A stretch of DNA of 24,000 bases from Trinickia terrae. GTDB lineage: Bacteria; Pseudomonadota; Gammaproteobacteria; Burkholderiales; Burkholderiaceae. The position numbers and the translations under genes were made by a program. Under the pieces are notes generated by a model, which saw nothing but the letters and a program-made list of their open reading frames with translations, was not told the DNA's origin and searched no databases. Positions 1-24,000 of the stretch are shown here, one piece after another (the stretch's first letter is position 1; each line of letters starts with the position of its first letter). Where the stretch lies: assembly GCF_005144415.1 (NCBI RefSeq), contig NZ_SWJE01000005.1, positions 324,134-348,133 on the forward strand, written 5' to 3'.

Positions 1-261
1 GCGTCGGCGACGATCGATCTCGAGCACGACCGCGCCGACGAGGAGTGCGGTCACAAGATCGGCTGTCCGCTGCGCGTGCTGTGGGGCGAGGAGGGCGTGA
101 TCGAGCTGTGCTTCGATCCGCTCGCCGAGTGGCGGCGGGTGGCGCGCGACGCGAGCGGGCGGGCGCTGCCGTGCGGGCATTACATTCCGGAAGAGGCGCC
201 CGGCGAACTCGTTGCCGAGATGTTGTCGTTCTTCGAGGCGAACGAGCCGGCGGAAAGCTGA
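1..261 (+). CDS. alpha/beta-fold hydrolase, C-terminal fragment (haloacetate/fluoroacetate dehalogenase-like); 5' end outside window
   Basis: Frame 1 is open from base 1 to TGA at 259-261. The translation ...DLEHDRADEECGHKIGCPLRVLWGEEGVIELCFDPLAEWRRVARDASGRALPCGHYIPEEAPGELVAEMLSFF has the C-terminal catalytic-His region (GH-x-x-PEEAP) typical of this hydrolase subfamily. Confidence 0.75.
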   Translation, partial: ASATIDLEHDRADEECGHKIGCPLRVLWGEEGVIELCFDPLAEWRRVARDASGRALPCGHYIPEEAPGELVAEMLSFFEANEPAES

Positions 262-840
262 CTAGCGCTTGGTGCGCGAGCGCGCGGCGGGCGAAGGCGC
301 AGCAGCCGATGCCGCGGCGGCCGATGCCGTTTTCGCGCCTGCTGCCGCCGGACGCGCCTCTTCTTCGAGTTCCGGCGGCGCGAGCGGCGGCAGGCGGCGC
401 GGGACCGGCGTCGACTTGACGATCGCCGTGCTCGTTTCGGCGCGCTCGGTGACTTTCGACAGGATCTCGTCGAGCTGCTCGATCGAGCGCAGCACCAGGC
501 GGCAGACGAAGCAATCGTCGCCCGTCACCTTGTCGCATTCGACGAACTCGGGAATGCGGCGGAGCACCTCCTCGACCAGGTGCAGTTGCCCGGGCAGCGG
601 CTTCACGCGCACGATCGCCTGCAGCGTGTAGCCGAGCGCGCGCGGGTCGATCTGCACCGTGTAGCGCTCGATCACGCCTTGCGTTTCGAGCCGCCGCAGC
701 CGCTCGGCCGTGCTCGGCGCGGACAGCCCGACCTGGCGGGCCAATTCGCTCACCGCCATGCGCGAGTCTTCGGCGAGCGCGGACAACAGCGCGCGGTCCG
801 TTTCGTCGAGCGCGGCGGCGGAATAAAGGCGTTTTGGCAT
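262..840 (-). CDS. Lrp/AsnC-family transcriptional regulator with an unusual Ala/Pro-rich C-terminal tail
   Basis: Has an N-terminal HTH (LDETDRALLSALAEDSRMAVSELARQVGLSAPSTAERLRRLETQGVI) followed by an RAM/AsnC_trans_reg-type domain. ATG at 840 is preceded by AAGG 5 nt upstream; an in-frame GTG at 846 is the alternative start. Divergent from the EamA transporter, a common arrangement. Confidence 0.9.
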   Translation of the reverse strand: MPKRLYSAAALDETDRALLSALAEDSRMAVSELARQVGLSAPSTAERLRRLETQGVIERYTVQIDPRALGYTLQAIVRVKPLPGQLHLVEEVLRRIPEFVECDKVTGDDCFVCRLVLRSIEQLDEILSKVTERAETSTAIVKSTPVPRRLPPLAPPELEEEARPAAAGAKTASAAAASAAAPSPAARSRTKR

Positions 841-846
841 TTTCAC

Positions 847-965
847 CTTCGATTATTAGCTGACGTTGCGTCGTTGCCTTAGTTTAGCCATGTATTGCGG
901 CGATCGAAATCTCTACACTCGGTGACATCGAGTGAAAACCGGGCAACCGGAAAAGAGAGTCCGTC
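847..965. promoter_or_regulatory. divergent promoter region between Lrp-family regulator and EamA transporter; contains 6-bp inverted repeat CACTCG-N7-CGAGTG at 916-934
   Basis: A 119-bp, relatively AT-rich gap between divergent starts. The inverted repeat was read directly from the sequence. No -10/-35 could be assigned with confidence. Confidence 0.35.
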
Positions 966-1865
966 ATGGCTACCCAGGAAATCCGCCGCGGCGCCGCCGA
1001 AATGAGCGCCGCCATGCTGATGTCGGGGACGATCGGCTGGCTGGTCGTCTCGTCGCAGCAATCGTCCGTCAACGTCGTGTTCTTCCGCTGCGTGTTCGGC
1101 GCGGCCACGCTCTTCGTCATCTGTCTCGCGCTCGGTCTGATCCGCCGCGAGCTTGTCTCGTGGCGCATGCTCGGGCTCGTCGCGCTCGCCGGCGCCGCGA
1201 TCGTCGGCAACTGGCTGCTGCTGTTCGCCGCCTACTCGCGCGCGTCGATCTCGATGGCGACCGCCGTCTACAACACCCAGCCGTTCATGCTCGTCGCGCT
1301 CGGCGCGATTGTGTTCCGCGAGCGCGTGACGCCATCGATGATCGCATGGCTCGTCGTGGCGTTCATCGGGCTGGTGTTCGTCGTGCGCGTGGAGCCTGCC
1401 GTGCTGGCGATACCGGGCGAGTACCTCGAAGGCGTTGCGCTCGCGCTCGGCGCGGCCTTCCTCTACGCGATCTCGTCGATCATCACCAAGCGGCTCAAGG
1501 GCACGCCGCCGCATCTGATCGCGCTGATCCAGACCGTGCTCGGCGCGTTGATGCTTGCGCCGCTCGTGGGCTTCGACGCGCTGCCCACGGCGAGCGTGCA
1601 CTGGTTCCAGCTCGCGACGCTCGGCGTCGTCCATACCGGCCTCATCTACGTGCTGCTGTATGGCGCGATCCAGAAGCTGCCGACGGCGATGACGGGCGCG
1701 CTGTCGTTCATCTATCCGATCGTTGCGATCGTCGTCGACCGCATCGCGTTCGGGCAGTCCCTCGCTTGGATTCAAGTCGCGGGAGCGGCGTTGATCCTGC
1801 TTGCGGCAGCGGGCGTGAATCTCGGCTGGCGCATCGTGCCGCAGCGGCGGTTATCGTCGACGTAA
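966..1865 (+). CDS. EamA/DMT-superfamily permease (10-TM drug/metabolite exporter type)
   Basis: A 299-aa, highly hydrophobic protein with the two-repeat EamA organisation (…FFRCVFGAATLFVI…, …LYAISSIITKRL…, …YGAIQKLPTAMTGALSFIYPIVAIVV…). It has an ATG start and is paired with a divergent Lrp regulator. Confidence 0.9.
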   Translation: MATQEIRRGAAEMSAAMLMSGTIGWLVVSSQQSSVNVVFFRCVFGAATLFVICLALGLIRRELVSWRMLGLVALAGAAIVGNWLLLFAAYSRASISMATAVYNTQPFMLVALGAIVFRERVTPSMIAWLVVAFIGLVFVVRVEPAVLAIPGEYLEGVALALGAAFLYAISSIITKRLKGTPPHLIALIQTVLGALMLAPLVGFDALPTASVHWFQLATLGVVHTGLIYVLLYGAIQKLPTAMTGALSFIYPIVAIVVDRIAFGQSLAWIQVAGAALILLAAAGVNLGWRIVPQRRLSST

Positions 1866-2076
1866 GGGGCCGTAAGAATTGTTCTGGATTTCGAAGCAAT
1901 TTGCCGGAGCGTGGCATCCGTACAGGGCGCTTCGTCAATTCGAGCGCTGGTGAAATAGCGCCAGCGCAAGCCAGGCAAAAGACGCTTCGAGGCAAAACGT
2001 CAGCAGTCTGTAGGGAAATTACCGATGCGTTCCAGGTGGGGTGGCCGGTATTATCGATATGGACGCTGATCACGTC

Positions 2077-2121
2077 AAAAATTCCGCCGCACGCCATTTC
2101 AGGCGCGCGGCTTTCTTTTTT
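2077..2121. terminator. bidirectional rho-independent terminator shared by convergent eamA-type gene and the ghrA..maoC operon
   Basis: Stem GCCGCACGCC (2086-2095) pairs with GGCGCGCGGC (2102-2111): 9 bp plus one mismatch, loop ATTTCA. It is followed by TTTCTTTTTT on the plus strand and preceded by AAAAA (2077-2081), which gives a U-run on the minus strand. Confidence 0.65.
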
Positions 2122-2216
2122 GTCGACCGGAGTTCGCGCTTTAGCGCGTTACTCTGGTCCCATGCAAAGCTGTGCGGCGTTTTTCGCGGCGTTCTCGCGG
2201 CGCGCCGGGCGGACGC

Positions 2217-2669
2217 TCAATCTTCTGGCCGCTTGGCTTCTTCAGGCATCACGAGAATCGTGGCCGCGCCGAGCAGCGCGGTTTCGCCGCGCTGGTTGAC
2301 TGCACTGCCTTCGAGCGTCACGAGATCGCCGTTCAGGCTCTCTTTCCAATAGGCATCGACGACACGCCAACTCAGCGTGAGCGTATCGCCCGCGTGCACG
2401 GCTTTCTTCAGCTTGAAATCGAACTCGAGTCCGAGGGACTGCGCGTACTTCGTGAAGTGCGTGGCAAGCAGCGCCATAAAATGCGCAACCGGCTGCGTGC
2501 CCGACGCGATGATCCCGCCGAACCGGCTTTGTGCGGCGTAGGCTTCGTCGTGATGCAGCGGGTTCAGGTCGTTGACGAGCGTCGCGAACGACTTGATCGA
2601 TTCGAGCGGCAGCGTCAGCGTGCTGCTGCACGTCTCGCCGATCTGCACCACGCGGGACGGCTCGTTCAT
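2217..2669 (-). CDS. MaoC-like (R)-specific enoyl-CoA hydratase / hot-dog fold dehydratase
   Basis: A 150-aa protein from ATG at 2669. It has the hydratase-2 type motif FATLVNDLNPLHHDEAYAAQSRFGGIIASG. Its start overlaps the upstream stop as ATGA (2666-2669). Confidence 0.85.
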   Translation of the reverse strand: MNEPSRVVQIGETCSSTLTLPLESIKSFATLVNDLNPLHHDEAYAAQSRFGGIIASGTQPVAHFMALLATHFTKYAQSLGLEFDFKLKKAVHAGDTLTLSWRVVDAYWKESLNGDLVTLEGSAVNQRGETALLGAATILVMPEEAKRPED

Positions 2670-2917
2670 GGCGCATTCACCCGCCGTTTGTCCATCAGCG
2701 ATGCGTGGCGCAGATCGGTCTGCGCCAGGATCGCGCGCTTCGCGTCGTCGTCGCTTTGCGACCAGGCGCGGATCTCGTCGATCGTGCGCAGGCACCCGTC
2801 GCACCATTGCGTTTCCGGGTTGATCCGGCACACGTTGATGCACGGCGACGGCACGGCCGGCGCCGGCGGTGTTTGCAGTGCGGTCTCGGCTTGATTGGCT
2901 TCGGCGGAATTCGTCAT
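2666..2917 (-). CDS. DUF1289-family small cysteine-rich protein (predicted metal/Fe-S binding)
   Basis: An 83-aa protein from ATG at 2917, with the signature SPCINVCRINPETQWCDGCLRTIDEIRAW. It has ATGA overlaps with both neighbours (2914-2917 and 2666-2669). Confidence 0.8.
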   Translation of the reverse strand: MTNSAEANQAETALQTPPAPAVPSPCINVCRINPETQWCDGCLRTIDEIRAWSQSDDDAKRAILAQTDLRHASLMDKRRVNAP

Positions 2918-3432
2918 GCGTCGCGCAACGCCACGTCGGCCACCGGCGCGCCCGTCAGTGCGACGAGCTCTTGCGGCGACAGGTTGAACACCGCGTGCGG
3001 ATGGCCCGCCGCGGCCCACAGGCTGTCGAGCTCGAGCAAGTCGGCGTCGATCAGCGTGACGGGCGGTGTGGCGTGCCCGATCGGGCAGACGCCGCCGATC
3101 GCATAGCCCGTCTTCTCGCGGACGAACTTCGCGTCGGCGCGCGCGATCTCGCCGACTTGCTGCGCGACTTTCTTCTCGTCGACGCGATTCGCGCCGCTCG
3201 CGACCACCAGCACGGGCGCATCGTCTTCGCGGCGCCGGAACAGGATCGACTTCGCGATCTGCGCGACCGAGCAGCCGAGGCCCGCGGCGGCTTCGGCCGA
3301 AGTCTTGCCGGTCTCCGGCAGCATCACGACGGACTTGGCGTGCCCGCGCTCGCGCAGCAATTGCGCGACGCGGCGGGCGCTATCAGGGAGGGCGTCGTCG
3401 CCGCTCGATGGGGAAATGGCTATGCCGGACAT
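2914..3432 (-). CDS. YbaK/EbsC/ProX-type aminoacyl-tRNA editing (trans-deacylase) domain protein
   Basis: A 172-aa protein. KTSAEAAAGLGCSVAQIAKSILF…VLVVASGANRVDEKKV…TGYAIGGVCPIGH matches the YbaK/prolyl-tRNA synthetase-associated domain pattern. Confidence 0.85.
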   Translation of the reverse strand: MSGIAISPSSGDDALPDSARRVAQLLRERGHAKSVVMLPETGKTSAEAAAGLGCSVAQIAKSILFRRREDDAPVLVVASGANRVDEKKVAQQVGEIARADAKFVREKTGYAIGGVCPIGHATPPVTLIDADLLELDSLWAAAGHPHAVFNLSPQELVALTGAPVADVALRDA

Positions 3433-3483
3433 GGAGCGATCGTTCGTATCGTTGAATGGATGAGTGAGCCGCAGGCAGCACGC

Positions 3484-4407
3484 TCACGAGCACGCGGGCT
3501 GGCTGCGCGCCTTCGCGAGCAACGCCTTGCCTGCGCGCGACACGTTGGGCCGGCCGATCGAGGTCGAGATGAAATCGCCGATCGCGACCACCTGGTCGAG
3601 ATCGATGCCCGTCTCGATGCCGAGGCCGTTCATCAGGTACAGCACGTCTTCGGTCGCGACGTTGCCGGTCGCGCCCTTCGCATACGGGCAGCCGCCGAGC
3701 CCCGCAACGGAGGCGTGGAAGATCTCGATGCCTTCGAGGAGCGCGGCGTAGATGTTCGCGAGCGCTTGGCCGTAGGTATCGTGGAAGTGCCCGGAAAGCC
3801 GCTCGCGCGGGAATGCCTGCGTGACTGCGGAGAACACTTCGCGCGTGCGTTTCGGGGTGCCGACGCCGATCGTGTCGGCGATATCGATCTCGTCGCAGCC
3901 AAGCGCCGCGAAACGCTCGACGACATCGACCACCGACGCCACCGGCACCTCGCCTTGATACGGGCACCCGAGCGAGCACGACACGCTGCCGCGCACGCGC
4001 AGGCCGTGCTCCTTAGCAGCGGCGACGACCGGCTCGAAGCGCGCGATGCTCTCCGCGATGCTGCAATTGATGTTCTTCTGCGAGAAGGCCTCGCTGGCCG
4101 CGCCGAAAATGACGATCTCGCCGGCACGCGCGGCGAGCGCGCCTTCGAAGCCCTTCAGGTTCGGCGTCAGCACCGAATAGATCGTGCCCGCGCGGCGTTC
4201 GATGCCGTTCATGACCTCGGCGCCGTCGGCCATCTGCGGCACCCATTTCGGCGACACGAACGAGGCCGACTCGACGTTCCTGAAGCCCGCTGCCGCAAGC
4301 CGGTTGACGAGCTCGATCTTGACGGCCGTCGACACGAATTCCTTCTCGTTCTGCAGCCCGTCGCGCGGGCCGACTTCAACGATCTTCACTGCGCTGGGGA
4401 TCGACAT
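3484..4407 (-). CDS. mvaB: hydroxymethylglutaryl-CoA lyase
   Basis: A 307-aa protein. The N-terminus VKIVEVGPRDGLQNEK and the later …HFHDTYGQALANI…ASVAGLGGCPYAKGATGNVATED are textbook HMG-CoA lyase motifs. AGGAGA Shine-Dalgarno lies upstream of ATG 4407. Confidence 0.95.
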   Translation of the reverse strand: MSIPSAVKIVEVGPRDGLQNEKEFVSTAVKIELVNRLAAAGFRNVESASFVSPKWVPQMADGAEVMNGIERRAGTIYSVLTPNLKGFEGALAARAGEIVIFGAASEAFSQKNINCSIAESIARFEPVVAAAKEHGLRVRGSVSCSLGCPYQGEVPVASVVDVVERFAALGCDEIDIADTIGVGTPKRTREVFSAVTQAFPRERLSGHFHDTYGQALANIYAALLEGIEIFHASVAGLGGCPYAKGATGNVATEDVLYLMNGLGIETGIDLDQVVAIGDFISTSIGRPNVSRAGKALLAKARSQPACS

Positions 4408-4455
4408 GGTTTTTGTCTCCTGGATGCTTGGAAGGTGAGTGCGATGCGTGATGTG

Positions 4456-5397
4456 TCAGTAGCCGCGCGCCAGATCGACGACGCCGCTGATCGCTTCGCC
4501 GCGTTCGAGCGCCGCAATCTTTTGCGCCACTTGCTGCACGCTTTCTTCGCGCAGCGTTTCGGCCGAGCTGTGCGGCGTGATCGTGATGCGCGGCTCGCGC
4601 CAGAACGGATGCTCCGGATCGAGCGGCTCGTTGCGGAAGACGTCGAGCGTGGCGGCGGCGATCTGTCCGTCCTTCAGCGCGTCGAGCAGGTCTTCTTCGA
4701 CGAGATGCGCGCCGCGCGCCACGTTCACGAGATACGCGCCGCGCGCGAGCTTCGAGAAGGTGCGGCGGTTCAGCACGTCGTGCGTGTCGGGGGTGCTCGG
4801 CAGCAGGTTCACGAGCACCTTCACGCCGTCGAGAAACGCGTCGAGCCGATCGGCGCCTGCGTAGGCCGTCACGCCGTCGATGCGCTTTTCGCCGCGGCTG
4901 TAGCCGCGCACCGGCAGGCCGAACGACGCGAGCGTCTTCGCGACATGCGCGCCGAGCGCGCCGAGCCCGAGCACGCCGACGGTGAAGGTGCGGCGCGGAT
5001 GCGGCTCGAGCACGTGCCAGCGGCGCTCGGCCTGCAGGCGCTCGTATTCGTCGAAGCGGCGCAGGTAGCGCAGCACCGCATGCGTCACGTATTCGGCCAT
5101 TTGCGCGGCCATGCCCGTGTCTTCGAGCCGCACGAGCACCGCGTCGCGCGGCAGCGTGCCCGGATGCGCCGCTTCGAGCGCCAGAATCGCATCGGCGCCG
5201 GCGCCGAGATTGAACACCGCGCGCAGGCCGGGCCGCGCGGTGAACAGCTCGCGCGGCGGACGCCAGACGATCGCGTAATCGGCGTTCGCGGAGTCGCCCG
5301 GCTGCCATTCGCGCAGCTCGGCGCGCGGCAGCGCCTGGGCCAGGTCGCGCAGCCAGGCGGACGCGTCGCCATGCGGCGTGTAGAACAGAATCTTCAT
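4456..5397 (-). CDS. ghrA: glyoxylate/hydroxypyruvate reductase A (D-2-hydroxyacid dehydrogenase family)
   Basis: A 313-aa protein. The N-terminus MKILFYTPHGDASAWLRDLAQALPRAELREWQPGDSANADYAIVWRPP is collinear with enterobacterial GhrA. It also has the NAD-binding motif VGVLGLGALG and the catalytic region NVARGAHLVEEDLL…TPHSS. Confidence 0.9.
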   Translation of the reverse strand: MKILFYTPHGDASAWLRDLAQALPRAELREWQPGDSANADYAIVWRPPRELFTARPGLRAVFNLGAGADAILALEAAHPGTLPRDAVLVRLEDTGMAAQMAEYVTHAVLRYLRRFDEYERLQAERRWHVLEPHPRRTFTVGVLGLGALGAHVAKTLASFGLPVRGYSRGEKRIDGVTAYAGADRLDAFLDGVKVLVNLLPSTPDTHDVLNRRTFSKLARGAYLVNVARGAHLVEEDLLDALKDGQIAAATLDVFRNEPLDPEHPFWREPRITITPHSSAETLREESVQQVAQKIAALERGEAISGVVDLARGY

Positions 5398-5540
5398 ATC
5401 GTTTCGAGTGATCGCGCGCTGTGCGAGGCGGACGAGGAGGGTGCCGGCATGAAGCCACTCCGTTAAGAACAGGCTTCATTCTACTTTTTCGGGAGAGGCC
5501 GCGCGCGGCGTGCGGCGCCGGGGCGCTCGGCGGTCCCTGT

Positions 5541-5577
5541 TTGCCGATAACCAAAGCACAAAAAATTGGTTCGGCAA
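5541..5577. promoter_or_regulatory. inverted repeat TTGCCGA(TA)ACCAA-N11-TTGGTTCGGCAA in divergent ghrA / ydeN-like promoter region (candidate operator)
   Basis: Read directly: arms at 5541-5554 and 5566-5577, 12 matching positions with a 2-nt bulge, and an A-rich spacer. It lies 53-89 nt upstream of ATG 5630. The binding factor is unknown. Confidence 0.35.
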
Positions 5578-5629
5578 GCAAGACGCGGGCGCGAGAATGC
5601 CCACTCGGATTCCTCGCCGGGAGGCGCAC

Positions 5630-6241
5630 ATGCTTGCATGCAGCAAATCGACATGGCCGCCGCGCCTCGTGACCGTACCGGGCCTTCACGGCAGCGAGGG
5701 CGCGCACTGGCAGACCTGGCTCGAGCGGCAATTCGCACGCTCGCTGCGCGTCGAGCAGGCCGATTGGGATGCGCCGCATCTCGCGACGTGGTCGCAGGCT
5801 GTGCGCGACCTTCTCGCGCGCGAGAAGGGGCCGGTCGTGCTCGCCGCGCACAGCTTCGGGTGCCTGGCGGCCGCGCACGCGTTCGCGCAGGGGACGCATG
5901 CGGCGAATGTCGCCGGCGTGCTGTTCGTCGCGCCTGCGAGTCCGAAGAAATTTGCGTTTGCGGGGCAGTTCGAGGCGCGGCGGCTAGGCGTGCCCTCGAT
6001 CGTGATCGGCAGCGAAACCGATCCGTGGATGCCGCTCGCCGATGCGCGCGAGCTGGCGCGGCGTCTCGGGAGCGCGTTCGTGAATCTCGGCGACGCGGGG
6101 CATATCAATGTCGCGGCAGGCTTCGGGCCGTGGCCGCGCGCGAAGTATTTCATCGACACGCTCGTGCATTGCGCCGCGCCGCTGCGCTTTCACGGCGACG
6201 AGCCGGTCGAGTTGGCCCCGCACGCGCTCGCCGGAGCTTGA
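5630..6241 (+). CDS. RBBP9/YdeN-family serine hydrolase (alpha/beta fold)
   Basis: A 203-aa protein from ATG 5630, with GGGAGG 5 nt upstream. VTVPGLHGSEGAHWQTWLE … VLAAHSFGCLAA (nucleophile elbow) … GSETDPWMP … GHIN matches the YdeN family pattern. Upstream in-frame starts at 5510 and 5597 lack a ribosome-binding site. Confidence 0.8.
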   Translation: MLACSKSTWPPRLVTVPGLHGSEGAHWQTWLERQFARSLRVEQADWDAPHLATWSQAVRDLLAREKGPVVLAAHSFGCLAAAHAFAQGTHAANVAGVLFVAPASPKKFAFAGQFEARRLGVPSIVIGSETDPWMPLADARELARRLGSAFVNLGDAGHINVAAGFGPWPRAKYFIDTLVHCAAPLRFHGDEPVELAPHALAGA

Positions 6242-6304
6242 GCGCGGCGGGACCGTCATCGAGCTCCCGTTTCTAGCGGGGGCTGTCTGCATTTTCCGAC
6301 GTCG

Positions 6305-8455
6305 TTACCCGAGGCTGCCGAGCGTCGTCACCGGCGCGACGGCGGCCGGGTCCGTGAAGCTCGGGCGGCCGGTCTCGATGTGACCGGCGAGGCGGCGCAG
6401 GAACGTGCCGTTCGATCCGTCCGAGATCGTCAGGTCGTACCAGTGATGGCTGCCGCGCAGGTCCCAGCGCGCTTCGGTCTGGCTTTCGGGCGCGAGGTTG
6501 AAGCTGCGCGTTTGGGCGCCGTAGGCGTTGTCCACAGCGGTCAGCTGGATCGGCGCCTTGCCGCGATTCACGATGCGCAGGTACAGGTTGCCGTTCGCGA
6601 TGTCATAGCCCGCTTCGACTTCGGGACGCGCGACGTGACCGTGGGCGTTGCCCTGCTCGTTCTGGGCGTTCTGCGCCACCGTGCCCGTGAACTGGCGCAC
6701 GAAGCCGTTCGGACCGTAGACCGTGAACGCATAGGCGCCCGACGTCGCCGACAGGTCGAACGCATCGTGCAGCGACTTGTGTGCTTCGACCGTATAGCGC
6801 CACGGGCCGTCGGTGCGGTTCGTCGCGTAGACGTAGAAGTGCGCGCCGTGCTCGCCGGTGTTGGCGAACGTGAGGTTGAACTTGCCGTCCTCGGCCTTCA
6901 CGTGCGCGTTCACGTGCAGCTCGTACGGCAGCGCTCGCGCATAGCGGGTGCCCGGCTCCTGCGGATCGACCGCGCCCGGCGTTGCCGGCACTGCCGGCTT
7001 CGGGTTGTTCGCGCACTGGTTGTCGGCGATCGACTTGTAGTTGCTCGTGTCGGGCAGCGGCGGCATCGTCGCGTCGGGCGTGCGGAAATCGAACGCTGAA
7101 ACGAGGTTGCCGCACACGGCGCGGCGCCACGGCGTGATGTTCGGCTCGTTCACGCCGAAGCGCGCCTCGATGAAGCGGATCACCGACGTGTGATCGAACA
7201 CCTGCGAGCAGACGAAGCCGCCCTTGGTCCACGGCGAGACGATCGTCATCGGCACGCGCGGGCCGAGGCCGTACGGGAAGCCGTCGGCAGTGTAGCTGCC
7301 GCCGCGCAGCGGGTTCACGACGTTGTGGATCTCGCCTTCGACGGTGACCGTCGAGAGGCCCTGCGCGCGCGTCGTCGCGGGCTGCGGCGGGACGATGTGG
7401 TCGAAGTAGCCGTCGTTCTCGTCGTACATCACGAGCAGCACGGTCTTGCTCCAGACGTCGGGATTCGACGTGAGCGCATCGAGGATCGTCGACAGGTATT
7501 CCGCGCCGTAGGCGGGCGTGTACTGCGGATGCTCCGAATACGCGGCCGGCGGCAGGAGCCACGAGACCTGCGGCAGGTTGTTCGCCTGCACATCGGCCTT
7601 GAGCTGGTCGATCGTGCGCACCGTCATCGCGCGGTTGTAGAGCGACGAGCCCACCGGCGCATTGATGTACTGCTGGAAGTTCATCAGCACGTTGGTGCCG
7701 TAGTTGCCGTTCAGCGGATCGGCGCCCGTCAGGCCCTGCTGGTAGACCTGCCACGAGATGCCGGCCGCATCGAGCCGCTCCGGATACGTGGTCCACGAGA
7801 GCAGCGCGTACTTCGGCGGCCCGTCGCCGTCGACATAGTCGGCGTTGTCGAGCAGCGGGCCGCCTTGCGTGCCGGTCGGGTCGACCATCCCCGTCATCAG
7901 GTACGAGCGGTTCGGGTGCGTCGGGCCGGGCAGCGAGCAGAAATAGTTGTCGCAGACCGTGAACGCGTCGGCGAGCGCGTAATGGAACGGGATGTCCGAG
8001 CGCAGGTAGTAGCCCATCGTCAGGTCCGTCTTGTTGGCGGGCCACTGGTCGTAGCGGCCGCCGTTGATGGTGGCTTGTGTCTTGTACCAGGAGTGGTCGA
8101 GGTCGCCGACGCACTGCGCGCTCGTCGTCTGCGTGTTCAGGTGAAACGGCACTACCGGCTGCGCCGGGTTTTCCTTCGACGGCTGATTCCACACCGGCTG
8201 ACCGTTCGGCAGCGGGATCGGGAAGCGGTCGTTGTAGCCGCGCACGCCGGGCAGATGGCCGAGGTAGTGGTCGAACGAGCGGTTCTCCTGCATGAACACG
8301 ACGATGTGCTCGACATCGCGGATCGTGCCCGTGCCCGATGCCGCCGGCACGGCGAGCGCGCGGCGGATCGATTCGGGGAACACGGTCATCGCGGCGGCGG
8401 CGCCCGCGGACTGGGCTACGGTTTGCAGAAAACGGCGTCGGCTATTCGAGGTCAT
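6305..8455 (-). CDS. plcN: phosphocholine-preferring non-haemolytic phospholipase C (acid phosphatase/PLC superfamily), Tat-exported
   Basis: A 716-aa protein from ATG 8455, with AAGGTG upstream. It has the twin-arginine signal MTSNSRRRFLQTVAQSAGAAAAMTVF and the PLC core IEHIVVFMQENRSFDHYLG … VLLVMYDENDGYFDH, plus tandem C-terminal DUF756-like repeats. An in-frame TTG at 8506 is the less likely start. Confidence 0.95.
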   Translation of the reverse strand: MTSNSRRRFLQTVAQSAGAAAAMTVFPESIRRALAVPAASGTGTIRDVEHIVVFMQENRSFDHYLGHLPGVRGYNDRFPIPLPNGQPVWNQPSKENPAQPVVPFHLNTQTTSAQCVGDLDHSWYKTQATINGGRYDQWPANKTDLTMGYYLRSDIPFHYALADAFTVCDNYFCSLPGPTHPNRSYLMTGMVDPTGTQGGPLLDNADYVDGDGPPKYALLSWTTYPERLDAAGISWQVYQQGLTGADPLNGNYGTNVLMNFQQYINAPVGSSLYNRAMTVRTIDQLKADVQANNLPQVSWLLPPAAYSEHPQYTPAYGAEYLSTILDALTSNPDVWSKTVLLVMYDENDGYFDHIVPPQPATTRAQGLSTVTVEGEIHNVVNPLRGGSYTADGFPYGLGPRVPMTIVSPWTKGGFVCSQVFDHTSVIRFIEARFGVNEPNITPWRRAVCGNLVSAFDFRTPDATMPPLPDTSNYKSIADNQCANNPKPAVPATPGAVDPQEPGTRYARALPYELHVNAHVKAEDGKFNLTFANTGEHGAHFYVYATNRTDGPWRYTVEAHKSLHDAFDLSATSGAYAFTVYGPNGFVRQFTGTVAQNAQNEQGNAHGHVARPEVEAGYDIANGNLYLRIVNRGKAPIQLTAVDNAYGAQTRSFNLAPESQTEARWDLRGSHHWYDLTISDGSNGTFLRRLAGHIETGRPSFTDPAAVAPVTTLGSLG

Positions 8456-8536
8456 TTGGGGTTCACCTTCTGCTGGGTCTGCTGCTGCGGGAGATTCGCT
8501 TCGCAAGGAGGCGGCTTGCTGGGCGGCTGGGTTCTG

Positions 8537-8827
8537 TCAGTTGGCGCTGGACTCCGGTGCGTAGTGCACGACTGGGGCGACCGGGGCGGGTTCGGCCGGA
8601 AATGCGCTGGACTGAGCGGAGGCGACGTTGGTGGTGCCGGAATTGGCTGCGGCGCTGGCTGCCGTGCCGGTATCGGCGCTCGCGTTCTGGCTGACGTTCG
8701 GAGCCGATTGCTGCGCGTTGGCGGCTGGCGTGGCGAGCGGGGAAGCCGAGTCGTCAGGGCCGCAGCCCCAGAGGCCGATGCTCGAGAGCACGGCGATGGA
8801 AAGCGTGACCGTCGTTCGAAGGCGCAT
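8537..8827 (-). CDS. small low-complexity lipoprotein (Ala/Ser/Pro/Asn-rich), likely first gene of the plcN transcription unit
   Basis: ATG at 8827 with GGAGAG 7 nt upstream. It has a signal peptide and lipobox, MRLRTTVTLSIAVLSSIGLWG-C. The rest is compositionally biased, so coding status rests mainly on the signal/lipobox and the ribosome-binding site. Confidence 0.6.
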   Translation of the reverse strand: MRLRTTVTLSIAVLSSIGLWGCGPDDSASPLATPAANAQQSAPNVSQNASADTGTAASAAANSGTTNVASAQSSAFPAEPAPVAPVVHYAPESSAN

Positions 8828-9118
8828 GCGTTGTCTCTCCACATTTCGGGGGGCATTGCGGCGTTGCTGCGAGCGGCGGCTGACGTCGGGAATGCGCCGG
8901 CTCGTCGGCGGACGGCTAAGTGTGAAGAGACGGTAAGAAAATTATGTGAAACGTTTGCGGCGGGGATGTGATGACGATTGGCTTACGGTGGGGCTGGTTT
9001 TTAGGCGACTCCTCGTGGCTGTCTTCGCTATAAAAATCGCGGTGGCTCGGGAGCGTTTTGTCATTCGGATACTCGCGCGTTCGCAGCACGAACCGGCAGT
9101 GCGGAAAGACGGGCACAC

Positions 9119-9146
9119 AAGCCGACTCGCGAGGGTCGGCTTTTTT
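9119..9146. terminator. GC-rich hairpin with GNRA tetraloop and T6 tract, 18 nt downstream of the islet cassette stop
   Basis: GCCGACTC (9121-9128), loop GCGA, GAGGGTCGGC pairing back to 9140, flanked by AA (9119-9120) and TTTTTT (9141-9146). The U6 run is on the plus strand; on the minus strand the stem is followed by UUGUGUG. It is therefore likely bidirectional or insulating. Confidence 0.55.
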
Positions 9147-9163
9147 GTGCAACGGACAATGCG

Positions 9164-9439
9164 CTATCGAGACGAAGGCTTATTGATCGGTTCTTGTGTG
9201 ACGGACATGTACTGCTTGATGTCCGGCTGGCCGAGTGCAATCAGGTTGAGCATCGCAACCCCGAGCCGTCGCGCGAATTCGTCGTCGAGCTTGAAATCGT
9301 ACTCGTCGAGAAGAATCGGGATTTCGATCTTTCCGGCGACGAGTGGGGCCAACTTGGCGGGGTCGACGGTTTGCACCGTGAGTCTCTGGCGGTCTTCTGC
9401 GTAAGTTAAAACCACGGAATACGGCGGATGAGCTGCCAT
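9164..9439 (-). CDS. hypothetical 91-aa protein, translationally coupled partner of the upstream 265-aa ORF (candidate immunity/antitoxin-like)
   Basis: ATG 9437-9439 overlaps the upstream TGA (9439-9441) as TGATG. GAGG lies 6 nt upstream of the ATG. The translation is MAAHPPYSVVLTYAEDRQRLTVQTVDPAKLAPLVAGKIEIPILLDEYDFKLDDEF…, with an acidic patch and no signal peptide. I recognise no family. Confidence 0.6.
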   Translation of the reverse strand: MAAHPPYSVVLTYAEDRQRLTVQTVDPAKLAPLVAGKIEIPILLDEYDFKLDDEFARRLGVAMLNLIALGQPDIKQYMSVTQEPINKPSSR

Positions 9440-10236
9440 CAATAACCTCTGCACTGTTGATAGTTCTGAAATGCCTGCTGTTTGCATAGCGCGCTGCCGC
9501 GCGCACCGCCCATCGGGCCGCCAAGTGCATTGCACAAGTCCAGATCACGCTCGTACTGAGCAAAGCACTCCGCCTCATCTGCCTCGCTCACGCTGCGTGC
9601 AGCCAAGTCTTGCACATCGCCACCCGGCACGGATTCGCTGTACTGGAACGGTTGCGCGTCACCAAGCGGCGTTCCTGTTTTGGGAGAGTATGACGGCGTA
9701 TCAAGGTTCTGGGGAACGCGCGGTGCGTTGCCGTACAGCACCTGCGCAGGCGATGGCGTGTCGGATTGCCGTGGCGGGGCCGCTGGCACTTCCCGCTCTT
9801 TCCGGCTCTCCTGTATGGCCTTGACGCAGGCTCGCAGGTCGGCATGATCGGGTTCGAAGATCAGATCGCCGCGCTTCACCGCGTCGAGCACGGCTTGGGC
9901 GACTTGGCGCGTATCCATCTGCCAGATCGGAGGATGGTCGTCGAGGCGGGCGAGCAAGGCCCGCACATCGTGGTCAAAACACGTATCGGAGGTGCTCAGA
10001 CTGCTTCGAAGGAATGCCATCCGGGCCACCTTCATTGCCCGGGTAATGTCCTCGACTTCGCCGGAGGAGACTTCAGCGAAGTGCCTGTGAGTCCCAAAGC
10101 AATAGCATCGGGCCGGGTCGAACATGCGCGGATTCCGCACGCTCACGTAGATCGGTATCTGAACGCTTCGCCAGAAGAGATGGGTGTGCTTTCGGTTCTC
10201 GTAGTCGCTGTCGCAGTACGGTCCAAGATAAATCAT
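9439..10236 (-). CDS. hypothetical 265-aa Cys/His-rich protein: N-terminal globular region, Pro-rich linker, C-terminal twin CX10C motif
   Basis: This is a long ORF in a roughly 53% G+C region, where long random ORFs are unlikely. ATG at 10236 has GAGG 9 nt upstream; the in-frame TTG at 10272 is an alternative start. It has nine Cys residues and the motifs KHTHLFW and GTHRHF. The C-terminus is CFAQYERDLDLC-N15-CKQQAFQNYQQC. I recognise no signal peptide and no family. Confidence 0.7.
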   Translation of the reverse strand: MIYLGPYCDSDYENRKHTHLFWRSVQIPIYVSVRNPRMFDPARCYCFGTHRHFAEVSSGEVEDITRAMKVARMAFLRSSLSTSDTCFDHDVRALLARLDDHPPIWQMDTRQVAQAVLDAVKRGDLIFEPDHADLRACVKAIQESRKEREVPAAPPRQSDTPSPAQVLYGNAPRVPQNLDTPSYSPKTGTPLGDAQPFQYSESVPGGDVQDLAARSVSEADEAECFAQYERDLDLCNALGGPMGGARGSALCKQQAFQNYQQCRGY

Positions 10237-10284
10237 TCTCGGGAGCCTCGCCGTGGTCCGTTGTGTTTGCAACGATTATTGGCA

Positions 10285-10308
10285 GGCCGTCCGCAGAATG
10301 GCCGTCCG
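10285..10308. repeat. perfect 9-bp direct repeat GGCCGTCCG x2 with 15-bp period, upstream of the islet cassette
   Basis: Read directly: copies at 10285-10293 and 10300-10308. On the minus strand they sit just upstream of an AATAAT (-10-like) hexamer and about 50-70 nt upstream of ATG 10236. Confidence 0.5.
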
Positions 10309-10315
10309 ATGAGTC

Positions 10316-10341
10316 AGACTCGCTGCCAAAGGCACGAGTCT
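10316..10341. other. strong hairpin AGACTCG(C)TGCC-AAA-GGCACGAGTCT between bioB stop and islet cassette promoter (possible U-tract-less bio terminator or operator)
   Basis: An 11-bp stem with one bulged C and a 3-nt loop, read directly. It lies about 80-105 nt downstream of the bioB stop. There is no U-run on either strand. Confidence 0.4.
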
Positions 10342-10422
10342 TCGTCGGACAAAAGTCAAACAATGTTACGGCTGTGCGCTAGGCGGGCCGGGAAGCGTTA
10401 GACCAACCACTTCAAGCGGCGC

Positions 10423-11481
10423 TCAGTTCGCCGTCTTCGCCCGCTCGCACGTCTGCGCCGTTTCCACCGGCATCTGCTGCGCAGCCTCGGCGCGAATGCC
10501 GAGCCGCGCCAGCAGCGTGCGATCCTTCTGAGCCTGCGGGTTGCTCGTCGTCAGCAGCTGATCGCCGTAGAAAATCGAATTCGCGCCGGCCAGGAAGCAC
10601 AGCGCCTGCATCCCGTCGTCGAGCTGCTGGCGTCCCGCCGATAGCCGCACCACCGCCTTCGGCATCGTGATGCGCGCCACCGCGATCGTGCGCACGAATT
10701 CGAGCGGATCGAGCGGCTCGGTCTTTTCGAGCGGCGTGCCTTCGATCGCCACGAGGTTGTTGATCGGCACCGATTCCGGATACGGGTTCATGTTCGCGAG
10801 CTGCGCGATCAGGCCCGCTCGCTCGCGGCGCGATTCGCCCATGCCGATGATGCCGCCGCAGCAGACGTTGATGCCCGCGTCGCGCACGCGCTCGAGCGTG
10901 TCGAGGCGATCCTGGTAGGTGCGCGTCGAGATGATCTGGCCGTAGAACTCGGGCGACGTGTCGAGGTTGTGGTTGTAGTAGTCGAGCCCGGCGCCGGCCA
11001 GTTCCTTCGCTTGCGCATCTTCGAGCATGCCGAGCGTCATGCAGGTCTCGAGGCCCATCTCCTTCACGCCGCGCACCATCGCGGTCAGCGGCTCCATGTG
11101 GCGCTCCTTCGGATTGCGCCATGCCGCGCCCATGCAGAAGCGTGTCGCGCCGTTGGCCTTCGCGGCGCGTGCCGCTTCCAGCACCGTGTCGACGTCCATC
11201 AGTTTTTCGGCCTTCAGGCCCGTGTCGTGATGCGCCGATTGCGAGCAGTAGCCGCAGTCTTCTTCGCAGCCGCCGGTCTTGATCGACAAGAGCGTGGAGA
11301 GCTGGACGGCGTTCGCGTCGAAATGTTCGCGATGCACTTGCTGCGCGCGGAACAACAGGTCGTTGAACGGCAGGTCGTAGAGCGCGGCGACGTCCGCCAC
11401 GCGCCAGCGTGCCGGCGCGCCGGCGGCATTCGCGGCGCCTGCGGCAGCGTTCGTCGCGGTCTCGGCTTGGTGTTGGGTCAT
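10423..11481 (-). CDS. bioB: biotin synthase (radical SAM)
   Basis: Has the radical-SAM motif [13 protein letters not shown] plus …[10 protein letters not shown]… and …[11 protein letters not shown]…, typical of BioB. ATG at 11481 has AAGGA 8 nt upstream. The in-frame TTG at 11502 is less likely. Confidence 0.95.
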
Positions 11482-11517
11482 GTCGTCAATCCTTGTAGGC
11501 AAAGAGTCGAAAGGGGT

Positions 11518-12255
11518 TCAGCGCTGCAGGGTGCGCAGCGTTTCCAATATGGCGGCGGTGTCGAGGCAATCGGCGGCGGCGTCGGCAATCGCGCCGGGCG
11601 CGGCCGCGGCAAGATGCGGCACGACGCCGACGAGCGGCGCGCGATGCTCGCGCTCCAGCCAGTGGCGGAGGGTGTCGATGTTTTCGCCGGCGAAGCGCAT
11701 CGCCGGGTCGACTCGATTGGCGACCCAGCCCGCGATGCGCAGGCCGCGCGACGAGATCGCTTCGGCCGTGAGCAGCGCGTGGCTGATGCAGCCGAGCCGC
11801 ATGCCGACCACGAGCACGACGGGCAGGTTCAGCGCGAGCGCGAGATCGGCGGTGTCGTGCGCATCGTCGAGCGGCACGCGAAAACCGCCGACGCCCTCGA
11901 CGACGACGATGTCCGCTTGCTTTTGCGCTTGCGCATGGCATTCGACAATACGCTCGATATCGAGTGTGACGCCTTCGCGAGCCGCGACGATATGCGGCGC
12001 GGCGGGCGCTTTCAGAAGGTACGGCGTGCGGATTCCGGGCGGCAGCAGCACGCTGGCGGCGGCGTCGAGCTGATCGGCGTCTTCGTTGTGCCATGCGCCG
12101 TCGCGCTCGAAGGCGCCGGCGGCGACCGGCTTCATCGCGGCGGCGCGCAAGCCCGCGCGAGTGAAGCCGCGCAGCAGCGCGCAGGAAACGAGCGTCTTGC
12201 CGATTTCGGTGTCGGTGCCGGTGACGAAGAGTGAAAGCGGCGCGCTCATGCTCAT
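11518..12255 (-). CDS. bioD: dethiobiotin synthetase
   Basis: [13 protein letters not shown]-loop at the N-terminus; 245 aa. The ATG overlaps the bioF stop as ATGA (12252-12255). Confidence 0.95.
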
Positions 12256-13448
12256 GCGGGCACCTCGATTTCGCCGAGTTGCCGGAGCGCGGTTTCAAGG
12301 CGGGCGAGATCGTCATGCGAATGCGCCGCCGACAGCGAGATTCGCAAGCGCGACGTGCCCACAGGCACGGTCGGCGGACGAATCGCCGGCACCCACAAGC
12401 CAGCCTCGTCGAGCCGCGCGGCGACCGCCAGCGCCGCCTCGTTCGAGCCGATGATGAGCGGCTGCACGGCCGTATGCGAGTCGACCGGCTGCCAGCGCGT
12501 TTGCCTGAGCATCGCGCGCGTGCGCTCGATGAGCGTCGCGAGATGCGCGCGCCGCGCGTCGCCTTCCTCGCCCGCGATGATCTTGATGCTTGCCGATACC
12601 GCATGCGCGACCGCGGGTGGTGACGCCGTCGTGAAGATGTACGGCCGCGCGCGCTGCAGCAGCCATTCGATCACCGTCTCGTGCGCGATCACGCACGCGC
12701 CTGCCACGCCCGCGGCCTTGCCGAGCGTGCAGATATAGACGAGATGAGGAGATCGCAGCGCGGCGGCGGCCAGCGCGCCGCGCCCTTGCGGGCCGAGCAC
12801 GCCGAAGCCGTGGGCGTCGTCGACGACGAGCCACGCGCCGTGCCGCTCCGCGAGCGCGAGAAGCGCGGCGAGCGGGGCGACGTCGCCGTCCATGCTGAAG
12901 ACGGTGTCGGTGACGATCACTTTCACGGCGGCGTCGGATGCTTCGAGCATCGCGGCCAGCGCGTTCGTGCCGGCATGCGGATAGATCTGCACGTCGGCGC
13001 GCGACAGGCGCGCGCCGTCAATCAGCGACGCGTGGTTGAGCGCGTCGGAAAAGAGCGTCGTGCCACGGCCCGCGAGCGCGGTGATCGTCGCGAGGTTCGC
13101 CATGTAGCCGGTGGAAAACGACAGCGCGCGCGGCGCATCGACGAAGCCGCCTGCGAACTCGGCGAGATCGTCCTCGAGCTGCACGTGCGCGCGCGAATGA
13201 CCGCCGAGCAGATGCGAGCCGCCGCTGCCCGCGCCATAACGCGCCGCACCGTCAGCCATGGCGGCGGCGAGCGCCGGGTGCGCGGCGAGACCCAGATAGT
13301 CGTTGCTCGCGAAGCCCAGGATCTCGCGCCCGTCGACATTCATATGCGCATCGCACGGCGTTTCGGCGATGCGCCGGCGGCGGCGCAGGCCGCGCGCGTC
13401 GAGATCGGCGAGCCCTTGCTCCAGCGTGTCGAGGAGGAACATCAGCAT
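12252..13448 (-). CDS. bioF: 8-amino-7-oxononanoate synthase (PLP-dependent)
   Basis: A 398-aa protein. [10 protein letters not shown] … [10 protein letters not shown] … TLGKAAG (PLP lysine) are AONS family motifs. The start overlaps the 3' end of bioA. Confidence 0.95.
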
Positions 13449-14827
13449 GCCTCCTGCAACGTGGCTTCGAACGTCTCGCGCGTGCGTTCAGCGAGCAGCG
13501 CGATTTCTTCGGCATCCAGAATGTATGGCGGCATCAGGTAGACCGTCGCGCCGATCGGGCGCAGCAGCAGTTCCTTGGCGAGCGCCTTTTCGAAGAAGCG
13601 GCGCGAGAAGGTCTTCGCGACAGGGCCTTCGAGCACGGCGTCGAATGCGAAGATCGTTCCGCATTGACGGAAATGGCGCACCGATTCGTGCGTCGCGAGC
13701 GGCGTCAGCGCCTCGCGCAGCAGCGCCGATTTCCTCGCGTTTCCGGCGAGCACATCGTCGCTCGCGAACAGGCCGAGCGTCGCGAGCGCGGCGCGGCATG
13801 CGAGCGGATTGCCGGTGTACGAGTGCGAATGGAGGAAGCCGCGCGTCGTGTCGTCGTCGTAGAACGCCGCGAAGATTTCGTCGCGCGACAGCACGATCGA
13901 CAGCGGCAGATACCCGCCGCTGATGCCCTTCGACAAGCACAGGAAATCGGGCCACACGTCCGCCTGCTCGCTCGCGAAGAACGTGCCGGTGCGTCCGCAG
14001 CCGACGGCGATCTCGTCGGCGATCAGGTGCACGCCGTACTGATCGCACAGCGTGCGCAAGCCCGCGACATACGACACGTCGTGCATCGCCATCCCGGTTG
14101 CGCATTGGATGAGCGGCTCGACGATCACCGCGGCGATCTGCGCGGCGCGCGCTTCGAAGAGCGCTCGCACGCTTTCGAGCGCGCGGCGTGCGACATCGGC
14201 CGCGGTTTCGTCCGCAAGCGCCTGGCGCACATCGGGCGACGCGACGACATGCGCATGCCGGATCAGCGGATCGTACGCGTCCTTGAACAGCGCGACATCG
14301 GTGACGCCAAGCGCGCCGATCGTCTCGCCGTGATAGCTGTTCTGCACGCAGACGAATTCGCGCTTTTCGCTTTTGCCGTGATTGCGCCAATAGTGGAAGC
14401 TCATCTTCAGAGCGATCTCGACGGCCGATGCGCCGTCCGAGGCGAAGAACGCGTGGCCGAGCGTGCCGCCGGTGAGATGCGAGAGCCGCTCCGCGAGCTC
14501 GACCGCAGGTTCGTGCGTGCAGCCCGCGAGCATCGCATGCTCGAGCGTATCGAGCTGGGCTTTGAGGGCTTCGTTGATGCGCGGATTCGCGTGGCCGAAC
14601 AGGTTGACCCACCACGAGCTGATCGCATCGAGATAGCGACGGCCCGCGCGGTCGTAGAGCCAGGCGCCGCTGCCGCGCGCCACGGGGATGAGCGGCAGGC
14701 GCTCATGGTGCTTCATCTGCGTGCATGGATGCCACACGGCCTTGAGGCTGCGTGCGACCCAGTCTTCCGTTGCTGGTGCTTTCAAAACCACTCCATAGCA
14801 TGAACGTTCGTTGCGCGCGCCGCTCAT
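13442..14827 (-). CDS. bioA: adenosylmethionine-8-amino-7-oxononanoate aminotransferase
   Basis: A 461-aa protein. VWHPCTQMK … [11 protein letters not shown] … [16 protein letters not shown] … [13 protein letters not shown] are class-III aminotransferase/BioA motifs. It is the first gene of the bioAFDB operon. No clear Shine-Dalgarno sequence precedes the start. Confidence 0.93.
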
Positions 14828-15201
14828 GGCGGCGAGGCATGTTCATGCAAAAACACATGACAGGTAGTCCGATTGCGATTTGCGAGCCGGTCATGCGCAA
14901 TGCTGCGATGACGCGGCGGTTCGCGCCGAATCGGAAAAACGGCAATGAGAGTAACGCGTTCCGTGCGCCGATGCACTAGGCGCTTCAGCACGCGATTGCC
15001 CATGGCGTGAGCGATCTAAGCGGCCGTTGAGCGCAGCTCGCGGCGTTTCGCATCAGATCGGGAAAATTCGGCGCCGTTGACGACGGCAAAGCCGTGCGGC
15101 TCACCGGACGAAATTCAGCCTCGGCGGGCGGATTGCGGGGCGTTTTCGTCTGCGTATTGAGGTAAGCAGCGGGTAAACAGCGGAGGTGAGCAGCGATCGA
15201 A

Positions 15202-16491
15202 TCAGCGGCTCGCGAGCTCGTGGCTCGTGCCGTCGCCGTCGCCGTCGCCGCCGGTGGCGGGCGCGTCGGCCGACGCTTGCGCGACGCCATGCCCGCCGTT
15301 CCAGACCACCTTGTCGTTGACCGCATACAGGTGGCACGCTCCGGCGCCTTCCTTCTCGCAGTTCTGGATCGCGAGCGCCATCGGGTTGTCGCCGCCTTCC
15401 GCCCACGACCACGCGCCCGAGTCGGACACGGCGAACGCGCGCGTCGGATATTGCTTCAGAAAGTTCTCGTAGCCGGCGCGGCCCGATGCATCGAGAAACG
15501 GCACGGCGTTCACCGCATCGAGCGCGGCATAGCCCGACGCCTTTGGCATCGACGGCTCGTCGACGCGATACTGGACACTCGTCGGCATGCCGATGCGCGC
15601 GAGGAAGGCCTCGACGGCCGGCCACCAGATGGGCACGCCGTCGCGGTCGACGACGAGCCGGTGCGCGTCGTTCTTGTAGGCGCCGAAATCGACCATCTGC
15701 GCGCGCGCGCCGTGCGCGGCGTAGGCCGCGTACATCTGCGCGGAGAGCGCGGGCGACCACACCGAATCGTTGTCGCCGTAGAGCCATAGCGAAGGCGCCT
15801 GCGTGTGCTCGCCGTAGGTCTCGAAAGCTTGTGTGAGGTTGCGCTGCCAGCCGGTGCAGGCATCCTGCCGCAGGCCGCCCGAGAAGTTGATGAGGCCGTG
15901 CACGCCGGGCGCGGCGTTCACGCCGTAGGCCATCGTGGTCAGGCCGCCGTGCGACGAGCCGGCGACGACGATATGCCGGGCGTCGACATAAGCCTGCTTC
16001 GACATATAGTCGATGGCCGCTGCGACGTCGTCGGCCTGGGCGATGCCGTTGCGCTCGACGTCGCACCCCTCCTGCTGATAGGTGCCGCCCGAGCCCGCGA
16101 AGCCCTCGCGGTTCGGCGCGACGACGACATAGCCGCGCCGCACGAACTCGCGCGCGAACGCGATCGGCCGGCTGCGCGCCTGCTCGCGAGGATCGCCCTG
16201 GATCTTGCCGTGATTGAACACGACCATCGGGAACGGGCCGGGGCCGTCCGGCTTGAAGATCGTCGTCTCGAGCGTGACGGAGCCCGAGGCATCGACGGGA
16301 ATTCGAAGGATCTGCTCGTTGAGATCGGCGCCGACCTTGGGCTGGTAGGCGTCGTGGTATTCGAGGTTCGGTACTTGGGCCTTGGCGAGCGGCCCGGCGG
16401 CGGCGAGGTTCGCGAGTGCGAGTGGCTCGGCCTTGGCGACTGACAGCGCGCACACGGCCGTGCATCCGATCAAGATGTTCTTCAAACTCAT
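15202..16491 (-). CDS. secreted alpha/beta hydrolase (dienelactone-hydrolase/prolyl-oligopeptidase-like) fused to a DUF4189-like C-terminal domain
   Basis: Has the Sec signal MSLKNILIGCTAVCALSVAKA-EP and the nucleophile elbow VVAGSSHGG, with LYGDNDS and a His region following. The C-terminal RAFAVSDSGAWSWAEGGDNPMALAIQNCEKEGAGACHLYAVNDKVVW resembles DUF4189. The protein ends in a GDGDGDG tail. Confidence 0.85.
   Translation of the reverse strand: MSLKNILIGCTAVCALSVAKAEPLALANLAAAGPLAKAQVPNLEYHDAYQPKVGADLNEQILRIPVDASGSVTLETTIFKPDGPGPFPMVVFNHGKIQGDPREQARSRPIAFAREFVRRGYVVVAPNREGFAGSGGTYQQEGCDVERNGIAQADDVAAAIDYMSKQAYVDARHIVVAGSSHGGLTTMAYGVNAAPGVHGLINFSGGLRQDACTGWQRNLTQAFETYGEHTQAPSLWLYGDNDSVWSPALSAQMYAAYAAHGARAQMVDFGAYKNDAHRLVVDRDGVPIWWPAVEAFLARIGMPTSVQYRVDEPSMPKASGYAALDAVNAVPFLDASGRAGYENFLKQYPTRAFAVSDSGAWSWAEGGDNPMALAIQNCEKEGAGACHLYAVNDKVVWNGGHGVAQASADAPATGGDGDGDGTSHELASR
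15231..15250. repeat. hexanucleotide simple-sequence repeat (CGTCGC)x3.3 inside the hydrolase 3' end, encoding (Gly-Asp)3
   Basis: Read directly from the sequence. It is in frame with the CDS on the minus strand (GGC GAC x3). Confidence 0.8.
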
Positions 16492-16790
16492 TCGCTACCC
16501 TGCCTGCTATGAAGTAATTCCTGAATAGCGCACTTCTTTCCGACGCGCCGGACAAAAAGGACACCCGGGGCGAAGCCTGATAGAGCGGCTTTAGAAAGTG
16601 CACTGCAAGGAAGGCGATGCTGGCGCATCACATTTCGCGGCAAAACGTGATGCAGCAAAACCAGAGCTCATCGTAGCCCGACAATTTTTCGTTGTGCAAT
16701 GCAGGAGAACCCGATCTTTTCGGGGTGAGGCGAACAGTAAGGGTGGGACAGGTGTGCTAGGCCCGGGCGTTGCCGCTTTGGGGCGAATGT

Positions 16791-16819
16791 TGCGGACAGC
16801 CAACAAAGCGCTGTCCGCA
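16791..16819 (-). terminator. perfect 10-bp hairpin TGCGGACAGC-N9-GCTGTCCGCA directly downstream of ychJ-like stop (terminator-like, no U-tract)
   Basis: Read directly. It begins 7 nt after the stop at 16826. The lack of a U-run makes intrinsic termination uncertain. Confidence 0.4.
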
Positions 16820-16825
16820 GCGTAC

Positions 16826-17287
16826 TCAGCGCTCGCTTACATCGCCGTCGACATAGCGCCAGCGCGCGTCGGCGCCGCGCACGAAGCGGCTCACCTCGTG
16901 CAGCCGTTGCGCGCGTCCGCCGACTTTGTAGCGGGCGACGAATTCGACGATCGCGTGAGTCGCGTCGGCGGCTTCGAAGCGTTTGACTTGCAGGCCGATC
17001 CAGCGGGGGGCGTCGGGGGATTGAGGGTCGAGGTCGAGATCGGCGGGGCAGGTCGCCGAATCCCAGGTTGCACGTAAGTAATCGCTATCGCCGAGAACGT
17101 AGGCGCTATAGCGCGAGCGCATCAGTTCGAGCGCCGTCGGCGCGGTCTCGCCGCCGTCGATGAAGCGTCCGCAGCAGACGGCGAAGCGCGGCGTCTTGGC
17201 GGTTGCGGCCTTGCCCGGCGCCGTGCCGCCGCAGGGACATTCGAGCGGGCGAGGGTGCGCGGGCGTGGCCGATGCGGAATTCGTCAT
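16826..17287 (-). CDS. ychJ: YchJ-family (UPF0225) protein with N-terminal SEC-C-like Cys motif
   Basis: A 153-aa protein. CPCGG…CCGRFI followed by ELMRSRYSAYVLGDSDYLRATW and EFVARYKVGGRAQRLHEVSRF is collinear with E. coli YchJ. The C-terminal second SEC-C motif is absent. Confidence 0.8.
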   Translation of the reverse strand: MTNSASATPAHPRPLECPCGGTAPGKAATAKTPRFAVCCGRFIDGGETAPTALELMRSRYSAYVLGDSDYLRATWDSATCPADLDLDPQSPDAPRWIGLQVKRFEAADATHAIVEFVARYKVGGRAQRLHEVSRFVRGADARWRYVDGDVSER

Positions 17288-17302
17288 GCGCGTAAGGATT
17301 CG

Positions 17303-18433
17303 TCAGTTGAGACCGCGTGCGATCAGGATCTTCTGGATGTCGCTCGTGCCTTCGTAGATCTGGCAGACGCGCACGTCGCGATAGATGCGCTCGATGGGGA
17401 AGTCGCTCAGATAGCCGTAGCCGCCGAGCGTCTGCAGCGCGGCCGAGCAGATGCGTTCCGCCGCTTCCGACGCGAACAGCTTCGCCATCGCCGCTTCGGT
17501 GAGGCAGGGCAGGCCCGCGTCCTTCAGCGACGCCGCGTGCCAGATGAGCTGGCGGGCGGCTTCGAGCTGCGTCGCCATCTCGGCGAAGCGGAACTGCACG
17601 GCTTGATGCGCGAAGATCGGCTGACCGAAGCTCTCGCGCTCCTTCGCATAGGCGAGCGCCGCTTCGAGCGCCGCGCGCGCCATGCCGACGCTCTGCGCCG
17701 CGATGCCGATGCGCCCGCCTTCGAGCCCCGACAACGCGATCTTGTAGCCTTCACCTTCCGCGCCGATCAGGTTCGCCGCCGGCACGCGGCAATCCTCGAA
17801 CACGATCTGCGCAGTGTCGGACGAGTGCTGGCCGAGCTTGTCCTCGATGCGCGCGACGATATAGCCGGGCGCGCTCGTCGGCACGATGAACGCGCTGATG
17901 CCGCGCTTGCCCGCGGCCTTGTCGGTGACGGCCATCACGATCGCGACGTCGCCGTTCTTGCCGCTCGTGATGAACTGCTTGACGCCGTTGAGCACGTACG
18001 CGCCGCCGTCGCGCGTCGCGGTGGTGCGCAGCGCCGAGGCGTCCGACCCCGCTTGCGGCTCGGTCAGGCAGAACGCGCCGAGCATCTCGCCGCGCGCGAG
18101 CGGCGTGAGCCAGTCGCGCTTTTGCGCGTCGTTGCCGTAGGCGAGCAGGATGCTGCAGACGGGGCAGTTGTTGACCGAGATCGCCGTCGACGTGCCGCCG
18201 TCGCCGGCCGCGATCTCTTCGAGTATCACGGCGAGCGCGAGCGCATCGAGGCCCGCGCCGCCGCAGGCCTCGGGCACGAGCACGCCGTAGGCGCCGAGCG
18301 CAGCGAGCTGGCGGTGCACGTCCTTCGGGAACGTGCGGTCGCGATCCCACTGCGCGGCGTTCGGCGTCACCGCCTCGCGCACGAAGGTGCGCACCGCGTC
18401 GCGGATCATCTGGTGGTCCTGATCGAGCACCAT
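17303..18433 (-). CDS. acyl-CoA dehydrogenase (short/branched-chain type)
   Basis: A 376-aa protein. GAFCLTEPQAGSDASAL … QFITSG … IYEGTSDIQKILIAR are canonical ACAD motifs. Substrate specificity cannot be assigned from the sequence alone. Confidence 0.95.
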   Translation of the reverse strand: MVLDQDHQMIRDAVRTFVREAVTPNAAQWDRDRTFPKDVHRQLAALGAYGVLVPEACGGAGLDALALAVILEEIAAGDGGTSTAISVNNCPVCSILLAYGNDAQKRDWLTPLARGEMLGAFCLTEPQAGSDASALRTTATRDGGAYVLNGVKQFITSGKNGDVAIVMAVTDKAAGKRGISAFIVPTSAPGYIVARIEDKLGQHSSDTAQIVFEDCRVPAANLIGAEGEGYKIALSGLEGGRIGIAAQSVGMARAALEAALAYAKERESFGQPIFAHQAVQFRFAEMATQLEAARQLIWHAASLKDAGLPCLTEAAMAKLFASEAAERICSAALQTLGGYGYLSDFPIERIYRDVRVCQIYEGTSDIQKILIARGLN

Positions 18434-18453
18434 GGCGTTCGTGTCTCCTTACC

Positions 18454-18486
18454 ATAGGGCCTGTCATTAGTGTGAACAGGCCCTAT
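18454..18486 (-). other. intercistronic perfect 11-bp hairpin ATAGGGCCTGT-N11-ACAGGCCCTAT between SDR stop and acyl-CoA dehydrogenase RBS
   Basis: Read directly. It starts 2 nt after the SDR stop (18489-18491) and is followed on the minus strand by GGTAAGGAG and the acd ATG. There is no U-tract. Confidence 0.45.
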
Positions 18487-18488
18487 GA

Positions 18489-19166
18489 TTACCAGTCGAT
18501 GGCCGTGCCGTCGTATTGAAAGAAGCGGCCGTTGAACGAAGCATGCGAGGCAGCGGCTTGCGCAAGCACGTCGCGCATGCCCGCGACGCTGCGCTCCGGA
18601 TCGATCGCCGCCGCCGAACCGCCCATGTCGGTGCGCACCCAGCCCGGATGCAGCGCGACGCAGGTGGCGCGGCGCGTCTGCAGCGAGGCGATCTTCAGCG
18701 CGTCGTTCAACGCCGCCTTGCTCGCGCGATAAAGCCAGCCGGTGGTGCCGGTCGCCTCGCCGATGCTGCCCATCTTGCTCGACAGCACCGCGAGCACGCC
18801 CTGCGCGTCCTCGACGAGCGGCAGCAGGATCGGCATCAGCTGCATCGGACCGCGGACGTTGGTCGTCATCACGTAGTCGAAATCCTCGACCGTGATGGTC
18901 TCGACGCCCTCGGTGCGCGGGCCGTACACGCCCGACACGATGACCGCCGCATCGAGCCGCTCGCCGTTGAGCTTCCAGCCGAGCGCGGCGATTTCCTCCG
19001 GCTCGGCGATATCGAGCGAGAACGTCTCGCAGCCGAGCGCGGCGAGCGAATCGAGCGAGTCGTCGTCGCGCGCGGTGGCGAGCACGCGCCAGCCGGCGCG
19101 CTGGTATTGACGCGCGAACTCGCGTCCGAGTCCGCGCGACGCGCCTACGATCAGTGCTGTTTTCAT
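18489..19166 (-). CDS. short-chain dehydrogenase/reductase (SDR, CsgA/C-factor-like subgroup)
   Basis: A 225-aa protein from ATG 19166, with GGAGGG 6 nt upstream. It has the cofactor motif ALIVGASRGLG and the catalytic YRASKAALN. The longer 279-aa ORF prefix is Arg/Ala-rich and lacks a ribosome-binding site. Confidence 0.9.
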   Translation of the reverse strand: MKTALIVGASRGLGREFARQYQRAGWRVLATARDDDSLDSLAALGCETFSLDIAEPEEIAALGWKLNGERLDAAVIVSGVYGPRTEGVETITVEDFDYVMTTNVRGPMQLMPILLPLVEDAQGVLAVLSSKMGSIGEATGTTGWLYRASKAALNDALKIASLQTRRATCVALHPGWVRTDMGGSAAAIDPERSVAGMRDVLAQAAASHASFNGRFFQYDGTAIDW

Positions 19167-19233
19167 CCGCTTCCCTCCTCGCCGGGCAATGACCAAGGGG
19201 CGAATCGTACGACGATTGCGTGAAAGCGCGCCG

Positions 19234-20442
19234 TCAGATGAGCTCGATGCCCATCGCAGTGGCCTCACCGCCGCCGATGCACAGGCTCGCGACGCCGCGT
19301 TTGCCGCCGCGCGAGCGCAGCGCGCCAATCAGCGTGACGAGGATGCGCGCGCCCGAGGCGCCGATCGGATGACCGAGCGCGCACGCGCCGCCGTTCACGT
19401 TGACCTTCTCGTGCGGCAGGCCGTGCTCCTTCATCGCGGCCATCGTGACAACGGCGAACGCTTCGTTGATCTCGTAGAGATCGACGTCGGCGGCGCGCCA
19501 GCCGTTCTTGTCGAACAGCTTCTTGATCGCGCCGACCGGGGCCGTCGTGAACTTCGCCGGCTCCTGCGCGAAGGTCGAATGGCCGGCCACGCGCGCGAGC
19601 GGCGTCGCGCCGAGGCGCGCAGCCGTCGACTCGCGCATCATCACGAGCGCGGCGGCGCCGTCGGAGATCGACGACGAGTTCGCCGCCGTCACGGTGCCGG
19701 TCTTGCTGAACGCGGGCTTGAGCGTCGGGATCTTGTCGAGGTTCGCCTTGAACGGCTGCTCGTCGCGCTCGATCGTGACCTCGCCCTTGCGGCTCTCGAC
19801 TTTCACCGGCGCGATCTCCCAAGCGAACGAACCGTCTTCGTTCGCGCGCTTGGCGCGCACCAGCGATTCGATCGCGAAGGCGTCTTGCGCCGCGCGCGTG
19901 AAGTCGAACGACGCCGCGCATTCCTCGGCGAAGGTGCCCATCAGGCGGCCTCCGCCTTTCTCGTCCTTCATGTAGGCGTCTTCCAAGCCGTCGTAGAACA
20001 TGTGGTCGATCACCTGGCTGTGGCCCATGCGCATCCCGCCGCGCGCCTTCGGCAGCAGGTAGGGCGCGTTCGTCATGCTCTCCATGCCGCCCGCGACCGC
20101 CACCTCGACGCTGCCCGCCGTCAGCATGTCGTGCGCGAACATCGCCGCGCGCATGCCCGAGCCGCACATCTTGTTGACCGTCGTGCAGCCGGCGGCAAGC
20201 GGCAGGCCCGCGCCGAGCGAGGCCTGCCGCGCGGGCGCCTGGCCGAGGCCGGCGGGCAGCACGCAGCCCATCAGCACTTCGTCGATCTGCTCCGGCTTCA
20301 GGCCTGAGCGCTCGAGCGCGGCTTTGATGGCGACCGCGCCCAGCTGCGGCGCGGTGAGCGCGGCGAATTCGCCTTGGAATGCGGCCATCGGCGTGCGCGC
20401 CACTGCTGCGATGACGATCGGATCACGGGTTGTCTCACTCAT
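19234..20442 (-). CDS. acetyl-CoA C-acetyltransferase / 3-ketoacyl-CoA thiolase
   Basis: A 402-aa protein. VNKMCGSGMRA (active-site Cys), NVNGGACALGHPIGASGARIL and CIGGGEATAM are thiolase signatures. AAGGAG lies 7 nt upstream of the ATG, inside the 3' end of the carbonic anhydrase gene. Confidence 0.95.
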   Translation of the reverse strand: MSETTRDPIVIAAVARTPMAAFQGEFAALTAPQLGAVAIKAALERSGLKPEQIDEVLMGCVLPAGLGQAPARQASLGAGLPLAAGCTTVNKMCGSGMRAAMFAHDMLTAGSVEVAVAGGMESMTNAPYLLPKARGGMRMGHSQVIDHMFYDGLEDAYMKDEKGGGRLMGTFAEECAASFDFTRAAQDAFAIESLVRAKRANEDGSFAWEIAPVKVESRKGEVTIERDEQPFKANLDKIPTLKPAFSKTGTVTAANSSSISDGAAALVMMRESTAARLGATPLARVAGHSTFAQEPAKFTTAPVGAIKKLFDKNGWRAADVDLYEINEAFAVVTMAAMKEHGLPHEKVNVNGGACALGHPIGASGARILVTLIGALRSRGGKRGVASLCIGGGEATAMGIELI

Positions 20443-21199
20443 GTTTCAGCTCCTTGATTACACCTTTCACGATTGCCGGGACGTCGCCGAGTTGGGCGGC
20501 GTCCGCGGCGACCACGTCGTTTTGCGCCGAGCGCGCGCCGTTCGTCGACAGCGCGGCGACGCAGCGCCTGTAGGTCGATTCGAGCATGCCCGGCTCGGAA
20601 ATCGTCATGCCGAGGTCGCGCACGCGGCCGTCGTGCAGCCCGTAGACCCAGCCGTGAACGGTGAGCGGCTGGCTCCTCGCCCACGCGTCGGTGATGATCG
20701 TCGTGCGGCACACGTTCAGGACCTGCTCGATCGCGTTCAGCTCGACGAGGCGGCGATGGCGCGCTTCGCCGATCGGCCATTCGTCGAGCAGCGCGGCGTG
20801 CTTCGCGCGCACGTCGTGGATGTGATGGAGCCAGTTGTCCGCGAGGCCCACGCGCCGGTCGAACAGCGCCGCGCCGACGCCGGAGCAGCCGTAGTGGCCG
20901 ACCACCATGATGTGCTTCACCTTCAGCAGGTCGACGGCGAACTGGACCACCGACAGGCAGTTCAAGTCGCTATGCACGACCACGTTCGCGATGTTGCGAT
21001 GGACGAAGACTTCGCCCGGCGGCAGGCCGATGATCTCGTTGGCGGGCACGCGCGAATCGGAGCAGCCGATCCACAGGTATTCGGGCGACTGCTGGTCGAC
21101 GAGGCGCGAGAAGTACTGCGGGTCTTCGGCGAGCTTGCGCCCGACCCAGGTCTCGTTGTTCTCGAACAGATGGGCGAGTGGATGGTTTCGGGTGCTCAT
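20435..21199 (-). CDS. can: beta-class carbonic anhydrase with about 35-aa C-terminal extension
   Basis: A 254-aa protein from ATG 21199. YLWIGCSDSRVPANEI … VFVHRNIANVV … VVGHYGCSGV are the beta-CA zinc-ligand motifs. It overlaps the thiolase start by 8 nt. Confidence 0.9.
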   Translation of the reverse strand: MSTRNHPLAHLFENNETWVGRKLAEDPQYFSRLVDQQSPEYLWIGCSDSRVPANEIIGLPPGEVFVHRNIANVVVHSDLNCLSVVQFAVDLLKVKHIMVVGHYGCSGVGAALFDRRVGLADNWLHHIHDVRAKHAALLDEWPIGEARHRRLVELNAIEQVLNVCRTTIITDAWARSQPLTVHGWVYGLHDGRVRDLGMTISEPGMLESTYRRCVAALSTNGARSAQNDVVAADAAQLGDVPAIVKGVIKELKHE

Positions 21200-21255
21200 G
21201 GTGCGTGTCGATGTCTGGCGATGTTGAGGTGTTGGACCGGTTGCGTGCTTGCCGC

Positions 21256-23073
21256 TCACGCGGCGCGTGCGCTGTTCGTGTTGCCTTTTGCTTCGCTTGA
21301 ATCGGCAAAGCGCTCGGGATAGCGCACGCAAAACCGCACGCTGCGGTCGTAGGGAAAGAAATCGGGCAGTTCGCCCTTGAGCAGATGATCCTTGTGCCTT
21401 TGCCATAACGCCGGATCGAAGAAATCCGCGTGATGGCGCATGAAGTGCTTGCGCACCGACGGGTCGCCGAGCAGAAAAGTGCCGTACGTCTCCGGGAAAA
21501 TGTCGTGCGGCCCGACCGTGTACCAGGGCTCGGCCGACATCTCGTCTTCCTCGTTGCGCGGCGCCGGCACCTGCCGCACGTTGCAGTCGGTCAGGTATTC
21601 GATTTCATCGTAGTCGTAGAACACGACGCGGCCGTGACGCGTCACGCCGAAGTTCTTGTAGAGCATGTCGCCGGGGAAGATGTTCGCTTGCATCAGCTCC
21701 TTGACGGCGTCGCCGTATTCCTTGATTGCGTGCTCGACGTCGGCTTCGCTGCCGTTTTGCAGGTACAGGTTGAGCGGCACCATGCGCCGCTCGATGTACA
21801 CGTGGCGGATCACGAGGTTGTCGCCTTCGTACTCGATCATCGACGGCGCTTCTTTCTCGAGCTCGCGGACGAGCGCATCGTCGAGCCGCGAGACCGGCAG
21901 CGCGACGCTCGAATATTCGAGCGTGTCGGCCATGCGGCCCAAGCGATCGTGCCGTTTGACGAGCAGGTACTTCTCCTGGATCTTCTCGCGCGTCGTTTCT
22001 TTCGGCGGCGGGAAGGCGTCCTTGATCAGCTTGAACACGTACGGGAACGACGGCAGCGTGAAGACGATCATCACGAGCCCCTTGATGCCGGGCGCGATGA
22101 TGAAGCGGTCGCTCGAATGCGAGAGGTGATGCAGCAAGTCGCGATAGAAAAGATTCTTTCCCTGCTTCTGCAGCCCCAGCGACGTATAGATTTCGGCGCG
22201 CGGCTTGCCCGGCATGATCGTCTCGAGAAACGACACGCAGGCCGACGGCACTTCCATGTCGACGAGAAAGTACGAGTGCGAGAAGCTGAAGATGATGAGA
22301 AGCTGCTCGCGCTTGAGCAGGACCGTATCGACCGCGAGCACGCCGGGTTTCGTGTGACGGATCGGCAGCGCGAACGGCAGCACGAGCTCGCCGTTGATGA
22401 TGCGCCCGACGATGTACGCGGCCTTGTTGCGGAAGAACAGCGACGAGAGCACGTGCACCTGGAAGTTGGCCGCCTCGGTGAACGTGCCGAACGATTCGCG
22501 GATCGCCCGGATCGCGCACTCGACGTCGCGCGTCAGGTCCTCGAACGGCGGCTCCAGCTGGAAGTTCGTGACGACGCGCTCGAGCGTCGCGGCGAGTCCT
22601 TCCTTGCCCGGGTAATAGGCGCGGTAGGTCGGCTTGGCGGCGGGCTCGTCGTTTTCGAGATATTCGGTCGAAATGGCCGGCCGCACGAAAATGAAGTCGT
22701 TGCTGAAATACGAGCGGTGCAGGATCTTGCAGCAGACCGAGTTGAAGAACGTCTCCGCGCATTCGGGCTGGTGGTGCGTGGTCAAGAGCCCGATGTAGTG
22801 CAGCTTGATCTGCTGCCAGACCTCGTCGTCGATGTTCTCGGCGTCGAACTCGTCTTCGAGCAGGACCACGCATTCCGCCACGCGATCGTCGTACGACGCG
22901 ATGCGGTCGCGAGCGAGCTTCTGGATGCCGTGCCAGTCGCCGGCTTCGAACAAGGCCTTCGCGCGGATCGCCGCCTCGCGGAAGATCCGGTAGTGACGGT
23001 CGAACCCTTCGAGCATCGTCTGCGCGACGTCGAAGCCGATTTGCGACGAGAGCAGTTTCGGAAAGTGGTTCAT
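21256..23073 (-). CDS. aceK: isocitrate dehydrogenase kinase/phosphatase
   Basis: The N-terminus [51 protein letters not shown] is collinear with E. coli AceK. The kinase region …[26 protein letters not shown]… is also present. An upstream in-frame ATG at 23115 would add 14 aa. Confidence 0.95.
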
Positions 23074-23295
23074 GGCTGCCGTGCATTCGTCCGGAGTCGT
23101 GATAGCGCTTGCCATTTTATCGCCCGCATGCGCCCTTCAAGCGCGCTTGCGCCTTATAGGCAGGCTTTGCCGTGCGATGCGTTGGCGCGCGTTCCGCGAC
23201 GTTCGGACCATCTCCTTGCAATGCTGCGGTTATGTGCTCGATCCTGCTGCGAAATATTTTTTTCGCTTGATGGTGCTGCTAAGCGCCGTGCTGCG

Positions 23296-23727
23296 TCATG
23301 CCTTGGCGCGCTTGGCTGGCGTTTGCCCGGACGCCGCCGCGCTGTTCTCCTCCAGCATCGCACGGCACTGCGTTTCGTATTGCGCCAGGTCTTCGAGCGT
23401 CGCGTTCAGGTCTTCCAGCTGGCGCTCGAGCACTTCGCGATGCTCGGCGATCGTCGTGAGGAAGGCATGGAGCTGGGGGACGGTATCGGTCGGCGACTCG
23501 TACAGGTTCAGCAGATCGCGAATCTCAGACAGCGTGAAGCCGAGCCGCTTGCCGCGCAGCGTGAGCTTCAAGCGCGTGCGGTCGCGGCTCGAATAGACGC
23601 GCCGCAGCCCGCTCGAGCCTTCGCGGCTCGGCGCGAGCAGGCCCTGGTCTTCGTAGAAGCGGATGGCGCGGGGCGTCACGTCGAATTCGCGGGCGAGTTC
23701 CGTGATCGTGTATTGCTGCTGAGTCAT
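23296..23727 (-). CDS. liuR: MerR-family transcriptional regulator, LiuR-like (branched-chain/leucine catabolism regulator type)
   Basis: A 143-aa protein. YTITELAREFDVTPRAIRFYEDQGLL…RVYSSRDRTRLKLTLRGKRLGFTLSEIRDLL is the MerR HTH plus the dimerisation helix. Assignment to LiuR rests on similarity to the family and on the divergent MBL-fold gene context, so the symbol is tentative. Confidence 0.8.
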   Translation of the reverse strand: MTQQQYTITELAREFDVTPRAIRFYEDQGLLAPSREGSSGLRRVYSSRDRTRLKLTLRGKRLGFTLSEIRDLLNLYESPTDTVPQLHAFLTTIAEHREVLERQLEDLNATLEDLAQYETQCRAMLEENSAAASGQTPAKRAKA

Positions 23728-23816
23728 GACAGGGCTGACGTTCGCTTGTGCGGTGTGCGCGGCCGGATCGGATCGACGACATCGGCCGTGCGCGGATACG
23801 GTTTGGAGATAGAATC

Positions 23817-23834
23817 GACGTTTACGTTATCGTC
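23817..23834. promoter_or_regulatory. imperfect palindrome GACGTTTACGTTATCGTC (14/18 self-complementary, ACGT-centred) in the liuR / MBL-hydrolase divergent region; candidate MerR/LiuR operator
   Basis: Read directly. It lies 57-74 nt upstream of ATG 23891 and 90-107 nt upstream of the liuR ATG. MerR-family operators are typically palindromes sitting between the -35 and -10 elements. Confidence 0.35.
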
Positions 23835-23890
23835 AACTTGAATAAAGCGCAACTGGCAGCCAGTGCGCGCCATCCCAACGAGATCCCCCG

Positions 23891-24000
23891 ATGAATGCGC
23901 TCGAACACCAACTCGACTATCCGTTTGCCGATACGCTGCCCGAAGCGGGCCACACGCGGGAGGTTGCGCCGGGCGTCTTCTGGCTGCGCATGCCGCTGCC
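23891..24000 (+). CDS. MBL-fold metallo-hydrolase, N-terminal fragment (3' end outside window)
   Basis: ATG at 23891. The translation MNALEHQLDYPFADTLPEAGHTREVAPGVFWLRMPLP is open to the window edge. The …V(A/T)PGV.WLRMPLP… start is typical of the MBL-fold proteins found beside liuR-like regulators in betaproteobacteria. Only 36 codons are visible. Confidence 0.55.
   Translation, partial: MNALEHQLDYPFADTLPEAGHTREVAPGVFWLRMPL

Follow-up and report, generated by a model that had tools for sequence, protein, structure and literature searches.

What could a bacterial protein ending in a twin CX10C motif, without a signal peptide and with a small coupled ORF behind it, be used for? The question is raised by P0001 and P0002, two genes on the minus strand of the window (the whole stretch of Trinickia terrae DNA that was analysed, 24,000 nucleotides in length). 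A preliminary description had reported a 265-aa ORF at 9439-10236 with a distinctive set of features, and these were borne out by the ORF calls and by reading of the sequence. P0001 runs from the ATG at 10236 to the TGA stop at 9439-9441. With the TTG at 10272, further upstream, the protein would be 277 aa long; in the alignment the homologues begin at MFYLG, the equivalent of the ATG start, which supports the ATG. As described earlier, no signal peptide is present: the N-terminus, read directly from the sequence, is devoid of a hydrophobic stretch. The coupled small ORF was also found as described, a 91-aa ORF at 9164-9439 whose ATG overlaps the P0001 stop. AlphaFold2 (AF2) predicted three parts: a helical N-domain over residues 1-150, disorder over the linker at 153-214, and at 218-262 a hairpin of helix-loop-helix form. 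The features of the pair are given below.

9439-10236, minus strand: putative toxin gene P0001, 265 aa, including the TGA stop
9787-10236, minus strand: N-terminal 'type a' carrier domain, residues 1-150, helical, ending AVKRGDLIFEP...LRAC137V
9667-9786, minus strand: disordered Pro/Ser/Thr-rich linker, residues 151-190, with a conserved YGNxPRxPQNLDTP stretch
9595-9666, minus strand: junction (pre-toxin) motif LGDAQPFQY + SESVPGGDVQDLAAR, residues 191-214, the boundary between carrier and swappable module
9442-9594, minus strand: C-terminal hairpin module, residues 215-265
9565-9567, 9532-9534, 9484-9486 and 9451-9453, minus strand: codons of C224, C235, C251 and C262, respectively
Residues 236-250 of P0001: variable 15-aa loop of the hairpin, between the two CX10C pairs
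9164-9439, minus strand: putative cognate immunity gene P0002, 91 aa, its ATG overlapping the toxin TGA (ATGA)

Database comparisons were carried out with both proteins. P0001 matched no family in Pfam and NCBIfam scans, a PDB sequence search gave only noise, and Foldseek searches of the PDB with the models of P0001 and its partner returned nothing at E below 1. No match was obtained in PHROGs and PADLOC scans of toxin, partner and relatives, nor in a tblastn search of 50,697 phage records. The significant domain matches in the Pfam, NCBIfam, PHROG and PADLOC scans were to PAAR and RHS/DUF6531 only, all of them in sister proteins. Searches of the literature found nothing on the motifs GDAQPF, DAQPFEY or QQCRGY or on twin CX9C effectors of bacteria.

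The C-terminus reads C224-x10-C235, 15 residues, C251-x10-C262-RGY, encoded by 9442-9567, in agreement with the preliminary description; the residues separating C235 and C251 are NALGGPMGGARGSAL. Clustering at 50% identity gave 172 clusters of proteins that carry these last ~50-77 residues at their very C-terminus. Of 189 family members complete over both helices, 180 have all four Cys at the exact spacing, and in 188 the protein ends five residues or fewer past the last Cys. Conservation of this degree puts the twin CX10C motif well outside what chance would give. C224 and C235 lie on the AF2 helix 218-237, and C251 and C262 on the helix 245-262 (pLDDT about 85); if they form disulfides, the four Cys would most likely pair as C224-C262 and C235-C251. 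The first and fourth Cys are both missing in one relative, P0103, as expected if these two pair, which is taken as a hint only. Within the hairpin, variability is highest in the loop (2.28 bits, compared with 1.38 and 0.97 for the helices), whose length ranges from 13 to 18 residues.

Helix-turn-helix proteins of the CHCH (twin CX9C) type are known from the mitochondrial intermembrane space (Cox17, Mia40 substrates). The hairpin predicted by AF2 is similar to these in having two helices with a Cys pair on each, about three turns apart, and in its antiparallel arrangement, which would set C1 opposite C4 and C2 opposite C3. It differs from CHCH proteins in its CX10C spacing and in having neither a Pfam match nor a Foldseek hit in the PDB at E below 1. 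In contrast to them, it is also bacterial, located C-terminally on modular putative toxins and accompanied by an immunity-like partner, with disulfides that are predicted.

The same hairpin is found on other carriers. A search for the C-terminal module fused to other N-terminal domains, proposed in the preliminary description, was positive: the module is fused to PAAR, Rhs and, besides type a, at least four more small N-domain types that look unrelated. One PAAR fusion is encoded in the genome of P0001 itself (C6:43558-44193, PF05488 E=2e-11), and others are P0047, P0050 and the plasmid-borne L039. The Rhs/DUF6531 proteins bearing the hairpin are P0202, L038 and L022, and a Sec signal peptide is present in two of them (P0202 and L038). 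Conversely, the LGDAQPFEY junction is followed by five different classes of C-terminal module (the hairpin and four other small modules), and the type a carrier itself bears three different ones. All five classes are very small, the module proper being about 50-75 aa; the hairpin would, if confirmed as a toxin, be the smallest modular warhead known to us. A member of one alternative class is named a 'Bacterial toxin 24 domain' protein in UniRef, a label not reproduced by hmmscan; Ntox24 has been described (PMC3482391). The possibility that the small carriers are fragments of larger Rhs/CdiA genes was rejected, their lengths and starts being consistent across >160 clusters.

Upstream of the hairpin, the junction was present in 234 of 319 other proteins fetched, with the consensus L-G-D-A-Q-P-F-E-Y, the invariant F being a product of how the pattern was defined. 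Among small carriers a fuller form is seen, TPLGDAQPFEY followed by about 15 residues. The Pro/Ser/Thr-rich linker described earlier is indeed disordered, AF2 pLDDT being below 50 over the stretch 153-214. The type a carrier domain is modelled at a pLDDT of about 80 and has no Foldseek, Pfam or PDB match; residues 1-190 contain no Pfam or NCBIfam domain, and hence no recognisable trafficking domain (MIX included). Relatives of this carrier are scarce: about 12-14 were found, and a search restricted to the N-domain returned three proteins. In hhalign profile comparisons, the final ~70 residues of the type a domain showed weak similarity to the other types of carrier (E=2e-4). The N-terminal portion had been singled out as Cys/His-rich, and P0001 does have five Cys there (C8, C44, C46, C86 and C137) together with the clusters KHTHLFW and GTHRHF. 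Among 11 aligned homologues, C137 alone is invariant among the N-terminal Cys, and the other Cys and the His residues are not conserved. Since the clusters are not conserved, an N-terminal metal site is unlikely, and the candidate was set aside.

The relationship between the hairpin and the small ORF was analysed across loci. An ORF of the P0002 family begins between -7 and +1 nt from the toxin stop in 22/22 loci, mostly with an ATGA overlap, and the five of 61 genomes in which the hairpin was found are exactly those in which the partner was found. The warhead and the partner co-vary (Mantel r=0.77), as does the hairpin loop alone with the partner (r=0.79, p=2e-4), while the corresponding value for the N-domain is r=0.10 (p=0.10); these tests were run on related sequences, which overstates their significance. 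The T. terrae genome has six cassettes, each divergent from the others, and their partners share no more than 41% identity. At the G023 loci L040-L042, three tandem partner genes lie behind a decayed toxin, and two orphan partner genes are found behind carriers whose present warhead is a different one. At several loci a truncated or frameshifted toxin is found beside a full-length partner ORF. In its linkage, co-variation and retention, the small ORF behaves like an immunity gene cognate to the hairpin. The P0002 model (pLDDT 82) gave no fold match in Foldseek against the PDB, and family scans and the model revealed no DNA-binding domain. On reading, no signal peptide was found in the partner proteins examined, including the partner of a Sec-exported mini-Rhs form.

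The pair is located in an inserted islet, the further features of which are as follows.

8993-10424, unstranded: the whole inserted islet, 1.43 kb, between the plcN-lipoprotein unit and the bioB stop
10237-10424, minus strand: upstream non-coding region of the inserted unit, the presumed location of the promoter and 5'UTR
9119-9142, unstranded: G+C-rich hairpin with a 10 bp stem, just 3' of the immunity stop, a probable terminator of the two-gene unit

The islet is absent from two Trinickia relatives, the flanks being 81 bp apart in Trinickia violacea (G003) and 322 bp apart in the other (G001). Its region has a G+C content of 0.597 (window positions 9001-10000), as against about 0.63-0.71 in most other 1-kb segments. 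No ORF beyond the pair and no lysis gene were found in the 1.43 kb. Positions 10237-10386 are common to two C23 paralogues at 83-84% nucleotide identity. Elsewhere, relatives of the cassette are found at prophage edges and in toxin/immunity islets; the prophage edges hold three carrier-family cassettes, of which two bear this hairpin and the third a different warhead. As judged from these occurrences, the cassette is mobile. The T-run of the hairpin at 9119-9142 is on the plus strand only.

Taken together, the gene pair is probably a self-contained polymorphic toxin/immunity cassette delivered as T6SS cargo, of a family confined, as searched, to Burkholderiaceae. The effector-like layout with a coupled small ORF that had been suggested earlier is supported by the module fusions and by the immunity-like behaviour of the partner, and on the same two grounds the polymorphic-toxin reading and the link of the paralogues to contact-dependent secretion hold. 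With the PAAR/Rhs polymorphic toxins, the 'specialised' effectors of T6SS (Zhang et al. 2012, PMC3482391), the family has in common a variable C-terminal toxin on interchangeable carriers, an immunity gene directly downstream with orphan and displaced immunity genes, and a conserved junction at the swap point; some of its members carry PAAR or Rhs. Unlike these toxins, P0001 and most of its relatives are just 200-350 aa long, their small N-domains match no known trafficking domain, and the junction LGDAQPFEY is absent from the described pre-toxin motifs of polymorphic toxin systems. We conclude from these comparisons that the cassette probably represents a new, previously undescribed polymorphic toxin and immunity family of Burkholderiaceae. 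Toxicity, target, disulfides and the delivery route of this copy are what we infer from sequence.

To what extent does the genomic context point to T6SS? The host genome has the gear for it (five tssC, about nine vgrG and six PAAR genes), and the T6SS genes nearest to P0001 are about 88 kb away. In a search for vgrG, tssC or a separate PAAR gene (hcp and adaptor genes being outside this search), none was found within 8-10 kb at any of 17 related loci. A link to contact-dependent secretion, as the preliminary description had it, stands for the PAAR/Rhs paralogues; P0001 itself has no PAAR (PF05488) or Rhs domain. Its further suggestion that the protein acts in a target periplasm is disfavoured, because the partner proteins examined are without a signal peptide; such a partner is also an awkward fit with disulfide-dependent action in an oxidising compartment.

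Colicins and S-type pyocins have no signal peptide and consist of a carrier, a disordered segment and a C-terminal cytotoxic domain. Their coupled immunity genes are likewise without a signal peptide, and their toxin modules are shared with T6SS and Rhs systems. The small-carrier forms of this toxin/immunity pair could be soluble bacteriocins of this type, released by cell or prophage lysis; receptor binding would fall to the N-domain and import to the linker and junction, without T6SS. P0001 is alike in its modular layout with a long disordered segment, its absent signal peptide and its tightly, translationally coupled signal-less immunity gene; a partner of this kind implies import of the toxin through the envelope of the target. 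The lack of the T6SS genes searched for (vgrG, tssC, PAAR) near the 17 loci and the three carrier-family cassettes at prophage edges also agree with a bacteriocin. However, PAAR, a spike tip specific to T6SS, is found joined to the identical junction and warhead. The family scans brought up no colicin, pyocin or lysis protein, the phage records gave no match, and the window copy lies outside any prophage. The 50-aa warhead and the absence of any homologous domain or lysis gene further distinguish P0001 from colicins and pyocins. We consider a bacteriocin unlikely.

An intracellular toxin-antitoxin (TA) or abortive-infection module, in which the N-domain would sense a phage cue and release the hairpin and the 91-aa protein would be the antitoxin, is more improbable still. 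It would account for an overlapping two-gene cassette that travels as an islet or prophage passenger and for the TA genes adjoining some loci, and Ntox24-type domains are found in TA systems too (PMC3482391). Against it, PAAR and Sec-exported Rhs proteins are export contexts for the warhead, the orphan immunity genes and the poly-immunity array fit inter-cell conflict, the partner has no detected DNA-binding domain, and no known TA or defence family was matched in PADLOC, PHROG, Pfam or NCBIfam. Burkholderia is known to secrete metal-binding proteins by T6SS, and four near-invariant Cys at CHCH-like spacing with a partner that is cytoplasmic as read from its N-terminus would suit a secreted metal/redox module or an anti-eukaryote effector (e.g. 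a CHCH mimic entering the mitochondrial intermembrane space, kept reduced before export by the partner as chaperone); this is very improbable, given that the hairpin shares its slot with alternative modules, one labelled a toxin domain by UniRef, that CX10C on continuous helices would, from the AF2 model, be unable to place four thiols on one metal ion, and that six divergent pairs per genome, loop-partner co-variation, orphan partners and tandem arrays are hallmarks of immunity and argue against a chaperone.

If the pair is a polymorphic toxin/immunity cassette, how might it work? The hairpin would stoichiometrically bind or inhibit a conserved target in the cytoplasm of the recipient, since it is too small and too polar for an enzyme or a membrane pore; no precedent was found for a 50-residue acidic hairpin as a complete toxin domain. 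Disulfides may staple it while it crosses oxidising compartments (its own or the target periplasm, or the outside of the cell), and its Cys would be reduced again in the target cytoplasm. The 91-aa protein would neutralise the hairpin through direct binding, with the variable loop as the main specificity determinant. Delivery would be contact-dependent: the sister warheads may ride on PAAR spikes (T6SS) or Sec-signal mini-Rhs proteins, and P0001 and the other small-carrier versions may be loaded non-covalently as T6SS cargo through the N-domain. The full scheme is put forward tentatively, as possible rather than probable: a ~50-residue hairpin that is a complete, non-enzymatic, redox-gated mini-toxin, stapled by two disulfides in transit, then reduced in the victim cytoplasm to block an essential target there; a hypervariable loop that sets immunity specificity; and new, small Burkholderiaceae-specific carriers that plug into T6SS or another export route through an AVxxGxLxxV element and the LGDAQPFEY junction.

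Partial parallels are available for such a route. The cytoplasm-entry domains of CdiA-CT are small helical bundles with structural disulfides that precede a separate nuclease domain. The hairpin resembles them as a small alpha-helical module with disulfides (predicted here) and in a proposed transit through the periplasm to the cytoplasm; unlike them, it stands at the very end of the protein, and it is the hairpin that co-varies with immunity. The Serratia effectors Ssp2 and Ssp4 reportedly act in the periplasm, with periplasmic immunity proteins, whereas the immunity protein here is without a signal peptide and the redox dependence is putative. Ssp2 and Ssp4 are reported to be T6SS effectors that need DsbA in the target cell (PMC5792426), a precedent for effector activity dependent on disulfide formation after delivery.

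Confirmation would bring a new CHCH-like toxin fold to interbacterial warfare, along with a new immunity family, a new junction motif marking warhead swap sites and a group of small carriers. Members of the family are plentiful among Burkholderia, Paraburkholderia, Caballeronia and Trinickia associated with soil and plants, and from this abundance and the six divergent cassettes in one genome it may shape kin discrimination and strain competition in the rhizosphere. So tiny a hairpin would make target identification, the structure of the complex and loop-swap specificity unusually tractable, and the cysteine staple would allow a direct test of the redox gating of a delivered toxin. The C23 array of the T. 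terrae genome contains decayed tandem copies, and an alternative warhead is followed there by a different ORF of ~160 aa.

The 265-aa putative toxin P0001 and its 91-aa partner P0002 are encoded in tandem in the window, followed by a DNA hairpin:

9439-10236, minus strand: ORF of P0001, 265 aa (ATG at 10236, TGA at 9439-9441)
9164-9439, minus strand: ORF of P0002, 91 aa, its ATG overlapped by the P0001 TGA (ATGA)
9119-9142, no strand assigned: G+C-rich DNA hairpin; the P0002 ORF ends just before it

An alternative TTG start 36 nt upstream of the ATG would add 12 residues to P0001; the 265-aa form is preferred because homologues start at the ATG-equivalent MFYLG. The T-run of the DNA hairpin lies on the plus strand, where no gene terminates, and on the coding (minus) strand only GUGUG comes afterwards; the element may be active in both directions. 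The C-terminus reported in the preliminary description was recovered as C224-FAQYERDLDL-C235-NALGGPMGGARGSAL-C251-KQQAFQNYQQ-C262-RGY, as were five further Cys (8, 44, 46, 86, 137), both His clusters and an N-terminus lacking a hydrophobic signal-like stretch, in agreement with the absence of a signal peptide. Neither protein was matched in Pfam, NCBIfam, PHROGs or PADLOC. A PDB sequence search returned only noise, and Foldseek searches of the PDB with both models gave nothing below E=1.

In an AlphaFold2 model of P0001, built from 12 sequences, residues 1-150 are predicted to form a helical N-domain (pLDDT about 80), 153-214 to be disordered (pLDDT below 50), and 218-237 and 245-262 to be helices (pLDDT about 85) with a CX10C pair on each. 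Conservation of the four hairpin Cys, on which the earlier claim depended, was assessed in 189 relatives spanning both helices; all four are kept at exact spacing in 180, and 188 stop no more than five residues past the last Cys, most often as C-RGY. The loop joining the helices, 15 residues long in 132 of the relatives and 13-18 in the remainder, is the most variable part of the hairpin (2.28 bits vs 1.38 and 0.97 for the two helices). Joint loss of the first and last Cys, seen in a single relative, fits C1-C4 pairing in an antiparallel hairpin. The Cys and His of the N-terminal part are not conserved, C137 in LRAC-V-AIQ being the sole invariant one, and the label 'Cys/His-rich' therefore carries no functional weight there.

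P0001 is modular: its terminal hairpin of 50 residues and four Cys moves between carriers (N-terminal domains) along with a co-evolving partner gene. A word-indexed search yielded 66 relatives, about ten of them similar over the full length; most align solely with the final ~29% of P0001. Scoring 1.84 billion representative proteins with a profile of the C-terminal 77 residues identified 172 proteins at E of 1e-3 or better; nearly all are 80-360 aa long and match at the extreme C-terminus. As the preliminary description had proposed to check, the hairpin is fused to other N-terminal domains, namely PAAR, Rhs and small carriers. PAAR fusions occur in the own genome (C6:43558-44193, PF05488 E=2e-11), in P0047 and P0050, and on a P. 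graminis plasmid. The hairpin also ends an Rhs fragment in P. ultramafica and the 'mini-Rhs' proteins (Rhs/DUF6531) P0202 and one encoded on P. aromaticivorans pBN1 (L038); these mini-Rhs proteins are about 790 aa long and have a clear Sec signal peptide. The mini-Rhs genes (L038:6820-9459 and P0202) stand alone and encode DUF6531, a few YD repeats and the terminal hairpin, the partner gene coming next; this Sec-routed small Rhs class is unusual. At least four more kinds of small N-domain, besides that of P0001 (type a), bear the hairpin. The small N-domains have little sequence in common, all end with a helix-Gly-strand element, AV(R/K)xGxLxxV, and show weak profile-profile similarity over their last ~70 residues (type a vs b, E=2e-4; b vs c, E=1e-3). 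Named matches are confined to Paraburkholderia, Caballeronia, Trinickia and Burkholderia; of 60 relatives sampled, 4 of the 36 genomes from the same family contained the hairpin, and none of the 24 belonging to other families in the order did. C7:285491-286138 of the own genome encodes a 215-aa protein paralogous to the type a N-domain (40% identity), with a short helical-looking tail and neither junction motif nor recognisable C-terminal module.

The junction motif, consensus L-G-D-A-Q-P-F-E-Y, precedes the hairpin in the small-carrier and PAAR forms. It is present in 234 of 319 other fetched proteins; after it come about 15 semi-conserved residues and then one of five module classes: the hairpin (147 proteins), '...DHxHG..PHAHNW' (64) and three smaller classes (12, 4 and 3). 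One member of the second class is named 'Bacterial toxin 24 domain-containing protein' by UniRef; Ntox24 is an RNase-type domain of polymorphic toxins (Zhang et al., PMC3482391), and the label was not reproduced by hmmscan. The type a carrier itself bears any of three different C-terminal modules, those of P0013 and P0014 and the hairpin. In an array on contig C23 of the own genome, the copy with an alternative module precedes a different ORF of ~160 aa, and a P0002 homologue follows the hairpin copy. The layout noted earlier as toxin-like thus holds: exchange of C-terminal modules behind one carrier and junction, with a change of downstream ORF in the C23 array, is characteristic of polymorphic toxin systems. 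Such toxin and immunity systems are already well known; for the hairpin warhead, the partner family, the junction motif and the small carriers, no counterpart was found in the libraries or papers searched, and literature searches on the motifs came back empty.

A second conserved motif, GFDWLGAVExAAGALLGG, is found in the linkers of type b carriers (e.g. P0016, P0029, P0049; L009:7836-8234). Its glycine-zipper look recalls the Tde1 translocation motif (PMC10240207); P0001 lacks it and has YGNxPRxPQNLDTP instead. In Paraburkholderia sp. RAU2J, several carrier-type genes cluster in an islet beside the RNase G gene (L037:8403-13701). DUF4279 proteins are encoded after two of these genes and may represent the immunity family that belongs to a different class of warhead.

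The preliminary description had likened the layout with its coupled small ORF to effector/toxin organisation, and this ORF behaves like a cognate immunity gene. At all 22 loci with an intact hairpin, a P0002-family ORF starts at -7 to +1 nt from the toxin stop, and, among 61 genomes, the 5 in which the hairpin was found are precisely those in which the partner was found. In a comparison of 21 pairs, identity between partners follows that between hairpins (Mantel r=0.77, p=2e-4), especially between their loops (r=0.79), and not that between N-terminal carriers (r=0.10, p=0.10), all Mantel values being inflated by relatedness of the sequences; since the N-domain control is flat, the correlation is not simply genome phylogeny. 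Partner clusters bring together hairpins from Rhs, type a and type b carriers. The six mutually divergent cassettes of the own genome (partner identity 41% or less, loop identity 40% or less) look like six specificity types, not redundancy. Full-length partner ORFs are kept beside truncated or frameshifted toxins at several loci. In genome G023, three tandem partner genes follow a decayed, frameshifted hairpin gene (L040:1339-2666, contig C14), and two orphan partner genes lie downstream of carriers now bearing another warhead. These patterns of pairing, co-variation, orphans and arrays are what immunity genes, unlike export chaperones, should show, and a chaperone role was rejected for the partner. 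Judged from sequence comparison, the hairpin is probably a toxin and the partner its immunity protein. P0002 is modelled as a beta-hairpin plus helices (pLDDT 82), and reading of the partner sequences inspected, among them one that follows a Sec-exported mini-Rhs, showed no signal peptide in any.

The hairpin, being tiny and polar, would act by binding an essential target more likely than by catalysis or pore formation, and the target would be cytoplasmic because the immunity protein appears to be so. Since both Sec-exported and PAAR-fused carriers exist, the hairpin has to withstand oxidising compartments, which would give the four Cys an obvious job as two staples, C224-C262 and C235-C251. 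DsbA-dependent T6SS effectors offer a precedent (PMC5792426). A single tetrathiolate metal site on continuous helices is geometrically implausible.

The delivery route of the window copy is the weakest link of this mechanism. Export as T6SS cargo is possible, at somewhat under even chances. The own genome holds 5 tssC, about 9 vgrG and 6 PAAR genes, an unusually large arsenal for one genome; about 88 kb separate the cassette from the nearest T6SS genes, and no vgrG, tssC or separate PAAR gene was found within 8-10 kb at 17 related loci. Release by lysis, as a bacteriocin, is unlikely. Hairpin cassettes are found at prophage edges in Trinickia violacea and B. ambifaria, as is a type b carrier with another warhead in B. 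pseudomallei; elsewhere, carrier-family cassettes sit in islets shared with other toxin/immunity genes, and no record in the phage collection contains the cassette. The remaining likelihood falls to some other route.

The window cassette is an insertion. Its flanks (left up to 8992, right from 10425, the bioB stop) lie 81 bp apart in T. violacea and 322 bp apart in genome G001. G+C is 0.597 over 9001-10000, vs about 0.63-0.71 in most other 1-kb windows. T. violacea has its own hairpin match at C1:3030413-3030643, and P0039 (CP040077.1) ends at about 3030646. The 150 nt upstream of the P0001 gene travel with it and are 83-84% identical in the two C23 copies.

The C23 array (519045-521959) is a tandem of two decayed P0001-gene paralogues. 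Copy 1 has an in-frame TAA and the module GNNQAQNKQF... ahead of the ~160-aa ORF; copy 2 carries a TGA as well as a frameshift, yet retains the hairpin and a full-length partner ORF. Between them lies a 47-aa duplicate of the upstream gene's 3′ end, which suggests insertion by duplication of the target site region. On contig C2 of the own genome (387500-391500), a hairpin cassette (389108-389884) is located between two secretion-like genes, one weakly resembling a CesT-like type III chaperone (PF05932, E=5e-4, below cut-off) and the other secretin-like as read by eye only.
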